A DNA stretch of 64,000 nt, taken from positions 11,319-75,318 of the forward strand of contig JAKADP010000004.1 in the NCBI GenBank assembly GCA_021820465.1. Direction: 5' to 3'. The notes beneath the pieces were generated by a model that did not search any database, had not been told where the DNA came from, and saw only the letters and a program-made list of their open reading frames with translations. Positions within the stretch are counted from its first letter, which is position 1. Each line of letters starts with the position of its first letter. The translations under genes were made by a program, and so were the position numbers. Of this stretch, positions 1 through 64,000 are shown piece by piece. Origin of the DNA: Bacillota bacterium. GTDB lineage: Bacteria; Bacillota; Sulfobacillia; Sulfobacillales; JAIMBI01.

Positions 1-81
1 AAGGTGCCGCTCACGGAGGCCGACCGGCAGTTCGTGGCCGACGCGCGCCGGCCGCTGCCGGGATACGCACTCCACTGGTGA
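1..81 (+). CDS. 3' end of an unidentified CDS (partial, enters from window edge)
   Basis: Frame 1 is open from the window edge, has G/C-rich third positions, and ends ...GYALHW-TGA at 79-81. Convergent with asnB. Too short to name. Confidence 0.3.
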   Translation, partial: KVPLTEADRQFVADARRPLPGYALHW

Positions 82-94
82 GGGAACCTGCGGC

Positions 95-1948
95 CTACAG
101 GGACACGGTGATGTGGTTCTGCCGAAACCAATGGTCTGCCTGCACCAGGTAGAGAAACAGAGCCGGCACGCCCATCATCTGACCGAACCAGGGCAGGGAC
201 CACGAGCGAGGATCCGCCTGAGCCAGGGCGTGCAGGGCCTCTCGGTTCAAATAGGGTCGGATCGGGGAGGAGGCATCCTCCAGCAGGGCCACCATGGCTT
301 GCCGGAAGGTCTCGGCATAGCTGGGATGATGCGTGGTGGGGTAGGGGGACTTCTGCCGCCGGCGCACCGCGTCGGGCAAAATGCCGGCCAGCGCCTCGCG
401 CAATATTCCCTTCGGCTCCCCCTGCCAACTTTTCCATTCCCACGGAATGTTCCACACGTAGTCCACGAGGCGGTGGTCGCAGAAGGGCACCCGCACTTCC
501 AGGCTCACCGCCATGCTCATGCGGTCCTTGCGGTCCAGCAGGGTCGGCAGAAACCTGGTCAGGTTCAAGTACAGCACCTCGCGCATGCGCCGCGCCGCTC
601 CCGTCTCGCCGGCAAGCCGGGGCACTTCGTCGAGGGCTTCCTCGTACCGTTGGGCAACGTAGGTGGCGGGCTTGAGCGCGTCCACGATGTCGGGCGCCAG
701 GACAGCCAGCCGGTCGGGCAGCCGGCGCGCCCACGGAAAGGTGGGCGCCGCCAGCGCGTCGGGTCGGTGGCACCAGGGGTATCCGCCAAAAAGTTCGTCC
801 GCCGCTTCACCTGAGAGCGCCACCACGGCGTGTTCCCGAATGGCTCGGCAGAAAATGAGGAGCGAAATGTCGATGTCGGCCATGCCCGGATGGTCCCGTG
901 CCGTGAGCGCCTCGTCGGCATGGGCCACCAGCGCCGGGGTGTCCACCAGCACCTCGTGGTGATCCGTCTGCAGGAAGGCTGCCATCTCCCGGGCCCAAGG
1001 TGCATCCAGGCTGCGCTGGAACGCGCCGGGCTCAAAGAAGCGCGCCTGATCCACGAAGTCCACCGAAAACGTGTGCAGGCGGGGACGGCCCGTGCGCGCC
1101 AGCTCGCGGGCCGCGAACGCCGACACGGCGCTGGAATCAAGGCCCCCCGAGAGGAGCGACACCAGCGGCACATCGGACACCAGCTGGCGGCGCACGGCAT
1201 CGTCCAAGAGGTCGCGCACGGTGGTGCGCGTGGTCGCCAGGTCGTCGGGATGGTCGTGGCTTTCGAGGCGCCAGTAGTGCCACTGGCGCACGGACGTGGG
1301 GGTCGCCAACAGGCACTCGCCGCCGCGGAGCTCCTCCACGTGGTGAAAGATGCCCGTACCGGGCGTGCGCGCGGGGCCCACCGCAAACAACTCGGTGAGG
1401 CCCGCCGCATCCAGCACGGCGGGAACCCCAGGATGGGCCAACAGCGCCTTGACCTCTGACCCGAATAGGAGGCCATGAGCCCGACGGGCAAAAAACAGAG
1501 GCTTGACGCCCAGGCGGTCGCGGGCCATTAACAGCGACCGGTGGTGGTGGTCGTAGAAGGCAAACGCGAAAATCCCATTCAAGCGCTCCAGGGCATCGGG
1601 TCCCCACTGGGCAAGGGCGTGCAGCAGCACCTCGGTGTCCGAGTGGCCGAGAAACCGGTGGCCGAGTGCCTCCAAGGCTTGGGCCAGCTCCGCGGTGTTG
1701 TAAAGCTCGCCGTTATACACGAGGGAGAATCCGGGCCTTCCCTCAGGTCCCCCCAGATGCATGGGCTGGCGGCCCCCTTCGGGGTCGATGACGATGAGGC
1801 GCCGATGCGCCCACCCGATGCCCGGTGCGCGCCACTCGGCCCGGTCGTCGGGCCCCCGGCACGCGAGTCGCTCCCCCATCGCGGCCAAAATCGGACCCGG
1901 GGTGGGGTCCTGGCCCGTGAAGTCAATCCCGCCGGCAATACCGCACAT
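95..1948 (-). CDS. asnB: asparagine synthase (glutamine-hydrolysing)
   Basis: Track ORF 95..2098 trimmed to MCGIAGG (the Met-Cys start typical of class-II amidotransferases) at 1948, preceded by a GGAGGGA SD. SGGLDSS PP-loop motif present. Length about 617 aa. Confidence 0.9.
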   Translation of the reverse strand: MCGIAGGIDFTGQDPTPGPILAAMGERLACRGPDDRAEWRAPGIGWAHRRLIVIDPEGGRQPMHLGGPEGRPGFSLVYNGELYNTAELAQALEALGHRFLGHSDTEVLLHALAQWGPDALERLNGIFAFAFYDHHHRSLLMARDRLGVKPLFFARRAHGLLFGSEVKALLAHPGVPAVLDAAGLTELFAVGPARTPGTGIFHHVEELRGGECLLATPTSVRQWHYWRLESHDHPDDLATTRTTVRDLLDDAVRRQLVSDVPLVSLLSGGLDSSAVSAFAARELARTGRPRLHTFSVDFVDQARFFEPGAFQRSLDAPWAREMAAFLQTDHHEVLVDTPALVAHADEALTARDHPGMADIDISLLIFCRAIREHAVVALSGEAADELFGGYPWCHRPDALAAPTFPWARRLPDRLAVLAPDIVDALKPATYVAQRYEEALDEVPRLAGETGAARRMREVLYLNLTRFLPTLLDRKDRMSMAVSLEVRVPFCDHRLVDYVWNIPWEWKSWQGEPKGILREALAGILPDAVRRRQKSPYPTTHHPSYAETFRQAMVALLEDASSPIRPYLNREALHALAQADPRSWSLPWFGQMMGVPALFLYLVQADHWFRQNHITVSL

Positions 1949-2022
1949 CAACGTCCCTCCTACCGCATGGGGATACGGTATGAAGGCGGCGCACCTCCGT
2001 GACTGGCAACAACTGGCCCTGA

Positions 2023-2421
2023 TCAGTGATCCCCGGGGGGCCGGTCCAGCCGCAGATAGATGGACGCGCTGAGGGCGGCAATGCCGAGGCCGAGCCACGG
2101 ATACCCACCGCGACCGCCCGCCACCGCCGCCAAAAACCCCACCACGGTCAGCAGGCCGCCCAGGACGGCCACCAGGCGGTCGATGGGCTGGGCGGTCAGT
2201 GTGAGCGTGCGCGGGAGGCCATGACGGCCCTCCCCGCCACCTTGGGGGGCAGGGTCGATCCGCTGGACGCGCGGGGACGGGTGCGGTGGGGGGGGCACCG
2301 GCGCACTGGGCGGCGGGGGCGTCGCGGGGGCTGGAGGCTCCACGGCCACGGCGCGCCCACAGTACGGACAGAACGCGCTGTCGGCCGGAATAGTGGTTTC
2401 ACACGCTTCACAACGCCACAT
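2023..2421 (-). CDS. zinc-ribbon membrane protein with Pro-rich linker
   Basis: N-terminal CEAC...CPYC ribbon, a Pro-rich spacer, then hydrophobic C-terminal helices. GAGGAG SD about 9 nt upstream of the ATG. Confidence 0.6.
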   Translation of the reverse strand: MWRCEACETTIPADSAFCPYCGRAVAVEPPAPATPPPPSAPVPPPPHPSPRVQRIDPAPQGGGEGRHGLPRTLTLTAQPIDRLVAVLGGLLTVVGFLAAVAGGRGGYPWLGLGIAALSASIYLRLDRPPGDH

Positions 2422-2522
2422 AACTCACATCTCCTCTGGCAGGGGGTTCATCAATCCGGCCGGACGCCGTCCGACTCGGTGTTCCCGCATACAGTTCGTG
2501 GTGCAGAGGCACGCTGGTGGTG

Positions 2523-3227
2523 CTAGCCGGAGCCCAGCACCAATTCCGACACCACGGGGGTGCCCGGAGTCACCATCGCGGCGATGGAGTCCGCCACCGC
2601 CGCGGCGGACAGCACGCCGGGGCGTGCGAAGGCCTCAAACGTCGGCGGATAGACGACCGACACCGATACGCCGGTTCCTGCTAATTCGGCGTCCAGAGCC
2701 TGGCCCAGGACGGCGAGGCCTGACTTGGCCACCACGTACGGGATCGACGTGCCCTCGGGATGGGCTCCGCGGCCCGGAGCCACGGCCGCCGCCGCCACGA
2801 GCACGAAGCGCCCCCGACCGCGGGCCACCATGGGGGGAAGAAATGCCTGAGCCACCCAATGGCCCCCCAAGACCGCCGTGGCCAGGATGTCGTGGACGGC
2901 TTGGGGGTCCATCGTCAGCAGCTGGCCGCGGGCAAAGTGCCCCGCGGCATGCACAATCCCGTCGAAGGGCTCCCCATCACTGTGCAGGCGCCGAGCCAGC
3001 GCCGAGACGGCGCTGGCGTCTGCGACGTCGCAGACGGCCTCGTGCACCACCGCCGAGGGCGGCAGGCCCATTCGCACGTGAGCCAGCGAGGCGGGGGTGC
3101 GTCCGAGCAGCACCACCTCGGCGCCCGTTTGTGTCAGCCGCTCGGCCAGCGCCGTGCCGAGGCGCCCGGAGGCCCCGGTGATAAGATAGCGGCCCGTGAT
3201 CTCGGGCCGGCTCACAACACGATCCAC
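2523..3227 (-). CDS. SDR family oxidoreductase
   Basis: ITGASGRLG Rossmann motif and YVVAK (YxxxK). GTG start preceded by an AGGAGG SD. Confidence 0.85.
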   Translation of the reverse strand: MDRVVSRPEITGRYLITGASGRLGTALAERLTQTGAEVVLLGRTPASLAHVRMGLPPSAVVHEAVCDVADASAVSALARRLHSDGEPFDGIVHAAGHFARGQLLTMDPQAVHDILATAVLGGHWVAQAFLPPMVARGRGRFVLVAAAAVAPGRGAHPEGTSIPYVVAKSGLAVLGQALDAELAGTGVSVSVVYPPTFEAFARPGVLSAAAVADSIAAMVTPGTPVVSELVLGSG

Positions 3228-3319
3228 CCACAGGCACCTCCTTGCCTCGCCGCCCGGGGCACTGGACCCCGGCCCAGCGGGACACTACCATATAGCATAA
3301 TGCGCCTGCCTGTCCGGAC

Positions 3320-4312
3320 GTGCCGCCGGGCGGTCGGGGCGCCGGCGGGACGAAAGGGGGCGGCGGGCCAATCGAGACCCCCGAGAGTTGGGCGGTGGTG
3401 ACGGCCGGGGTGCATGGTCTGGGCCGTGCCATCGCGGAGCGGCTGGCGGAGGCCGGACTGGGTGTGGTGGCGACCACGCGCCAAGCGGATGCGCGCGCGG
3501 CCGCTTGGGCCGCCCAGGCGAGCGCGCTGTTCCAGCGCCCGATCCGGGTGGCCCGGTGGGACCCCGCCGACCCCGCGAGCGACGATGAAGTGCTGGAGGT
3601 GCTGCGCGGCGAGGGGGCGCGCACGCGCGTGCTGGTCAACAATGCGGGTCCTTTTCGCCGTGCGCGGCAATCCCTGGCCGACGTGTCCCTGGAGACGATG
3701 ATGCTGCTCTGGCAGGGCAATGTGGGCGGCGGGGTGCGCCTGACCCAGCGGCTGTTGCCTGCTCTGCGGGCCAGCCGCGATGGGCGCATCGTCAACCTGG
3801 GGGCGGTCGGGGCCGGTGCGGCTGGCGGGTGGACCGGACGAGGGGCTTACGCCGCCGCCAAGGCGGCGCTGGCGTCGCTGACCCGAACGTGGGCGCTTGA
3901 GGAGGCCGCCCACGGGGTAACGGCCAACATGGTGTGTCCCAGCGACATTCACCGACAGGACAAAGAGGCGCGCCACCCTGGCGAGACGAGGCCCAGCGGG
4001 GCGGATGTGGCTGCTGTTGTCGCCTTTTTTGCCGGCGACGGCGCGCGGTTTGTGACCGGGCAGGTCGTGGAGCTGGCGTTTGGCGATCGCCCGCGCCTGC
4101 TGCCGGGCGAGATCACTGAGTCGCCGGCGGCTGCCCTGCTGCCGGCGGGCGTGCACGTGCGGCTGGCCGGCGACGCACGCGACTATGAAGTTCTTCAAGC
4201 GCGCACCGAAGGCGCCTCCGTAGAATATTTGGTGAGACCTCCGGGGGCAGAGCCACGATGGGTGCCCGGCGCGGCGGTGCGCCGCGTGGTGGCCGAGCGG
4301 GGTCGCCCGTGA
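3320..4312 (+). CDS. SDR family oxidoreductase with about 80-aa C-terminal extension
   Basis: VTAGVHGLGRAIA, NNAG and YAAAKAAL motifs. The tail after ...ELAFGD lies outside the SDR fold. Start uncertain (GTG 3320, no clear SD). Confidence 0.75.
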   Translation: MPPGGRGAGGTKGGGGPIETPESWAVVTAGVHGLGRAIAERLAEAGLGVVATTRQADARAAAWAAQASALFQRPIRVARWDPADPASDDEVLEVLRGEGARTRVLVNNAGPFRRARQSLADVSLETMMLLWQGNVGGGVRLTQRLLPALRASRDGRIVNLGAVGAGAAGGWTGRGAYAAAKAALASLTRTWALEEAAHGVTANMVCPSDIHRQDKEARHPGETRPSGADVAAVVAFFAGDGARFVTGQVVELAFGDRPRLLPGEITESPAAALLPAGVHVRLAGDARDYEVLQARTEGASVEYLVRPPGAEPRWVPGAAVRRVVAERGRP

Positions 4313-4316
4313 GGGC

Positions 4317-4346
4317 TTGCGCCGCTGGCCTCCGGACGGATAAAAT
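4317..4346 (+). promoter_or_regulatory. sigma-A-like promoter (TTGCGC-18 nt-TAAAAT)
   Basis: -35 at 4317-4322 and -10 at 4341-4346. Same -35 flavour as the tRNA promoters in this window. Confidence 0.4.
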
Positions 4347-4374
4347 AGATGGCAATTCCAAGATGGCAATTCCA
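4347..4374. repeat. perfect 14-bp tandem duplication (AGATGGCAATTCCA x2)
   Basis: Read directly: 4347-4360 equals 4361-4374. Lies between the putative -10 and the SD of the next ORF. Confidence 0.95.
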
Positions 4375-4413
4375 GACGTTGGGCACACTCACTCCAGACA
4401 GGAGGCGGATCGG

Positions 4414-4650
4414 ATGCCCGGGTGGCACATTCCCATGGTGCAAGCCACGATTTATGGCATCGGCATTGGTCTGGTGGCGTGTGTGGCGGTGCTGGTGTGG
4501 ATTGCGTGGCGCGTAACGCTGAAGGAGAACCAATACGGCCAGAGGCGTCCGGTCCGCCCCCATCTGACCGTGATTAAGGGCGGGAACCGGGGCCCGCGGG
4601 AGCTGAAGCCGCGGCCCCGCCGCGAGCGGCGCCGGCGCTCGGGCGCCTGA
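4414..4650 (+). CDS. small single-pass membrane protein with Arg-rich tail
   Basis: AGGAGG SD 8 nt upstream of ATG 4414. One TM (IYGIGIGLVACVAVLVWIAW) and G/C-rich third positions. Confidence 0.55.
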   Translation: MPGWHIPMVQATIYGIGIGLVACVAVLVWIAWRVTLKENQYGQRRPVRPHLTVIKGGNRGPRELKPRPRRERRRRSGA

Positions 4651-4679
4651 CTGAGGTGGGGTGCGATGCCCCAGAGGCC

Positions 4680-5099
4680 CTACGCCGAGGGAGCCGGCGG
4701 GCCGCCGGGCCCCGCGTTGCGGCGAGCCGCTAGGGCCTTCACCGCCATCATGCCCAAAGGAAGGCCCACCCGCGTCCAGAGTGTGCGCCGCACGGCGGCG
4801 GGAGCCGCGGCAGGCGTGCGGTGGCGCCAAAGCCGCCACAAGTCGACCACCATCGAGGCGTAGCGCGCTCCTCGGCTCACCTCGCCCAACACGACCCCCA
4901 GCTGGCGGGTGGTGGTGCGCACTTCCGCTGCGGTGGCCACCAGCTCGGTCCGCACCTCGTCCAGCCCGGTCACCAGTTGCTTTTCCAGGCGCAGGACGAG
5001 TCGGACCAAGGCGGCCAACAGGGCCAAGCCAGCCAGACCCACGAGGGCGATGAAGGCCAAGATTACCAGCAGTAGCGTGGAATCGGTGCCTGGTGTCAC
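4680..5099 (-). CDS. DUF948-like membrane-anchored coiled-coil protein
   Basis: N-terminal TM followed by a long helical region. It sits immediately downstream of a YtxH gene, the usual pairing in Bacillota. Confidence 0.65.
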   Translation of the reverse strand: MTPGTDSTLLLVILAFIALVGLAGLALLAALVRLVLRLEKQLVTGLDEVRTELVATAAEVRTTTRQLGVVLGEVSRGARYASMVVDLWRLWRHRTPAAAPAAVRRTLWTRVGLPLGMMAVKALAARRNAGPGGPPAPSA

Positions 5100-5100
5100 G

Positions 5101-5397
5101 TCAGCTCTCGGTGCGCGCCGAGGCGTCCTGGCCGCTCGCCGTCGACAGTTGCGTCTCGTGGCTCCATAGGCGGCGTCCCTGGTCGACGACCGGGTCCACT
5201 ACCGTGCTCTTCAATTGGTCGACCACGGGGTCCACCACGGACTGCCGCAGCTGGTCGGCCGAATCCTGGGCCTTCTTCTTAATCGTCTCCCGAATCTCCT
5301 GACCCGATCGCGGGGCAAACAGCAACCCAGCCGCCACGCCGACGATAAGTCCCAGCGCGATCCCGCTCACCCGGTCCCAGGTGTGTCCTTCGTCCAT
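5101..5397 (-). CDS. YtxH domain protein
   Basis: GLIVGVAAGLLFAPRSGQEIRETIKKKA is the characteristic YtxH N-terminal motif. Confidence 0.75.
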   Translation of the reverse strand: MDEGHTWDRVSGIALGLIVGVAAGLLFAPRSGQEIRETIKKKAQDSADQLRQSVVDPVVDQLKSTVVDPVVDQGRRLWSHETQLSTASGQDASARTES

Positions 5398-5660
5398 CGT
5401 CTCCGTCGCCTCCTTGTGCAGTTGCCATCGTGGCGCACCCGGCGCATCGGGTGCCGGATCTGGGCGGTTCCGAGAGCGACGCCAAATCCGCCGATCGAAA
5501 TCGGCCGAATCCGGCGTGGCGCCGCGTCTTAATCTATGCGCTACCGTTAGTGTGGCACAATGTGCCGATCTCGTCCAGCAAGCGATCCGCAGACACTCGC
5601 CGGACCGTCGGCTATACTACGGGCAGTCTTGCTCACTTGGATGCGCTTAGGAGGACGGAT

Positions 5661-5930
5661 ATGCCCCACGTGATTACGCGGCGCTGTGTCGATGAGAAGG
5701 ACCAGAGCTGTGTGGAAGTGTGCCCGGTGGATTGCATCCACCCCGCCAAGAACATCGATGGCGCCGAGGCGTTTGACGCCGCCCCCCAGCTTTACATCGA
5801 TCCCGATGTGTGTATCGACTGCGGCGCCTGCGTGCCGGAGTGTCCGGTGGAAGCTATCTTCATGGATGACGAGCTGCCCGATGAGTTTCAAGAGGCGATC
5901 GCGGAAAATCGGGACTACTACAAGCCCTGA
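5661..5930 (+). CDS. 7Fe-type ferredoxin ([3Fe-4S]+[4Fe-4S])
   Basis: Track ORF trimmed to MPHVITRRC, with an AGGAGGA SD upstream. Contains Cx7Cx3CP and CIDCGACVPECP motifs. Confidence 0.9.
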   Translation: MPHVITRRCVDEKDQSCVEVCPVDCIHPAKNIDGAEAFDAAPQLYIDPDVCIDCGACVPECPVEAIFMDDELPDEFQEAIAENRDYYKP

Positions 5931-6022
5931 GCCGAGGCCCCTCTGGCAGGAACTTTTCCGATGCACCGCGAACACACCGCTGATGGCGCGCTTGGAGAGC
6001 CGTCAGGGCAGGGGGGATCGCT

Positions 6023-7717
6023 GTGCAGTCCGACACATTGTATCGCTTTGACCAAGTGCTGCAGTCGCGCCGGCTCGGGGGGCGTCATGCCGACTGGGTC
6101 GAGTGGGACCTGCTGCAGCGCAACGCGGCGCGCCACGGGGGGCGCGCCGCGTTTGCTGACACGTGGGGCGGTACGCCGCCCACGGCCCGGCGCCAGCGCT
6201 CGTGGGCCGAGGCGGCCTTGGACGTGGACACCATCATTGCAAATCTGCTGCGCCGGGGCGCGCAGCCCGACACTGTCCTGGTGTCGCAGCTGCCCTCGGT
6301 CTATGAAAGTGTTTATCTGGATTGCGCGACGTCCAAGCTGTCCCAGCAGCACCTGGCGATGAGCCTCGAGTTGGGGCGCGCCGAAACGGTGGGAGTGCTC
6401 CAAAAGCTCCGCCCTCGGGTAGCCGTGACGGTGCCCACCTGGCACGGCCGCGACGTCGCGGCCTGGTACCAGGAGGCCCAGCGCGATGACCCGGGCATGA
6501 CCGTGTACGTGCTGCTTCGGCCCGGCGAGGCGGTGCCGCCGGGAATGCACGACTTCGCGGAGCTGCTGGACGGCTCGGTGTGGCAGACATATCGCCGGGA
6601 CGACCTGCAGTATCTTCGGACCGATCCCCTCCGCGTGCACGAATTGCTGCCCACCTCCGGCACTACCGGCGTGCCGAAAATTTCTCGGCGCACAACCTTG
6701 GATTGGTTTCAGGTGCACAGCGTCTGCATCGCCGAGCGAGCCGGCCACACGGTGTATGACACCCGGCTGATGATGGGCCCGCTGGCCGGAGGCTCGGGAC
6801 GGCTCTGGGGGGTGCACGTGCCCCTGTACACGGCGGGGGCGTCGGTGTATCTGACCGAATTTGACGAATCGGCTGCCTTGGACCTCACGGACATCGTGCG
6901 CGCCACCATTTGGGCGTGGAATCCCGCGCTGCTCACGCGTCTGGTAACCGGCGAGGGGTTTAGAGCGCGAGCGCTGCCCACGCTGCGGCAGGTCAGCTAC
7001 TCAGGGGCACCTCTCCCGGGGGAGGTGAGCGAGCGGCTCAGATCCCGGGGCATCACACCGTTTAACGTGTATGGCACGTCGGAGGTCGGGGGCTGCATGA
7101 GCCCCATCCTGCCGGGCGTCCGCGCGGAACATCTGGCCAATGCCGCCGGGGTGCCGTTTGAGGGCTTTGATGTCCCGGTCGTCGATGCGGCGGGGGAGCG
7201 CCTGGGCCCGGGCGAGGTGGGGGAGATTCTCATCTGGAACGTCCACCACGGATACTGGGATAGCCCCGCCGATGACGAGGCCACCTTTCATGACGAAGAA
7301 TACGGGGGGCGGTGGGAGGGCTATCAGCACACGGGGGACTTGGGCATGTACGATGAGTACGGCTATCTCCGGGTCATGGGCCGCAAGAAGGACATGATTC
7401 TTCGCGGCGGCCAAAACATCTTCCCCAAGGAAATCGAGGACTGGCTCAGCCAGCATGAGGCAGTGCGCGACGTGGCGGTGGTGGCCATGCCGGACCCGGT
7501 GATGGGCGAGCGTGCGTGCGCGGTGGTGGTGCCGCAAGCCGGATTTCTCCCCACGCTCGCGGACTTTCAAGCGTTTTTGGACCAGCGCGGGGTGGCGAAG
7601 TTTAAGTGGCCCGAGCGGGTGGAGGTGCTGACGGCCCTGCCGCTGGGCCCCGGCGGCAAGGTGCTGAAGGGGGAGTTGCGCGAGTGGCTGCTGAGGCGCA
7701 TCGCCCAAGACGCGTGA
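6023..7717 (+). CDS. AMP-dependent acyl-CoA synthetase/ligase
   Basis: LPTSGTTGVPK AMP-binding motif and a C-terminal ...GPGGKVLKGELRE. G-rich SD before the GTG start. Confidence 0.85.
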   Translation: MQSDTLYRFDQVLQSRRLGGRHADWVEWDLLQRNAARHGGRAAFADTWGGTPPTARRQRSWAEAALDVDTIIANLLRRGAQPDTVLVSQLPSVYESVYLDCATSKLSQQHLAMSLELGRAETVGVLQKLRPRVAVTVPTWHGRDVAAWYQEAQRDDPGMTVYVLLRPGEAVPPGMHDFAELLDGSVWQTYRRDDLQYLRTDPLRVHELLPTSGTTGVPKISRRTTLDWFQVHSVCIAERAGHTVYDTRLMMGPLAGGSGRLWGVHVPLYTAGASVYLTEFDESAALDLTDIVRATIWAWNPALLTRLVTGEGFRARALPTLRQVSYSGAPLPGEVSERLRSRGITPFNVYGTSEVGGCMSPILPGVRAEHLANAAGVPFEGFDVPVVDAAGERLGPGEVGEILIWNVHHGYWDSPADDEATFHDEEYGGRWEGYQHTGDLGMYDEYGYLRVMGRKKDMILRGGQNIFPKEIEDWLSQHEAVRDVAVVAMPDPVMGERACAVVVPQAGFLPTLADFQAFLDQRGVAKFKWPERVEVLTALPLGPGGKVLKGELREWLLRRIAQDA

Positions 7718-7849
7718 CGCGCTTCCGCGAAACCCCGTCTCGGTAAAAAAGTGGTGTCCAAAAAAAGGGCTCTCCGCTTGGCGGCCGAATACCGCCTGCA
7801 GGATCGGTCGCGCCGCGAGGCGGGAGGACCGCAAGGGGGAGAGGCGCTT

Positions 7850-8050
7850 ATGGAAAAGATGTTGGGCATTACCCGCTTTCACCTCGGCTGGCTCATCGCG
7901 TGGATGGTGCTGTGCATCTTCTTCCTGCTGATGCACTGGCCCCTGCTGGCCGCCGCCGCGTTCGTGGGCACCTTGTGTGTGCCGGAAGAGCCCGACCCGC
8001 CCGGCAGTGAATCGGAGCGTTGCCGCGGGTCCGAACCCCCACTCTCCTGA
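7850..8050 (+). CDS. small membrane protein (hypothetical)
   Basis: GGGGGAGAGG SD before ATG 7850, two hydrophobic segments, G/C-rich third positions. Confidence 0.4.
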   Translation: MEKMLGITRFHLGWLIAWMVLCIFFLLMHWPLLAAAAFVGTLCVPEEPDPPGSESERCRGSEPPLS

Positions 8051-8100
8051 CGAGCTCGCTTGACGATGCGCGGAGCCACTGCTAGCGTGCCGGGCTGGAG

Positions 8101-8646
8101 GTGGGCGGAACGCAGCGTGTGCTGGTGATAGGTGGCTCCGGCGCGGGCAAGACGACGGCCGCCGTGCGCCTGGCCGCGGTGCTGGATCTGCCCCTGTACC
8201 ACCTGGACCGACTGTTTTGGCAGCCAGGGTGGCGGGAGTTGCCCCGGAATCAGTTTGACGACGCGCTGGCCCAGGTGGTGGCCCGCCCCACGTGGGTGAT
8301 CGATGGCAATTTCTCTAGGACGCTGCCCCAACGCCTCCAAGCCGCCGACACGGTGCTGTGGCTGGACTTCTCCACGGCCACGTGCCTTGCCGGGGTGCTT
8401 GCCCGGTGGGCGGCGCTTCGGGGTCGGCAGCGCCCGGACATGGGACCAGGGTGTCCCGAAAAGATTGACCTGCCCTTTTTGTGGCACGTGATGACGTGGC
8501 GGGCGCGGAGCCGCGCGCCGCTGGCCCGTCAGCTGGCCGAGGCGGGGGCGCGCGGCGTGGCCGTCCACCGCGTGCGGAGCCGGAGGGAGTTGGGGCGATG
8601 GCTCGCCTGTGCGGTGGCGCCGGCGGGGGCCCGCCATGGGGCATGA
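8101..8646 (+). CDS. P-loop NTPase, adenylate-kinase/topology-modulation (FlaR)-like
   Basis: N-terminal Walker A VIGGSGAGKTT and WVIDGN. Size about 180 aa. Confidence 0.65.
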   Translation: MGGTQRVLVIGGSGAGKTTAAVRLAAVLDLPLYHLDRLFWQPGWRELPRNQFDDALAQVVARPTWVIDGNFSRTLPQRLQAADTVLWLDFSTATCLAGVLARWAALRGRQRPDMGPGCPEKIDLPFLWHVMTWRARSRAPLARQLAEAGARGVAVHRVRSRRELGRWLACAVAPAGARHGA

Positions 8647-9526
8647 GGGGCCGCCTGGGTTGCCCCAGGCTCCGACGCGCATCCACGGGTGGGCCGCCGT
8701 CACGTACTTCGTTCCCGACGTGCGCGCGGCGCGTGACTTTGTGTCTCAGCTGACCGGGGAGGCTCCGGTGCTGGACCATGAAAACCTCTGCCACTTTGCG
8801 GTGGGGGCCGAGCGCATTACACTGCATCCCGCCGACCCGAAGGGGCCCGTGGGCGTGGCCGGGCCGGTGGCGTACTGGCGCCTCGCGGACGTGGCCGCCC
8901 TCGCCAGCATGATCGAGTGGTTTGAAGGGCACGGGGGGCAGAAGTACCGCGGCCCGACGACCGGTCCAGACGGATGGACCGTCTGCCAGGTGCGCGACCC
9001 GTTCGGCAACGCCTGGGGATTTGTGGCGCCCGCTGCGCTCGCGGTGCGGGCCATCCACGCGGAGGATCGCCCCTGGCTCCGGGCACTCTGGCAGCGAGAG
9101 TGGGGCGGAGAGACCCAAGTATCCCACGGGGCCCAGCATCACGTGAGGGAGGTGGATGCGTTGGTGGCGTGGCGGGGCGCCGTGCGGGTGGGCGCCGCCA
9201 CGTTTGTGGCCACCGGACGCACGGCGGAATTGGTGACACTGAACGCGGATCCGCGCGGGCAGGGAATTGGGAGCCGTCTGCTGGCGGCGTGGGAGGAGGC
9301 CATGGCGCGCCGCGGAGTGGCGCGCCTCACGCTCACCACGACCAACGACAATCTGGACGCGCTGGCGCTGTACCAGCGGCGGGGATATCGCCTAGCCCGC
9401 CTCATTCCCGAGGCGGTGATGCGGGCCCGGCTTCAAAAGCCGTCAATTCCGGTGACGGGCCATCATGGCATCCCGCTGCGCGACGAGCTGGTGCTGGAAA
9501 AGTCTCTCGGCGGATCGGGCGCATGA
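8636..9526 (+). CDS. VOC (glyoxalase-fold) / GNAT N-acetyltransferase fusion protein
   Basis: The N-terminal half is VOC-like. The C-terminal half has the GNAT acetyl-CoA motif (RGQGIGSRLL...ALALYQRRGY). ATG 8636 overlaps the previous stop. Confidence 0.65.
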   Translation: MGHEGPPGLPQAPTRIHGWAAVTYFVPDVRAARDFVSQLTGEAPVLDHENLCHFAVGAERITLHPADPKGPVGVAGPVAYWRLADVAALASMIEWFEGHGGQKYRGPTTGPDGWTVCQVRDPFGNAWGFVAPAALAVRAIHAEDRPWLRALWQREWGGETQVSHGAQHHVREVDALVAWRGAVRVGAATFVATGRTAELVTLNADPRGQGIGSRLLAAWEEAMARRGVARLTLTTTNDNLDALALYQRRGYRLARLIPEAVMRARLQKPSIPVTGHHGIPLRDELVLEKSLGGSGA

Positions 9527-10188
9527 TGCGCTGGACGACGGTGTTTTGGGATTTGGACGGGACCCTCATCGACCCATGGGAGGGCATTACCAGGGCTGTG
9601 GGCTATGCACTGGCCACGATGGGCCACCCGCAGCTGGAGGACGCGGCGCTGGGCCGCTTCATTGGGCCGCCCCTGTTAGATTCCTTTCGCCGCGCCACCG
9701 GATGGGACGAGGCGCACTGCCGTCAGGCCGTCGACCACTACCGGGTGCACTTCCGCCGGGACGGCATCCGCCAGCAGCACCTGTATCCCGGAATCGCCGG
9801 CGTGGTGCGGGATTTGGCCCGCCGCGGAGTGCGCCAGGTTGTCGCCACCTCGAAGCCCACCGTGTTCGCGGAACAGATTGTGGCGCAACACCAACTTCGT
9901 CCGTGCTTTAAGGCGGTTGTCGGCTCCCAGTTGGACGGCCGGCGAGCAGCCAAGCGGGAGGTGCTGCGGGCAGCCGCAGACATGCTGGGCACTCTGAACG
10001 CCAGACACGCCGTGATGATTGGGGACACGGCCGCCGACGTGGAGGCGGCCCGCGCGCTGGGGTGCGACAGCGTAGCGGTGCGCTACGGCTACGGCTGCTG
10101 GGACGAGACGCTGCGCGCGCGCCCCACGCTGACGGCCGACACGGTGGCCGAACTGGCGCGCCTGTTGATTGGCCACCCGGTGGCGTGA
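9523..10188 (+). CDS. HAD-IA hydrolase (phosphoglycolate-phosphatase-like)
   Basis: Track ORF 8974..10188 trimmed to MMRWTTVFWDLDGTLIDP (DxDGT motif I). GDTAADVEAA is motif IV. The start overlaps the upstream stop. Confidence 0.85.
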   Translation: MMRWTTVFWDLDGTLIDPWEGITRAVGYALATMGHPQLEDAALGRFIGPPLLDSFRRATGWDEAHCRQAVDHYRVHFRRDGIRQQHLYPGIAGVVRDLARRGVRQVVATSKPTVFAEQIVAQHQLRPCFKAVVGSQLDGRRAAKREVLRAAADMLGTLNARHAVMIGDTAADVEAARALGCDSVAVRYGYGCWDETLRARPTLTADTVAELARLLIGHPVA

Positions 10189-10433
10189 CGCGCCGAACGC
10201 TCCCGCGCTGCATCCAGCCCACCGGTCACGATCCCGATCCGTGGCTTTCATTAAGTGGCCCAGATGCTGCAGGATGGCGGGGTAAGCAACGGCGTGTCAT
10301 CCGTAAATTCGAAACGACTCCGGCCCTCAGCCACGGCAGGCGCGGCCGAAGAAATTGGAGTCGGCTGTTCGTGCACGCTGGCGATCATCGCCGATGTGTG
10401 CTAGCGTCGGCGCCGCGAAGGCGCCGTAAAAAG

Positions 10434-10518
<85 letters not shown>

Positions 10519-10526
10519 AAAAAATT

Positions 10527-10613
10527 TGGTGCCGAAGGTGGGACTCGAACCCACACGAGCTTACGCTCACGGCGCCCTGAACACCGCGTGTCTGCCAGTT
10601 TCACCACTTCGGC
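10527..10613 (-). tRNA. tRNA-Leu (anticodon CAG), CCA encoded
   Basis: Hand-folded with acceptor GCCGAAG/CTTCGGC, anticodon arm CGGTG/TTCAGGG/CGCCG, long variable arm, and T-arm GTGGG-TTCGAGT-CCCAC. Confidence 0.9.
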
Positions 10614-10626
10614 ATGAAGCAAGCCG

Positions 10627-10655
10627 ATTGTAGCAGAGCGCCAGCGGCGGTGCAA
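10627..10655 (-). promoter_or_regulatory. promoter of the tRNA-Leu pair (TTGCAC-17 nt-TACAAT)
   Basis: On the minus strand the -35 is at 10655-10650 and the -10 at 10632-10627, 13 nt upstream of the mature tRNA 5' end. Confidence 0.6.
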
Positions 10656-10856
10656 TGCATTTTCACAGGGGCGGACGAAGATCCTGGCACCGTGCGTCGC
10701 CGTACCAATAGAGGGCCCGGCGCGGCTAGGGAGCCTGCTGCGGGCGGCGGTTGGGGCAGGAGCGCGGACTATACTGAGATCGTGCCGCCCGCCAGCGGCC
10801 ATCGCGGCTATACCGCGGCTATAGAAGGGGGAATCCCTGTGACGGAGCCACGCAAG

Positions 10857-11636
10857 ATGCCGGTCCTGTTCATCGCGCACGGATCGCCCATGATTGCGCT
10901 GGAGGAGAGTCCCTACACCACGTTTCTCGATCGCTTGTCCGAGAGCGTGCCGCCTCCAAAGGCCATTGTCATTTTCTCGGCCCATTGGGAAGAGGCCGTG
11001 CAAACGGTGAATGGCGCAGCACGGCTCGAGACCATGTACGACTTCGGTGGCTTTCCCGACGCCCTGTACCAGGTGCGCTACAACCCGCCGGGAGATCCGG
11101 CGCTGGCACAGCGCGTCGGTTCGCTTTTGGCGGCGGCGGGCGTCCAGCATCGCGTGGAGGCCAACCGCGCCCTCGACCATGGGGTGTGGACCATCCTGCA
11201 CCGGGTGTTTCCCGCTCAGACGGTTCCGGTGGTGGAGCTGTCCGTGTGCGCCCAGCTGACGCCGCCGGAGCAGTACGCCATTGGCCGCGCGCTGTCACCG
11301 CTTCGCGACGAGGGGGTTCTCATCGTGGCCAGCGGTGTCACGGTGCACAACTTTGCGATGATGCGGTTTGCCCGGGACGATGGCCAGGCGGCGCCGTGGG
11401 CGGAGGCGTTCGAAGCGTGGCTCGACGATGCCGTGCTCCATTGGCAGCTGGACGACCTCTTCAACTATGCCGAGCGGGCACCCGAGGCGGACAAGGCGGT
11501 TCCCCCGCGGGCGCGGGAGCACTTTGTGCCGCTCTTGTACGCTGCGGGGGCCGCGGACGCGACGCGCCAGGCGCGTGTCTTGTACCGCGACTTTCCATGG
11601 GGCGTGATGAGCAATACGGTCTATCGCTTCGACTAG
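10857..11636 (+). CDS. class III extradiol dioxygenase (LigB / 4,5-DOPA dioxygenase family)
   Basis: MPVLFIAHGSPM... and SGVTVHNF motifs. An alternative GTG start at 10839 has a GAAGGGGG SD. Confidence 0.8.
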   Translation: MPVLFIAHGSPMIALEESPYTTFLDRLSESVPPPKAIVIFSAHWEEAVQTVNGAARLETMYDFGGFPDALYQVRYNPPGDPALAQRVGSLLAAAGVQHRVEANRALDHGVWTILHRVFPAQTVPVVELSVCAQLTPPEQYAIGRALSPLRDEGVLIVASGVTVHNFAMMRFARDDGQAAPWAEAFEAWLDDAVLHWQLDDLFNYAERAPEADKAVPPRAREHFVPLLYAAGAADATRQARVLYRDFPWGVMSNTVYRFD

Positions 11637-11677
11637 CCGCATAGGGCGTTGGATGCGCCGGATCAGATTGGGCGACG

Positions 11678-11686
11678 TGTTACAAT
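11678..11686 (+). promoter_or_regulatory. extended -10 element (TGtTACAAT) upstream of ccmE
   Basis: TG at 11678-11679 and TACAAT at 11681-11686, with no good -35. The ATG at 11699 would leave only a very short leader. Confidence 0.3.
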
Positions 11687-11698
11687 GTTCCGTGAATC

Positions 11699-12127
11699 AT
11701 GGGAAGGCCGGTGGCACCCGTGTCCAAGAAGTTGCGCATCAAGATTGGCGCCGTCCTGGTGCTGGGCGCGCTGGTTTACTTGGGCTTGCAGGCAACCAAG
11801 AGCTTCTCCCAGTATTTCGTGCCTGTAGCGCAGTATCAGAGTCAGCTGGCCCGGTTCAAGGGGCAGATCGTGCGGGTCCAAGGACGGCTCTTGGCGCAGA
11901 GCGTGCACTACAATCCCTCCACCGAGGTGCTGACGTTCCTGCTGGCGTCCGGAGGGCACAGCATGCGGGTTCGCTACGTCGGCGCCCTGCCGACCGAAGA
12001 GTTTAAAAATGCTCATGCCATCGTGGAGGGATCAATGGGCAGGGGTGGCGTCTTTGTGGCTGAGAAGCTGATGGTTCAGTGCCCCAACCACATCGTTCCG
12101 GTTAAGACGTCCAGCGCCGCGGGATAG
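11699..12127 (+). CDS. ccmE: cytochrome c maturation heme chaperone CcmE (Cys-type variant)
   Basis: N-terminal anchor plus an OB-fold-like body (RVQGRL...VRYVGALP...AIVEG). The C-terminal ...LMVQCPNHIVP aligns to the E. coli ...LAKHDENYTP heme-binding site. Start ambiguous (ATG 11699, or GTG 11711/11720). Confidence 0.8.
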   Translation: MGRPVAPVSKKLRIKIGAVLVLGALVYLGLQATKSFSQYFVPVAQYQSQLARFKGQIVRVQGRLLAQSVHYNPSTEVLTFLLASGGHSMRVRYVGALPTEEFKNAHAIVEGSMGRGGVFVAEKLMVQCPNHIVPVKTSSAAG

Positions 12128-12186
12128 GGGTGCGGCGGGCCGCCGCATGGAACCCCGCCCAGAGTGCGCAAGTTGGAGGGTTCACG

Positions 12187-14199
12187 ATGAGCCTTGTGCT
12201 GGTGGGCCGCCTAGCCCTGCTCCTGGCCCTGCTGTCGGCCGCCTACACGGCCGCGGGTGGCTTCTGGGCCCACAAGACGAATAACCCTCGGCTGCGAGAG
12301 AGCGTGCGCGGGGCGGCCCTCGGAATCGCGCTGGCCATGACGGCTGCGGTGCTGGTGCTGGAGTACCTGCTTGCCACCGGAGATTTTTCGGTGGCGGCCG
12401 TGTTCAACCACACCAATCGGGGCTTACCCTTGGCCTATCGTCTCGCGGCGCTGTGGGGCGGGGACTCCGGCTCTGTGCTGTTTTGGGGCTGGCTGCTGTC
12501 GCTGTACACGGCGTGGGCGGCGGGCATTGGGTGGAGGTCGGAGCGCCGCATTACGGCGCTTGCCGTCCCGATTCTGGCGCTGATGCTGGTTTTCTTCGCC
12601 GGCGTGTCCAACGTGGCCGCCGACCCCTTTCGCCTGATCGCCGGCCACCCGACCAACGGCAGCGGTCTGGACCCTCTGCTGCAAAACCCCGTCATGGTGA
12701 TTCACCCACCCGCGATGTACACCGGGCTGATTGGCATGGGGGTGCCGTTTGCCCTCTTTATGAGCGCGCTGTGGCAGCGCCTGCCCAGCGAGTCGTGGAC
12801 GCCGCTGGTGCGGCGGTGGCTCTTGTTTGCGTGGATGTTTCTCAGTGCGGCCATTATCTTGGGTGGCTGGTGGGCCTATATGGAGCTGGGCTGGGGCGGC
12901 TACTGGGAGTGGGACCCGGTCGAAAATGCGTCGCTGCTGCCCTGGCTGGCGGCGACTGGCTTTTTGCACACACTCCAGGCCCAGGAGAAGCGCGGCATGC
13001 TGAGGACGTGGTCCGCGGGGTTAGTGGTGGCCGCGTTTCTGCTGACTCAGGTGGGCACCTATATTACGCGGAGCGGCGTGCTGCCCAACTCCGTGCATTC
13101 ATTTGCGGGCACGGGGGTGGGGCCGTACTTCTTTGGGCTGTTTTGGGCGGGCCTCGTCGGGTCTGCGCTGGTGCTGTATGTTCGGCGCGACCAGCTGACC
13201 GACCGCCAGCCCCTGCACGATACGTTTTCCCGTGAGGGCGTCCTGTTCCTCATGGCGTTTCTCATGGCCGTGCTGGTGGTGGTGGTGGAATTCGGGACGT
13301 TCTATCCCATCATTTCCAAGGCGCTCCTGGGCACCACGGTGGTGCTGAAGATTGGGTTCTTCAACACAATGACCGTCCCCTTGTTCCTGGGGGTCGTGGC
13401 GCTCATGGGCATGGCGCCTGCGATGAGTTGGCGGTCGTCCAAATGGAATATCGTGGCTCAGCGCCTTCGGTGGCCCTGGCTTATTGGGCTGGCGGGGGGC
13501 GTGGCCGGCTATCTGTGGGGTGCGCGATCTCTGGGACTGTTTCTGGGTGACTTGCTGGCGGTCTTTGCCTTGGCCGCGACGGTGCAGGAATTTACGCGGG
13601 CGGCATCGATTCGGCGCCGCGCCACGGGGGAGCCATGGGGGGTGGCGCTGGTCCGCGCGGTCAATCACAACCGACGCCGGTTCGGCGCGTACGTCGCCCA
13701 CGCGGCGTTTCTGATCGTGGTGCTGGGCGTGGTGGGGTCGCACACGGGCAACTACGCCGTCGTCAAGACCTTTCGCGTGGGGCAGACCGAGAGCGTCGGA
13801 CCCTATCGGGTGACGTTTCAGGGGCTCGAGACCGTGCCGCACGGCACGTATCAAACGACGCGGGCCGCGCTGGTGGTGAACGGGGGAGGACTGGTCCGCG
13901 ACGCGCTGGCCCCCGGATTGGAGTTCTTCCCCGGGTCGTCGCAGCCCGTCGCGCACGTGGCCATTCAGGGAGGCTGGGTGCAGGATCTCTACACGGTGCT
14001 GGTGGGGTACAGCCCTGGGGGCACCACGGCGAATGTCGAGTTTTTTGTGAACCCGATGGTGTCGTGGATCTGGATTGGCATGTACGTCATCGTGCTGGGC
14101 TCCTTGCTGACGCTGTTGGGCGGGGGCCGCCCGCGGCCCAAGGCCGGCGCCGCCGTGGCGGCCGGATCGCTGTGGCGGGCGCGGAGGGATGAGGCATGA
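12187..14199 (+). CDS. ccmF: cytochrome c heme lyase subunit CcmF
   Basis: WGGYWEWDPVEN (WWD motif), many TM segments, about 670 aa. Trimmed to ATG 12187, which follows a GGAGGG SD. Confidence 0.9.
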   Translation: MSLVLVGRLALLLALLSAAYTAAGGFWAHKTNNPRLRESVRGAALGIALAMTAAVLVLEYLLATGDFSVAAVFNHTNRGLPLAYRLAALWGGDSGSVLFWGWLLSLYTAWAAGIGWRSERRITALAVPILALMLVFFAGVSNVAADPFRLIAGHPTNGSGLDPLLQNPVMVIHPPAMYTGLIGMGVPFALFMSALWQRLPSESWTPLVRRWLLFAWMFLSAAIILGGWWAYMELGWGGYWEWDPVENASLLPWLAATGFLHTLQAQEKRGMLRTWSAGLVVAAFLLTQVGTYITRSGVLPNSVHSFAGTGVGPYFFGLFWAGLVGSALVLYVRRDQLTDRQPLHDTFSREGVLFLMAFLMAVLVVVVEFGTFYPIISKALLGTTVVLKIGFFNTMTVPLFLGVVALMGMAPAMSWRSSKWNIVAQRLRWPWLIGLAGGVAGYLWGARSLGLFLGDLLAVFALAATVQEFTRAASIRRRATGEPWGVALVRAVNHNRRRFGAYVAHAAFLIVVLGVVGSHTGNYAVVKTFRVGQTESVGPYRVTFQGLETVPHGTYQTTRAALVVNGGGLVRDALAPGLEFFPGSSQPVAHVAIQGGWVQDLYTVLVGYSPGGTTANVEFFVNPMVSWIWIGMYVIVLGSLLTLLGGGRPRPKAGAAVAAGSLWRARRDEA

Positions 14200-14441
14200 C
14201 CATCATGAGCGTCGTGCTGGCCGCGCTGCTGACAGCCGGCGTGGTTGGCTTGGCGGTCGTGCCATACTTCCGGGCCGTGCCGACCCCCGGCCGTGCGCAC
14301 CCGCTGCCTGACGGCATCCGCCGCCAGATCGAGCAGGAGCTTGAACAGCGCTACTGCCTCGCCTGCGGGGTGCCATTTGACCGCGGCCAGGCGAGGCAGT
14401 GCGAAAGCTGCGGGGCCGAGCGGCCGGCGGTGCGGCGATGA
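14196..14441 (+). CDS. small membrane protein with a four-Cys (CxxC...CxxC) ribbon
   Basis: ATGA overlap with the ccmF stop. One N-terminal TM, then YCLACG...QCESCG. Confidence 0.55.
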   Translation: MTIMSVVLAALLTAGVVGLAVVPYFRAVPTPGRAHPLPDGIRRQIEQELEQRYCLACGVPFDRGQARQCESCGAERPAVRR

Positions 14442-15250
14442 GGCTCCGGTGGGCGGCCGCGCTGGCGGTGGGCTTGGGTATCCTGGGCACGCTGGCCGCC
14501 GGAGGCTCGGTGAGGGCCGCGTCGGGCAGCATTGAATCGGAGCTGCTGGTCCTGTTGCCCCAGGGAAAGCACTTGGCGGTTTACGAGCAGGTGGTGCTGG
14601 CCCATCCCGGCGCGACGACGACGCTGGGGGTGCTGGACGGGCACGGACCCATCAAGGGGGTCAACGTGCAGCTGGGCGCCACCGCAGCACACCACGTGGT
14701 GCTGGATGGTGCCACCGGCACGGTGGCCGTGGAGTACGACGTGCCGTGGAATGGGACGTCGCAGTACCTGGCGGTGCGGCAGTATCTGCCGGTCGCGGCC
14801 TTGGTCGTCATGGTGCCGCCGGCGGACACCCTGCCGCCCGTGCTCAACGCCGCCTTTCAGGTGCTGCCCTCTCGGAAGATTCCTGGCCTGCCGGGGAGCC
14901 CCAAGTTCCACGTCTATGAGACGACCAGCGTGCACGCCAATACCGTGACGGCATTTTCGTTGGCCGCTGGCGGCACCACGGTGCCGGGCCGGCAGGGATT
15001 TCCGGCGATGGGTTCGGCGCTGTTGCTGGCGCTGGCGCTCGTGGTGCTGGGTGCGCTTTATCTGGTGGTGAACTGGTCGCCGCTGTCGGACGCGACCCAT
15101 GACCGGGCGCAGCGGGAGGACTTACTCGAGCGGCTGGCGGGCATCGAGGCCCTTCACCGCCGGGGGGAGCTTGAAGATGTGGTGTATCGGGTGGAGCGGG
15201 AGGCGCTTCTGGGGGAGCTGGCCCGCGTCTGGACCCCGGAGTCGGTGTAG
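14438..15250 (+). CDS. secreted/membrane-anchored protein of unknown function in the ccm operon
   Basis: ATGA overlap with the previous ORF. Signal peptide (…GGSVRA/AS), an extracytoplasmic domain of about 190 aa, one TM, and a helical cytoplasmic tail (…LLERLAGIEALHRRGELEDVVYRVEREALLGELARV). Confidence 0.6.
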   Translation: MRLRWAAALAVGLGILGTLAAGGSVRAASGSIESELLVLLPQGKHLAVYEQVVLAHPGATTTLGVLDGHGPIKGVNVQLGATAAHHVVLDGATGTVAVEYDVPWNGTSQYLAVRQYLPVAALVVMVPPADTLPPVLNAAFQVLPSRKIPGLPGSPKFHVYETTSVHANTVTAFSLAAGGTTVPGRQGFPAMGSALLLALALVVLGALYLVVNWSPLSDATHDRAQREDLLERLAGIEALHRRGELEDVVYRVEREALLGELARVWTPESV

Positions 15251-15255
15251 CTCGG

Positions 15256-16002
15256 GTGCCGGGGGGTGGGGAGGACGGGCCGCTGCTGCGCGCGGTGGGC
15301 GTTGCCAAGCGGCTCGGGGAGCGGCTCGTCCTGCGCGATGTGACGCTGGCGGTGCCCGCTGGAGCGGTGGTCGTGGTGCTGGGGCCCAACGGCTCGGGCA
15401 AGTCCACCCTCTTGAAGCTGGCCGCTGGCGTGTGGGCGCCGTCGCGCGGACGGCTGGAGCGGTTTGGGCGCCCGGTCAGTACGGAGGCGACGGACAGCCG
15501 GGTCGGGTACCTGGGCCACCGGTCGTTTTTGTATGGCGCTCTGTCAGGATTGGACAACCTCACGTTCTACGCGCGGCTGTATGGGGTGCCCCGGCCGCGC
15601 GAGCGGGCGGCGGAGCTGCTGGGGCAAGTGGGACTCGGCCGCTTTCAGCACGAGCCGGTGCGGCGCTATTCCCGCGGCATGGAGCAGCGCGCGGCGATGG
15701 CCCGGGCGTTTGTGGCCCACCCCCAGCTGCTGCTGCTGGACGAGCCGTACACGGGCATGGACGTGGGGGCGGCCGGATTGCTGGATCAGTGGATCCGGCG
15801 GACGACGGCGGAAGGCGGGGGCGTGCTGCTGATCACCCACCATCTGGACGAAGCCGCCCGGATGGCCGACCAGGTGGGCATCCTGTGGCGAGGCCACCTC
15901 GCGGCCCCCCTCATTGAGCGGGAGGGCGGCGATGGCTTCCGCGACCGACTGGCCAGCACCTACGAGGCCCGGTTTCCGGGAAGGCGTCCTCGTGGGGCGT
16001 AA
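15256..16002 (+). CDS. ccmA: heme exporter ATP-binding protein CcmA
   Basis: Walker A GPNGSGKST, an ABC signature region, and Walker B LLLLDEP. Its position is immediately upstream of ccmB and ccmC. Confidence 0.85.
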   Translation: MPGGGEDGPLLRAVGVAKRLGERLVLRDVTLAVPAGAVVVVLGPNGSGKSTLLKLAAGVWAPSRGRLERFGRPVSTEATDSRVGYLGHRSFLYGALSGLDNLTFYARLYGVPRPRERAAELLGQVGLGRFQHEPVRRYSRGMEQRAAMARAFVAHPQLLLLDEPYTGMDVGAAGLLDQWIRRTTAEGGGVLLITHHLDEAARMADQVGILWRGHLAAPLIEREGGDGFRDRLASTYEARFPGRRPRGA

Positions 16003-16669
16003 GTTCACCGCCATCGTCCTGAAGGATCTGCAGCTGGAGCTTCGCAGCAAGGAAACCTGGGTGGCCATGGTAGCCTTCGCCCTGATGGTGGCGCTGGTGT
16101 TCGGCATTGCGGTGAATCCACTGCGGGTGGCGCTGGCGTCGGTGTTTCCGGGGGTGCTGTGGGTGGCGTACCTGTTTGCAGGGATGCTGGGCGTCGGCCG
16201 GGGCTTCGAGCAAGAAGCGCGCGACGACGCGCTGACCGGGCTCATGGTGGCCCCGGGCGACCGGCTGGCTATCTTCCTGGCGAAGCTGACCGTGGCGTTC
16301 GTCTTCATGTTCACCATGGAGTGGCTGGTGCTGCCGTTCATGGTGGTGCTGTTGGGCGAGCCGGTCGCCGGCGGTGTGCTTCCCCTGCTGGCCGTCACGC
16401 TGGCGCTCGGAACGGTAGGGTTTGTGGGGGTGGGGACGCTGTTCGCCGCCATGGCGGCCAACACGCGGGCCGGATCGGTACTCCTGCCGGTGCTCCTCGT
16501 GCCGTTTTCGGTGCCCGTGCTGATTTTGGCCGCCGAAGCGACGGGGGGCGTCTTGGGCCACGTGGTGCCGGCTGTAGACCCGTGGCCCTGGCTGCACGCG
16601 CTGATGGCATACGATGTCGTATTTCTGGGGTTGCCGCTGGTGCTCTATGAGTTTATCTGGGAGGTGTGA
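15992..16669 (+). CDS. ccmB: heme exporter permease CcmB
   Basis: Six-TM protein of about 225 aa between ccmA and ccmC. Start set to GTG 15992, overlapping the ccmA end. The track ORF starts earlier, at 15914. Confidence 0.8.
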   Translation: MGRKFTAIVLKDLQLELRSKETWVAMVAFALMVALVFGIAVNPLRVALASVFPGVLWVAYLFAGMLGVGRGFEQEARDDALTGLMVAPGDRLAIFLAKLTVAFVFMFTMEWLVLPFMVVLLGEPVAGGVLPLLAVTLALGTVGFVGVGTLFAAMAANTRAGSVLLPVLLVPFSVPVLILAAEATGGVLGHVVPAVDPWPWLHALMAYDVVFLGLPLVLYEFIWEV

Positions 16670-16670
16670 C

Positions 16671-17375
16671 GTGACGAAGCCCAAGGCACGTGTGTGGACA
16701 GGCACCTGGTGGCTCTGGCTGATGGCGGCCATTTGGGTGGTGGCCCTGTATCTGAATTTCATCTATACGCCGGACGCCCGATACCTCCTGTCCAGCGAGC
16801 GGATCTTCTACGTCCACATGGGTTCGGCCACGGCCATGACGTTTGTCTACGGCGTGACGTTTGTGGCCAGCATCGGCTACCTGTGGAGGCGGGGGCTGGC
16901 GTGGGACCGCTGGGCCGCGGCGTCGGCCGAGGTGGGGACGCTGCTGACCACCATGGTGCTGGTATCCGGGATCATCTGGGGACGGACGGCGTGGGGGTCG
17001 TGGTGGACCTGGGATCCCACCATCACCACCACCCTGATTCTGTGGGTGCTCTTCTTGGGGTACCTGCTGTTGCGCGACTGGACGGATGACCGAGAGCGGC
17101 GAGCCCGCTATGCCGCCGTGCTGGCCATCGTGGCGTTCTTCCTCGTGCCGCTGGACTACTACGCGGTCTATTTCCTGAAGTCCATTCATCCGGCGGTCAT
17201 CACCACACACGGCGTAAATCTGGCGCCCTCGATGGTGCTGGCCATGCTGGTGTCGATGGTGGCCTTTCTGTTTCTGGCCGCTGCCTGGATCCTCATTCGC
17301 CTGCGCCTGCTGACCGCTGAGGACCATCTTGTGGAGATTCAGGATCGCCTGCGCACGCCCCTCGACTCGCTGTGA
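16671..17375 (+). CDS. ccmC: heme exporter protein CcmC
   Basis: WGSWWTWDP tryptophan-rich motif. GTG 16671 follows a GGGAGGTG SD. Confidence 0.85.
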   Translation: MTKPKARVWTGTWWLWLMAAIWVVALYLNFIYTPDARYLLSSERIFYVHMGSATAMTFVYGVTFVASIGYLWRRGLAWDRWAAASAEVGTLLTTMVLVSGIIWGRTAWGSWWTWDPTITTTLILWVLFLGYLLLRDWTDDRERRARYAAVLAIVAFFLVPLDYYAVYFLKSIHPAVITTHGVNLAPSMVLAMLVSMVAFLFLAAAWILIRLRLLTAEDHLVEIQDRLRTPLDSL

Positions 17376-17396
17376 GAAAAATTCAGGAGGTGGGCC

Positions 17397-17606
17397 ATGA
17401 GCCCGTTGGAGCGCCAGGATCTCTGGTACTTGTTTTTTGCCTACACGGCCTTGTTCGTGCTGATGTTCGGCTTTCTCTACCGGATGTTTCAGAGTACCCG
17501 ACGCTTGGAGCAGGAGCTCGCCCTCCTGCGCGATGAATATCGTGAGGACGACGACGCCGACGCGGCTCGGCACCCGGGAGCGGGCCGCCCGGACGTGAAG
17601 ATGTAG
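17397..17606 (+). CDS. ccmD: heme exporter protein CcmD (small single-TM)
   Basis: 69 aa with one TM (WYLFFAYTALFVLMFGFLY), directly after ccmC, with an AGGAGGTGG SD. Confidence 0.6.
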   Translation: MSPLERQDLWYLFFAYTALFVLMFGFLYRMFQSTRRLEQELALLRDEYREDDDADAARHPGAGRPDVKM

Positions 17607-17630
17607 GGGGGCCGCCAGCGGAGATCTTCG

Positions 17631-17710
17631 GCGCGGTCTCGCGTTGCGTCGCGGTATGTCGCGGTAGGTCGCGGTATGTCGCGGTATGTCGGGGTATGTC
17701 GGGGTATGAT
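17631..17710. repeat. tandem array of about 8 copies of a 10-bp unit (consensus GCGGTATGTC)
   Basis: Read directly: gcgcggtctc gcgttgcgtc gcggtatgtc gcggtaggtc gcggtatgtc gcggtatgtc ggggtatgtc ggggtatgat. Intergenic between ccmD and the mutase subunit. Confidence 0.9.
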
Positions 17711-17733
17711 GGTGCTTTGGACGCGCCAAAGGC

Positions 17734-18144
17734 ATGAGGGATGGGGGCGAGCGAGTGATTCGTGTGTTGGTGGCCAAACCTGGCCTGGATGGGCATGACC
17801 GGGGCGCCAAGGTGATTGCGCGGGCGCTCCGGGATGCGGGCATGGAAGTGGTGTACACAGGCCTGCATCAAACGCCCGAGCAGGTGGCGGAAGCTGCCCT
17901 GCAGGAGGATGTGCAGGTGGTGGCGCTGTCTATCTTGTCCGGGGCGCACCCCACGTTGGTGCCGCGCATTGCCCGACTGCTTCGGGAGAACGGCCAGGGC
18001 GACGTCCTGTTGCTCCTTGGAGGCATCGTGCCGGAGCAAGACGTGCCAAGCATGCTGGAGGCGGGGGTGTCACGGGTGTTTGGCCCGGGCACGGACACAC
18101 GCGATATTGTGCGCTACATCCAGGAGCGGGTGGGCGACTCATGA
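17734..18144 (+). CDS. methylmalonyl-CoA/isobutyryl-CoA mutase-type B12-binding subunit
   Basis: [22 protein letters not shown] (DxHxxG cobalamin-binding motif). Alternative start GTG 17755. Confidence 0.9.
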
Positions 18145-19106
18145 CGGGGGCGCCGGTGTTGGCAGACGATGTGCTGGCGGGCCAGCGGCGTGCCGTGTCC
18201 CGGGCGCTCACCGTGGTCGAGCGCGGTGGTCCCGAGGCGGAGGCTCTCCTGCAGACGCTTTTGCCCCACACGGGCCACGCGCATGTGGTGGGCATTACCG
18301 GGGCACCGGGGGTGGGCAAGTCCACCCTCGTGGATGGCTTGGCCTTGGCCGCACGCGGGCAGGGGCAAACGGCGGGCATCATCGCCGTAGACCCCTCGAG
18401 TCCGTTTACCGGCGGTGCGATTTTGGGTGACCGGATCCGAATGCAGGACGCCACCATGGACCCCGGCGTATTTATGCGGAGCCTGGCCAGCCGGGGCCAG
18501 ACCGGCGGCTTGTCGCGGGCAGCCGCCGCGTCACTCACCGTGCTGGATGCGGCGGGATTCGACTGGGTGCTGGTCGAGACGGTCGGGGCGGGGCAGAGCG
18601 AAATCGAGATCATGGCGCTGGCCGAGTCCGTGATGGTGGTGCTCGCTCCAGGTTTGGGCGATGACATACAGGCCATCAAGGCCGGGATTTTGGAAATTGC
18701 AGATGTGTTCGTGGTGAACAAGGCAGACCGCCCCGGCGCGGACACCAGCGTGAGGGAGCTGCGCGCCATGCTGCGGCTGGCAGCCGAGCCGCCCCCCTGG
18801 ACCCCTCCCATCCTGACCACGGTGGCCGCCGAGCGGCGCGGTCTGGAGCGCATCCTGGAGGAGCTGGCCCGCCATCGCGCGTTTCTGGAGGAGACCGGCC
18901 GCCGAGCCGAGCGGCGCACCCACCAGGTGGAAACCCTCGTGCGCCAGGCGGTGTGGGATGCTGTCGCGCGGCGACTGGCCGCTGCCCGCGAAGACCCGGG
19001 CTGGGCACGGGCTCTCACCGCCGTGGCGGCGGGCACGCGCGACGCCAGTGGATTGGCGGATCAAGTCTTGCGAGGGGCTGGAGGCATGGCCGATGGAATT
19101 CACTGA
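18141..19106 (+). CDS. meaB: methylmalonyl-CoA mutase-associated G-protein chaperone MeaB/ArgK
   Basis: [16 protein letters not shown]-loop, [15 protein letters not shown], and VNKAD (NKxD). Confidence 0.9.
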
Positions 19107-20253
19107 GGACGAGCAGGCCATTGCCGACGCTGTCCGCCAGCTGGTGGCGACGGCGATTGCGCCGACGAGTGACCAAAACGACCGGGATCAGGTGTATCCC
19201 CGAGAAAACCTCCGGGTGCTGGGCCAACACGGCTACCTCGGCATGACGGTGCCGGCTGAGGAGGGCGGGGGCGGCACCAGCTACTTGGCCCAAACCCTGG
19301 TCGTGGAGGCTATTGCCTACGGCGACCCCGCCACGGCGGTCGTGTATGAGGTGCACAATTCCCTGCATCTCGAAGCGATTCATCGGTATGGCACGGAGGC
19401 CCAGAAGGCCCGATGGCTGCCGTCCCTCATTGCGGGGCAGCACATTGGGGCCTTTGCGCTAACCGAGCCGGACGCGGGCTCCAATGCCGCCGCGCTGGCT
19501 ACGGTGGCAGAGCCGGGCGAGGGCGGATACCGCCTGCGAGGCGGAAAAGTCTTCATTACAGGGGCCGGGGAGGCGGACCGCTACTTGGTGTTTGCCCGCC
19601 TGCCCGGCACGTCGGGGCGGGACGGCATCACCGCCTTTGTGGTGGACAAGGAGGCACCTGGGCTCAGCTACGGGCGAGCGGAAGAGAAGATGGGGCTGCA
19701 CGCCGCGAAAACTGGTGCCCTGTTGCTGGACCAAGTGATGGTCCCCACCTCCGATCGGCTGGGGGTGGAGGGGGCCGGCTACGACATGGCGCTCCGCCTG
19801 CTGGAAGGGGGGCGCATTGGGATCGCGGCCCAGGCGCTGGGCATGCTGGGCCGCGCGCTCGACCTGTCGCTTACGTATGCCCGCACCCGAAAGCAATTTG
19901 GCCAAGCCATCGGCCGGTTCGAAGCGGTCCAGTTCAAGTTGGCCGACATGGCCACCGACCTGCACGCCGGCCGCCTGTTGGCTTACGACGCCGCGCGGGT
20001 CCGCGACGACGCGCAGCGCGGCCGCATGGCCGCCGCGATGGCCAAGCTGTTCTGCTCCGAGGCGGCCGTGCGGCACTGCCTGGCCGCCATCCAGGTGCAT
20101 GGCGGCTATGGCTACATGCGGGAGTACCAAGTCGAGCGCCTCCTGCGCGACGCCAAGGTGACCGAGATTTACGAGGGCACGTCGGAAATCATGCGGCTCG
20201 TGATTGGCAGCCAGCTGCTGCGCGGCGATGCGGCCCCGCGGCTGGAGGCCTGA
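19093..20253 (+). CDS. acyl-CoA dehydrogenase
   Basis: Track ORF trimmed to [19 protein letters not shown] and a C-terminal ...YEGTSEIMRLVIG are typical ACAD motifs. Confidence 0.9.
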   Translation: MEFTEDEQAIADAVRQLVATAIAPTSDQNDRDQVYPRENLRVLGQHGYLGMTVPAEEGGGGTSYLAQTLVVEAIAYGDPATAVVYEVHNSLHLEAIHRYGTEAQKARWLPSLIAGQHIGAFALTEPDAGSNAAALATVAEPGEGGYRLRGGKVFITGAGEADRYLVFARLPGTSGRDGITAFVVDKEAPGLSYGRAEEKMGLHAAKTGALLLDQVMVPTSDRLGVEGAGYDMALRLLEGGRIGIAAQALGMLGRALDLSLTYARTRKQFGQAIGRFEAVQFKLADMATDLHAGRLLAYDAARVRDDAQRGRMAAAMAKLFCSEAAVRHCLAAIQVHGGYGYMREYQVERLLRDAKVTEIYEGTSEIMRLVIGSQLLRGDAAPRLEA

Positions 20254-20258
20254 CGACC

Positions 20259-21014
20259 ATGGACGAGCCCATTCGGGTGGCGCTGGCGGGGGCAACGGGC
20301 CGCACGGGCCGTGCCGTCGGGCGCGCCATCGCCGCGGCGAGCGACATGGTGCTGGTCGCGGCCCTGGGACGCTCGCACGCCGGCGCGCACTTGGGCGCGA
20401 TCTGGGGCGACGAGGCGGTGGACCTGACGGTCGTGGGCACGGTCGGGGAAGCGGCGATGCAGTATCCCACGGTGCTGGTGGACTTCACCGAGCCCACTTC
20501 GGCGTATCCGCGCCTCCTGGACGCGGTGGACCGGGGGTGGTCCATTGTCGTGGGCACGACCGGCTTTTCGCGGGACCAGCGCACGGAGCTGGCACGGCGC
20601 ACCGCCGCGAGCGGGGTGGCGGCGGCGCTCATTGCAAACTTCTCGGTGGGGGCGTGGCTGTCCGAGCGCCTCGCTGAGGAGGCGGCTCGCTTTTTTCCGG
20701 ATGTGGAGATCGTCGAGGCCCACCACGCCACCAAGCGCGATCGCCCATCGGGCACGGCGCTCAGGATGGCCAGCTTGCTGGCGGCCGCTACGCGCCGGGA
20801 TCCCGAGTCCATTCCCGTCCACAGCATGCGGCTGCCCGGCCTGGTGGCGCACCAAACCGTGGTATTCGGGGCCGAGGGCCAAGTGCTTACGCTGCGGCAT
20901 GATGTTCACGACCGATCGGCCTACGCGGCGGGCGTTTTGGCGGCGATTCGCCGCCTGCCGTCGCTGACCGGGCGGCTTGTCGAAGATTTGGGCGCCCTCA
21001 TGCCGACTCCCTAG
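20259..21014 (+). CDS. dapB: 4-hydroxy-tetrahydrodipicolinate reductase
   Basis: Track ORF 19413..21014 trimmed to MDEPIRVALAGATGRTG. EAHHATKRDRPSGTA is the DapB signature. Confidence 0.85.
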   Translation: MDEPIRVALAGATGRTGRAVGRAIAAASDMVLVAALGRSHAGAHLGAIWGDEAVDLTVVGTVGEAAMQYPTVLVDFTEPTSAYPRLLDAVDRGWSIVVGTTGFSRDQRTELARRTAASGVAAALIANFSVGAWLSERLAEEAARFFPDVEIVEAHHATKRDRPSGTALRMASLLAAATRRDPESIPVHSMRLPGLVAHQTVVFGAEGQVLTLRHDVHDRSAYAAGVLAAIRRLPSLTGRLVEDLGALMPTP

Positions 21015-21252
21015 CCGCTCGCCGCTATGGGCTCGACCGAGGCTGGCCCGCCCGGCGCTCCAGCACATCCCGCAGCACGTCGTGAAATTTTGTTACGGCA
21101 GGGCTTCGGGCCGGGACCGGTGGGGGCGATGCGGCCCCGCTGGCGCGCACGCGCACGGAGAGGGCGTCCAGCGCCCCGCGGGCGTCGGGCACCACCGGCA
21201 ATTTTTTTCTGCTCATAATCGGAGGATTCCCCGCGTGCGGCCCCGCCTTGCA

Positions 21253-21291
21253 GGGGCAAAAACAATCGGGGCTGCTTGCGCAACCCCGATT
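21253..21291 (-). terminator. intrinsic terminator after tRNA-Pro
   Basis: On the minus strand, an 8-bp stem AATCGGGG/CCCCGATT (21264-21291) is followed by GTTTTTGC. Confidence 0.6.
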
Positions 21292-21295
21292 CACA

Positions 21296-21372
21296 TGGTC
21301 GGAGAGACAGGATTCGAACCTGCGACCTCCTGCTCCCGAAGCAGGCGCGCTACCAAGCTGCGCTACTCCCCG
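21296..21372 (-). tRNA. tRNA-Pro (anticodon CGG), CCA encoded
   Basis: Hand-folded with CGGGGAG acceptor, anticodon arm CCTGC/TTCGGGA/GCAGG, and T-loop TTCGAAT. Confidence 0.9.
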
Positions 21373-21383
21373 ATGCCACGGTA

Positions 21384-21412
21384 AGTATAGCGCACGCGGG
21401 TCGCCAGCGCAA
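21384..21412 (-). promoter_or_regulatory. promoter of tRNA-Pro (TTGCGC-17 nt-TATACT)
   Basis: On the minus strand the -35 is at 21412-21407 and the -10 at 21389-21384, 11 nt upstream of the tRNA 5' end. Confidence 0.6.
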
Positions 21413-21589
21413 TGCGGGTGCGGACGCGCCGCCATCCTGGGGGCTTGCCCGCGGCGCCGTGCCTGGCGTCTGCCGCGCGGCGGCGCGACTCTGCCGAGCG
21501 ACTAAACTAAAATGAGGGGTGCCACTAATGACGGGGGCGGACGCGAATGGCAGGCGGGCCATCATGCGTCGCCACAGGAGGCTTGCAGG

Positions 21590-22381
21590 ATGACAGTGAA
21601 CGAGACCGAGCCGCTGGTGCTTCGTGACAACCAGTGGCTGGCCCAGCACATTGTGCGGCTGACCTTGAACCATCCGGCCAAGCGCAATGCGCTGTCCCAA
21701 GCGATGCTCCAGGGGCTCCAAGACGCGGTGGAGGGCGTGGCGCCCGAGGACGCGAGCGTCATTATCATCAGGGCTGCCGGCCCGGCCTTCAGCGCGGGCC
21801 ACGACCTCAACGAAATTTTACAGGGCACCCACGACGAGGCAGTCGCGGTGTTTGAGGCGTGTGAGCGGGCGATGCACGCCATTCGCCAGGCTCCGCAAAT
21901 TGTGGTGGCGGAGGTAGAGGGCTGGGCCACGGCGGCGGGCTGCCAGCTGGTCGCCACCTGCGATGTGGCCGTGGCGTCATCGACCGCGCGATTTGCCACG
22001 CCGGGTGTGCGCATCGGATATTTCTGCGTCAGCCCCGGTGTGGCGTTGTCCCGCAACGTGGGGATGAAGGCGGCGGCGGCCATGCTGTTTACGGGGGAGC
22101 CCCAGACGGCCGCGCAGGCGCTCGCGGCGGGGCTGGTCAACCAAGTGGTGCCGCCAGAGGAGCTGGAGGCCGCCAGCCTCGCCATGGCGCGGTCCATTGC
22201 GCGGTTCAGCCGACATGTGCTGGCACACGGCAAGCAGCACTTCTACCGCCAGCTCGCGATGGGTTACGACGACGCGGTTCGCTATGCCAGCCGCGTGATG
22301 GTGGAGCAGCGCGCCATGCCGGATGCTCGAGAGGGGATTGCGGCCTTTTTGGCGAAGCGGGATCCCGTGTGGCAGCCCTGA
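21590..22381 (+). CDS. enoyl-CoA hydratase/isomerase (crotonase) family protein
   Basis: Trimmed to MTVNETEP after an ACAGGAGG SD. Crotonase-fold motifs (…NHPAKRNAL…, …GAGPAFSAGHDL…). Confidence 0.85.
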   Translation: MTVNETEPLVLRDNQWLAQHIVRLTLNHPAKRNALSQAMLQGLQDAVEGVAPEDASVIIIRAAGPAFSAGHDLNEILQGTHDEAVAVFEACERAMHAIRQAPQIVVAEVEGWATAAGCQLVATCDVAVASSTARFATPGVRIGYFCVSPGVALSRNVGMKAAAAMLFTGEPQTAAQALAAGLVNQVVPPEELEAASLAMARSIARFSRHVLAHGKQHFYRQLAMGYDDAVRYASRVMVEQRAMPDAREGIAAFLAKRDPVWQP

Positions 22382-22435
22382 GCAGCCGGTGAAAATATTT
22401 TGGCGTGGGAGCCCCCGAAACCGCCTCAGGACGTT

Positions 22436-22463
22436 TCAAAAATTCTGGACACGTGTTATGGTG
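22436..22463 (+). promoter_or_regulatory. sigma-A-like promoter (TTCAAA-16 nt-TATGGT with TGT extension)
   Basis: -35 at 22436-22441 and -10 at 22458-22463. Followed by a leader of about 210 nt before the SBP gene. Confidence 0.5.
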
Positions 22464-22675
22464 CACGCGTAGGAGGAGCGAAACTTTATGCGGCGCTTAG
22501 CCAACGGTTAGCGAACGCTTAGGTCGCTCGCTCCTATCCCGCCTCTTTGGTGAACCACGGACGACACGCAATGCGTCACTTGGGGATCGCGGCGGGCCTT
22601 GCCTTACAAAGTTCGGAGGCGCCATTCGGGATTGCACAGCCGCGCCGCGGCAAGGTCAACAACGGAGGTGAATGC

Positions 22676-24445
22676 GTGCGCGCGATAGTCAACCCCCGCT
22701 GGATGCGGTGGGGAATGATGGCGGTGGGATCCCTAGGGCTCATCCTGGCGGGGTGCGGCAGCTCGTCGACTCCGACAGCAGCCACCGTGAAGAGCGTGAC
22801 GCTGGTGGGGGGCGTGGCGACGGAGCCCACATGGTGGTTCCCCGTGGACCCCGTGTCGTACAACTCGACGTCCAACGACGTGACGGGGCTGATGTGGAAG
22901 GGCTTGTTCCACATCTCCAAGAACGACACCATCAACTACAGCCGCTCCATAGCGTCCAGCATCACGCCGAGCAACAACGACACCGTCTTTACGATAAAAT
23001 TTAATCCCAAGTGGCATTGGTCCAACGGGACGCCGGTGACCGCGTACGACAGCGCGTTCACCTGGCAGATCTACAAGGCGTCCAGCGTCTCATCGGCTCC
23101 GTGGGAAAACAGCAGCGTGGGAGGCACCAGCTTCGACCGCATCAAGTCGGTCGTGGCCACCAACGCCAGCACGCTGGTGGTAACCATTACGCAGCCCTCC
23201 AACCCCGTGTGGGTGGAGCTGAACGTCTTGGGCTATCCGACGCCGGTGCCGGTGAAGGTCTGGAACCACTACCCGGATCCCTCGAACCCGAACCTCGTGA
23301 ACCCCGCAGACATGACCAAGGAGCTGAAGTGGCTCTTGCAGGTGGGCCGCACGCCGATGGCTCCCCAGTTCCGCGTGGTGGACGGCCCGTACGATGTCAC
23401 CAAGTTCATCAACAACGACTACTGGGTGATGAGCGCGAACCCGAAGTACGACGGGCACCAGCCGGCCATTAAGACACTGGTGTACCAGTACGAGACGTCA
23501 TCGGCGCGGGTGTATGTCGGCCTGAAGAGCGGCCTGCTGGCGGAGGCTTCGCTGCCGTCCGCCTACACGGCTGATGCGCACAGCTTGAAGGGCTATCGAG
23601 CGGCCAACGCGGGATACGTCATCAGCTACAACCTGCTGCAGCCCAACTTTCACAGCAATGCGCCGGTGATCGGCGGGCTGTTCAACAAGCTGTACTTCCG
23701 GCAGGCGATGCAGATGGGCATCAACCAAGCTGCCATCGCCCAACACCTGTACCATGGCTTTGCGACTCCGAGCTGCACGGTGGTGGCACAGAAGCCGACC
23801 AATCCGTACTACGACAAGAACGTGCACTGCTACCCCTACAATCCGGCCGCGGGCAAGAAGTTGCTGGAACAGCACGGGTGGCATCTCAACAGCAACGGCG
23901 TGATGACCCGCAATGGCGTCACCCTGTCGTTTCCGTTCCTGGTGATGTCGGGGTCAACAACAGACACCAACATCGTGCAGTACCTGAAGCAGAGCTGGGC
24001 GCAGGAGGGCATTAACGTCACGCTGGATCAGCAGCCCTTCTCCCAGCTGATCAACCTCATCACCAACCCGCAGAACACGGGCAAGTGGGACTTGGCCTGG
24101 TGGGGCGCGGGCTGGTACGAGGGCGAAGGCTACCCCAGCACCAGTCTCTACCTGACGGGAGCCACCAACAACTTTGGCGGCTTCTCCAGCAAGACGATGG
24201 ACCGTCTGGCCACCGCCGTCTACGCGCCGGGCACGCCGGCTCAGGCACAGCAGCGGCTAGACGCGTACGAAGAGTACGCGGCCATCAACCTGCCGGTCCT
24301 GATGATGCCGGAGTACGTCGGGGTGGGCACGCCTGCTCCGTACCGGATCATCAAAAACGGGCTGCACGGGGTGTCGAAGTACCACTCCCCGGTCAACGGC
24401 GGATCCGAGCCGTGGCGGTGGACGGTGACGTCCCCGTCTGTCTAG
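22676..24445 (+). CDS. ABC transporter substrate-binding lipoprotein, peptide/nickel (family 5) type
   Basis: GTG 22676 follows an ACGGAGGTG SD. Lipobox LILAGC. Length about 590 aa, with OppA/DppA-like sequence features. Confidence 0.8.
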   Translation: MRAIVNPRWMRWGMMAVGSLGLILAGCGSSSTPTAATVKSVTLVGGVATEPTWWFPVDPVSYNSTSNDVTGLMWKGLFHISKNDTINYSRSIASSITPSNNDTVFTIKFNPKWHWSNGTPVTAYDSAFTWQIYKASSVSSAPWENSSVGGTSFDRIKSVVATNASTLVVTITQPSNPVWVELNVLGYPTPVPVKVWNHYPDPSNPNLVNPADMTKELKWLLQVGRTPMAPQFRVVDGPYDVTKFINNDYWVMSANPKYDGHQPAIKTLVYQYETSSARVYVGLKSGLLAEASLPSAYTADAHSLKGYRAANAGYVISYNLLQPNFHSNAPVIGGLFNKLYFRQAMQMGINQAAIAQHLYHGFATPSCTVVAQKPTNPYYDKNVHCYPYNPAAGKKLLEQHGWHLNSNGVMTRNGVTLSFPFLVMSGSTTDTNIVQYLKQSWAQEGINVTLDQQPFSQLINLITNPQNTGKWDLAWWGAGWYEGEGYPSTSLYLTGATNNFGGFSSKTMDRLATAVYAPGTPAQAQQRLDAYEEYAAINLPVLMMPEYVGVGTPAPYRIIKNGLHGVSKYHSPVNGGSEPWRWTVTSPSV

Positions 24446-24455
24446 CGGCGATGTA

Positions 24456-24493
24456 CAGCGCCGGGCGCCCCGAGGCGCCCGGCGCTGTTGTTG
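24456..24493 (+). terminator. intrinsic terminator after the SBP gene
   Basis: 14-bp perfect stem CAGCGCCGGGCGCC/GGCGCCCGGCGCTG with loop CCGA, followed by TTGTTG. Confidence 0.75.
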
Positions 24494-24560
24494 CTGGCCG
24501 CCCAATTCCGGCCTGAGTCCGCCAGCGCGGCCGAACCCAACAAGAACGGGAGGAAGACCG

Positions 24561-27500
24561 ATGAGTGAGGCATCCAAGGACCTGGAGCTCGGGGCCATGC
24601 GCCGTGCGATAGAGAGCCAAGTGCCGTGGCGGCAGCTGGGACCATTTCGCGGGGGGCGCGTGGTGGCCGTGGCAGGGGACCCGCGCGACCCCAGCACCTT
24701 TTATTTTGGGGGCGCGGGTGGAGGGGTGTTTAAGACCCAGGATGGAGGCGCCACGTGGCGCAACGTGTCGGATGGATTTTTCCGCGCGGCGTCGGTGGGG
24801 GCGCTGGCCGTGTCGGATGCGGAGCCGTCGGTGGTGTACGCGGGCATGGGCGAGGCATGCATCCGCGGCAACGTGGTGGCGGGGGATGGCGTGTGGCGCT
24901 CTCCTGATGGCGGCGCCACGTGGGAGCACCGTGGGCTCGGCGCGACCCAACATATTGCGCGGGTGCGAGTGCATCCGCACCACGCAGACTGGGTGTATGC
25001 CGCTGTGCTGGGCCATGCCTACGGGCCGCATCCGGATCGGGGCGTGTATCGCAGCCGCGATGGCGGGAGGCAGTGGGAGAAAATTTTGTATCGAGACGAC
25101 CACAGCGGCGCGGCGGATCTTGCGATGGATCCGCGGCGGCCCAGCATTTTGTATGCGACCCTTTGGGACGCGCACCGCACCCCGTGGTCGCTGTCCAGCG
25201 GCGGCCCCGGGAGTGGCCTCTTTAAGAGCGTGGATGGCGGCGACACGTGGGTCGAGCTGACTCGTCGGCCCGGGTTGCCGCAGGGGGTGCTGGGGCGCAT
25301 GGGGGTGGCCGTCTCTCCGGGCACGGACGTCGTGTGGGTGATGGTGGAGGCGGCGTCCGGGGGCCTCTTTCGATCGGACGACGGCGGCGCCCACTTTGTG
25401 CGTGTGAGCGACAACCCGGACCTGATGCAGCGGCCCTGGTACTACATGCACGTGTTTGCGGATCCTCTGGATGTCGACACGGTGTACATCCTCAATCTCC
25501 GGCTGTGGCGCTCCAAAGATGGCGGGGCCCACTTTCAGGCGATTCCCACGCCGCACGGCGACAACCACGACCTGTGGATGGACCCAGAGCGCCCGGGGCG
25601 GTGGATCGAGGGCAACGACGGCGGGGCCTCGGTGTCGTACAACGGGGGGCGCACATGGACCCTGCCCTACAATCAGCCGACGGGGCAGTTCTATCACGTC
25701 ACCACGGACCGACAGTATCCGTTTCGGATTTACGGCGCGCAGCAGGACAACAGTACGATCATGCTACCCAGCTTCTCCGACAAAGGGGCGATTACGGCCG
25801 GTGACACGCATCCGGTAGGCGGCGGCGAGAGCGGGTACATTGCCGTGCGCCCGGACCAGCCCCACATTGTGTTTGCGGGGAACTACGCCTCGCGCCTGAC
25901 GCGGTATGACCACCGATCGCACCAGCAGGTGGACATTACCGTATGGCCCGAAGATCCCATCGGCTATGGGGCCGGCGATCTCCGATACCGCTTCCAGTGG
26001 ACGTTTCCGGTCGTGCTGTCTCCCCATGATCCCAATTGCCTCTACGCGTGCGGCAACCATGTCTTCCGCAGCTTGGATGGCGGACAGCACTGGGAGGTGC
26101 GCAGCCCCGACCTCACGCGGGGAGACCCGAAGACGCTGGGGTCGTCGGGCGGCCCCATCACCCAGGACAACGTCAGCACCGAATACTATGGCACGATCTT
26201 CGCGTTTGCGGAGTCGCCCTGCGAGCCGGGTGTCCTGTGGGCGGGATCGGATGACGGGCGGGTGCACGTGTCCACCACCAACGGGGAGGCGTGGGAGGAT
26301 GTGACCCCGCCGGACCTACCGGATTGGGCGCTCATCAGCATCATTGAGCCGTCGCCGCACGATAGCCAGACGGCGTACGTCGTGGCGACGCGGTACAAGC
26401 TGGATGACCGCACGCCGTACGTGTACCGCACCGACAGCCAGGGGCAGACGTGGCGTCGGGTGGACCAGAGCCTGCCGCCTGATGACTTTGCCCGGGTCGT
26501 GCGCGAGGATCCGCACTGTCCTGAACTTCTGTACCTGGGAAGTGAGTCCGGGCTCTACGTCTCATACGACGGCGGCAGGGCCTGGAGCCGGCTCGGGGGG
26601 CGATTCCCCGTCACGCCCGTCCACGACCTCGCTGTGCATGACGACAGCTTGGTGGTCGCCACTCATGGCCGCGGGTTCTGGATGTTAGACGACCTGACGC
26701 CCTTCCGGGAGGCGGCACAAGCGGGTGCCAGCGCCAAGGAGGCGCGGCTGTTTGCGCCGCCCACCGCCGTAAGGCGGCAGTCCGGCCGCCAGATGCGTGC
26801 GGAGCCGGCCGGAGGATTTCACACGTATAGGCAGGCGGCCGGCGAAATGGTGGTGGGCGAGGCGCTGGCCGACGGGTTCTCGCCCGCGACGGCCGGGGAG
26901 AACCCTCCCACCGGCGCCGTGCTCACGTATTATCTGCCCGCGCCGCCCGAGGGACCCGTGCACATCACGATTCGGACACGCGAGGGACAGGTGTTGCGCG
27001 AGGTGGCGAGTGACGACGGGAGCGCCTGGGGGCGGTCGCTCAGCCCGCGAGCAGGGCTTAACCAGGCCGTGTGGGACCTACGGGTGGCCCGGGGCGAAGA
27101 TCTGCCGGGGGCGCTCCTGTCCGGCTACTGGGGTGGCAGCACCATCGGGCCGGAGGTGCCGCCTGGACGCTACGGCGTGGAGGTGGCGACCGGCGCGGTT
27201 CGGCTATCCGGCTCGGTCACCGTGCAGCTGGATCCGCGGGTCGAAGACGTCACCCAGGAGGATCTGGAGGCGCAGTATGCCCTGTTGCTGGCCATTCGCG
27301 ACAAGCTGTCCGCGGTGCACCGGGCAGTCCTGCGCGCGCGTGAGGTGCGCGCGCACCTGACGGCGCAGGCGGAGCAGGTGGAGGCCATCGGGGAGACCGC
27401 CTTGGCGGGTGATGCCCGTGCCCTCGCCGCCAGCGTACTGGCGATTGAGGGGGAGCTGCACCAAGGCAAGAGTCGAGGGCGGGCTGATTCGTTCAACTAC

Positions 27501-27728
27501 CCGCCCAAGGTGAACAGCAAGCTGGCTTCCCTGCAGTCGACAGCGGCGTTTGGCCTCTCGCGGCCGCCTCAGCAGTGCTACGACGTGTTCGAGCGCCTGG
27601 CGCGCGAGGCGGATGGGCACCTCACGGCACTGGAGCATCTGCTGGCCGACGAGGTGGTTCCGCTGTCGCGGCGCCTGATGGCCGCGGTGCCTCCGCTGGG
27701 CGACACCACGGGCCGTGCCGACATGTGA
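24561..27728 (+). CDS. BNR/Asp-box repeat protein (sortilin/VPS10- or GH74-like double beta-propeller), 1055 aa
   Basis: About ten S/T-x-D-G-G-x-x-W boxes (TQDGGATW, SPDGGATW, SRDGGRQW, SVDGGDTW, SKDGGAHF, SLDGGQHW, SYDGGRAW...). No signal peptide seen. Confidence 0.8.
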   Translation: MSEASKDLELGAMRRAIESQVPWRQLGPFRGGRVVAVAGDPRDPSTFYFGGAGGGVFKTQDGGATWRNVSDGFFRAASVGALAVSDAEPSVVYAGMGEACIRGNVVAGDGVWRSPDGGATWEHRGLGATQHIARVRVHPHHADWVYAAVLGHAYGPHPDRGVYRSRDGGRQWEKILYRDDHSGAADLAMDPRRPSILYATLWDAHRTPWSLSSGGPGSGLFKSVDGGDTWVELTRRPGLPQGVLGRMGVAVSPGTDVVWVMVEAASGGLFRSDDGGAHFVRVSDNPDLMQRPWYYMHVFADPLDVDTVYILNLRLWRSKDGGAHFQAIPTPHGDNHDLWMDPERPGRWIEGNDGGASVSYNGGRTWTLPYNQPTGQFYHVTTDRQYPFRIYGAQQDNSTIMLPSFSDKGAITAGDTHPVGGGESGYIAVRPDQPHIVFAGNYASRLTRYDHRSHQQVDITVWPEDPIGYGAGDLRYRFQWTFPVVLSPHDPNCLYACGNHVFRSLDGGQHWEVRSPDLTRGDPKTLGSSGGPITQDNVSTEYYGTIFAFAESPCEPGVLWAGSDDGRVHVSTTNGEAWEDVTPPDLPDWALISIIEPSPHDSQTAYVVATRYKLDDRTPYVYRTDSQGQTWRRVDQSLPPDDFARVVREDPHCPELLYLGSESGLYVSYDGGRAWSRLGGRFPVTPVHDLAVHDDSLVVATHGRGFWMLDDLTPFREAAQAGASAKEARLFAPPTAVRRQSGRQMRAEPAGGFHTYRQAAGEMVVGEALADGFSPATAGENPPTGAVLTYYLPAPPEGPVHITIRTREGQVLREVASDDGSAWGRSLSPRAGLNQAVWDLRVARGEDLPGALLSGYWGGSTIGPEVPPGRYGVEVATGAVRLSGSVTVQLDPRVEDVTQEDLEAQYALLLAIRDKLSAVHRAVLRAREVRAHLTAQAEQVEAIGETALAGDARALAASVLAIEGELHQGKSRGRADSFNYPPKVNSKLASLQSTAAFGLSRPPQQCYDVFERLAREADGHLTALEHLLADEVVPLSRRLMAAVPPLGDTTGRADM

Positions 27729-27760
27729 CGGGCGCGCGCGACTCCCGTCTCGTGACTGCC

Positions 27761-27800
27761 GACATGCCCCATGGCCGCCCCCGGGGCCATGGGGCATGTC
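27761..27800 (+). terminator. 40-nt hairpin (16-bp perfect stem) after the BNR gene; possible terminator without a U-tract
   Basis: GACATGCCCCATGGCC-gcccccgg-GGCCATGGGGCATGTC read directly, 33 nt after the stop codon. Confidence 0.45.
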
Positions 27801-27934
27801 CCGTGTGGGCACTGCGACACCCCCTTGACGCCATTCAGGCAGGGCTTGCCGCCATCCCGGTCCTCGTCGTTACCGTGTGACCCTGCGTCACGCACGTCGG
27901 CTACGCTCTCTCGAGCCGTAGGACCCGGCGCAAC

Positions 27935-28408
27935 TTGGCCGTTTTACACCACGACTCCGGACACCATCCAGAGGGGGTTGGGGGGGCCAAGAACACGAGT
28001 CGCTTGACGATTCAGGCTCCCGCCAGCAAAGTGTGGGCGGCGCTCACAGAGCCGGCACTCGTCAAGCAGTGGCAATATGGGAGCGATCTCGTGACGGATT
28101 GGTCCGAGGGGAATGCCATTCGTTGCCACAGCGAATGGCAGGGGCGAGTATGCGAGCAATGGGGCAAGGTCCAAGCCGTAGTTCCCTGTCAGCGGATCCA
28201 GGACTCCCTGTTTGCCCCACAGCCGGGACTGGAAGACCGCCCGGCAAACTACTTTGTGATGACGTATACGCTCGACGAACAGCATGGCGTGACCACCCTC
28301 ACGATTGACATGGACGACAGTCGGCCGGCGGCCGGCGGCGCTGACCCGGCAGACGAAGGCGGTCAGGCGGTCTTGAGGGCACTCAAGGCTACTGCAGAAT
28401 CTCTATAG
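27935..28408 (+). CDS. SRPBCC/AHSA1-family protein
   Basis: LTIQAPASKVWAALTEPALVKQWQYG... is the typical AHSA1/SRPBCC N-terminus. The start (TTG 27935) is uncertain. Confidence 0.7.
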   Translation: MAVLHHDSGHHPEGVGGAKNTSRLTIQAPASKVWAALTEPALVKQWQYGSDLVTDWSEGNAIRCHSEWQGRVCEQWGKVQAVVPCQRIQDSLFAPQPGLEDRPANYFVMTYTLDEQHGVTTLTIDMDDSRPAAGGADPADEGGQAVLRALKATAESL

Positions 28409-28595
28409 AGCCCACCAGCGCCCACGGGGCGTTCCCCGCAGCGGGTGGAAAACCCGGAGACCATCTTCCTGAGAGGATTTCAGCGGAGGGTGGGAGCGTG
28501 GAACGGCGCGACGCTGGGGTACCGATGCCCCGCGACTCCGCCCTGGGCGCTTTACCGATGGCGGACATAGGATACTATCAACGACGGCGGATGGC

Positions 28596-29158
28596 GTGGG
28601 AGGGATGGCCCTGTCGAACAGAGAGCGCGGCGCGCGCCGTCTCGCTTGGGCGCGCGCGGGTGCCTTGGCCGTCTTGCTGGCCGGATGCGGGCTGTTCAGT
28701 AGCGCTCCGTCACAGCCCGCACACCACCATCTGACAGCTGGCCCCCCGGGGCCGTGCGTCCTTCGAAGGCAACCGTGTCAGACATCGTACCCAAGGCGCT
28801 CCGCGGGCTCCACATGACCATCATTCGCTGGGCTCACGCACCGCCGGAGGTGCTGGCGCTAATCGAAGGCCAGTGGACCCGCACCGGCTTGCCCACCACT
28901 TGTCCAGTGGAGCGCCTGGCCGGCAGGACCGTCCGATTCACCGTAGCACCGGGCACAGGCGCAGTCACCACCGCCGGCCAGGCGCTCCCGACGGCCCCGG
29001 GCACCACGCTCGTGGGTGTCCCTGACGACTTGGGTGGTTACGGTGCCCGAGCACCCTGCAGGATGGCCCCGCTTCGCTCCTGTCCGCGCGACGGCAGGCC
29101 CTCCGCTAGCTGGACCCGCTGCTTCGGAGTGCCGTCGGCACATAGACATAGACCGTGA
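28596..29158 (+). pseudogene. putative lipoprotein gene split by a frameshift (or sequencing error) near a C6G4 run
   Basis: Frame A encodes a signal peptide plus lipobox (ALAVLLAGCG) and stops at 28817. Frame B is open from 28703 to 29158 with coding-like third positions. The homopolymer lies at 28742-28751. Confidence 0.35.
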
Positions 29159-29930
29159 GCTCGCACACGGGCCGAAATCCGAGCTGCTCGCAGACGGGTG
29201 CCGACGTGGTTTTGACCGCCTGGATCAGGGCGGCCGAACATCCGCGGGCTGCCCCGGCGCGCAGGCGGGCGGCCACCATGGCGCGGTAGATGCCCCGGTG
29301 GCGATATTCCTCCAAGGTAGCCGATCCGCCCAGCAACATGACCTGCCCATCGGGATGAAAGAGGACTTCGGACCACCCCACGGGGTCGGCGCGGCCCTCG
29401 ATGTACGCGAAGTAAACCTCCCCGGCCGCTCCGAAGGAGGTGTAGAAGCGGTTCACCGCGGCCATGGCCTCCGGTGTCATTCCAAACCCAAACGACTGCG
29501 CCATCATGTCCACCTGCGCGGCGGCGGCGGCCCATGTGCTGCGCTCGACCCGAACGGTCGGAGGGGCGGCGATGGGGCGGGTGATGTCCTCCAGGACCAT
29601 GCCCCACATGGCCTGGCTGTCCTCGCGGTAGAGGCCGTGCCGGCCGAGGCGGTCGGCCAGGTCCGACGGGGTGCTGGTGGGCCCGACGACCCAGCCCATG
29701 AGGCGGCCGGCCTGCTCGTAGGTGTCCACCACGCTGGCGATGCGCGCATCGGCCTCCTCGGAGGTTAGGTGTGCCAGTCCGACTAAATTCAGGAGCGGAG
29801 ACTGGAGCGGCGTGCAGCGGGCCCGCACGCCGGGAAGGTCAAGCGGCCACATGTCAGAGGATGCGTGCAGATCGAAGCCGATTCCCGCAAACGTTTCGTC
29901 AAGGCGGCGCAGCAGGTAGTCTCTCTCCAC
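29106..29930 (-). CDS. GNAT family N-acetyltransferase
   Basis: C-terminal acetyl-CoA-binding region (…EEYRHRGIYRAMVAARL…). Length 274 aa. Confidence 0.75.
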   Translation of the reverse strand: MERDYLLRRLDETFAGIGFDLHASSDMWPLDLPGVRARCTPLQSPLLNLVGLAHLTSEEADARIASVVDTYEQAGRLMGWVVGPTSTPSDLADRLGRHGLYREDSQAMWGMVLEDITRPIAAPPTVRVERSTWAAAAAQVDMMAQSFGFGMTPEAMAAVNRFYTSFGAAGEVYFAYIEGRADPVGWSEVLFHPDGQVMLLGGSATLEEYRHRGIYRAMVAARLRAGAARGCSAALIQAVKTTSAPVCEQLGFRPVCELTVYVYVPTALRSSGSS

Positions 29931-30107
29931 GGACGATCGTACTCCTTTGCAGGAATGCGGCGTGCTGGCTCGGGGTTATTCGCATCCAGCCGCCCAGCGC
30001 AGTGTAAAGAATGGGAATCTGTAGCACAAGCGTTGTCCTGCGGCGCCCCGCTGGCGCGTCGCTCCGTGCACGGCGGCAGCGGACCGGCTATCCGTTACAC
30101 TGAGGAC

Positions 30108-31496
30108 ATGACCCTCCTGAAACGAATGCGGCTGTGGCTGGCCCTCGTGGCCGTGCGCGCGCTGGTGGCCATATTGCGGAGACTGTCTCGGGGCGGGGGC
30201 ACCTTGCCAGGCCGTGTCGGCTTGGCCCTGGCGCCGGAGCTGCTGACGACCTTGGCGCGCCGGCTGCCGCGGGGCGTGGTCATGGTCACGGGCACCAACG
30301 GCAAAACCACCAGTGCGCATCTCTTGGGTGAGATTCTGACGGGCGCGGGCTTGGCCGTGGTCCGCAATGACAGTGGTGCCAACTTGGCCAGCGGGCTCGC
30401 CACCGCCCTCGCCGTCAACCGACGGGCCGACGTGGCCGTCCTGGAAACTGACGAGGCGACCGTGCCGCGGGTGGCAGCCGCACTGCGGCCCGAGGTCGTA
30501 GCGGTGTCCAACTTCTTTCGGGATCAGCTGGACCGCTATGGCGAGCTCAGCACCACGGTGGACCACGTGCGGCGGGGCTTGGCGCACGTCTCGCCCTCCG
30601 GCGTGGCCGTGCTCAACGCCGACGACCCGAATGTGGCCAACCTGGCGGCGGCGGGGCGCGCCGTGTACTTTGGCCTCTCGGGGCCCGGCGCCTCGGCGGG
30701 TGCCAGCGGCGCCGAGAATGCCGACGTGCGACGTTGCCCGGCGTGCGGGGGCGTGCTTGTGTACGATGTTTGCCAATACGCCCACCTGGGGTCGTACGTG
30801 TGCACGGCGTGCGGGTTCCGGCGGCCCCCCCCCGACTTGGCGGTGGCCGTGCATCCCCACTCCGACGGGCAAGAGCTGGAAATGGCGTGGCACGGGGTGC
30901 ACTGGCGCGTCCCGCTGTCGCTGCCAGGCCGCTACAATGCCTACAATGCGGCGCTGGCCGCGCTGGCCGCTTTGACCTTGGGCGTCGCGCCCGACGATGT
31001 GGCTCGGGGCCTTGCGGGAGCCGGGGCGTCGTTTGGGCGCATGGAGGCGTTGGTGTGGCACGGTGTGGACGTGCGCCTCGCGCTGGTGAAAAATCCGGCC
31101 GGCTTCAATCAGGTGCTGGAGACGGTGGCTGAGGACGGCCGCCCCAAGGACGCGGTGATGTTGGTCAACGACCGCTACGCCGACGGGCGCGACGTGTCAT
31201 GGCTGTGGGACGTGGACTTCGAGGGTCTCATCCCCCGAACGGGGATCGACCGAATCTGGACGGGAGGCACGCGCGGGCGGGACATGGCCGTGCGGCTGAA
31301 GTACGCCGGGCTGCCGGCGGGCCGGGTGCTGATGGTTCCCGGTCCGCCGGCGGCCGTGCTGGCGGCCGCGGTGGCCCCCGAAGGCGAGGCCGCGCCGGGG
31401 CGGCGGCTCTACGTGTTGCCCACCTACACGGCGCTGCTGGCTGTGCGGCAGCGATTGGCCGCGGAAGGAGTGGTGCGCCATTTCCGGGAAGGGTGA
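30108..31496 (+). CDS. murT: Mur-ligase-family lipid II isoglutaminyl synthase subunit MurT
   Basis: Trimmed to MTLLKRM. VTGTNGKTTS P-loop, the MurT-specific four-Cys ribbon CPACGG...CTACGF, and a C-terminal DUF1727-like region. Confidence 0.85.
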   Translation: MTLLKRMRLWLALVAVRALVAILRRLSRGGGTLPGRVGLALAPELLTTLARRLPRGVVMVTGTNGKTTSAHLLGEILTGAGLAVVRNDSGANLASGLATALAVNRRADVAVLETDEATVPRVAAALRPEVVAVSNFFRDQLDRYGELSTTVDHVRRGLAHVSPSGVAVLNADDPNVANLAAAGRAVYFGLSGPGASAGASGAENADVRRCPACGGVLVYDVCQYAHLGSYVCTACGFRRPPPDLAVAVHPHSDGQELEMAWHGVHWRVPLSLPGRYNAYNAALAALAALTLGVAPDDVARGLAGAGASFGRMEALVWHGVDVRLALVKNPAGFNQVLETVAEDGRPKDAVMLVNDRYADGRDVSWLWDVDFEGLIPRTGIDRIWTGGTRGRDMAVRLKYAGLPAGRVLMVPGPPAAVLAAAVAPEGEAAPGRRLYVLPTYTALLAVRQRLAAEGVVRHFREG

Positions 31497-31521
31497 GCGG
31501 GGGGCCGCGGGGGCCAATCCT

Positions 31522-33387
31522 GTGGTGTTTGGCACGGCGGGGCACATTGACCACGGCAAGACGACGCTGGTGCGCGCGCTGACCGGCCGAGACACAGACC
31601 GCCTGCCGGAGGAAAAGCGGCGGGGCATCTCGATCGATCTGGGCTTTGCGCCGCTCACGCTTCCGTCCGGCCGGCGCGCCGCGTTTGTGGACGTTCCGGG
31701 CCACGAGCGCTTCATTCGCAACATGGTGGCCGGGGTGCACGGCATGGACGCGGTGGTGCTCGTGGTGGCCGCGACCGAGGGCGTGATGCCGCAAACCGTG
31801 GAGCACCTGGCTATTCTGGACTTTCTCGGGGTCACCGAGGGAATCGTGGTGCTCACGAAGGCCGACGCGGTCGACGCGGAGTGGCTCGAGCTGGTCGCCA
31901 GCGACACGCGGGCCACGCTGCGAGACAGCTTTTTGGGAGCAGCCCCCATCCTGAGGGTGGGCACCCCCACCGGGCAGGGAATCCCCGAAGTGCTCGAGGC
32001 GCTGGATCGTGTGGCTTCAGCCGTTCGGCCGCGGGATGCGGGCGGAGTGCTGCGCCTGCCGGTGGACCGGGTGTTTGCGGTGCGAGGCTTTGGCACCGTG
32101 GTGACCGGCACCCTCACCCGCGGGACGATCCGGACCGAGGAGGCGGTCGAGCTGGCACCGGGGGGGCCGCGGGCCCGCGTGCGGGGCTTGGAGTCCCACG
32201 GGGAGGCCGTGGCGGCCGCCATGGCCGGGCAGCGCGTGGCGGTGAATCTGTCGGGCGTGGACCGCGCGCGCGTGGTGCGAGGCCAGGTGCTGACCCACCC
32301 GGGCCAGCTGGAGCCTGTGACCGTGGCGGCCGTGCGGCTCGCCCTGCTGCCCTGGGCGCCCCCCTTGAAGCACCGGGCGCGGGTGCACACCTACGTAGGC
32401 ACGGCCGAGGCACTGGCTCGCGTGTACTTTTGGGATCGGGACGAACTGGCGCCCGGCAGCCAGGCGTGGGCGGAACTGCGCTGGGAGGCCCCGGTCGTGC
32501 TGCAGCGCGCGGATCGGGTGCTGGTGCGCACCTACAGTCCGGTAGTGACCGCCGGCGGGGGCGTCGTGGCCGAGGTGGGCATGCATCACCGGCGGCGAGA
32601 GCCCAACCTTCTGGCTCGACTGGACCGGGAGCTCGCGGGCGACCCGCTGACGCTGCTGGCCGAACGGTTGGCCGCGCGCCAGGCGCCGCTGGCGCTGGAG
32701 CAGGCGGCCCGGCAGGTGGGCATGCCCGCCGACGAGCTGGCGCAGCGGCTGGCGGGCCGGCCGGACGTTTGCCTCTTGGCGGGCCACTGGGCGTGGTCGC
32801 CCGCCGCCGCCCGCCGCGTGGCCGACCGCGTGCGGGAGGTGGTGGACGCCTATCACCGGGAGCATCCACTGCGGGCGGGCTGGCCGCGCGAGCGCCAGAA
32901 GCAGGAGTTTCCTGAATGGGATGGCCGGCTGTTTGGCCAGTGGGTGGCCGCGATCGACGGCCTGGTGGTTGTGGGCGACGTGGTGCGCCGGGCGGACTTC
33001 CGCGTGGAGCTGTCCGAGGACCAGGCGGCGTGGCGGGAAGCCATTCAAGACACCGTCCGCCGGCGGGGGCTGGAGCCCCTCGACCTCCCCGGGGTTCTCG
33101 CCGCGGTAGGGGTCCCGGAAGACACCGGGCACGATTTGGTCCAGTGGATGGTGGCACAGGGGGACCTCGTGCGGCTGGCGGACCAGCTGCTGGTCGATGG
33201 CGCGGTTTATGCGGCGGCGGTCCGAGCCGTCGCCGGAGCCATCGCGCGCGAGGGACCCCTGGGCACCGCGGCGCTGCGCGACGTGTTGGGCACGACGCGA
33301 AAATATGCGGTGCCGCTGCTGGAACACATGGATGAGGCGCGCGTGACGCGCCGGGAAGGGGACGTGAGGGTCTTGGTGCAGTCATGA
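31522..33387 (+). CDS. selB: selenocysteine-specific translation elongation factor SelB
   Basis: G1 GHIDHGKTT, G3 DVPGHERF and G4 LTKAD. The C-terminal winged-helix tail ...RKYAVPLLEHMDEARVTRREGDVRVL is typical of SelB. Confidence 0.9.
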   Translation: MVFGTAGHIDHGKTTLVRALTGRDTDRLPEEKRRGISIDLGFAPLTLPSGRRAAFVDVPGHERFIRNMVAGVHGMDAVVLVVAATEGVMPQTVEHLAILDFLGVTEGIVVLTKADAVDAEWLELVASDTRATLRDSFLGAAPILRVGTPTGQGIPEVLEALDRVASAVRPRDAGGVLRLPVDRVFAVRGFGTVVTGTLTRGTIRTEEAVELAPGGPRARVRGLESHGEAVAAAMAGQRVAVNLSGVDRARVVRGQVLTHPGQLEPVTVAAVRLALLPWAPPLKHRARVHTYVGTAEALARVYFWDRDELAPGSQAWAELRWEAPVVLQRADRVLVRTYSPVVTAGGGVVAEVGMHHRRREPNLLARLDRELAGDPLTLLAERLAARQAPLALEQAARQVGMPADELAQRLAGRPDVCLLAGHWAWSPAAARRVADRVREVVDAYHREHPLRAGWPRERQKQEFPEWDGRLFGQWVAAIDGLVVVGDVVRRADFRVELSEDQAAWREAIQDTVRRRGLEPLDLPGVLAAVGVPEDTGHDLVQWMVAQGDLVRLADQLLVDGAVYAAAVRAVAGAIAREGPLGTAALRDVLGTTRKYAVPLLEHMDEARVTRREGDVRVLVQS

Positions 33388-34094
33388 ATCCTCGCCGAGT
33401 GGAGGTGGCCTGGGCCAAAATGCCCAAGGGCGCTCTGGGGGAAAGCGGCGACACCATTGAGCTGGTGGAGCGCCCCCTGGGCGGCCTGTCGCTGATTTTG
33501 GCCGACGGCCAGGGATCGGGGCCGGCGGCGCGCCGCATCGCTCGCCTGGTGGCGATGAAGGCGGTCAGCCTCCTGGCGGACGGCAGTCGCGACGGGGCGG
33601 TGGCGCGCGCGGTGCAGGACATGCTCTACACGGCCCGCGAAGGGCGCGTCACTGCGACGCTGGCCATCCTCTCCGCTGACCTGCACACCGCGAGCGCGGT
33701 GATCGCCCGCAACTCGCCGTGTCCCGTGGTGGTTCGGCAGGAAGGGGTGGTGTTTCGCATCGAGGGCGGCGCCGAGGTTATTGGCACCTACCGCCGGACA
33801 CGCCCGGCCATCACAGAACTGCCGCTGGTGCCCGATTTGGTGGTGGCCACCTACTCCGACGGGATCGTGCACGCAGGGCGCCAGTGGGGCAAGTCGCTGG
33901 ACTGGGACGCGCTGGACGAAGAACTGCTGGCGCTGGATGTCGTGCACCTGGGCACGTGGGTCCAGTCGGTCTTGGACCGGGCGCTGGCGCTGGATCGTGG
34001 GCGGCCGGGGGACGACATGAGCGTGATGGCTTTTGGATTGGTGGAAGATGAGCGCCCGCCGCTGCGCTGGCTGCGCGCCAGCATCCCGTCATGA
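33384..34094 (+). CDS. RsbX/SpoIIE-like PP2C (PPM) serine phosphatase, stand-alone domain
   Basis: ATGA overlap with the selB stop. ...GESGDTIE...LILADGQGSGPAA... and ...TYSDGIVHAG... resemble RsbX-type PPM phosphatases. Confidence 0.7.
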   Translation: MNPRRVEVAWAKMPKGALGESGDTIELVERPLGGLSLILADGQGSGPAARRIARLVAMKAVSLLADGSRDGAVARAVQDMLYTAREGRVTATLAILSADLHTASAVIARNSPCPVVVRQEGVVFRIEGGAEVIGTYRRTRPAITELPLVPDLVVATYSDGIVHAGRQWGKSLDWDALDEELLALDVVHLGTWVQSVLDRALALDRGRPGDDMSVMAFGLVEDERPPLRWLRASIPS

Positions 34095-34510
34095 CGGGCA
34101 TGCTGCGCCGAGCGGCCCCAGGTGCGTGCGCCGCGGCCAGCCGCGGCGCCATCGTGGTGGTGGGGCCGTGCGCGGCGGGAAAAACCACCCTCGTTCAGCA
34201 TTTGGCGCAGGTCGGAGTGCCCGCCCGGGCGCTGGCCCAGGAGCACTCGGTGGTGCCGACCTTGTTTCTTCGCTATCCCGGCGCTGGTCTGGTCTATCTT
34301 ACGGCTGAGTGGACTGTGCTGCGGCGCCGCCGGCCTCACACCGGCGGCTGGCCCCAGTACGCCGCGGAGATGCGGATCCTGCAGCAAGCGCGGGCGGCCG
34401 CGCAGCTGGTGGTGCACACCGACAGCCGGACCCCGGATGCGGTGGCGGAGCTGGTGCTTTCGTGGTGGCAGCACCGCGGGCGGACCGCGGCACCATCTAC
34501 TCGGGTTTGA
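34091..34510 (+). CDS. mini P-loop NTPase/kinase-like protein (139 aa)
   Basis: ATGA overlap with the phosphatase stop. Walker A VVGPCAAGKTTL. No further family recognised. Confidence 0.55.
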   Translation: MTGMLRRAAPGACAAASRGAIVVVGPCAAGKTTLVQHLAQVGVPARALAQEHSVVPTLFLRYPGAGLVYLTAEWTVLRRRRPHTGGWPQYAAEMRILQQARAAAQLVVHTDSRTPDAVAELVLSWWQHRGRTAAPSTRV

Positions 34511-34537
34511 CGCTCTAGGCATGCCTCGAGATATAAT
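34507..34537 (+). promoter_or_regulatory. possible secDF promoter (TTGACG-19 nt-TATAAT)
   Basis: -35 at 34507-34512 (overlapping the upstream stop codon) and -10 at 34532-34537. The spacer is longer than optimal. Confidence 0.35.
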
Positions 34538-34564
34538 GGGACGAATTTTGCGGGGGGGCTTGCC

Positions 34565-35794
34565 ATGCGGCGCGCAGGCTATTGGCTAATTGCGCTGGTC
34601 GTGCTCATCGGAGCGGCCGGCTATTATTTTGGTGCCGTGAAGCCCATTACGAATCAGCTGCACTTTGGCTTGGACTTTGTGGGCGGGGTGAGCGCGGAAT
34701 TTCAGGCAGAGCCGACGCCAGGGGCGCCGGTCAATGCCACGAGCATGCAGCGAACGCTCACTATCATGCGGCTCAGAACCAACCAGCTCGGTGTGAGCGA
34801 TCCGGTCCTCCAGCAAGTGGGCCCGAACCGGATCCAGGCTCAGCTGCCGGGAGTGAAGAACCAGGAGCAGGCCCTGAAATATCTGGGCGAGACCGCACTG
34901 CTGCAAATCAAGACGCCGCATGGACACCACGTGCTGTTGAGCGGAAGCGAACTGACATCGGCTCAAGCCGCGACCACGGCCCCGTCTGCCAGCAATCCGA
35001 GCGGCATTGTCATCAACTTGACCTTCAACGCCCGGGGCACGAAGGCCTTTGCGGCTGCAAGTGCCAAGTACTTGCACCAGCCGCTGCCCATCTATTTGAA
35101 CAACAAGCTGATTGAGGCCCCGACCATTCAGTCCGTGATTCCCAATGGGCAGGCGCAGCTGTCGGGAGGCTTCGCCAACCTGCAGGCCGCCCAGCGCACG
35201 GCCAATCTGCTGATGTCGGGGGCCCTGCCGGTGCGGCTCAATGTGCTGGATGTGCGCACCGTCAGTGCCACGCTGGGCCAGCAGTCCATTCAGGACAGCA
35301 AGATCGCGGGGGCGCTGGCTCTGGCGCTCATCGGGATTTTTCTAATTATCTGGTACAGACTCGCGGGCCTGCTGGCAGACATTGCGTTGGGGGTCTATGT
35401 GTTTTTGCTGGTGGGGGCGATGGCGCTCTTGGGAGCTACGCTCACGCTGCCGGGCGTGGCCGGGATGATTTTGTCGGCCGGCATGGCGGTGGACGCGAAC
35501 GTCATCATCTTCTCGCGCGTGCGTGAAGAAATTGTCGGGGGCAAAACCCCGCGCGCCGCGGTGGAAGTGGGGATGCGGCATGCATTTCGGGCCATCATCG
35601 ACTCACACTCCACCACCTTCCTAGCCGGGGCCATTCTGTTCTTCCTCGGTTCGGGCGAAGTCAAGGGATTTGCCATCACGCTCATGGTGGGCAACGTTAT
35701 CTCGCTGTTCACAGCGGTCTTCCTGACGCGGAGCTTTATTCGGCTGGCCGCCGACGCTGGCTGGGCGAAGGTCCGGGCCGTCTTTGTTGGCTAG
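34565..35794 (+). CDS. secD: protein translocase subunit SecD
   Basis: N-terminal TM, a large periplasmic-type domain, and a C-terminal 5-TM block (…AGMILSAGMAVDANVIIFSRVREE…). Confidence 0.9.
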   Translation: MRRAGYWLIALVVLIGAAGYYFGAVKPITNQLHFGLDFVGGVSAEFQAEPTPGAPVNATSMQRTLTIMRLRTNQLGVSDPVLQQVGPNRIQAQLPGVKNQEQALKYLGETALLQIKTPHGHHVLLSGSELTSAQAATTAPSASNPSGIVINLTFNARGTKAFAAASAKYLHQPLPIYLNNKLIEAPTIQSVIPNGQAQLSGGFANLQAAQRTANLLMSGALPVRLNVLDVRTVSATLGQQSIQDSKIAGALALALIGIFLIIWYRLAGLLADIALGVYVFLLVGAMALLGATLTLPGVAGMILSAGMAVDANVIIFSRVREEIVGGKTPRAAVEVGMRHAFRAIIDSHSTTFLAGAILFFLGSGEVKGFAITLMVGNVISLFTAVFLTRSFIRLAADAGWAKVRAVFVG

Positions 35795-35816
35795 AGCCGG
35801 GGAAGGGGGAGGCGCC

Positions 35817-36713
35817 ATGCGCTTTCACTTTGAGTTTGTCAAGCACTGGCGCACGTGGTTTGCCCTGTCCGCCATCCTGATGCTGGTGGCGTTGTTTGGC
35901 ATCTTCGTGCGCGGCTTGAACTATGGAATTGACTTCACCGGCGGCACGCAGATGGACTTGCGGTTTCACCAAACCGTCACCTCGACGCAGCTCCGGGTGC
36001 CTTTGAGCCAGTATCACCTCAGCGGCAACAGCACGATCGTGTTTGTCGGATCCGGCCACCGGGAGGTCCTCATCACGACCCCCACCATTTCGGAGCAGAC
36101 CCGCACCGGCTTGCTGGCCGCGTTTAAGACGCGGGTGGGGCCGTTTACCGCAGTCGGCACCAGCCGGGTGTCGTCGGTCATCGGCCAGCAGACCGAGCAG
36201 ACGGCGCTGCTGGCGGTGCTCATTGCCGTGGTGGGCATCATCCTCTACATCGGCATTCGCTTTGAATTTCGATTCGCGATGGCCGCCATTATTTCCCTGG
36301 TGCATACGGTGGTGATTGCCGTGGGGATCGTCGCACTGATTCACATTAGCCTGACGCAGTATTTTGTCATGGCTGTGCTCACGGTCTTTGGCTACGCCAT
36401 CAGTGACACGATCATCATTTTCGACCGCATCCGAGAGAATCTCCGCCAGCGGAAGCGCGGCGAGCCGCTTGAGGAGCTGGTCAACAAGAGCCTTAACCAG
36501 GTGCTGGTGCGGTCCATCAACACGTCGAGCACCGTGATTTTCGCCCTGCTGGCCATTTTGGTGTTTGGCGGGTCCACCATTCGGGACTTTGCGCTCACCA
36601 TGTTGCTGGGGGTGCTGTTTGGAACCTACTCGTCGATTTTCATCGCGAGTCCCATTTGGCTCTTGTGGCGCAACAAGACCGTGCCGACGCCGCGCAAGAC
36701 GCGCGCGGCGTAG
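35817..36713 (+). CDS. secF: protein translocase subunit SecF
   Basis: Trimmed to MRFHFEFVKHWR after a GGGGGAGG SD. YGIDFTGGT and ...ISDTIIIFDRIRE... motifs. Confidence 0.9.
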   Translation: MRFHFEFVKHWRTWFALSAILMLVALFGIFVRGLNYGIDFTGGTQMDLRFHQTVTSTQLRVPLSQYHLSGNSTIVFVGSGHREVLITTPTISEQTRTGLLAAFKTRVGPFTAVGTSRVSSVIGQQTEQTALLAVLIAVVGIILYIGIRFEFRFAMAAIISLVHTVVIAVGIVALIHISLTQYFVMAVLTVFGYAISDTIIIFDRIRENLRQRKRGEPLEELVNKSLNQVLVRSINTSSTVIFALLAILVFGGSTIRDFALTMLLGVLFGTYSSIFIASPIWLLWRNKTVPTPRKTRAA

Positions 36714-36872
36714 CCACCGGGGCGCTCCGTGGCGCAGGGCCTCCTGCATGGCCGTGGGCGTGACGGGGAATGATCGATCGCGCGATGCGGGCGCCGCACG
36801 GGCCCATCCGACACCACGAAGGGCGGGAGGGGGTGGGGATGGCTGTCTCCCCTTTATGAAGCTGCCACCGGG

Positions 36873-37253
36873 GTGCTGGTTGCGCTGGCTCTCGTGGCCG
36901 ACGCGCCCTGGCTGATCGGGTTCGCCGCCGTGTCGGTGCTGGTGGGCCCCATCAGGTGGAGTGGGGCCGTGGCGGCCAGCCTCGTGGCGATGGGTGAGCT
37001 TCTGGCGCCAAAGGTGTTGCCTCATGACGCGGAGCGCGCCGCTTGGGTGCGCGTCCGCACCGCACTGTGGGGGCTGGCCGCCATGGCCGTGGCCTTTGGA
37101 GCGACTGTGGGAGCCGGGGCCTGGTGGATTGGGCCCGGCTACGGCGTCCGAGGGGATGTCGCACCGGCCCGCCGCGCCATGATGCGGATGGCGTTGGTCC
37201 GCGTGGGCCGGGCCGCCATCGGGCTCGGGCTGGTGTACCTGACTCCCCGATGA
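36873..37253 (+). CDS. hypothetical multi-TM membrane protein
   Basis: G/C-rich third positions and 3-4 hydrophobic segments. GTG start without a convincing SD. Confidence 0.4.
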   Translation: MLVALALVADAPWLIGFAAVSVLVGPIRWSGAVAASLVAMGELLAPKVLPHDAERAAWVRVRTALWGLAAMAVAFGATVGAGAWWIGPGYGVRGDVAPARRAMMRMALVRVGRAAIGLGLVYLTPR

Positions 37254-37292
37254 CCCGGCCCGCCCGTGATAGACTCACTCCGGGGGGAGCCC

Positions 37293-39575
37293 ATGGGAAG
37301 TCAGCAGCACGTGGCGCCCGCAGCCGCCGCCGTGGCGGGCTGCGAGGCGCTCGCTCGCGACCTGGCGGTGCCGCCGCTGTGGGCGCGGCTGCTTTGGCAG
37401 CGCGGCATCCACGACGCCGAAACCTTTCGGGAGGTTATTGGGAAGCCGGCGGCCCTCGGGGACCCGGCGGCCCTCCCCGATCTGCCTGCGGCAGCCGACT
37501 TGCTGCGGCGGGCGATCCGGGACGGGGCACGCATTCGCGTGCACGGTGACTACGACGCCGATGGCGTCACCGCGACCGCCATTATGGTGCGGGCGCTTCA
37601 TCGCTTGGCCCCAGCCTCCGCTGTGGACTGGCACGTGCCGTCCCGCTTCGATGAAGGCTACGGGGTGTCGCTGGATGCGGTGTGGCGCGCGCATCAGGCG
37701 GGTGTCCGGGTTATGATCACGGTGGATTGCGGGACGAGTGCCCCGGAGGCCGCCCGGCTGGCGGACAGCCTGGGCCTTACACTGCTCGTCACCGACCACC
37801 ACCGCCTGCCGGCGGTGCTGCCGGCCGTGCCGGCGCTGGTGAACCCTGAGCGGATGACCCGGCCCCAGATCCTGTCCGGTGCGGGCGTGGCCCTCCAGCT
37901 GGCCCGCTATCTCCTTCAGGACGAGGCACCGCCCGTACTGTGGGGGCTGGCGGCGGTGGGCACGGTGGCCGACGTAGTTCCGCTGGTCCGAGACAGCCGC
38001 GCGGTTGCCCAGCAAGGACTTGCTGCGCTGGCCGCTGGGGCGGTGCCCGGGGTGGCGGCGCTTTTAGATCGGGGCCGCCGCGACGTGCGGACGGTGACCG
38101 CGCGGGATTTAGCGTTTTCGGTCGGACCCCGCCTCAATGCCGCCGGGCGCATGGGCGATCCTGCGCCGGCGGTGGAATTATGCCTGGCGGACGACGGGGC
38201 GCGCGGGGACGTCCTGGCCGCGCGCCTAGAGGCGCTGAACCAGGAGCGGCGCCGGGTGGAGCTCAGCGTCCGGACGGCCGCGATGGCCGAGGTGGACCAG
38301 CGACGCCAGCTGCCCGCGTTCATCGTGGTCAGCGGCCGATGGCACGAAGGCGTTATCGGGATTGTGGCAGCGCGCCTGACGGAGAGATACCGGCGGCCCG
38401 CCGCGGTGATTAGCCTGGGTGAGGGCTCGGGCAAGGGGTCCGCCCGGTCCGGCGGGACCGGGGACTTGGCCGGAGCGCTGGCGGAGGTGGCCCACCACTT
38501 CACTAAGTGGGGAGGCCACCCGGGCGCCGCCGGCTTCAGCTTGGCCCCCGGCGGCTTGGCGGGGCTGGAGGATGAGCTGGCGGCACTTTGGCAAGACCGG
38601 TGGGGGACAGGGTCGGTGCCGCAGCCCACGGTGGACGCGGAAGTGCCCGTGTCCGCGCTGACGCCGGATTTGGCCCGCTTTCTGGCGCAGCTTGAGCCAT
38701 TTGGCCACGGATTCGAGGCGCCGCGCTTTAGGGTGGCCGGCCTGGTGGTGGAGAGCACCACCATGGGAGCGGACCAGCAGCACCTGCGCCTGAAACTGGC
38801 GGGAGAACGAGTGGGATCGGTGGGGTTTGGACTGGGCGCGCATGCCGCGGACCTGGAGGGGCGCTGGCTGGTGGGCCGTGCGGGACTGTCGCTGGGGCAA
38901 TACCGCGGACGCGAACAGGTGCAGATCCGCTGGGAGGCGGTCGAGGAGCCCCCCGGCCCTCCGGGGCCCCTGGAGGGAAACCGGTGGGAGTGGGGGCGCC
39001 CGCCCGATGCGGCGCGCGCCCTGGTGCTGGTGGGCAGTGCCCGGGCGCGCGCTCGGTTGGCCCCGACCCTGCCGCCGCACTGGCAGGCGTCGAGTTGGTG
39101 GCGCCCGGATTTGGCCGCTGGGACCGGACCCGCCTGGACGGCCCTGTGGATCCATGACGCGCCGCCGCATGCGGCCGCCCTGCGGTCCGCCGTGGGTCAG
39201 CTGGTGGCGGACGGCGTCGTATACTGGGAGGAGCGTGCGCTGTCGGGGGCTGGGGTCTTGGCCAAGTGGGCGCGCCTGGTACCGGACCGCGCGCGTCTCT
39301 TGGCGCTGTGGCAGAGCCGCCGCGCCTCACGGCGGGGACTGGTGCCCGGGGGCCGCGTGCTTCAGGATTTGGGACTCGACGGCGGGGAAGTGCCGGCGTC
39401 GCGGCGTGCGCTGGAGGACAGTGGGCGGTGGGTCGCGGCGCGCCATGAACACGAACGGGCACAGCGGGACTGGCTCTTGGGCGGGCCCCTCATATGGCGA
39501 GAACACATGAAAGGGGCCACGGGCGTCAGTGGAACGTGGGGAGAGGAAAAGCCCGCCGGCCATCAGCCACCCTGA
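37293..39575 (+). CDS. recJ: single-stranded-DNA-specific exonuclease RecJ
   Basis: DHH motifs (VHGDYDADGVTA, ITVDCGT, VTDHH) and DHHA1 (GGHPGAAGFS). ATG 37293 follows a GGGGGGAG SD. Confidence 0.9.
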   Translation: MGSQQHVAPAAAAVAGCEALARDLAVPPLWARLLWQRGIHDAETFREVIGKPAALGDPAALPDLPAAADLLRRAIRDGARIRVHGDYDADGVTATAIMVRALHRLAPASAVDWHVPSRFDEGYGVSLDAVWRAHQAGVRVMITVDCGTSAPEAARLADSLGLTLLVTDHHRLPAVLPAVPALVNPERMTRPQILSGAGVALQLARYLLQDEAPPVLWGLAAVGTVADVVPLVRDSRAVAQQGLAALAAGAVPGVAALLDRGRRDVRTVTARDLAFSVGPRLNAAGRMGDPAPAVELCLADDGARGDVLAARLEALNQERRRVELSVRTAAMAEVDQRRQLPAFIVVSGRWHEGVIGIVAARLTERYRRPAAVISLGEGSGKGSARSGGTGDLAGALAEVAHHFTKWGGHPGAAGFSLAPGGLAGLEDELAALWQDRWGTGSVPQPTVDAEVPVSALTPDLARFLAQLEPFGHGFEAPRFRVAGLVVESTTMGADQQHLRLKLAGERVGSVGFGLGAHAADLEGRWLVGRAGLSLGQYRGREQVQIRWEAVEEPPGPPGPLEGNRWEWGRPPDAARALVLVGSARARARLAPTLPPHWQASSWWRPDLAAGTGPAWTALWIHDAPPHAAALRSAVGQLVADGVVYWEERALSGAGVLAKWARLVPDRARLLALWQSRRASRRGLVPGGRVLQDLGLDGGEVPASRRALEDSGRWVAARHEHERAQRDWLLGGPLIWREHMKGATGVSGTWGEEKPAGHQPP

Positions 39576-40086
39576 CGACTGGCGGACGCGGGTGCGGGAG
39601 ATTCCTGACTTTCCGGTGCCGGGGGTTCTGTTTCGGGACATCCTGCCGGTGCTGGCAGACCCGGCCGCCTATCGGCAGCTGGTGGATGAGCTCGCTCGTG
39701 CGGCGGCGCCCTTTGGCGCCAACGTGATCGTGGCGCCAGAGGCCCGGGGGTTCCTGCTGGCCGCGCCACTGGCCCGGCAACTAGGGGCGGGCCTCATCGC
39801 CGTCCGCAAGGCCGGCAAGTTGCCGCCGCCGGTGTACGGCGAAGACTATGCGCTGGAGTACGGAACCGCGCGGCTGGAAGTGGAGCAGCAAGCCGGAGCC
39901 GCTGGACGCCGCGCGCTGGTGGTGGACGACGTGCTGGCCACGGGGGGCACGGTGGCCGCCGCCGCCCGCTTGGTGGAGCGGCTGGGCGCCGAGGTGGCCG
40001 GCTATCTATTTGTCATGGAGCTTCGGGCGCTGGCGGGCCGATCGCAGTTGCGCGGCCGGCCGGCTGCAGCCCTCTGGACGGTATAG
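39529..40086 (+). CDS. apt: adenine phosphoribosyltransferase
   Basis: IPDFPVPGVLFRDI and the PRPP motif LVVDDVLATGGT. The GTG 39529 start overlaps the recJ end, so the true start is uncertain. Confidence 0.85.
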   Translation: MERGERKSPPAISHPDDWRTRVREIPDFPVPGVLFRDILPVLADPAAYRQLVDELARAAAPFGANVIVAPEARGFLLAAPLARQLGAGLIAVRKAGKLPPPVYGEDYALEYGTARLEVEQQAGAAGRRALVVDDVLATGGTVAAAARLVERLGAEVAGYLFVMELRALAGRSQLRGRPAAALWTV

Positions 40087-40131
40087 CGCTGCCCGAGCGG
40101 CGCCGGGTGCCCGCGGGGAGGAGGAGCGGAC

Positions 40132-42282
40132 GTGTCGGTGGACCTGGATCGCATGGCGGAGGAGTTGGGCTTTAAGCCTGACCCCGATTCGGCCGTGCGC
40201 ATTCGGGCGGCGCTGGCGCTGGCCGAGCGAGCCCACGCCGGGCAGTCCCGGGCGTCGGGCGACCCTTACATTGCGCACCCGGTGGCCGTGGCGCGCATCC
40301 TGGCGGAGCTGCACATGGACAGCGACACGATCGTCGCGGCACTGCTGCACGACGTGGTGGAGGACACCGGCGTCCCGCTGGCCACCATTCGGGCCGAGTT
40401 TGGGGACGACGTGGCGGAGCTGGTGGACGGCGTGACGAAATTGTCCCGGCTGAAGGTGCGGTCTCGCGAAGAAGAGCAGGTGGAAAACCTGCGCAAGATG
40501 TTCCTGGCCATGGCCAAGGACATTCGCGTGATTTTCATCAAGCTGGCGGATCGGCTGCACAACATGCGCACGCTAAAGCATCTCAGCTCCGACCGCGTGG
40601 CGCGCATTGCCCGCGAGACCCGCGAGATTTATGCGCCGCTGGCCAACCGGCTCGGCATCTTCCGCATTAAGTGGGAGCTCGAGGACTTGGCATTTCAGTT
40701 CCTGGAGCCTGACGCCTTTCAGGACATGCGGGAAAAAGTCCAGAAGCGGCGGCAGGAGCGGGAGGCGGCCGTCGATGAGGTGGTGTCGGTCCTGACCGAA
40801 CGCCTGGCCGCCACGGGTGTGGAGGCCGAGGTGTCCGGGCGAGCCAAGCATCTCTACAGCATCTACCGCAAGATGCGCGCCCAGGACAAGGACTTCAGCC
40901 AAGTGTACGACCTAGTGGCGGTTCGTGTCCTGGTGGAGAGCGTGCGGGACTGCTACGCCGCCCTGGGGTTGGTGCACGAAATGTGGAAGCCACTGCCCGG
41001 ACGGTTCAAGGACTACATTGCGATGCCCAAGTCGAATCTGTACCAGAGCCTGCACACGACGGTCATTGGACCGGGTGGCGATCCGCTGGAGGTGCAGATC
41101 CGGACCTTTGAGATGCATCGGACTGCGGAGTTTGGCATTGCCGCGCACTGGCGCTACAAGGAGTCGCGGCCTGAGGACCGGGACTTTGAGCAGAAGCTGG
41201 CGTGGATTCGTCAGCTCATGGAGTGGCAGCGCGACATGGGGGACGCGCGCGAGTTTATGGAGACGCTCAAGGTGGACCTGTTCGCCGACGAGGTGTTCGT
41301 CTTCACCCCGCGGGGGGACGTCATCGAGTTGCCCAGCGACGCCACACCGGTGGACTTTGCCTACCGGATCCACACGGATATTGGGCATCACTGCGTGGGC
41401 GCTCGCGTGAATGGCCGAGCTGTGCCGCTCAATTCGACCCTCGAGAACGGCGACATTGTCGAGATTATGGTCAACCGGTCGTCCCCCGGGCCGTCTCTGG
41501 ACTGGCTCAGCTTCGTGCGCACCAGCAGCGCGAAGCACCGAATTCGGCAGTGGCTCCGGCGCGAGCGGCGCCAAGAGCACCTGGCGCGAGGTCGGGAACT
41601 TTTGGCGCGCGAGCTCAAGCGGACGGGCCTCGGCGACGCGCTGGGCGAGGATCGGCTTGCCGCGCTGGTGCGAAAGATCGGGATGGGCACCGTGGATGAC
41701 CTGGCGGTGCGCCTGTCGGAAGGCGGCCTCACGCCGAGCCAACTGTCGCAGCGCCTCATGGAAGAGATGGGGCGCGAGGCGGACGGCGTGCCTGTGCGCG
41801 CCCCTCGCCCCACGCGCGGCGCCGGGCAGCCCGAGGTGCTGGTGCACGGCGAGCCCCGACTGCTGGCCCGCTTTGGGCGGTGCTGCCTGCCGGTGCCCGG
41901 AGACCCGGTCATCGGGTATCTGACGCGCGGCCGCGGCGTGTCCGTGCACCGGATGGACTGCAAAAATTTTTCCAAACTGTCCGCGGACGATCCGGCGCGG
42001 ATCGTCGACGTGGCCTGGGACGATGGCGCGGCCGGGACACCCCATCCGGTAGAGCTGGCGGTGTATGCCTGGGACCGGCCGGGCCTGCTGGCCGACGTTG
42101 CCAACACGGTGCAGGGGACCAACATTCAAAACGCGTCGGCGCGGGGCTTCCGCGACCGGACCGCGGTGGTTCACCTGAAGCTGGAGGTGCGGGATCTGGG
42201 GCAGCTGACGCACATCATCGACAAAATCTCGGCGCTGCCCTATGTGCTGCGAGTGGGCCGTGTGGCCAAGGAGCGAGCGTAG
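40132..42282 (+). CDS. relA: bifunctional (p)ppGpp synthetase/hydrolase RelA/SpoT homologue
   Basis: HD hydrolase domain (…HPVAVARIL…HDVVEDT…), synthetase domain, then TGS and ACT regions. GGAGGAGGAG SD. Confidence 0.95.
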   Translation: MSVDLDRMAEELGFKPDPDSAVRIRAALALAERAHAGQSRASGDPYIAHPVAVARILAELHMDSDTIVAALLHDVVEDTGVPLATIRAEFGDDVAELVDGVTKLSRLKVRSREEEQVENLRKMFLAMAKDIRVIFIKLADRLHNMRTLKHLSSDRVARIARETREIYAPLANRLGIFRIKWELEDLAFQFLEPDAFQDMREKVQKRRQEREAAVDEVVSVLTERLAATGVEAEVSGRAKHLYSIYRKMRAQDKDFSQVYDLVAVRVLVESVRDCYAALGLVHEMWKPLPGRFKDYIAMPKSNLYQSLHTTVIGPGGDPLEVQIRTFEMHRTAEFGIAAHWRYKESRPEDRDFEQKLAWIRQLMEWQRDMGDAREFMETLKVDLFADEVFVFTPRGDVIELPSDATPVDFAYRIHTDIGHHCVGARVNGRAVPLNSTLENGDIVEIMVNRSSPGPSLDWLSFVRTSSAKHRIRQWLRRERRQEHLARGRELLARELKRTGLGDALGEDRLAALVRKIGMGTVDDLAVRLSEGGLTPSQLSQRLMEEMGREADGVPVRAPRPTRGAGQPEVLVHGEPRLLARFGRCCLPVPGDPVIGYLTRGRGVSVHRMDCKNFSKLSADDPARIVDVAWDDGAAGTPHPVELAVYAWDRPGLLADVANTVQGTNIQNASARGFRDRTAVVHLKLEVRDLGQLTHIIDKISALPYVLRVGRVAKERA

Positions 42283-42741
42283 GTGCGCGTGCTGGTGCAG
42301 CGGGTGGCCTCGGCCCGGGTGGAGGTGGCCGGGCATGTGGTGGGGGCCATTGGGCTGGGGCTCCTAGCCTTCGTCGGCGTGGCCGTGGACGAGCGGGCCG
42401 CCGACGTTGAGTGGTGTGCGGACAAGGTGGTCGGGCTGCGCATCTTTCGGGACGCCGACGACCACATGAACCGATCGGTGGCCGATGTCGGCGGGGCCAT
42501 TTTGTCCGTGTCTCAGTTCACGCTGTACGGCGATGTGGGGCGGGGGCGCCGGCCGGCCTTCACCCGCGCGGCGCCGCCGGATGTGGCGGAGCGGTGGTGG
42601 CAGCACTTCAACGCGCGGATGCTCGAGGCCGGGGTGGCCGTAGCCACGGGCCGCTTTCGGGCGGACATGGCCGTTCATTTGGTGAATGACGGGCCGGTAA
42701 CCATCTGGATCGATTCCGCCTCGCGTCGGACGGGGCCGTAG
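42283..42741 (+). CDS. dtd: D-aminoacyl-tRNA deacylase
   Basis: MRVLVQRV...SQFTLYGD...NDGPVT are Dtd signatures. Confidence 0.9.
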   Translation: MRVLVQRVASARVEVAGHVVGAIGLGLLAFVGVAVDERAADVEWCADKVVGLRIFRDADDHMNRSVADVGGAILSVSQFTLYGDVGRGRRPAFTRAAPPDVAERWWQHFNARMLEAGVAVATGRFRADMAVHLVNDGPVTIWIDSASRRTGP

Positions 42742-42767
42742 GGGCAGCAGGGAGGGGCGCTGGACGA

Positions 42768-44027
42768 ATGGACGAACGATGGCAGCGGCCGCGGGGCACG
42801 CAGGACATTCTTCCTGACGACGCGGCGCGCGTGGAGTACTTGCGCCGCCTGGTTTCGTCGGTAGCCCAGCTTTATGGGTATGGCCGCATCGAGACGCCGG
42901 TGTTTGAGCAGACCGCGGTGTTCGTGGATGGCGTCGGCGATGGCACGGACATCGTCCAGCATGAGCGCTATTCGTTTGTGGATGCCGGGGGCGTCGCGCT
43001 GACCCTGCGGCCGGAGGGCACCGCGGCTGTGGCGCGCGCCTACGTGGAGAACGGCCTGTCGGCGTGGCCCAAACCGGTGCGCCTGTACTACTGGGCCCCG
43101 ATGTTCCGCCGGGAGCGCCCCCAGAAGGGGCGCTACCGCCAGCACCAACAATACGGGTTTGAATTGTACGGATCCCCGGAGCCGTCCGCCGACGCGGAGG
43201 TGCTGTTGGTGGCGCGGCGCCTCCTGGCGGGGGTGGGTTTAGTGCCCCAGGTGCTGGTGAACTCGCTGGGCTGCGAGGTGTGCCGTCCGGGGTACCGGGC
43301 GGCCCTGGTGGCGTATTTTGAGAAGCACGGACCGGATTTGTGCGAGGATTGCCAGCGGCGGGCGGCGGCCAACCCGCTGCGGGTGCTGGACTGCAAGCAG
43401 GATCGGACGATTGCGCAGGGGGCCCCCGATATCGCCGACTTTTGGTGCGTGGCGTGCCGGGCACACCAAGACGCGGTCATGGCCTTGGTGGCGGACCAGG
43501 GCCTCTCGGTGGTTCGGGAGCCTTCGTTGGTGCGCGGGCTGGACTATTACTACCGGACCGTGTTTGAGGTGCACGATTCCTCGCTGGGGGCCCAGTCCAC
43601 CGTGCTGGGAGGAGGGCGCTACGATGGCCTCACAGCCCGGGTCGGCGGCGCCCCGGTTCCGGCTGTGGGGTTTGCTGGCGGGGTCGAGCGTCTCCTCATG
43701 GCGGCCGGGAGGCGGATCCCCGGAGAGGGTGTGCCTCGGGCCTATGTGGCGCAGGTGGGACCGGGGCGCGAAGCGTGGCGGGTCGCGGAGCTGCTGCGGG
43801 ACGCCGCCATTCCTACGGAAGTGGACCTGATGGCCCGCAGCTTGAAGGCCCAGATGAAGGAGGCTAGCCGGCGCGCCGCTGTCGTGGTGCTCGCGGGCGG
43901 GCAGGAGTGGGAGGCGGGGCGGGTGGCGGTGAGGGGGCTCCGTGACGGCCGCGAGTCGGAGGTCCCCTTGGGCGGCTTGGCGGATGTGGTGCGGACCTGG
44001 CTCGACGAGGGACAAGAAGGAGAGTGA
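42768..44027 (+). CDS. hisS: histidine--tRNA ligase
   Basis: RGTQDILPDD, class II motifs (…MFRRERPQKGRYRQHQQ…, …GGGRYDGL…). Confidence 0.95.
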   Translation: MDERWQRPRGTQDILPDDAARVEYLRRLVSSVAQLYGYGRIETPVFEQTAVFVDGVGDGTDIVQHERYSFVDAGGVALTLRPEGTAAVARAYVENGLSAWPKPVRLYYWAPMFRRERPQKGRYRQHQQYGFELYGSPEPSADAEVLLVARRLLAGVGLVPQVLVNSLGCEVCRPGYRAALVAYFEKHGPDLCEDCQRRAAANPLRVLDCKQDRTIAQGAPDIADFWCVACRAHQDAVMALVADQGLSVVREPSLVRGLDYYYRTVFEVHDSSLGAQSTVLGGGRYDGLTARVGGAPVPAVGFAGGVERLLMAAGRRIPGEGVPRAYVAQVGPGREAWRVAELLRDAAIPTEVDLMARSLKAQMKEASRRAAVVVLAGGQEWEAGRVAVRGLRDGRESEVPLGGLADVVRTWLDEGQEGE

Positions 44028-45814
44028 CCACGCGCGTGAGCAGCCGTCTTGGGGAAGTGGGCCGCACGGATTACTGCGGGCGGATTTCGCCCGCAGCGGT
44101 GGGCGCGACGGTCACGGTGGCAGGGTGGGTTCACCGCCGGCGGGACCATGGGGGCTTGATTTTCATTGACCTGCGGGATCGGACGGGGCTGGTGCAGGTG
44201 GTGGTGAGCCCCGATGCCGCAGAGGCCTTCGCAACCGCCGACGCCGTGCGTCCCGAGTGGGTGGTGTCGGCCACCGGGCCAGTCGCCGAGCGGCCAGAGG
44301 GCATGGCCAACCCGGATCTGGCGACTGGGGCCGTGGAGGTGCGGGCTACGCACCTCACCGTGTGGTCGCGGGCCGAGACGCCCCCGGTGTCCCCGGCAGA
44401 CGGCGCGGCCGTGGATGAGCGCGTGCGGCTGAAGCACCGATACCTCGATCTGCGCAGACCGGAGCTGCTCAAGAATTTTGTGCTGCGGGACCGAGTCGTG
44501 TTCGCGGTGCGGCGCTGGATGCACGCGCACGAGTTTTTGGATGTGGAGACGCCGACATTGGGGCGCAGCACGCCCGAGGGCGCCCGCGACTTCCTGGTGC
44601 CGAGCCGCCTGCAGCCGGGCCACGTCTACGCGTTGCCGCAGAGTCCGCAGGTGTGGAAGCAGCTGTTGATGGTGGGCGGCGTGGACCGGTATTACCAGAT
44701 TGTGAAGGTGTTTCGCGATGAGGCGCTCCGGTCGGACCGGCAGCCGGAGTTCACGCAGATCGACGTGGAAACCTCGTTCCTGAGCCAGAGCCAAATACTG
44801 GACCTGATGGAAGACATGGTTCGGAGCGTGTTTCAGGAGGCCTTGGGCGTGACGCTGCCTCCGTGGCCGCGCCTTACGCACGCCGAGGCGCTGGCGCAGT
44901 ATGGGACGGACAAGCCCGACCTGCGTGCCGGCCCTCCCCTCGTCGATCTGACGGCGGTTGGCCAGCAGGTCGGCGCGCTGGAGTTGCCCGAGGCGGCCAG
45001 CTGGGTCGGCATTGTTGTCGAGGACGCGGCACTGTCGCGCAAGCAGCTGGACGCGCTGGTGGAGCAGGCTCGCGCTTTGGGTGCGCCCGGGCTGTGGTGG
45101 ATTCGCCGGACGCCAGAGGGTGTGAGAACCAACGCGGGACGCGCGCTAGCTGACGGCGGCGCGGGCCGCTTGGCGGACGCCGCCGTCCTTGGCCGCGATG
45201 GGCTGCTGTTGGTGATGGCCGGCCCCATGGGCGTGGTGAACCGCCACGCGGGCGCCATGCGCCTGGCGGTGGCGGCGCAGCTGGGCCGCGCGGCCTCCGG
45301 ATTTCACTTTCTGTGGGTGACGGACTTTCCTCTATTTGAGTGGTCGGCGGACGAGGACCGCTGGACCTCGGCGCACCATCCGTTCACGATGCCGAACCCA
45401 AGCGATCTGGTGCTTTTGGCCACGGACCCCGGTGCGGCCCGCTCGCAAGCCTATGACGTGGTGCTCAATGGGGTAGAGTTGGCTTCGGGCAGCTTGCGGA
45501 TTTATGACCCCGACTTGCAGGCGCAGATATTTTCTGTGCTGGGGCTGACGCCAGCCGAGACTGCGAGCAAGTTCGGCTACCTTCTCGACGCGTTTCGCTT
45601 TGGGCCACCGCCGCACGGCGGCATCGCGTTTGGTCTGGACCGCCTGGTGATGCTCATGGCCGGCGCGGAAAGCCTCCGGGAGGTGATTGCCTTCCCGAAG
45701 ACACACACGGGCTCCGACCCGCTCATGGGGTCGCCGGCACCCGCCGATCCCGGCCAGTGGGCGGAACTGCGCCTCACCCCCTGGGGGCCCGATCTACCCC
45801 AGCGCTCCAGCTAA
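44024..45814 (+). CDS. aspS: aspartate--tRNA ligase
   Basis: OB anticodon-binding N-terminus (GWVHRRRDHGGLIFIDLRD), FRDEALRSDRQPEFTQID, and a C-terminal ...GGIAFGLDRLVMLM. Confidence 0.95.
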   Translation: MTTRVSSRLGEVGRTDYCGRISPAAVGATVTVAGWVHRRRDHGGLIFIDLRDRTGLVQVVVSPDAAEAFATADAVRPEWVVSATGPVAERPEGMANPDLATGAVEVRATHLTVWSRAETPPVSPADGAAVDERVRLKHRYLDLRRPELLKNFVLRDRVVFAVRRWMHAHEFLDVETPTLGRSTPEGARDFLVPSRLQPGHVYALPQSPQVWKQLLMVGGVDRYYQIVKVFRDEALRSDRQPEFTQIDVETSFLSQSQILDLMEDMVRSVFQEALGVTLPPWPRLTHAEALAQYGTDKPDLRAGPPLVDLTAVGQQVGALELPEAASWVGIVVEDAALSRKQLDALVEQARALGAPGLWWIRRTPEGVRTNAGRALADGGAGRLADAAVLGRDGLLLVMAGPMGVVNRHAGAMRLAVAAQLGRAASGFHFLWVTDFPLFEWSADEDRWTSAHHPFTMPNPSDLVLLATDPGAARSQAYDVVLNGVELASGSLRIYDPDLQAQIFSVLGLTPAETASKFGYLLDAFRFGPPPHGGIAFGLDRLVMLMAGAESLREVIAFPKTHTGSDPLMGSPAPADPGQWAELRLTPWGPDLPQRSS

Positions 45815-46986
45815 CCGCCAGCCACCGATCGGGCGACCCGCGCTTCCAGCTGGGCCAGCGGAAGAAAGCCGGAGTGGTGCCACAGGACCCGGCCGCCCGG
45901 GCTGGTGAGCACGAACCACGGCAGCCCCTGCACGCCGTAGCCGTCGGCCAGCCGGCCCGTGGTGTCCACGGCGACGGGGTAGGAAAGCGGGCGGCCGATT
46001 TGATGCAACAGCGTGGTTAGCGCCGTGGCGCTGGGCTCGGTCGGCACTTCGTCGACGGCGATGAGGCCAGGCCAGCCATGCGCGGCGGCGGCCGCGGCAT
46101 ACGCGTCCAGGGCCGTCAGCTCCTGGGCGAGGGGGGTAGTCTGGCTGAGCCAGCTGGCGAAAAATAGCACCAAATGAGCCTGACCCGGGCCCACAAGGAC
46201 AGGCGATCCGGCGCCGGTCGCGGAGGTCGTGGGCAGTGATGCGGGCGTGGTCGGCGCGGTGCCTCCCAGATAGTGATAGGACAGGCGGGCCGGGACCTTG
46301 GGTCTTCCGGGGAGCCATCGGCTAATGGCTTGGGCCAGAATCTGACCTTGCTGGGCCACACTGGCATATGCCATCTGGGTTTCAAAGAGGGTTTCCTCAC
46401 GGCCACGGCGGTTGATAATGTACACGGCAGGGGTGTGGTCGACGTGGCCGGCGACCACGGCGGCGTAAATGCCGTAGGCGTGCCAGACGCGGCGCAACTC
46501 ACGTAGAGAGCCTGTGAGAAATTGCCAGGAGTCCGTGAGGCCGTGCGCCGACGAGAAGCTCGCGATATCGGACACGGAGAGCGCCTCTGGATTGGCTACG
46601 ACCCCGACGAGCTGGACCCCCGACGCCGCGGGGCCGAGCAAATGTAGGGCATCCAGGAGGCTCATGGTCGTCAGCGGGCAAATCGTTGTACATCGGTCGT
46701 CGACGAACGCCAGGACGACAACCCGGCCGCGCCACTGGCGGAGCGCGGCCGGGCGGCCAAATTGGTTGACCAGTCGAAAGCCGGGCGCGCGCCGCCCTCC
46801 GAGGGGCGTGCCCGGATCCAAGTCGGGGTTGGTGGCCAAGGCCGAGAGCACCGGAGATGGGGCGGGTGTGGGAGTTGCCAGGCGGCTTCGACCCAGAAAA
46901 ATCCCCGCGACAAGCGCACCGGCGGCCGCCACCAGCGCAACGACAGCCATGGCGCGCCGGCCCGATCGTGAACGCCAAGGGTCCAT
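45811..46986 (-). CDS. membrane-anchored tandem thioredoxin-fold protein (SCO1/SenC-like CxxxC domain plus a Cys-less TlpA-like domain)
   Basis: Track ORF 45811..47433 trimmed to MDPWRS after an AAGGGGG SD. TM anchor, then FVDDRCTTICP. The second domain has FFASWLSQ where a CxxC is expected. Confidence 0.7.
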   Translation of the reverse strand: MDPWRSRSGRRAMAVVALVAAAGALVAGIFLGRSRLATPTPAPSPVLSALATNPDLDPGTPLGGRRAPGFRLVNQFGRPAALRQWRGRVVVLAFVDDRCTTICPLTTMSLLDALHLLGPAASGVQLVGVVANPEALSVSDIASFSSAHGLTDSWQFLTGSLRELRRVWHAYGIYAAVVAGHVDHTPAVYIINRRGREETLFETQMAYASVAQQGQILAQAISRWLPGRPKVPARLSYHYLGGTAPTTPASLPTTSATGAGSPVLVGPGQAHLVLFFASWLSQTTPLAQELTALDAYAAAAAAHGWPGLIAVDEVPTEPSATALTTLLHQIGRPLSYPVAVDTTGRLADGYGVQGLPWFVLTSPGGRVLWHHSGFLPLAQLEARVARSVAGG

Positions 46987-47201
46987 GGGTGCCCCCTTAC
47001 GAGGTGGGACTCGGAACATAGGCCGAGGGACGCTGATGAGGCGACCGTAAACCCGGCGGGATCTGCTTGTCAATCGGGGGCCGCGGTTTGTGCCCGCGGC
47101 AGGGCCCTGAGCCGAGCGACGTGGGGGGCGACCGCTGGCCAGTGAGTGTGTGGATTGCCGTTCATCCCCCGAGCCAGCGCCGGTTGGCGGCGGGCTGGGC
47201 C

Positions 47202-47467
47202 CTACGGTGGAGGCTCGCCGGCGCCCAGCAGCCCAAGGGCGTCGTCGATGCTGTCGGCGACCACGAGTGGGAGGGCCAGAGCCGCGAGGTTGTCGGCGGG
47301 CAGCGCGGCGAGGCGCGACCGGACGGGCGGGGGCGCGCACCCAAAGCACTGTGCCAGCTGGATTGTCAGCAGACGGCGCTGGCCTTCCTCGCGCCCTGCC
47401 TCGCGACCTGCCTGGGGACCCCGGTCTTCGCACGGGTGAGCTCGCGCAACACCGGACTCAACTCCAA
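47202..47467 (-). pseudogene. frameshifted stand-alone copy of the Rpn C-terminal (DUF4351-like) module
   Basis: About 265 nt highly similar to 47496-47850. It starts at TTG AGT CCG, homologous to the internal ATG AGT CCG of the full gene. A 4-nt deletion after ...ACCCGTG shifts the frame. Only 2 REEG-type units. Confidence 0.7.
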
Positions 47468-47495
47468 TACCCCTTTTGGCGGAGTTTAAGGGGTC

Positions 47496-48491
47496 CTACA
47501 GTGATGGCTCGCCGCCGCCCAGCAGCCCAAGGACGTCGTCGATACTGTCGGCGACCACGAGTGGGAGGGCCAGAGCCGCGAGCTTGTCAGCCGGCAGCGC
47601 GGCGAGGCGCGACCGGACGGCCGGGGGCACGCACCCAAAGCGCTGTGCCAGCTGGATTTCCAGCAGACGGCGCTGGCCCTCCTCGCGACCTTCCTCGCGA
47701 CCTTCCTCGCGGCCTTCCTCGCGGCCTTCTTCGCGGCCTTCTTCGCGGCCTTCTTCGCGCCCTTCCTCGCGACCTGCCTGGCGACCCCGGTCTTCGGCTT
47801 CACGGGTGAGCTCGCGCAGCAGCGGACTCATCTTCAACACCTCCATCACGTAGTTTACGTCGGGGGCGGACAAAAAGGGAGCGGTGAGGGCCAGCACCAC
47901 GGCCGCTGCTGACAAGCCCGACTGCCGGGGAAGCGCGACGGCCGTCTCGACCGCCCAAGCCGCCCGGGCGGATTGCGTGGCCTGTGGGTGCCGCATGAAG
48001 GGCCAGTAGGCCAGATCCAACAGGTCCGGCGGGCTCCAGGCGGACCCGTGGGCCACCAGATCCTTCAGGTGCTGCTCTACTTTCACTCCGTCCCGCGAGC
48101 CGATGAGGACGTTCTCCACGGCAAACGCAATGCTGCCAAGGTCGAGTGTGCGATCGGCCGGCTGGCGCGCCGTGAGGTACACCACAGCCACTTGGACCGG
48201 AGCCCGGTGAGTGATGGCCAAGGCGGTCGCGTAGCCGAGGAACCGGTATAGGTCTGGCTCGGCCGTGGATTGGAACTCCAAGTGCAGCAGCCGGCCATCC
48301 TGAGTGCGAAAAACGGCGTCGACGAGAGATTCGTGGGCCACGACGTGCGGAACGTTGGACGGCAGGGCTTCCACAATCGGAGGACTGTCGATGCCGTACC
48401 ATCCCACGGCTGCATCCGCCAAGACCCGCACCAGCTCCTTTTGGGCGATGTCTCGGGACTGGCGGTTCAGAGAATTCCTGGGCTCGTCCAT
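47496..48491 (-). CDS. Rpn-family (YhgA-like, PD-(D/E)XK) recombination-promoting nuclease / putative transposase with DUF4351-like C-terminus
   Basis: …DAVFRTQDGRLLHLEFQS… nuclease core, and a C-terminal ...QRRLLEIQLAQRFG...LPADKLAALAL... module. ATG 48491 follows GGGAGG. The track ORF starts at TTG 48521. Confidence 0.8.
   Translation of the reverse strand: MDEPRNSLNRQSRDIAQKELVRVLADAAVGWYGIDSPPIVEALPSNVPHVVAHESLVDAVFRTQDGRLLHLEFQSTAEPDLYRFLGYATALAITHRAPVQVAVVYLTARQPADRTLDLGSIAFAVENVLIGSRDGVKVEQHLKDLVAHGSAWSPPDLLDLAYWPFMRHPQATQSARAAWAVETAVALPRQSGLSAAAVVLALTAPFLSAPDVNYVMEVLKMSPLLRELTREAEDRGRQAGREEGREEGREEGREEGREEGREEGREEGREEGQRRLLEIQLAQRFGCVPPAVRSRLAALPADKLAALALPLVVADSIDDVLGLLGGGEPSL
47676..47783. 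repeat. in-frame 12-bp tandem repeat, about 9 units, encoding (REEG)8 in the Rpn linker
   Basis: Read directly: units of CTTCCTCGCGRC with small variations. The downstream pseudogene copy has only about 2 units. Confidence 0.95.
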
Positions 48492-48634
48492 ATCCGCGCC
48501 TCCCGCCAGCTGCCGGTTCAATCTGGCATTCTAATCATAGCATGAAATATGAGGGTTAGCGGAATAGTGGGGTGTATTCATGGCTTAAAGTTTCATCGAC
48601 GCGCGGAGCTCCGGGTGCCAGCCTCAGTGTGTCC

Positions 48635-48663
48635 TTAAACGTTTGGCCTCCTGGCCCCGTTAA
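48635..48663 (+). promoter_or_regulatory. ECF-type promoter candidate (TTAAAC-17 nt-CGTTAA) upstream of the ECF sigma gene
   Basis: An AAC...CGT architecture like Bacillus SigW/SigX-type promoters, about 40 nt upstream of ATG 48704. Confidence 0.4.
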
Positions 48664-48703
48664 TGACTGTGTGAGCCGACGGGGATGCGACGGGAGGGTT
48701 CCG

Positions 48704-49279
48704 ATGGCCAAGGGCAGCCGCACGGACGTGGAACAGGAGGTGGGCGCCTGGGTAGCAGAGTATGGGGACCGCCTGGTGCACTACGCCTGGGTGCTGGTGC
48801 GAGACCCGCAGGAGGCCCAGGACGTGGCGCAGGAGGCGTTCCTTCGGCTGTATCGCTGGCGCGCGGGAGCCGGGGCGTCCCGGCCGGTGACCCCTGCCCT
48901 TCTGTACCGCATTACCCAGCGCTTGGCCCTGGACCATCTCCGCCGCCCCACCCGTCCGCCGTCTCTGGACGAAACGGCCACGGATGGGGACTACGCGTGG
49001 GAGTCAGAGGTCGTGGCCCGGCTGGATGTGGAGGCGGTGCTCGCGCAGCTGTCGTGGTCGGACCGCGCGGCCATCTGGCTGTTCTACTTTGATGGCTGGA
49101 CGACGGAGGACATCGCCGGACATCTGGGGGTGACCCGCGCGAATGTGCGAGGTCGGCTGTTCCGCGCGCGCCAGCGCTTCCTGAAAGCCTGGACGGCCCG
49201 GGATGGGCGCGAGGGGAGTGGAGGCGCAGGGCAGGGCGCAGGAGCGGCGCGGAAGGGACAGGTGACTGATGGACGATAA
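48704..49279 (+). CDS. ECF (group 4) RNA polymerase sigma factor
   Basis: Trimmed to MAKGSR after GGGAGGG. Region 2 has …DVAQEAFLRLYR… and region 4 has …TEDIAGHLGVTRANVRGRLFRARQRF…. Confidence 0.85.
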   Translation: MAKGSRTDVEQEVGAWVAEYGDRLVHYAWVLVRDPQEAQDVAQEAFLRLYRWRAGAGASRPVTPALLYRITQRLALDHLRRPTRPPSLDETATDGDYAWESEVVARLDVEAVLAQLSWSDRAAIWLFYFDGWTTEDIAGHLGVTRANVRGRLFRARQRFLKAWTARDGREGSGGAGQGAGAARKGQVTDGR

Positions 49280-50627
49280 GCCGCATGGCCGTACCGGGGT
49301 GTTGCGGGGAGACGAGGTATTGCGGGAAGGGATGGCCGTCGGCCCCCGGCCAGCGCTCACATTTGACCGCGACCGCTGGGAGGCGGGTGCCGCGGCCCGT
49401 GCCGGCGCACCTCTCGGCCGGAGCGTCAACTGGATGGTCGGAGCGGCGGTGGCCGCCACTGCCGCGATGACCGCGCCGGCCTGGCTGCACTCTGCCCATG
49501 TCATTGGACCGGTGCCGCCCCACGTGGTGGAGTCCCGCTTGGGAGAGATGCGGGCTCCCATCGGCCTGGAACACCTGTGGATGGCGTCTGCGATGAGGGG
49601 CTGGGCGCTAGGTGGTCCGGGCGCCATCTTGATTACGGCCGACGGCGGCCGCCGCTGGCAGAATGTGTTGCCCCCCCAGGCGCCCGCCGTGGGTGCCTTC
49701 GCCGTGCGCTCATCGCGCGACGCGTGGTGGGCGGCGGCCAATCGTGCGGGTGTGCGCATCTACCACACTCAGAATGCCGGGCGGTCGTGGGCGTGGACCG
49801 AGCTGGCCGGCCCTCCGTTTCCGGCCGGCTGGCGCCTCTCGCGACACGCCCTCGCGCTGGGGCCCCGGGGAACGGCGTACCTGCTGGTGGCGCCCAACTG
49901 GTATGGCAAGGCGGGGTCTCCGCCGGCCGGGCCGGACACCCTCTGGGCCACCCACGACAGCGGTGCAACGTGGACGCCCCGCGTCCTGTCGGGGTTTCCG
50001 GGGGGCGTGGAGGATGCGGGCCGCCTCTACACGGGTGCGGGCGGTGTGCTGTTCTTGGAAAGTGCCGGGCATCATCACGTCTGGTGGTCGTCGGATGGCG
50101 GGCAGCACTGGACGCCCGTGGCCATCCGCGGTGTCCCGGCGGGGGCCCGGCTGGTGGGAGAGCCGGTCTTCTTCGGGCGGGGACGCCACGCGCCAGGGTT
50201 ATGGCTCGCGTCGAAGGGCGGCCCGGGGCTCCCGCTGGGCCAGGACACGACCGATGTTTTGGCGAGCAGTACCGGGGGGGCATCGTGGATGGCTGCCATG
50301 ACCGTGCAGGGATTCAGCCCCGTGCTGGCGGCGGCGTCGCCCAACCAGTGGACCGGCGCCGCCGCTGACCCCATGACGCGTGGCACGTCCGGACTCCCTG
50401 GTCAGTATTTTGGGGCGTCGCACGCCCGTGCCGGGGTTGGCCAGTGGGTACGGACGCTGGTTCCGCGTCTGTCCTCCGCCGCGCACATTGGAGAGCTCGA
50501 CTTTTTGAATCGGCAAGACCAGTGGGTGCTGGTGGATGTGGGAGGGACCAGTGAATTGTGGGCGTCCACGGATGGTGGGCGCGAGTGGTCTGAACTATCG
50601 TCCGGCGTCAACCTCCAAGCCCCCTGA
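49269..50627 (+). CDS. putative anti-sigma factor: single-pass membrane protein with an extracytoplasmic BNR/Ycf48-like beta-propeller
   Basis: Overlaps the sigma gene by 11 nt. About 55 aa cytoplasmic, one TM, then repeated S/T-x-D/N-x-G-x-x-W boxes (TADGGRRW, TQNAGRSW, THDSGATW, SSDGGQHW, STDGGREW). Confidence 0.6.
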   Translation: MDDKPHGRTGVLRGDEVLREGMAVGPRPALTFDRDRWEAGAAARAGAPLGRSVNWMVGAAVAATAAMTAPAWLHSAHVIGPVPPHVVESRLGEMRAPIGLEHLWMASAMRGWALGGPGAILITADGGRRWQNVLPPQAPAVGAFAVRSSRDAWWAAANRAGVRIYHTQNAGRSWAWTELAGPPFPAGWRLSRHALALGPRGTAYLLVAPNWYGKAGSPPAGPDTLWATHDSGATWTPRVLSGFPGGVEDAGRLYTGAGGVLFLESAGHHHVWWSSDGGQHWTPVAIRGVPAGARLVGEPVFFGRGRHAPGLWLASKGGPGLPLGQDTTDVLASSTGGASWMAAMTVQGFSPVLAAASPNQWTGAAADPMTRGTSGLPGQYFGASHARAGVGQWVRTLVPRLSSAAHIGELDFLNRQDQWVLVDVGGTSELWASTDGGREWSELSSGVNLQAP

Positions 50628-50671
50628 TTCCAGGCGGGAGCGGCCACGGCCGCGCCCGCCTGGCTGCCGTG

Positions 50672-51004
50672 TCAGCGCACGGCGGTGGGGACGAACAGGT
50701 CCACCAGACCGATGATCAAGGCGGCGACCAAGGCCGCCACGATGGTCACATGCATGGTGGGAATTACAAACTGCACCATCCAGATGACCACGGCGGACAC
50801 CAAGAAGCCCACGATGCCGCGCCCGTAGGGGGACACCCCGCGCCCAAAGAGCGCTTCCAGCAGATATCCCACCAAGCTGATCACAATGGCGGCCAACAGC
50901 GCATCCCAAAAGGTCAGGTGCGAAAAGCCTGGCACCACGTATCCCAACAGCATGAGCACGAGGGCCGCCACGATGAAGCGAACGATGGCTCCAACCCATC
51001 CCAT
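50672..51004 (-). CDS. four-TM membrane protein of the phage-holin-4-like (YvlD-type) family
   Basis: 110 aa, entirely hydrophobic helices with a G-rich loop. Resembles Bacillus YvlD-like proteins. Confidence 0.6.
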   Translation of the reverse strand: MGWVGAIVRFIVAALVLMLLGYVVPGFSHLTFWDALLAAIVISLVGYLLEALFGRGVSPYGRGIVGFLVSAVVIWMVQFVIPTMHVTIVAALVAALIIGLVDLFVPTAVR

Positions 51005-51249
51005 ATGCCCGTCGCCTCCTCCTTGCTTGCGCTCGGCGCTTGAGCCTTCGCGGCTGCGCCCGGCGCGCCGCGGGCCGTCGCCAGTAGTGTGGCGCCGCTC
51101 GGCACTTTCATACGGCTTCGGGTCGTCTAACGCGGTGGCTCGACGGGCACGCTACCTCGGGATGCCGTGCCGCATCGCCAAGGCGATTCCAGCTGACACC
51201 GTCGAGCACAGGCGAACAACGCAGAAACCTGAGGAGGTGCACGGGCACC

Positions 51250-51537
51250 ATGGCTAATCAAGGAAACGGAGTGCCGCGGTCGTTCCAAGATCTGAAGGCG
51301 CGTGCTGCCGCCAAGATTCAGCGGGGCGACCCGGATGTCCACAGCGATATCATCGAGATGGGTGATGCCATGCTTCAGGCGGGCGTGGAGCCCCAGACGC
51401 ATCAGGACCATGTCGCTAAGGCCGTCTGGCAGTCCAGCCAGCCGCATGAGAAGCGGATGCTGGCGGATTTGGTCGCCCGCATGGCGAAGGCGGAGGCGGA
51501 CGCCACCAACGCGGCGGACCCGGATGCCCTCGGCTAA
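51250..51537 (+). CDS. DUF3243-like (YmfJ-like) small protein
   Basis: TGAGGAGGTG SD. The …HEKRMLADLVARMAK… segment resembles DUF3243 proteins of Bacilli (recognition only). Confidence 0.5.
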   Translation: MANQGNGVPRSFQDLKARAAAKIQRGDPDVHSDIIEMGDAMLQAGVEPQTHQDHVAKAVWQSSQPHEKRMLADLVARMAKAEADATNAADPDALG

Positions 51538-51594
51538 ATCTGGGCCGCGCTGGGATTCGGAGGACGGTTTGCCGGCAACGGCAGCCGTCTCTCC

Positions 51595-51623
51595 TTGTGT
51601 GCAGGGCCGCCACTGCTTATAAT
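51595..51623 (+). promoter_or_regulatory. near-consensus sigma-A promoter (TTGTGT-17 nt-TATAAT) of the putative 6S RNA
   Basis: -35 at 51595-51600 and -10 at 51618-51623. No ORF with an SD follows. Confidence 0.6.
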
Positions 51624-51629
51624 GCCGTC

Positions 51630-51846
51630 GGGTCCTGCAGTGTGCGTGCGCGTTGTGGTATGTTTTGAGCCAACACCATGACATAGGGAACCGGATCCTT
51701 GAGCAGGTGGCCGGCACGCCCCCCCGAAGGGGCCAGGGGACGTCGAAAGCTTGCGGGAGGTTCCCACCTGCTTGCGAGCAGGTTCAAAACGCCAAAAGTC
51801 ACACGGCATCGCGGGGCGTCGGCGGGGGCACACCCCGCCGTTTTTC
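51630..51846 (+). ncRNA. ssrS: putative 6S RNA (SsrS)
   Basis: Promoter plus intrinsic terminator with no coding potential. The 5' GUCCUGCAGUGUG...UUGUGGUAUGUUUUGAGCCAAC resembles my recollection of the B. subtilis 6S-1 5' arm and pRNA template. There are two 10-bp helices: 51662-51671 with 51781-51790, and 51701-51710 with 51764-51773. It lies between aspS and rarA, as bsrA does in B. subtilis. Confidence 0.6.
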
Positions 51847-52662
51847 GTGGAATCCTGACGACGGCGGGCCAGGGCGGGCCTCCGGGCCTGCCACCACGGC
51901 GTCGCGGTGCACCCAAATGGCTTGGAGGATGCCGTCGCCGGCATGCCAGCGATGAAGGCGCTCCGAGCGAAACGCGACGGAGTCTCCCGCGTCCAAGATG
52001 TAGGCGCGCTCGTCCGTGAAGGCTAGGTGAAGCTGCCCGCTCACGACCCAGATGAATTCTTCGCCGGGATGTCCGTGGAACACGTCCACGCCCGCGCCCG
52101 CGTCGGCCGTGACCAGCAGGGGGCGGAGGTGCACGTCGCCTTGGGCCAGACCCGCCAGCACGACCCCGCTGCCGCTGGTCAGCAGCACCGGCCGCTCGCC
52201 GGCGCGCACCAGGGCTGGGTCGGCACCGACACGGCCCCTCGCCAGATCGATCAGAGTCATGCCGTACAGGGTGGCCAGCGCCTGCAGCGTCACCAGCGTG
52301 CCGTTGGAGCGGCCCGCTTCCAGCGCAGCCAGGTGGGGTTCGCTCAGGCCCGCGCGGTGCGCCGCAGCGCGCCGGGACCACCCACGCGCCTCCCGGGCCG
52401 TCTGGAGCGTGGCCCCCAACTCCGAGCGCCGGTGGGCCGGTGGCTCGTCCAACTCGCCCAGCAGAGCGGCGGCGGCCGCCATTCGCGTCCCCCGGCCCAG
52501 CATTTGCTTGATCAGCTGCAGCCGCAGCAGGTCCGGCGCGAGAAAGCAACGATGGCCCGCAGCGTCGCGCTGTGGCTGAATCAAGCCGTAGCGCTCCCAC
52601 TTGCGAATGGTCTGCGGCGATACGCCCACCAAGGCCGCCGCCTGCTGGATTTTAAGCCGCAT
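51799..52662 (-). CDS. three-domain transcriptional regulator: MerR-type HTH + XRE-type HTH + cupin
   Basis: Track ORF 51799..53319 trimmed to MRLKIQQAAALVGVSPQTIRKWERYGL (MerR). Then ...RGWSRRAAAHRAGLSEPHLAALEAGR (XRE) and ...HGHPGEEFIWVVSGQLHL...RLHRW (cupin). GAGGGGAG SD. Confidence 0.75.
   Translation of the reverse strand: MRLKIQQAAALVGVSPQTIRKWERYGLIQPQRDAAGHRCFLAPDLLRLQLIKQMLGRGTRMAAAAALLGELDEPPAHRRSELGATLQTAREARGWSRRAAAHRAGLSEPHLAALEAGRSNGTLVTLQALATLYGMTLIDLARGRVGADPALVRAGERPVLLTSGSGVVLAGLAQGDVHLRPLLVTADAGAGVDVFHGHPGEEFIWVVSGQLHLAFTDERAYILDAGDSVAFRSERLHRWHAGDGILQAIWVHRDAVVAGPEARPGPPSSGFHEKRRGVPPPTPRDAV
51820..51846 (+). terminator. intrinsic terminator (CGGCGGGG-gcaca-CCCCGCCG-TTTTT)
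   Basis: 8-bp GC stem, 5-nt loop and a T5 tract, read directly. It overlaps the 3' end of the convergent regulator gene. Confidence 0.75.
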
Positions 52663-52836
52663 GGCGCCTGAGCTCCCCTCTTGGACGGGCCGCCGCCGCA
52701 CGCCCGGAGCCGCTTCGCCCAGGATCCGCTTCGCGATGAGATCCCAAAAGTCCTGCCGCCGCGCGCCCTCGCCCGGGGTGGTATGCTGGCCGTGCCCGAG
52801 GCTCGCGGGCAGCAGGTTCCCGAGGAGGGCTCGGCG

Positions 52837-53859
52837 ATGATTGATTTGCGCAGTGACACCGTGACCCAACCCACTGCGGCGATGCGGCGCGTCATGGCGG
52901 AGGCCGAGGTGGGGGACGATGTCTACGGGGAAGACCCCACCGTCAACCGGCTGGAGTCGGAAGCCGCCCGCATCCTGAACAAAGCGGCCGCGCTGTATGT
53001 GCCCACCGCCACCATGGCCAACCAGCTGGCGGTGCTGAGCCACACGGAGCGGGGCGACGAAATATTCTTGGACGAAGACGCCCATATTTACTATTACGAA
53101 GCGGGAGCGCCCGCTCTTTTGGCGGGGGTGACCTGCCACTTGCTGCCGCACGCGTCGGGCGTAATCGACCCGCATGTGCTGGCGGCCGCTATTCGGCCGG
53201 CCAATGTCCACCATCCACGCCCGCGGCTCCTGGTGGTGGAAGACACCCACAACCGCGCGGGAGGGGCGGCCGTGCCGGCCTCCATGCTGGCTCCTGCGGT
53301 GGCGGTGGCGCGTCAGCACGACTTAGCGGTGCACATGGACGGAGCCCGGCTGTTCAACGCGGCCGTGGCGCTCGCCATTGCGCCGGCAGACTTGGCCGCC
53401 GGCGTGGACAGCGTGACGCTCTGCCTGTCGAAAGGCTTGGGGGCACCGCTGGGCGCTCTGCTGGTGGGGTCGGCGGCGCTCATCGACCGGGCACGCCGCT
53501 ATCGCAAGCAGCTGGGCGGCGGCATGCGGCAGGCGGGGATCGTGGCCGCGGGGGGGCTGTACGGATTGGAGTATCACGTCCAGCGGCTCGCCGAAGACCA
53601 TCGGCGCGCGCAGGCGCTGGCGTCCGAGCTGTCTAGGCTCCCTGGATTTCGGGTGGTGCTTCCTCCGGTGCCCACCAACATGGTGATGGTCGACGTGATG
53701 GGGCCGCTCGACCGCTTGCTGCGCGACGCACTCTCGGCCGGCATTCGGCTCGGGGCAGTGGGTCCCCAGCGCCTTCGCCTGGTGACCCATCTGGACATTG
53801 GGGATGCTGACGTGGAAGTGGTGTCCGCGTTCTTTCGCCGAGCGGCGGCGCAGGGCTGA
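52837..53859 (+). CDS. ltaE: low-specificity L-threonine aldolase
   Basis: MIDLRSDTVTQPT...GDDVYGEDPTVN...CLSKGLGAP (PLP lysine). GAGGAGGG SD. Confidence 0.85.
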   Translation: MIDLRSDTVTQPTAAMRRVMAEAEVGDDVYGEDPTVNRLESEAARILNKAAALYVPTATMANQLAVLSHTERGDEIFLDEDAHIYYYEAGAPALLAGVTCHLLPHASGVIDPHVLAAAIRPANVHHPRPRLLVVEDTHNRAGGAAVPASMLAPAVAVARQHDLAVHMDGARLFNAAVALAIAPADLAAGVDSVTLCLSKGLGAPLGALLVGSAALIDRARRYRKQLGGGMRQAGIVAAGGLYGLEYHVQRLAEDHRRAQALASELSRLPGFRVVLPPVPTNMVMVDVMGPLDRLLRDALSAGIRLGAVGPQRLRLVTHLDIGDADVEVVSAFFRRAAAQG

Positions 53860-53861
53860 GG

Positions 53862-55199
53862 ATGGACCTGTTCAGCGCCGCGGGGGAGCAAGATCGGGCG
53901 GCAGCGGCGCCGCTGGCCGAGCGCCTGCGCCCGGAGCGCTTGGTTGATGTGGTGGGCCAGCCCCGGCTGGCGGGACCGGACGGCATTTTGAGCCGCATGG
54001 CGGCGGCGCGCCGGGTGCGGTCGCTGGTGCTGTTTGGCCCACCGGGATCCGGAAAAACCACCCTGGCCCGCGCCCTAGCGCAAGAAGCCGGCCTGGCCTA
54101 CGTGCCGCTTTCAGCGGTGGAGAGCGGTGTGGCGGACGTGCGCCGGCTGGTTGACGGGGCCCGTCAGCGGTGGGCGCAGGAGGGGCGCGGCACCCTGGTG
54201 TTTCTCGACGAAATCCACCGCTTCAACCGAGCCCAGCAGGATGTTCTGCTCCCGCACGTCGAGGACGGCACGGTGGTGCTGGTGGGCGCCACGGCTGAAA
54301 ATCCCTGGGTGAGCCTGAATGCGGCGCTGCTGTCGCGCTGCCTGGCGCTGGAGGTCGCTCCCTTGGCCCCGGCGGATGTGGTCCAGGTGCTGGAGCGCGC
54401 CATGGCGCGGCGCCGCGAGTGGATGCCGGGCGCCTCCGCCACGCCCGCGGCACTCGCCCAAATTGCCGACCGTGCCGGTGGCGACGCCCGTCTGGCGCTT
54501 ACCCTGCTGGAGTGGGCCTGCCTGGCGCTGCCCGGCGGCGTCGACGTGGGGCCGGCCCTGGATGCGCTGTGGGGAGAGGTGCCCCACTACCACGATCGGG
54601 GCGGGGACCGGCACTTCGACCGGGCCTCCGCCTTGATCAAAAGCGTCCGGGGATCCGACCCCGACGCGGCGCTGTTTTGGTTTGGGCAGATGCTGGCGGG
54701 TGGGGAAGATCCGCGGTTCATCGCGCGCCGCCTCATGATCTTGGCCGCCGAGGATGTGGGCCTGGCTGATCCCTGGGCGCTGGTGATGGCTGCGGCGGCG
54801 CATCAGGCGCTGGAGGCGGTGGGCATGCCCGAGGCGCGCATCCCCCTGGCTGAAGCTTTGATCTATTTGGCGCTGGCGCCGAAGTCTGCCAGTGTGGTGG
54901 CGGCGCTGACGTCTTTGGACCGGGCGATCGCCGAGCACGGGGATGCTCCCGTCCCCGACGCCCTCCGCGACGTGAGCTTTCGCCCGGATGTGCGCGGGCG
55001 CCCGGGCCGCACGGGCTACCAGTATCCCCACGACGCCCCCGGCCACTTTCTGCCGACCGCGCACCTCCCCCCGGGCGTGAGGGGAACGCCGTTCTACGTC
55101 CCGTCGGACCAGGGGGCCGAGCCGTCGGTGAGCCGGAGGCTCGCCGAGTGGTCCCGCGCCCGGCGTGAGGCCCTGGACGAATCTCCGCCGTCCCCCTGA
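53862..55199 (+). CDS. rarA: replication-associated recombination protein A (AAA+ ATPase)
   Basis: LAERLRPE..., GPPGSGKTTLARALA, FLDEIHRFN, and a MgsA C-terminal region (…DRHFDRASALIKSVRGSDPDAALFW…). Confidence 0.9.
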   Translation: MDLFSAAGEQDRAAAAPLAERLRPERLVDVVGQPRLAGPDGILSRMAAARRVRSLVLFGPPGSGKTTLARALAQEAGLAYVPLSAVESGVADVRRLVDGARQRWAQEGRGTLVFLDEIHRFNRAQQDVLLPHVEDGTVVLVGATAENPWVSLNAALLSRCLALEVAPLAPADVVQVLERAMARRREWMPGASATPAALAQIADRAGGDARLALTLLEWACLALPGGVDVGPALDALWGEVPHYHDRGGDRHFDRASALIKSVRGSDPDAALFWFGQMLAGGEDPRFIARRLMILAAEDVGLADPWALVMAAAAHQALEAVGMPEARIPLAEALIYLALAPKSASVVAALTSLDRAIAEHGDAPVPDALRDVSFRPDVRGRPGRTGYQYPHDAPGHFLPTAHLPPGVRGTPFYVPSDQGAEPSVSRRLAEWSRARREALDESPPSP

Positions 55200-55302
55200 G
55201 GCGGGAGCGGGGCTCTCCCACCCATCCCGGGCTCTGCTGCGGTCTGGGGTGCTCTGCATGGAAGCGCGGCAATTGGCCACGCTACCGGCGAGGGGGTGGC
55301 GA

Positions 55303-55716
55303 ATGGGTCAGGGGTTCAAAGTGCGTCCCGCCAGCGGTTTGAAGCGCCACCCCGCGCAATCGCTGGCCACCTACCGGACCGGCACGTGGGCGTGGGTGCT
55401 GCACCGGGTGAGCGGGCTGTTAATCTTGGCCTACTTGTACTTTCACCTCATCGTGCTGTCGTCGGACGTCTGGTTCAAAGGAAGCGCCGACTTCAACCGC
55501 GTCGTGGGAGAGCTGACCGCGCCCCCGTTTCTTGTGGCGGACCTCCTGCTGTTTGTCGTCGTCCTGTACCATGCCTTAAACGGCATCCGCATCATGCTGC
55601 TTGACCTCGGATATGGCATCAGACATCAGCGCCAGGTGTTCTGGGGGTTGATGGGGGTTGGTGCGCTGGTGATGGCGGCGGCGTCGGTGGCGCTGTTGCC
55701 CCGGGCGCACCTTTAG
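55303..55716 (+). CDS. sdhC: succinate dehydrogenase cytochrome b subunit
   Basis: Trimmed to MGQGFKV after GAGGGGGTGG. Three TM segments with HRVSG... and ...YHALNGIR heme-ligand contexts. Confidence 0.75.
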   Translation: MGQGFKVRPASGLKRHPAQSLATYRTGTWAWVLHRVSGLLILAYLYFHLIVLSSDVWFKGSADFNRVVGELTAPPFLVADLLLFVVVLYHALNGIRIMLLDLGYGIRHQRQVFWGLMGVGALVMAAASVALLPRAHL

Positions 55717-55718
55717 CC

Positions 55719-56108
55719 GTGGCGTCCAGCAGTCATCCGCCCGCCAGCGGGCAGCGGTCCATGTGGCCCTGGCTGCTTCAGCGGGTATCTGCCGCCTTGC
55801 TGTTGTTCTTTCTCATGGCACACCTGTGGATTGAGCACTTTATGCATCTGGGCGCGCGCATCACCTATCGGAGCGTGCTGGAGCGGCTGCTGCACGGGTT
55901 TTACGTGTTTGTGGACGCGGGGCTCTTGGCCGTCGTGGTGTTCCATGGGCTGAACGGCCTGCGCACGGTGCTGGTGGAAAACACCAATGACCCGGCGGCG
56001 GTGCGCGCTGTGACCACCACCGTCTGGGTGGTGGGTGTCGCCACGTTTGTCTTTGGCATGGACGTGCTGTCGCCGTTTCTCTTTGGGCATCCCTGGTTTC
56101 GACTCTGA
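55719..56108 (+). CDS. sdhD: succinate dehydrogenase hydrophobic membrane anchor subunit
   Basis: 129 aa with three TM segments, positioned between sdhC and sdhB. Confidence 0.65.
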   Translation: MASSSHPPASGQRSMWPWLLQRVSAALLLFFLMAHLWIEHFMHLGARITYRSVLERLLHGFYVFVDAGLLAVVVFHGLNGLRTVLVENTNDPAAVRAVTTTVWVVGVATFVFGMDVLSPFLFGHPWFRL

Positions 56109-56135
56109 TAGGGCCTCGAGGCAGCGGGCAAGGGG

Positions 56136-56927
56136 GTGGGGACTGTGGGGAGTCACGTGGTATTTCAAGTGATGCGGTACGATCCGCGCCGTGATGTGGA
56201 GCCATATTGGGCGGAGTACGACGTGCCGGTGGACGAGGGCGATACCGTCCTCATGGGCCTCATGCGGATTCGCGAGAGCCTGGACGGCTCCCTGGCGTTT
56301 CGGGCGTCGTGCCGGTCGGGCATCTGTGGCTCAGACGGGATGGTGATCAACGGCCGGAGCCAACTGGCGTGCAAGACGCAGGTGGCCGCGATGGTGGCGG
56401 TGCGCGGCCGCGTAGTGCTGGAGCCGCTCCGCAACCTGCGCTACGTGAAGGATCTGGTGGTGGACCAAACGCCATTCTGGAAGAAATTTCGGCGGGTCGA
56501 GCCGTACCTCATGCCGGCAGCGGCTCCTCCCGCCGCGGAGCGCCGGATGACGATGCCCCAAGATGCCTTTGACCTTCTGTCGAAGGCCTCGGACTGCATC
56601 TTCTGCGAAATTTGCTACTCCGAGTGCCCTATCAACGGGATTGACCGGGGGTTTCTGGGTCCCCAGGCCCTGATCAAGGCGTTTCGCTTCGAGTTTGACC
56701 CGCGGGACGACGGGGCCGCCGCGCGCTTGGCGCCCCTGTCAAATGTCGAGGGCGTGTGGGGGTGCCGCACCGTCTTCAACTGCACCGATGCGTGTCCCAA
56801 AGGGATTCCCATCACTGAAGGCATTCAGCGATTGAAGAGGAAGCTGGTGGCTGAGACGCTCGCCGGGATGCAGCCTGCGTATCGGAGCCCCGAGCCGGTT
56901 GAGGGGCCTGAGGTGGCATCCTCGTGA
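56136..56927 (+). CDS. sdhB: succinate dehydrogenase iron-sulfur subunit
   Basis: CRSGICGSDG...C ([2Fe-2S]), CIFCEICYSECP ([4Fe-4S]) and CRTVFNCTDACPKGI ([3Fe-4S]). Confidence 0.9.
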   Translation: MGTVGSHVVFQVMRYDPRRDVEPYWAEYDVPVDEGDTVLMGLMRIRESLDGSLAFRASCRSGICGSDGMVINGRSQLACKTQVAAMVAVRGRVVLEPLRNLRYVKDLVVDQTPFWKKFRRVEPYLMPAAAPPAAERRMTMPQDAFDLLSKASDCIFCEICYSECPINGIDRGFLGPQALIKAFRFEFDPRDDGAAARLAPLSNVEGVWGCRTVFNCTDACPKGIPITEGIQRLKRKLVAETLAGMQPAYRSPEPVEGPEVASS

Positions 56928-58633
56928 CCACCACAGGAAAAATTCCCAAGGTCGACCAGACCAAGAGCTACGACGTGCTGGTGGTCGGTGCCGGGTTGGC
57001 GGGGCTGCGCGCCGCGCTGGCCGTTGATCCGGAGCTGCAGTGCGTGGTCCTATCCAAGGTCTACCCGGTGCGGTCCCACTCGGTGGCCGCCCAGGGGGGC
57101 ATCAACGCGGCGCTGGACGCGGAGGATCGCTGGCAGGACCACGCCTACGACACCATCAAGGGCAGCGACTATTTGGCGGACCAGGATGCCGCGGAATTTC
57201 TGTGTCAAGACGCGGCGCGCGCCGTGTATGAAATGGAACACTGGGGCACCTTGTTCTCGCGGCGGCCGGATGGCCGCATTGCGCAGCGGTCGTTTGGCGG
57301 CCAAGGGTACCCGCGGGCGTGCTATGCTGCCGACAAGACCGGGCGAGCGCTGTATCAGACGCTGTTTGAGCGGGCCGTGGCGCAGAACATCACCGTGTTT
57401 GAAGAATTTTTTGTCCTGGCGCTGGCGGTGGCCGAAGATCGCGTGGCGGGCGTGCTGGCGATCGAAATCGCCTCGGGTCGACTCATTGCCATCCCCGCAC
57501 GCGCGGTCATTTTTGCGACCGGAGGGGCGGGCATGCTGTATGCGCGCACCACCAATCCCTACATCGCGACCGGGGATGGGCTGGCCATTGCCTATCGGGC
57601 GGGCGTGCCCTTGAAAGACATGGAGTTCATCCAGTTCCACCCGACCACCCTGCCGGGCATGAACGTGCTGATCACGGAAGGCGCGCGCGGCGAAGGCGGG
57701 TACCTGGTCAACGCCGAACACGACCGCTTCATGGCCCGCTACGCCCCCAAGCTGATGGAAGTGGCTCCCCGAGACATTGTGTCTCGCGCCATCGAGACCG
57801 AGATTATGGAGGGGCGGGGCTTTGCCGACGGCTCGGTGCATCTGGACTTGCGCCACCTGGGCGAAGATTTGATTCGCCACCGGCTGTCGGAGATTTACGA
57901 CTTTGCCATCACGTATCGGGGCATCAATCCCGTCCATGACCCCATTCCGGTCCAGCCCGGACAGCACTACATCATGGGAGGCATTGCCACAGGGCTGGAG
58001 GGGCAAACGCGTCTCCCCGGCTTCTATGCCGCCGGGGAGTGTGCGGCGGTCAGCGTTCACGGAGCCAACCGGCTGGGGGCCAACTCCCTATTGGATACTT
58101 TGGTGTTCGGCCGGCAGGCGGGGCTGGCAGCCACGCGCTTCTGCCGGCAGGAGACCAAGGCGCCCCCCATTCCGGAGGCCAGCTGGCAGCGATGGCAGGA
58201 CCACCTCGCGGCGCTGCGCAGCCGCCGCGCGACCGAGCACTACGGACCGATTCGGGCCCGGCTTCGGGCGACCATGACCGACCATGCGGGCACGTTTCGC
58301 GATCGCAAGCGGCTGGAGGCTGCCCGCAGGGAGGTGGCAGCCCTTCGCGAAGCGTACCAGCACGCTGGGGTGATGGATCGGGGCGACGTGTTCAACTACG
58401 ACCTGCTGGCATTTGTGGAAACAGGTTTTCTCTTGGACCTAGCGGCCACGGTGGTGGAAGGAGCGCTGGTGCGCGAGGAGAGCCGCGGGGCCCACTGGCG
58501 CATCGATTTTCCGGCCCGCAACGACGAGCAGTTTCTCAAGCACTTTTTGTTTTCGTGGAGCCCCGATGGGCCGGTCCTGGGAGAGGCGCCTGTCGCCATC
58601 ACCCACTACGCGCCGAAGCCGCGCACGTACTGA
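56924..58633 (+). CDS. sdhA: succinate dehydrogenase flavoprotein subunit
   Basis: VVGAGLAGLRAA FAD fold, the SHSVAAQGG covalent-FAD histidine context, and HGANRLGANSLLD. Confidence 0.95.
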   Translation: MTTTGKIPKVDQTKSYDVLVVGAGLAGLRAALAVDPELQCVVLSKVYPVRSHSVAAQGGINAALDAEDRWQDHAYDTIKGSDYLADQDAAEFLCQDAARAVYEMEHWGTLFSRRPDGRIAQRSFGGQGYPRACYAADKTGRALYQTLFERAVAQNITVFEEFFVLALAVAEDRVAGVLAIEIASGRLIAIPARAVIFATGGAGMLYARTTNPYIATGDGLAIAYRAGVPLKDMEFIQFHPTTLPGMNVLITEGARGEGGYLVNAEHDRFMARYAPKLMEVAPRDIVSRAIETEIMEGRGFADGSVHLDLRHLGEDLIRHRLSEIYDFAITYRGINPVHDPIPVQPGQHYIMGGIATGLEGQTRLPGFYAAGECAAVSVHGANRLGANSLLDTLVFGRQAGLAATRFCRQETKAPPIPEASWQRWQDHLAALRSRRATEHYGPIRARLRATMTDHAGTFRDRKRLEAARREVAALREAYQHAGVMDRGDVFNYDLLAFVETGFLLDLAATVVEGALVREESRGAHWRIDFPARNDEQFLKHFLFSWSPDGPVLGEAPVAITHYAPKPRTY

Positions 58634-58651
58634 CACTGCCCCTCGGGAGCA

Positions 58652-58680
58652 TTGACCCTCTCCCGCCGTCGTGATAATCT
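58652..58680 (+). promoter_or_regulatory. sigma-A-like promoter (TTGACC-17 nt-TGaTAATCT) upstream of the Rrf2 regulator
   Basis: -35 at 58652-57, and an extended -10 with its hexamer at 58675-80. Confidence 0.5.
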
Positions 58681-58736
58681 GACATGACAGCTTGGGATGG
58701 CAGGCACGGGGGCCGCGCGGACGAAGAGGTGGCGAG

Positions 58737-59204
58737 ATGCTCAGAATTTCGAGCCGCGGTCGGTACGGCGTTAAAGTTGTGTTTGAGTTGGCGCGCCACT
58801 ACGGGAAGGCGCCCGTGCCGCTGGCGGTGCTGGCGAGGACCCAGGGGGTGCCGGAGCCATATCTGGAGCAGCTGATGCCCGGCTTGAAGCGGGCAGGCTT
58901 GGTGCAGGCGGCACGCGGCGCTCAGGGTGGGTATCGGCTGTCGCGGCCTCCGGCGGGGGTCACCGTGGGTGATGTCGTGCGCGCGCTGGAAGGACCCATC
59001 CATTTGACGACGTGCACCTCGGACGATGCCGAGGACTGCCCGGCGCTGTTGGAGTGCATTGGTCCGGACGTTTGGTCGCGCGTGCAGGAAGTCCTGGTGG
59101 CGGCCATGGATGGGATGACATTTGATGAGCTGCTGTTCCGCCAGCGGAGCGCCACGGCGCCTTGGCAGGAGCCGGTGGCAGAGAAAGTGGGGGGGGGACC
59201 ATGA
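58737..59204 (+). CDS. Rrf2-family transcriptional regulator (IscR/CymR-like)
   Basis: Trimmed to MLRISSRGRYGVK... Winged HTH, plus a C-terminal Cys cluster (TTCTSDDAEDCPALLEC) suggesting Fe-S ligation. Confidence 0.85.
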   Translation: MLRISSRGRYGVKVVFELARHYGKAPVPLAVLARTQGVPEPYLEQLMPGLKRAGLVQAARGAQGGYRLSRPPAGVTVGDVVRALEGPIHLTTCTSDDAEDCPALLECIGPDVWSRVQEVLVAAMDGMTFDELLFRQRSATAPWQEPVAEKVGGGP

Positions 59205-60265
59205 CGCGCGGCCGCGTAGCGGTGGGGATGAGCGGCGGCGTCGACTCTTCGGCGGCCGCCGCTTTGCTGTTGGAGCAGGGCTACGACGTTGTGGGCGTGA
59301 CGATGCGCCACCTCCCGCCCGAAGCCGCCAACAGCTGCTGTTCGCTGGAAGCGCTGGTGGATGCCCGCCGCGTGGCCAAGAAGCTCGGCATTGAGCACCA
59401 CGTGGTGGATGTCGAGTCCGCCTTCACGGAACACGTGATTCGGCCCTTCGAAGAGGCGTACCTGGGGGGGCAGACGCCGAACCCGTGTGCCGCTTGCAAC
59501 CGGTACGTCAAGTTTGGCGCGCTGTGGGACTGGGCGGCGGCCGCGGGCGCCGACCACATCGCCACCGGGCATTTTGCTCGCGTCGTGCGGGCGGCCGACC
59601 ATTGGGAGCTGTGGCGGGGCACGGAGATGAGCAAGGACCAGAGCTACATTCTCTATACGCTGGGCCAAGCGGACCTGGCGCACATTCTCCTGCCGCTAGG
59701 CGACTGGACCAAAGCTGCGGTGCGGGCTTATGCGGAGGAGCGCGGCTTGGTGACGGCTCACAAGGCCGAGAGCCAGGAGCTGTGCTTCGTTGCCCAGAAT
59801 GATTATCGGCGCTACCTGGAGGAGCACCGGCCCGAGGCTCGGGCCGTGGGGGAGATTGTCGATACGAAGGGCCAGCAGCTGGGCCGCCACGGTGGGATCG
59901 CGTTCTTCACCGTCGGGCAACGGCGCGGCCTAGGCGTGCAGGCTCCCACGCCGCTCTACGTCGTGGGTGTCGATGCCGCCGCCAATCGGGTGGTGGTGGG
60001 CACGCGGGAGGAGGCCCTGGCGCGCGCGGCGGCCGTCACTGCCGTGCATTACCCCGATGGGCAGGTGCCGCCGGTGGTCACGGGTCACGTCCGCGTGCGG
60101 GCGCACGCGGCGGAGGCACCGGCGGTATGGCGCCCGGTGGGCAGCGACCGGGCGGCGGTAGAATTTGTGGAGCCCGAGTGGGCGGTGACGCCTGGTCAGG
60201 TGGCGGTGCTGTACGACGGCCCGCACCTAGTAGCCGGGGGTCGGATTGAGCGGGTGACGGCATGA
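59201..60265 (+). CDS. mnmA: tRNA 2-thiouridine(34) synthase
   Basis: VAVGMSGGVDSS PP-loop, …NPCAACNRYVKF…, …SKDQSYIL…. ATGA overlap with the Rrf2 stop. Confidence 0.9.
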   Translation: MTRGRVAVGMSGGVDSSAAAALLLEQGYDVVGVTMRHLPPEAANSCCSLEALVDARRVAKKLGIEHHVVDVESAFTEHVIRPFEEAYLGGQTPNPCAACNRYVKFGALWDWAAAAGADHIATGHFARVVRAADHWELWRGTEMSKDQSYILYTLGQADLAHILLPLGDWTKAAVRAYAEERGLVTAHKAESQELCFVAQNDYRRYLEEHRPEARAVGEIVDTKGQQLGRHGGIAFFTVGQRRGLGVQAPTPLYVVGVDAAANRVVVGTREEALARAAAVTAVHYPDGQVPPVVTGHVRVRAHAAEAPAVWRPVGSDRAAVEFVEPEWAVTPGQVAVLYDGPHLVAGGRIERVTA

Positions 60266-60732
60266 CGAGGTGGCAGCTGCTGAACCTCCCGGTGCACCTG
60301 GGCGAGCGGCCTGAACCCTGGGGCACCGTGGCGGCGTTATGGTTTGTGTGGGAGGCCCGCCGTGTCGGCGGCTTGGGGGTGGTGTCCCGCTGGCGGCGGC
60401 GCTGGGATGTCCCGTTCGATCCGGCCCTTCGGATCGACTGGCGCGGTGTATGGGTGCCGGGGCCAGCGTGGCTCCGGCCGGCGACGGCTCGGGGCTGGCG
60501 GGTCCGCCGGGGCCAGGATCGCCAAGGCTGGCCCTTGGGCGCGGGGGGGCAGGTCCTCGGGCGATTAAAGGACGTGGCGTTTGACCCGGCCACCGGAGCG
60601 GTGGTGCAGTGGTGGTTGTCGCGCGGGCGGTTGGCGGATGTACTGGACGGCATGGTTTCGGTCCCGGCGTCGGCGGTGTCGGAGGACGGCAGCGGTATAA
60701 GCTGGATGTCAACAGGAGATGCTGTCCGCTGA
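60262..60732 (+). CDS. PRC-barrel-like protein (hypothetical)
   Basis: ATGA overlap with mnmA. …GQVLGRLKDVAFDPATGAVVQWWL… resembles the PRC-barrel core. Weak call. Confidence 0.45.
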   Translation: MTRWQLLNLPVHLGERPEPWGTVAALWFVWEARRVGGLGVVSRWRRRWDVPFDPALRIDWRGVWVPGPAWLRPATARGWRVRRGQDRQGWPLGAGGQVLGRLKDVAFDPATGAVVQWWLSRGRLADVLDGMVSVPASAVSEDGSGISWMSTGDAVR

Positions 60733-60759
60733 CGGGGAACCGTCGGGGGGGATGCTTTC

Positions 60760-60963
60760 ATGGCGATGATGCCCGATGTGCTGTGCCCGGGGTGCCGGGG
60801 CAAGAACGTAGGCAAAGTGGGGACCGGGCAATTTTATTGCTGGGATTGCTACATAGAATTTCAGGTGTCCGCGCGCGGCACCCGGCTGTACCGCGTCGAA
60901 TCCGATGGCGAGTTGTCGCGGATTGAGCGGCTGGAGGGCTTGGGCCACGAGGTGGTCTCGTGA
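60760..60963 (+). CDS. small zinc-ribbon protein (CPGC...CWDC)
   Basis: 67 aa, G-rich SD 8 nt upstream, four Cys arranged in two CxxC pairs. Confidence 0.55.
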   Translation: MAMMPDVLCPGCRGKNVGKVGTGQFYCWDCYIEFQVSARGTRLYRVESDGELSRIERLEGLGHEVVS

Positions 60964-61163
60964 AAAGCTACGTGCGGGGCCTGCTCGCCGGGGCGGTGCT
61001 GGGGGCGGTGGCGTGGAACGTGGTGCGCCGCCGTATGGCGCCACCGCGGCGGCTGGCCGCCCGCCTCGCGTGGCGCGCCGGCCGGCGTGTGGCGCCTCAG
61101 GCCGTACGGCTCACGCGCCACGGAGGGCGCCGCCTGCTGCGCATGGCCCGCCGCATCGGCTAG
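60960..61163 (+). CDS. small membrane protein with Arg-rich tail (hypothetical)
   Basis: GTGA overlap with the previous stop, GAGGTGG SD, one TM, G/C-rich third positions. Confidence 0.4.
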   Translation: MKSYVRGLLAGAVLGAVAWNVVRRRMAPPRRLAARLAWRAGRRVAPQAVRLTRHGGRRLLRMARRIG

Positions 61164-61172
61164 CCGGGCTCG

Positions 61173-62261
61173 GTGAAGCGGCGCGGCCCGCCGGCCGGGC
61201 CCGCGAGCGCGGCGTGGGTCCCCGGTGCCTCTGCCCGCGTGCGGTGGGCGTACTTGGCGGCACTGTGCCTCGGCGGCGCGCTGCTCCTCTGGTGGGCGGG
61301 GCGGGCGCTGTTGCCGCTGGGGTTTGCCGCGGTGCTGGCATACGTGCTGGCCCCGTTTGTGACGTGGCTCGAGCACCGGCGGATCCACCGCGTGGTGGGG
61401 ATTCTGGTCAGCTACGCGCTGCTGGGTCTGTTCGCGGTGGCACTGGCCCTCTATCTAATCCCGCTGGCCGCTCGCCAGGCGGGCGCCTTGGTGATCCGGC
61501 TGCCGGCGCTGGCCGCCAAGGCGCAAGCCACCTGGGCCCGCTACTTGGCGATGTTTCATCAGGCGCCGCTGCCGGCTGCGTTGCGCGGGGCCCTCAATCA
61601 CCTCGCGGCGAGTGCAGACGCACGTGTCGCCCACGCGCTGGGGGTCACGCTGACCGCGGCCGTCTCGGTCGTGCCCTGGGTGGTGGCCGCGGCCGTTGCG
61701 CCCGTGCTGGCGTTCTACGCGCTGAAGGATGCCCGTGCCATTCGCGCGCGAGTGTGGAACGTCGTGCCGCTCGACTGGCAGCCGGCGGTGTTCAAGTGGG
61801 GTCGGGACTTGGACCGCGCCTTGGGTGGCTACATTCGGGGGCAGTTGCTGGTGGCCCTGCTGGTGGGGCTCTTAGCCGGAATCTGGTCGTTTGCGCTGGG
61901 GATTCCCTTTCCCGTCCTAATCGCGCTGGCCGCCGCGGTGACTGATGTCGTGCCTTACATCGGGCCCGTGGTGGGGGCGCTGCCGGCCGTGGCGCTGGGC
62001 CTGCTGCAGTCGCCGTGGACGGCGCTCTACGCCGCGTTGGGCTTTGTGGCCATCCATCAGGTGGAGGGTACGGTGCTGGGGCCCCAAGTGGTGGGAGAGG
62101 CCGTGGGCCTGCACCCGCTGGTCATCGTGCTGGTGGTCCTCATCGGGGCTCAGGCGGCGGGCTTGCTGGGGATGGTCGTGGCCGTCCCGGTGGCCGCGGC
62201 GTTGCGGATCACGGCCGAGCATCTGTATCGCGTCATCGCCCAGGGCGCGCCGCGGCGCTGA
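61173..62261 (+). CDS. AI-2E family transporter (PerM/UPF0118)
   Basis: Eight TM segments and a conserved C-terminal ...HPLVIVLVVLIGAQAAGLLGMVVAVPVAA. Start ambiguous (GTG 61173 or 61239). Confidence 0.85.
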   Translation: MKRRGPPAGPASAAWVPGASARVRWAYLAALCLGGALLLWWAGRALLPLGFAAVLAYVLAPFVTWLEHRRIHRVVGILVSYALLGLFAVALALYLIPLAARQAGALVIRLPALAAKAQATWARYLAMFHQAPLPAALRGALNHLAASADARVAHALGVTLTAAVSVVPWVVAAAVAPVLAFYALKDARAIRARVWNVVPLDWQPAVFKWGRDLDRALGGYIRGQLLVALLVGLLAGIWSFALGIPFPVLIALAAAVTDVVPYIGPVVGALPAVALGLLQSPWTALYAALGFVAIHQVEGTVLGPQVVGEAVGLHPLVIVLVVLIGAQAAGLLGMVVAVPVAAALRITAEHLYRVIAQGAPRR

Positions 62262-62345
62262 CGCGTGCGGTGGTGGCCGAGCGGGGGCGGCCGTAGTACA
62301 CTGGAAGCCTTCGCCCAAGAGTGGCCGATGGACCGGAGGGAGCGC

Positions 62346-64000
62346 ATGACCGCAGCCGAGATTCGCGAACGGTTTATTCAGTTTTTTGTCGACCGGGGCC
62401 ACCGGGTGGTTCCCAGTTCCTCGCTGGTGCCCGCTGGGGATCCGACTCTGTTGTTCACCAACGCGGGCATGAACCAATTTAAAGATGTGCTGACCGGCCA
62501 CGAGCGCCGGTCCTACCGACGGGCCGTGTCGGTGCAGAAGTGCGTGAGGGCCGGGGGCAAGCATAACGACTTGGACAACGTGGGGCGGACGGCTCGCCAC
62601 CAGACGTTCTTCGAAATGCTGGGCAATTGGTCCTTCGGAGACTACGGCAAGCGCGAGGCGATCGCGTGGGCCTGGGAATTCGCCACCCAAGAGCTGGGCT
62701 TGCCCGCAGATCGCCTGTGGGCCACGGTGCATCCTGACGACGTCGAGAGCCAATCGCTGTGGCCGGCCGTGACCAGCCTGCCCGCCGAGCGCGTGGTGGC
62801 CCTGGAGGAAAATTTCTGGGAAATGGCAGATACCGGGCCGTGTGGGCCTGACAGCGAGCTGTTCATCGACCGCGGCGCTGAGTGGGCTTGCGGGCCCGAC
62901 TGCGGGATTGGGCGGTGCGAGTGCGACCGCTTTGAAGAATTTTGGAACCTGGTGTTTATTCAGTATGATCGAGATGCAGCCGGCCGCCTCACCCCGTTGC
63001 CCATGCAGTCGGTGGACACGGGGATGGGGCTTGAGCGCATTGCGGCCATTGTCCAGGATGTGCCGTCCAACTTCGAGACCGATGTCCTGCGTCCCCTGAT
63101 CACCGCGGTGGAGGAGCTGTCCGGGCGGCCCTACGCGCCGGATGCGGCCGGGCTGCCCTTTCGCGTAATTGCCGACCATGCGCGGTGCATCACGATGCTC
63201 ATGGCGGATGGCGTCCAATTCTCCAACCGTGACCGCGGCTATGTCATGCGGCGCATCCTGCGCCGCGCCGTCCGGTATGGACGCCTGCTGGGCCTCACCG
63301 GGCCGTTTCTGCACCGCCTTGTGCCGGTGGTGTCGGCCATGCTGGGGCCAGTGTATCCCGAGGTGGCGGCCGGACTGGAAACCATTGCCGCCGGCATTCG
63401 CGGGGAGGAGCAGCGGTTCCACGCCACGCTGGAGGAGGGGCTCGAGCGGCTGACCGCCATGCTGGCCGAGGTCCCGCCGGGCGGCCAGCTGGCTGGCCGC
63501 GACGCCTTCCTGCTGTATGACACCTACGGCTTTCCGCTCGATTTGACCCAGGATGCGGTGCGCGAAGCCGGCAGGAGCATTGACCTCGAGGGCTTTGCCG
63601 AGGCCATGGAGGCGCAGCGCGCGCGTGCGCGCGCCGGGCAGGCCACGGGCCGCGCCGGCCTGCCCCCGATGCCGCCGAGCCGATTTGTAGGCTATGACAC
63701 CCTCGACGCCACGGCCGTGCTGGAGATGATGGTCCAGGACGACGAGCCGGTGAGGCAGGCGCAGGTGGGCGAGCGGGTGGCGGTGTACGCTGGCGCCACC
63801 CCGTTCTATCCCGAGGGCGGGGGTCAGGTGGGGGACCACGGCACGCTGGAGGGGCCGCAGGGGCGAATGGCCATCACGGACGTGCAGAAGGTGCATGGCG
63901 CGATCTGGCACTGGGGCGAGGTGACCGAGGGCGTGGTGGCCGCGGGGCAATCGGTCCGCCTGGCGGTGGATCCCGCATGGCGATCCGGTGCCATGCGGAA
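62346..64000 (+). CDS. alaS: alanine--tRNA ligase (5' part; continues beyond the window)
   Basis: Own translation from ATG 62346 after a GGAGGGAG SD: MTAAEIRERFIQFFVDRGHRVVPSSSLVPAGDPTLLFTNAGMNQFKDV... The frame stays open to the window end and is absent from the ORF track. Confidence 0.95.
   Translation, partial: MTAAEIRERFIQFFVDRGHRVVPSSSLVPAGDPTLLFTNAGMNQFKDVLTGHERRSYRRAVSVQKCVRAGGKHNDLDNVGRTARHQTFFEMLGNWSFGDYGKREAIAWAWEFATQELGLPADRLWATVHPDDVESQSLWPAVTSLPAERVVALEENFWEMADTGPCGPDSELFIDRGAEWACGPDCGIGRCECDRFEEFWNLVFIQYDRDAAGRLTPLPMQSVDTGMGLERIAAIVQDVPSNFETDVLRPLITAVEELSGRPYAPDAAGLPFRVIADHARCITMLMADGVQFSNRDRGYVMRRILRRAVRYGRLLGLTGPFLHRLVPVVSAMLGPVYPEVAAGLETIAAGIRGEEQRFHATLEEGLERLTAMLAEVPPGGQLAGRDAFLLYDTYGFPLDLTQDAVREAGRSIDLEGFAEAMEAQRARARAGQATGRAGLPPMPPSRFVGYDTLDATAVLEMMVQDDEPVRQAQVGERVAVYAGATPFYPEGGGQVGDHGTLEGPQGRMAITDVQKVHGAIWHWGEVTEGVVAAGQSVRLAVDPAWRSGAMR

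Follow-up and report, generated by a model that had tools for sequence, protein, structure and literature searches.

A divergent Rpn nuclease gene of a high-GC Bacillota bacterium with a putative nested RpnS-like antitoxin

A divergent Rpn gene on the minus strand of the window, by which we mean the whole 64,000-nucleotide stretch of DNA that was analysed, very probably encodes two proteins in a single reading frame, a full-length nuclease (L) and a small C-terminal protein (S), and S probably acts as an antitoxin to L by analogy with Escherichia coli. Judged by its sequence features, which are listed in Table 1, the locus adds a divergent member to the family of RpnL/RpnS intragenic toxin-antitoxin systems described by Zhong et al. 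(2023). Ribosomes starting at ATG 48491 would produce the 331-aa L, composed of a nuclease domain, helical linkers, the long (REEG)8 helix and a DUF4351 helical bundle, and the internal Shine-Dalgarno (SD) sequence GGAGGTG would recruit ribosomes to ATG 47831 for the 111-aa S, composed of the repeat helix and DUF4351. Through the repeat helix, identical in the two proteins, S would then pair with L and hold the toxic nuclease inactive as a dominant-negative antitoxin, as for RpnA, RpnB, RpnC, RpnE and RpnP2 of E. coli (PMC10400941), and the repeat number would decide the fit between S and L, again by analogy with E. coli. The adjoining segment 47490-47202 is a tandem copy of the S unit, SD and ORF together, and can be likened to E. 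coli ypaA/rpnSs; the start, the reading frame and six of the repeats have since been lost from it. From the E. coli systems we infer internal initiation, toxicity of L, interaction of S with L and a role in phage defence.

Table 1. Features of the Rpn-like locus, in coordinates of the window.
Feature	Position	Strand	Basis and details
Full-length gene (RpnL-like)	47496..48491	minus	331 aa + stop; ATG 48491, GGGAGG 8 nt upstream
PD-(D/E)xK-type core motif D58 ... H70-L-E72-F-Q74 (VDAVF...LHLEFQS)	48270..48320	minus	homologue alignment
A-rich element G-TAAACT (rare Val GTA, then AAC T)	47852..47858	minus	8-14 nt upstream of SD; conservation
Internal Shine-Dalgarno GGAGGTG, within Met-Glu-Val codons	47838..47844	minus	sequence; ATG GAG GTG = 47846-47838
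Internal in-frame start ATG (Met221)	47829..47831	minus	sequence; column conserved in homologues
RpnS-like small ORF (predicted), 111 aa + stop	47496..47831	minus	in frame with full-length gene; stop TAG 47498-47496
12-nt tandem array, encodes (REEG)8 + leading RQAG	47680..47786	minus	TRF: period 12, 8.9 copies, 92% matches
DUF4351 (PF14261), aa 266-318	47538..47696	minus	Pfam E = 7.5e-7, 29.6 bits vs cut-off 25
Decayed tandem S duplicate (psi-rpnSs)	47202..47490	minus	DNA alignment; upstream-element and SD remnants; TAG 47204-47202

The start of L at ATG 48491 agrees with the homologues, the earliest possible start in the ORF list being the TTG at 48521, and the N-terminus of L pairs with that of a 76%-identical orthologue, hereafter L094 (MDVPEGFMNRQSRDIAQK). 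Another candidate start, AAGGAG-CTG-GTG at 48440-48429, was rejected because its spacing is just 3 nt and a protein begun there would lack the conserved residues D14 and K18. The AF2 model of the 331-aa protein (mean pLDDT 86.6) displays an alpha/beta core, and the best Foldseek matches of this full-length model in the PDB were EndoMS/NucS, McrC, the Cas4-like ACE1 and restriction nucleases, with weak E-values of about 1e-2 and probabilities of up to 1.0. D58, H70 and E72 of the core motif are invariant and Q74 nearly so (≥90%) across 34 homologues; the motif aligns in hhalign with the 'LLEFQS' core of PF04754-bearing proteins, and it is on this alignment that the equivalence of the putative catalytic residues to those of RpnA rests. 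The gene neighbours are of the housekeeping type, including hisS, aspS, a SCO1-like gene and an ECF sigma factor. No defence-island context was observed among the neighbouring genes examined, and PADLOC returned no match in the window.

The preliminary description had expected HMM searches to place the protein in the Rpn/YhgA family, and this held for the profile-profile and transitive comparisons but not for the direct ones. The Pfam search gave no match to PF04754 at E ≤ 1, and TIGR01784 matched aa 53-90 only, with E = 0.11 and 12.3 bits (cut-off 52.1), which is under the NCBIfam threshold. A profile of 41 N-terminal sequences aligned by hhalign with 13 PF04754-bearing proteins at 93.4% and E 2.4e-7 over 96 columns spanning the catalytic core; among 34 homologues with E ≤ 1e-13 against the query, 28 matched TIGR01784, the best at 2.5e-15, and 3 the RpnA equivalog model. 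The relatives are named 'Rpn family recombination-promoting nuclease' or 'predicted transposase YdaD' in their source records, and Pfam HTH_Rpn_C is present in relatives. The closest relatives of the window protein are from Thermaerobacter MAGs, and a single-protein metagenome scan yielded distant or C-terminal matches only. Matches to FliH and Yae1_N were set aside because they are low-complexity matches to the REEG repeats and fall below their own cut-offs. By the profile-profile and transitive evidence, the gene belongs, as a divergent member, to the Rpn (YhgA-like, COG5464, TIGR01784, PF04754) PD-(D/E)xK nucleases.

Within the gene, the spacer between GGAGGTG and ATG 47831 is TTGAAG (6 nt); every coordinate that the preliminary description had given for this SD and its in-frame ATG was checked and is exact. 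Its further remark that the genes of the window consistently use strong GGAGG-type SDs has only loose support: 21 of 36 crudely chosen starts have a core of 5 nt or more. SDs were scored with a shortened anti-SD and by the length of the contiguous core, duplexfold energies with a long anti-SD being too noisy for ranking. In the window, 36 crude gene calls contain 210 internal in-frame ATGs, and an SD core of 7 nt or more precedes only one of them, ATG 47831. Such cores occur at 47 of 11,693 internal codon positions, which predicts about 0.8 such ATG sites per window; the pair is therefore not significant alone, and its significance comes from its conservation in relatives. That GGAGG and ATG co-occur by chance in a GC-rich gene and are biologically meaningless, as this expectation for a window of such composition would allow, is contradicted by the comparative data, the site being kept in at least 41 homologues of several genera and in canonical Rpn genes, and is extremely improbable.

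Across 41 Bacillota-clade homologues (25–40% identity), the start column contains ATG in 38 and GTG in 3, and five further Val-type members all have GTG at this column, with Val encoded by GTG at 8/8 sites examined. SD cores of 6 nt or longer were observed in 76% of the 41 homologues vs 22% after synonymous resampling (1000 resamplings, maximum 39%, none reaching 76%), although the shared phylogeny of the homologues makes these resampling statistics look somewhat more significant than they are; at the remaining codon positions in the homologue genes the frequency is 2.9%. Glu at position -4, within the SD, is encoded by GAG in 30/30 cases, though the overall GAG:GAA ratio in the homologue genes is 663:613, and the wobble base of codon -5, which precedes the SD Glu, is G in 37 of 41 homologues. 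L094 (dS about 1.06) retains CAGGAGGttttgaacATG at the internal site, two further relatives (L001 and L087) retain ACAGGAGGTGttgcggATG, and the equivalent place is occupied by AAGAGGTGaagtcgATG and CAGGAGGcgaacaccATG in canonical PF04754+DUF4351 Rpn genes and by AAGGAGagtttaATG in E. coli rpnA. In the comparison that the preliminary description had called for, the SD and ATG are thus conserved well beyond what coding for Met-Glu-Val requires, in orthologues as well as, through synonymous sites and the start column, in distant homologues. On purely computational evidence, namely the synonymous bias toward the SD and the exclusive ATG/GTG column, the internal start appears to be under selection across genera and both C-terminal types.

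The same site could also be explained by a protein constraint at a helix junction (motif E-V-L-K/R-M) or by a ribosome pause at a domain boundary, in place of initiation. M221 does lie at the junction of helices 209-220 and 223-285 in the AF2 model, the amino-acid motif is conserved, coding for Glu-Val alone brings some SD-likeness, and the SD is partly paired in a local RNA fold around the internal start that is unremarkable (z = 0.08), with no sign of selected accessibility. Such a constraint or pause is nevertheless improbable, as the synonymous bias runs exactly toward the SD at both the Glu codons and the preceding wobble base, Val at the start column takes GTG at each of the 8 sites examined, a pause needs no start codon at a fixed spacing of 5-10 nt, the stand-alone S duplicates have no start signals other than this SD and ATG, and the equivalent site of E. 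coli rpnA is an experimentally proven start, mutation of which abolished RpnA-S (PMC10400941).

Upstream of the internal SD, the A-rich element includes the codon GTA, which makes up 3.8% of the Val codons of the window and is nonetheless retained in the window gene, all three units of L094, L001 and L087 despite dS of about 1; the TAAACT/TAAAAT element with its GTA codon travels with every duplicated S unit, and GTAAACT is a possible -10 box or translation enhancer. A scan for a consensus sigma-70 promoter inside the gene found none and no -35 partner to TAAACT/TAAAAT, in contrast to the E. coli rpn genes, in which internal promoters have been reported (PMC10400941). The scan for terminator-like hairpins gave one at 47900-47881, within chance expectation.

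The predicted S reads MSPLLRELTREAEDRGRQAG(REEG)8QRRLL...GGGEPSL, and translation confirmed that the internal product coincides with the C-terminal module, consisting of 111 aa with the repeat helix and DUF4351, the latter recognised by an HMM match over the Pfam threshold. The AF2 model of S (pLDDT 92.2) comprises one continuous helix at residues 3-65 followed by three short helices, and in L helix 223-285 is continuous through the REEG repeats. The RQAG/REEG repeats start at residues 17/21 of S, and 16-20 residues after the internal Met in the family. Repeat numbers are 8 in the window gene and 2 in its decayed copy; 3 in L, 2 in S1 and 1 in S2 of L094; 9 in L001; and 10 in L087. S has 216 homologues at E ≤ 1e-5, most of which are stand-alone proteins of 73-150 aa. 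A Foldseek search of the PDB with the S model brought up no meaningful match, the crystal structure of RpnA-S (7th0) included, and by sequence S and 7th0 are joined by a weak link (E = 0.014 with the family profile, hhalign 69%).

Duplicates of the S unit were observed in the window and in its relatives. The downstream copy at 47461-47202 is about 93% identical to its parent outside indels, and differs from it by ATG to TTG at the start (47461-47459), GGAGGTG to GG-GGTA in the SD, a frame-shifting 4-nt deletion and a repeat tract of only 2 units. Its halves fall in different frames (tblastn), DUF4351 is detected only in the shifted frame (E = 1.7e-4), and no ATG, GTG or TTG lies upstream of the domain in that frame; by these features the copy (47490-47202) is a pseudogene. 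The earlier suggestion of a decayed extra copy starting at the homologous codon is upheld for the copy, its decay and the ATG-to-TTG change, but not for a unit boundary at the start codon, because the duplication reaches 28-55 nt upstream of that codon and takes in the SD. L094 carries two intact stand-alone S genes upstream of L, each with its own SD copy and the same Met as start, and dN/dS between S1 and the S part of L is about 0.27. In L087 L is frameshifted and the intact S is called as a gene of its own, starting at the same SD and Met; when L001 and L087, each with a frameshifted L, were compared to see if S outlasts L, omega (dN/dS) was about 0.15-0.2 in both halves, so the frameshifts are recent. 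The S copies cluster with their own parent (93% identity in the window and 89-95% for the L094 copies, vs 70-76% between lineages). As far as stand-alone genes and duplicates indicate, S behaves as an independent evolutionary unit.

The published hallmarks of Rpn systems, which are four-residue repeats 8-20 residues past the internal Met, a variable repeat number and neighbouring S copies (PMC10400941), are present in the window family, in line with the RpnS-like reading first proposed. E. coli RpnA, RpnB, RpnC and RpnE and the plasmid-borne RpnP2 form long/short RpnL/RpnS intragenic toxin-antitoxin pairs (Zhong et al., PNAS 2023, PMC10400941), and the window gene resembles them in its predicted N-terminal PD-(D/E)xK domain with a D...ExQ core, in the in-frame internal SD and ATG before the C-terminal module (window GGAGGTGttgaagATG, rpnA AAGGAGagtttaATG), in variable four-residue repeats within a long helix, and in S duplicates adjoining the gene. 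It differs in an N-terminal domain too divergent for a direct PF04754 or TIGR01784 match, in pure REEG repeats without the hydrophobic residue of typical Rpn repeats, and in its high-GC Bacillota host. The stand-alone RpnS genes ypaA/rpnE-Ss and rpnC-Ss lie downstream of rpn genes and are annotated as DUF4351 in some species (PMC10400941); the window shares with them a tandem S duplicate beside its parent and the grouping of copies with their own parent, whereas its copy has decayed to a pseudogene, with no start, a frameshift and 2 repeats in place of 8, and the intact copies of L094 lie upstream of L, unlike the downstream ypaA type. HTH_Rpn_C (PF27070) proteins of Alicyclobacillus and Desulfofarcimen acetoxidans (Dtox_0684 and Dtox_3455) are of one N-terminal subfamily with the window protein (25-35% identity; E 1e-20 to 1e-34) and share an 'EVL(K/R)M(T/S)' internal start with SD and REEG-type repeats, but have a short HTH-type tail after the repeats where the window protein has DUF4351. 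The rpn gene of the Gram-positive Clostridioides difficile, likened here by description, likewise has an RBS and a start inside it, and its separate RpnS was seen in E. coli and lost upon RBS/iTIS mutation (PMC10400941), though it is low-GC and of a different subfamily.

An S made from the internal start might have a main role other than that of an antitoxin, for example as a partner that binds DNA or serves in autoregulation, or as a positive subunit that the nuclease needs in the way that Cas10d needs Cas11d. The C-terminal module points that way, since its DUF4351 fold of one long and three short helices differs from the 49-aa HTH-like bundle of RpnA-S and has no fold match to 7th0; so do the housekeeping gene context, with no hint of defence, and the repeat mismatch in L094, whose stand-alone S proteins (2 and 1) would not neutralise the adjacent L (3) because their repeat numbers differ and, in E. 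coli Rpn, the pairing of S with L is governed by repeat number (PMC10400941). We nevertheless regard a non-antitoxin role as rather unlikely, as S blocked L toxicity or SOS induction in every tested Rpn system (RpnA, RpnB, RpnC and RpnP2), separately encoded RpnS has been explicitly equated with DUF4351 proteins (PMC10400941), and the architecture is the same in every testable respect. The arrays of S with unequal repeat numbers beside one L (2 and 1 beside an L of 3 in L094; a decayed 2 beside an L of 8 in the window) might, in place of redundant antitoxins, be a store of silent or semi-independent cassettes that recombine with the L gene to reset its repeat number and thereby S-L specificity, or mismatched S might titrate or regulate the cognate pair, ideas to which we attach a low probability; each cassette would be self-expressing because every duplicate carries GTAAAC/AT and the SD.

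The principle of the nested Rpn antitoxin was published in 2023, so the window case would not surprise a specialist and is best seen as a well-supported, expected new example. The window-type Rpn subfamily is missed by standard HMMs and defence-system finders, the nested 111-aa ORF should be called by annotation pipelines, and the synonymous-site test may be used to find other nested regulators. The locus would bring a divergent Rpn subfamily of thermophilic, high-GC Bacillota under the gene-within-a-gene design of antitoxins.

Within the full-length gene (L, 331 aa; earliest possible start in the ORF listing, TTG 48521), an in-frame Shine-Dalgarno (SD) sequence precedes an ATG corresponding to Met221, and translation from this ATG gives a 111-aa product (S), MSPLLRELTREAEDRGRQAG(REEG)8QRRLLEIQLAQRFG...GGGEPSL. 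The preliminary description had proposed that these signals would express the C-terminal DUF4351-like module separately, and on re-reading of the sequence the signals were confirmed with all their coordinates correct. Among the 36 window genes, which are crude calls from GC3/GC2 contrast, a correctly placed SD core of at least 7 contiguous consensus bases was observed at 1 of 210 internal in-frame ATGs, and such cores occur at 47 of 11693 internal codon positions, giving an expectation of ~0.8 sites per window. The internal SD and ATG therefore barely exceed chance within the window alone, and the case for the internal start depends on comparative data.

Coordinates of the features in the window and on contigs carrying relatives of the window gene
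Feature	Location	Strand	Remark
L ORF	48491 (ATG) to stop 47498-47496	minus	GGGAGG 8 nt upstream of ATG
Codons Met-Glu-Val (ATG GAG GTG)	47846-47838	minus	within L ORF
Internal SD GGAGGTG	47844-47838	minus	inside Met-Glu-Val codons
Internal in-frame ATG	47831-47829	minus	6 bases (TTGAAG) after GGAGGTG
REEG-coding tandem array, 12-nt unit	47680-47786		8.9 copies, 92% matches
G-TAAACT	47852-47858	minus	
Terminator-like hairpin and T-run	47881-47900	minus	inside coding region
Tandem duplicate of S unit	47490-47202	minus	~93% identical outside indels
TTG of the duplicate	47461-47459		replaces ATG
540-aa ORF	45811-47433	minus	gene-like from ATG 46986
ECF-type sigma factor region	48704-50627	plus	divergent from rpn-like gene
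BNR/Sortilin-like repeat protein, 452 aa	49269-50627	plus	start overlapped by sigma-factor end
L094 orthologue	1027-1944		305 aa
L094 stand-alone S genes	160-405, 529-762		81 and 77 aa
L094 10-nt repeats around S-unit stops	395-435, 752-782, 1935-1963		
L087 gene	2501-3501		
L001 gene	3846-4834		
L097 HicB-HicA pair	1150-1398		

For the comparison, 70 genomic and several metagenomic loci were sampled, 60 complete homologues were aligned, and the DNA was read at the Met221 column. In the Bacillota-type clade (41 sequences, 25–40% identical to the query, from Alicyclobacillus, Sulfobacillus, Desulfosporosinus, Heliophilum, Caloramator, Bacillus and many MAGs), this column holds ATG in 38 sequences and GTG in the remaining 3. 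A correctly spaced SD core of 6 nt or longer was found in 76% of these 41 phylogenetically non-independent homologues, versus 22% when the eight upstream codons were resampled synonymously by per-gene codon usage, none of the 1000 rounds exceeding 39%; the background rate in the same genes is 2.9% at other codon positions and 2.8% at other in-frame ATG/GTG codons. Glu four positions ahead of the start is encoded by GAG every time (30 of 30), against a near equal gene-wide GAG:GAA usage (663:613), and the wobble base of the codon just before it is G in 37 of 41. Since synonymous sites are saturated (dS already ~1.06 between the window gene and its closest orthologue, on contig L094), this bias is strong evidence for selection on the SD-plus-start signal beyond the peptide Glu-Val-Leu-Lys-Met, and the signal is conserved more than Met-Glu-Val coding requires. 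GTG is likewise the codon in 5 of 5 further members, from a sub-clade in which the start column encodes Val, with AAGGAG, AGGGAG or GAGGAG 9–10 nt upstream, and in a cyanobacterial branch the Met lies two codons earlier, behind GGGAGG-type sequences. At the equivalent site, canonical PF04754+DUF4351 Rpn genes of Proteobacteria (n = 2) carry AAGAGGTGaagtcgATG and CAGGAGGcgaacaccATG, and E. coli rpnA carries AAGGAGagtttaATG, where mutation of the ribosome-binding site and start abolished RpnA-S expression (Zhong et al. 2023, PMC10400941).

Stand-alone S units were also observed in close relatives. The L094 orthologue is 76% identical, with dN/dS of 0.15 in each half, three REEG repeats and CAGGAGGttttgaacATG as its start signal; directly upstream of it lie two intact S genes, with two repeats (81 aa) and one repeat (77 aa), which both open with MSPLLRELTRDAEDRG at the same Met, each behind its own copy of CAGGAGGttttgaacATG. 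One of them, S1, differs from the L-borne S by dS 0.20 and dN 0.055 (few sites), which suggests purifying selection since the duplication. All three units differ in repeat number, so that by the published rule the stand-alone copies would be non-cognate for the adjacent L. Their stop codons each lie in a 10-nt tandem repeat (TCAAGGTTAG in four and three copies, TCAAGGCTAG in three); this repeat, which the window lacks, may be a hotspot of slippage or recombination delimiting the duplicated unit on its 3' side. On the syntenic contigs L001 and L087, where nitroreductase and ABC ATPase genes precede the L ORF and secG and RNase R follow it, different frameshifts break this ORF, near codon 55 in L001 and just ahead of the internal start in L087. 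Both keep an intact S ORF, with 9 and 10 repeats, respectively, and the gene caller lists that of L087 as a separate 115-aa DUF4351 gene. The dN/dS of ~0.15–0.2 in both halves implies that the frameshifts are recent, and the same frameshifted sequences occur on 13 contigs sampled for the L001 protein and 7 for the L087 protein, making assembly error unlikely. Repeat numbers among close relatives are thus 1, 2, 3, 8, 9 and 10, and varying repeat number is a hallmark described for RpnS (PMC10400941). The 111-aa query has 216 homologues at E ≤ 1e-5, mostly stand-alone proteins of 73–150 aa.

The window itself harbors a downstream tandem duplicate of the S unit, in which TTG replaces ATG, GG-GGTA replaces GGAGGTG, a 4-nt deletion follows CACCCGTG and two repeats are left; read from TTG, a stop is reached after 31 codons, and the DUF4351 part lies in another frame without a start codon. 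This copy is a pseudogene. Homology of the duplicates begins ~28 nt (window) and 33–55 nt (L094) upstream of the start codon, and the duplicated unit is therefore SD plus ORF; the decayed duplicate seen in the preliminary description holds, but the boundary placed there at the start codon moves ~28 nt further upstream, to include the SD. The duplicates are closer to their own parent than to copies in other lineages, like rpnC-Ss and rpnE-Ss (PMC10400941). A 540-aa ORF crosses the decayed copy in a third frame. Of this ORF the C-terminal 391 aa alone, with SCO1/SenC and AhpC/TSA matches, are gene-like; the N-terminal remainder is the long-ORF artefact commonly met at 68% GC.

No internal promoter was detected in a scan of the window gene. 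A TAAACT hexamer 8–14 nt upstream of the internal SD depends on the Val codon GTA (3.8% of window Val codons); this GTA-borne element is kept in the window, the three L094 units (variants TAAAAT, and TACAAT in S1), L001 and L087 despite dS ~1, is included in every duplicated S unit, and may act as a -10 box or as an A-rich enhancer of translation. A terminator-like hairpin with a T-run (GTGGTGCTGGCCCTCACCGC TCCCTTTTTG) precedes the internal SD by ~40 nt, its count within chance expectation for the region and its TTTTTG run kept in 3 of 4 close relatives.

Concerning family placement, DUF4351 (PF14261; aa 266–318) scored above the Pfam threshold in the full-length and 111-aa products alike, whereas the YhgA-like/Transposase_31 assignment was not obtained by direct match, the N-terminal 220 residues giving no PF04754 match and an unconvincing one to TIGR01784 (E = 0.11). 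A PADLOC search gave no match; sub-threshold FliH and Yae1_N matches fall on the REEG repeats and were rejected. The window protein has 838 homologues at E ≤ 1e-3, and in an alignment of 34 of them D58, H70 and E72 are invariant and Q74 near-invariant, in the motif VDxxF...LHLEFQS. An N-terminal profile of 41 family members aligned with a profile of 13 PF04754-bearing proteins at 93.4% probability (E 2.4e-7), spanning this core; of the 34 homologues, 28 have a TIGR01784 match of their own ('Rpn family recombination-promoting nuclease/putative transposase'; strongest at 2.5e-15), and several carry HTH_Rpn_C, a newer Pfam family. The AlphaFold2 model of L (pLDDT 86.6) exhibits an alpha/beta core, for which the top-ranking PDB matches, at weak E values (~1e-2), are PD-(D/E)xK nucleases (EndoMS/NucS, McrC, Cas4-like ACE1 and restriction enzymes). 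Together, these profiles and the model indicate that the window gene is a divergent Rpn-family nuclease, not placeable by direct HMM match.

In the model of S (pLDDT 92.2), a single helix runs unbroken through the repeats (residues 3–65), followed by three short helices, and the corresponding helix of L (223–285) begins two residues after Met221. The repeats of published RpnS sit in the long first helix, the dimer interface (PMC10400941), and the predicted S is alike in this respect. S resembles the RpnA-S crystal structure 7th0 only weakly (family profile E = 0.014, hhalign 69%), and Foldseek of the S model gave no match to 7th0; the DUF4351 tail is larger than RpnA's HTH-like one and represents a different C-terminal type. 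Separately encoded RpnS proteins carry DUF4351 annotation (PMC10400941).

The neighbours are hisS, aspS, the SCO1/SenC-like gene, a divergent ECF sigma factor (Sigma70_r2/r4_2) with a BNR-repeat protein, possibly its anti-sigma or regulated partner, and a small holin-4 superfamily membrane protein; the locus does not form a defence island. The gene contexts of related loci are quite different, in keeping with reports that rpn genes are mobile. On contig L006, too, a sigma-70-family gene immediately precedes a family member, an adjacency that may be coincidence. On contig L097, a HicB-HicA toxin-antitoxin pair directly follows an Alicyclobacillus-type member, a hint of toxin-antitoxin or defence clustering for some members of the subfamily, from which the window differs.

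By analogy with the E. coli systems (PMC10400941), from which the steps beyond the signals and their selection are inferred, one mRNA would yield both L and S; L would be a PD-(D/E)xK nuclease dimerizing via the repeat helix, S would pair with the identical helix of L and hold it inactive, repeat number would fix the register and hence L/S specificity, and some trigger, which in E. coli is infection by phage, would release L. The intragenic RpnS-like reading is supported as far as sequence analysis reaches, and the window gene would be a divergent new example of an already known type of system, a clean case of modest interest to the specialist whose nested ORF deserves annotation.
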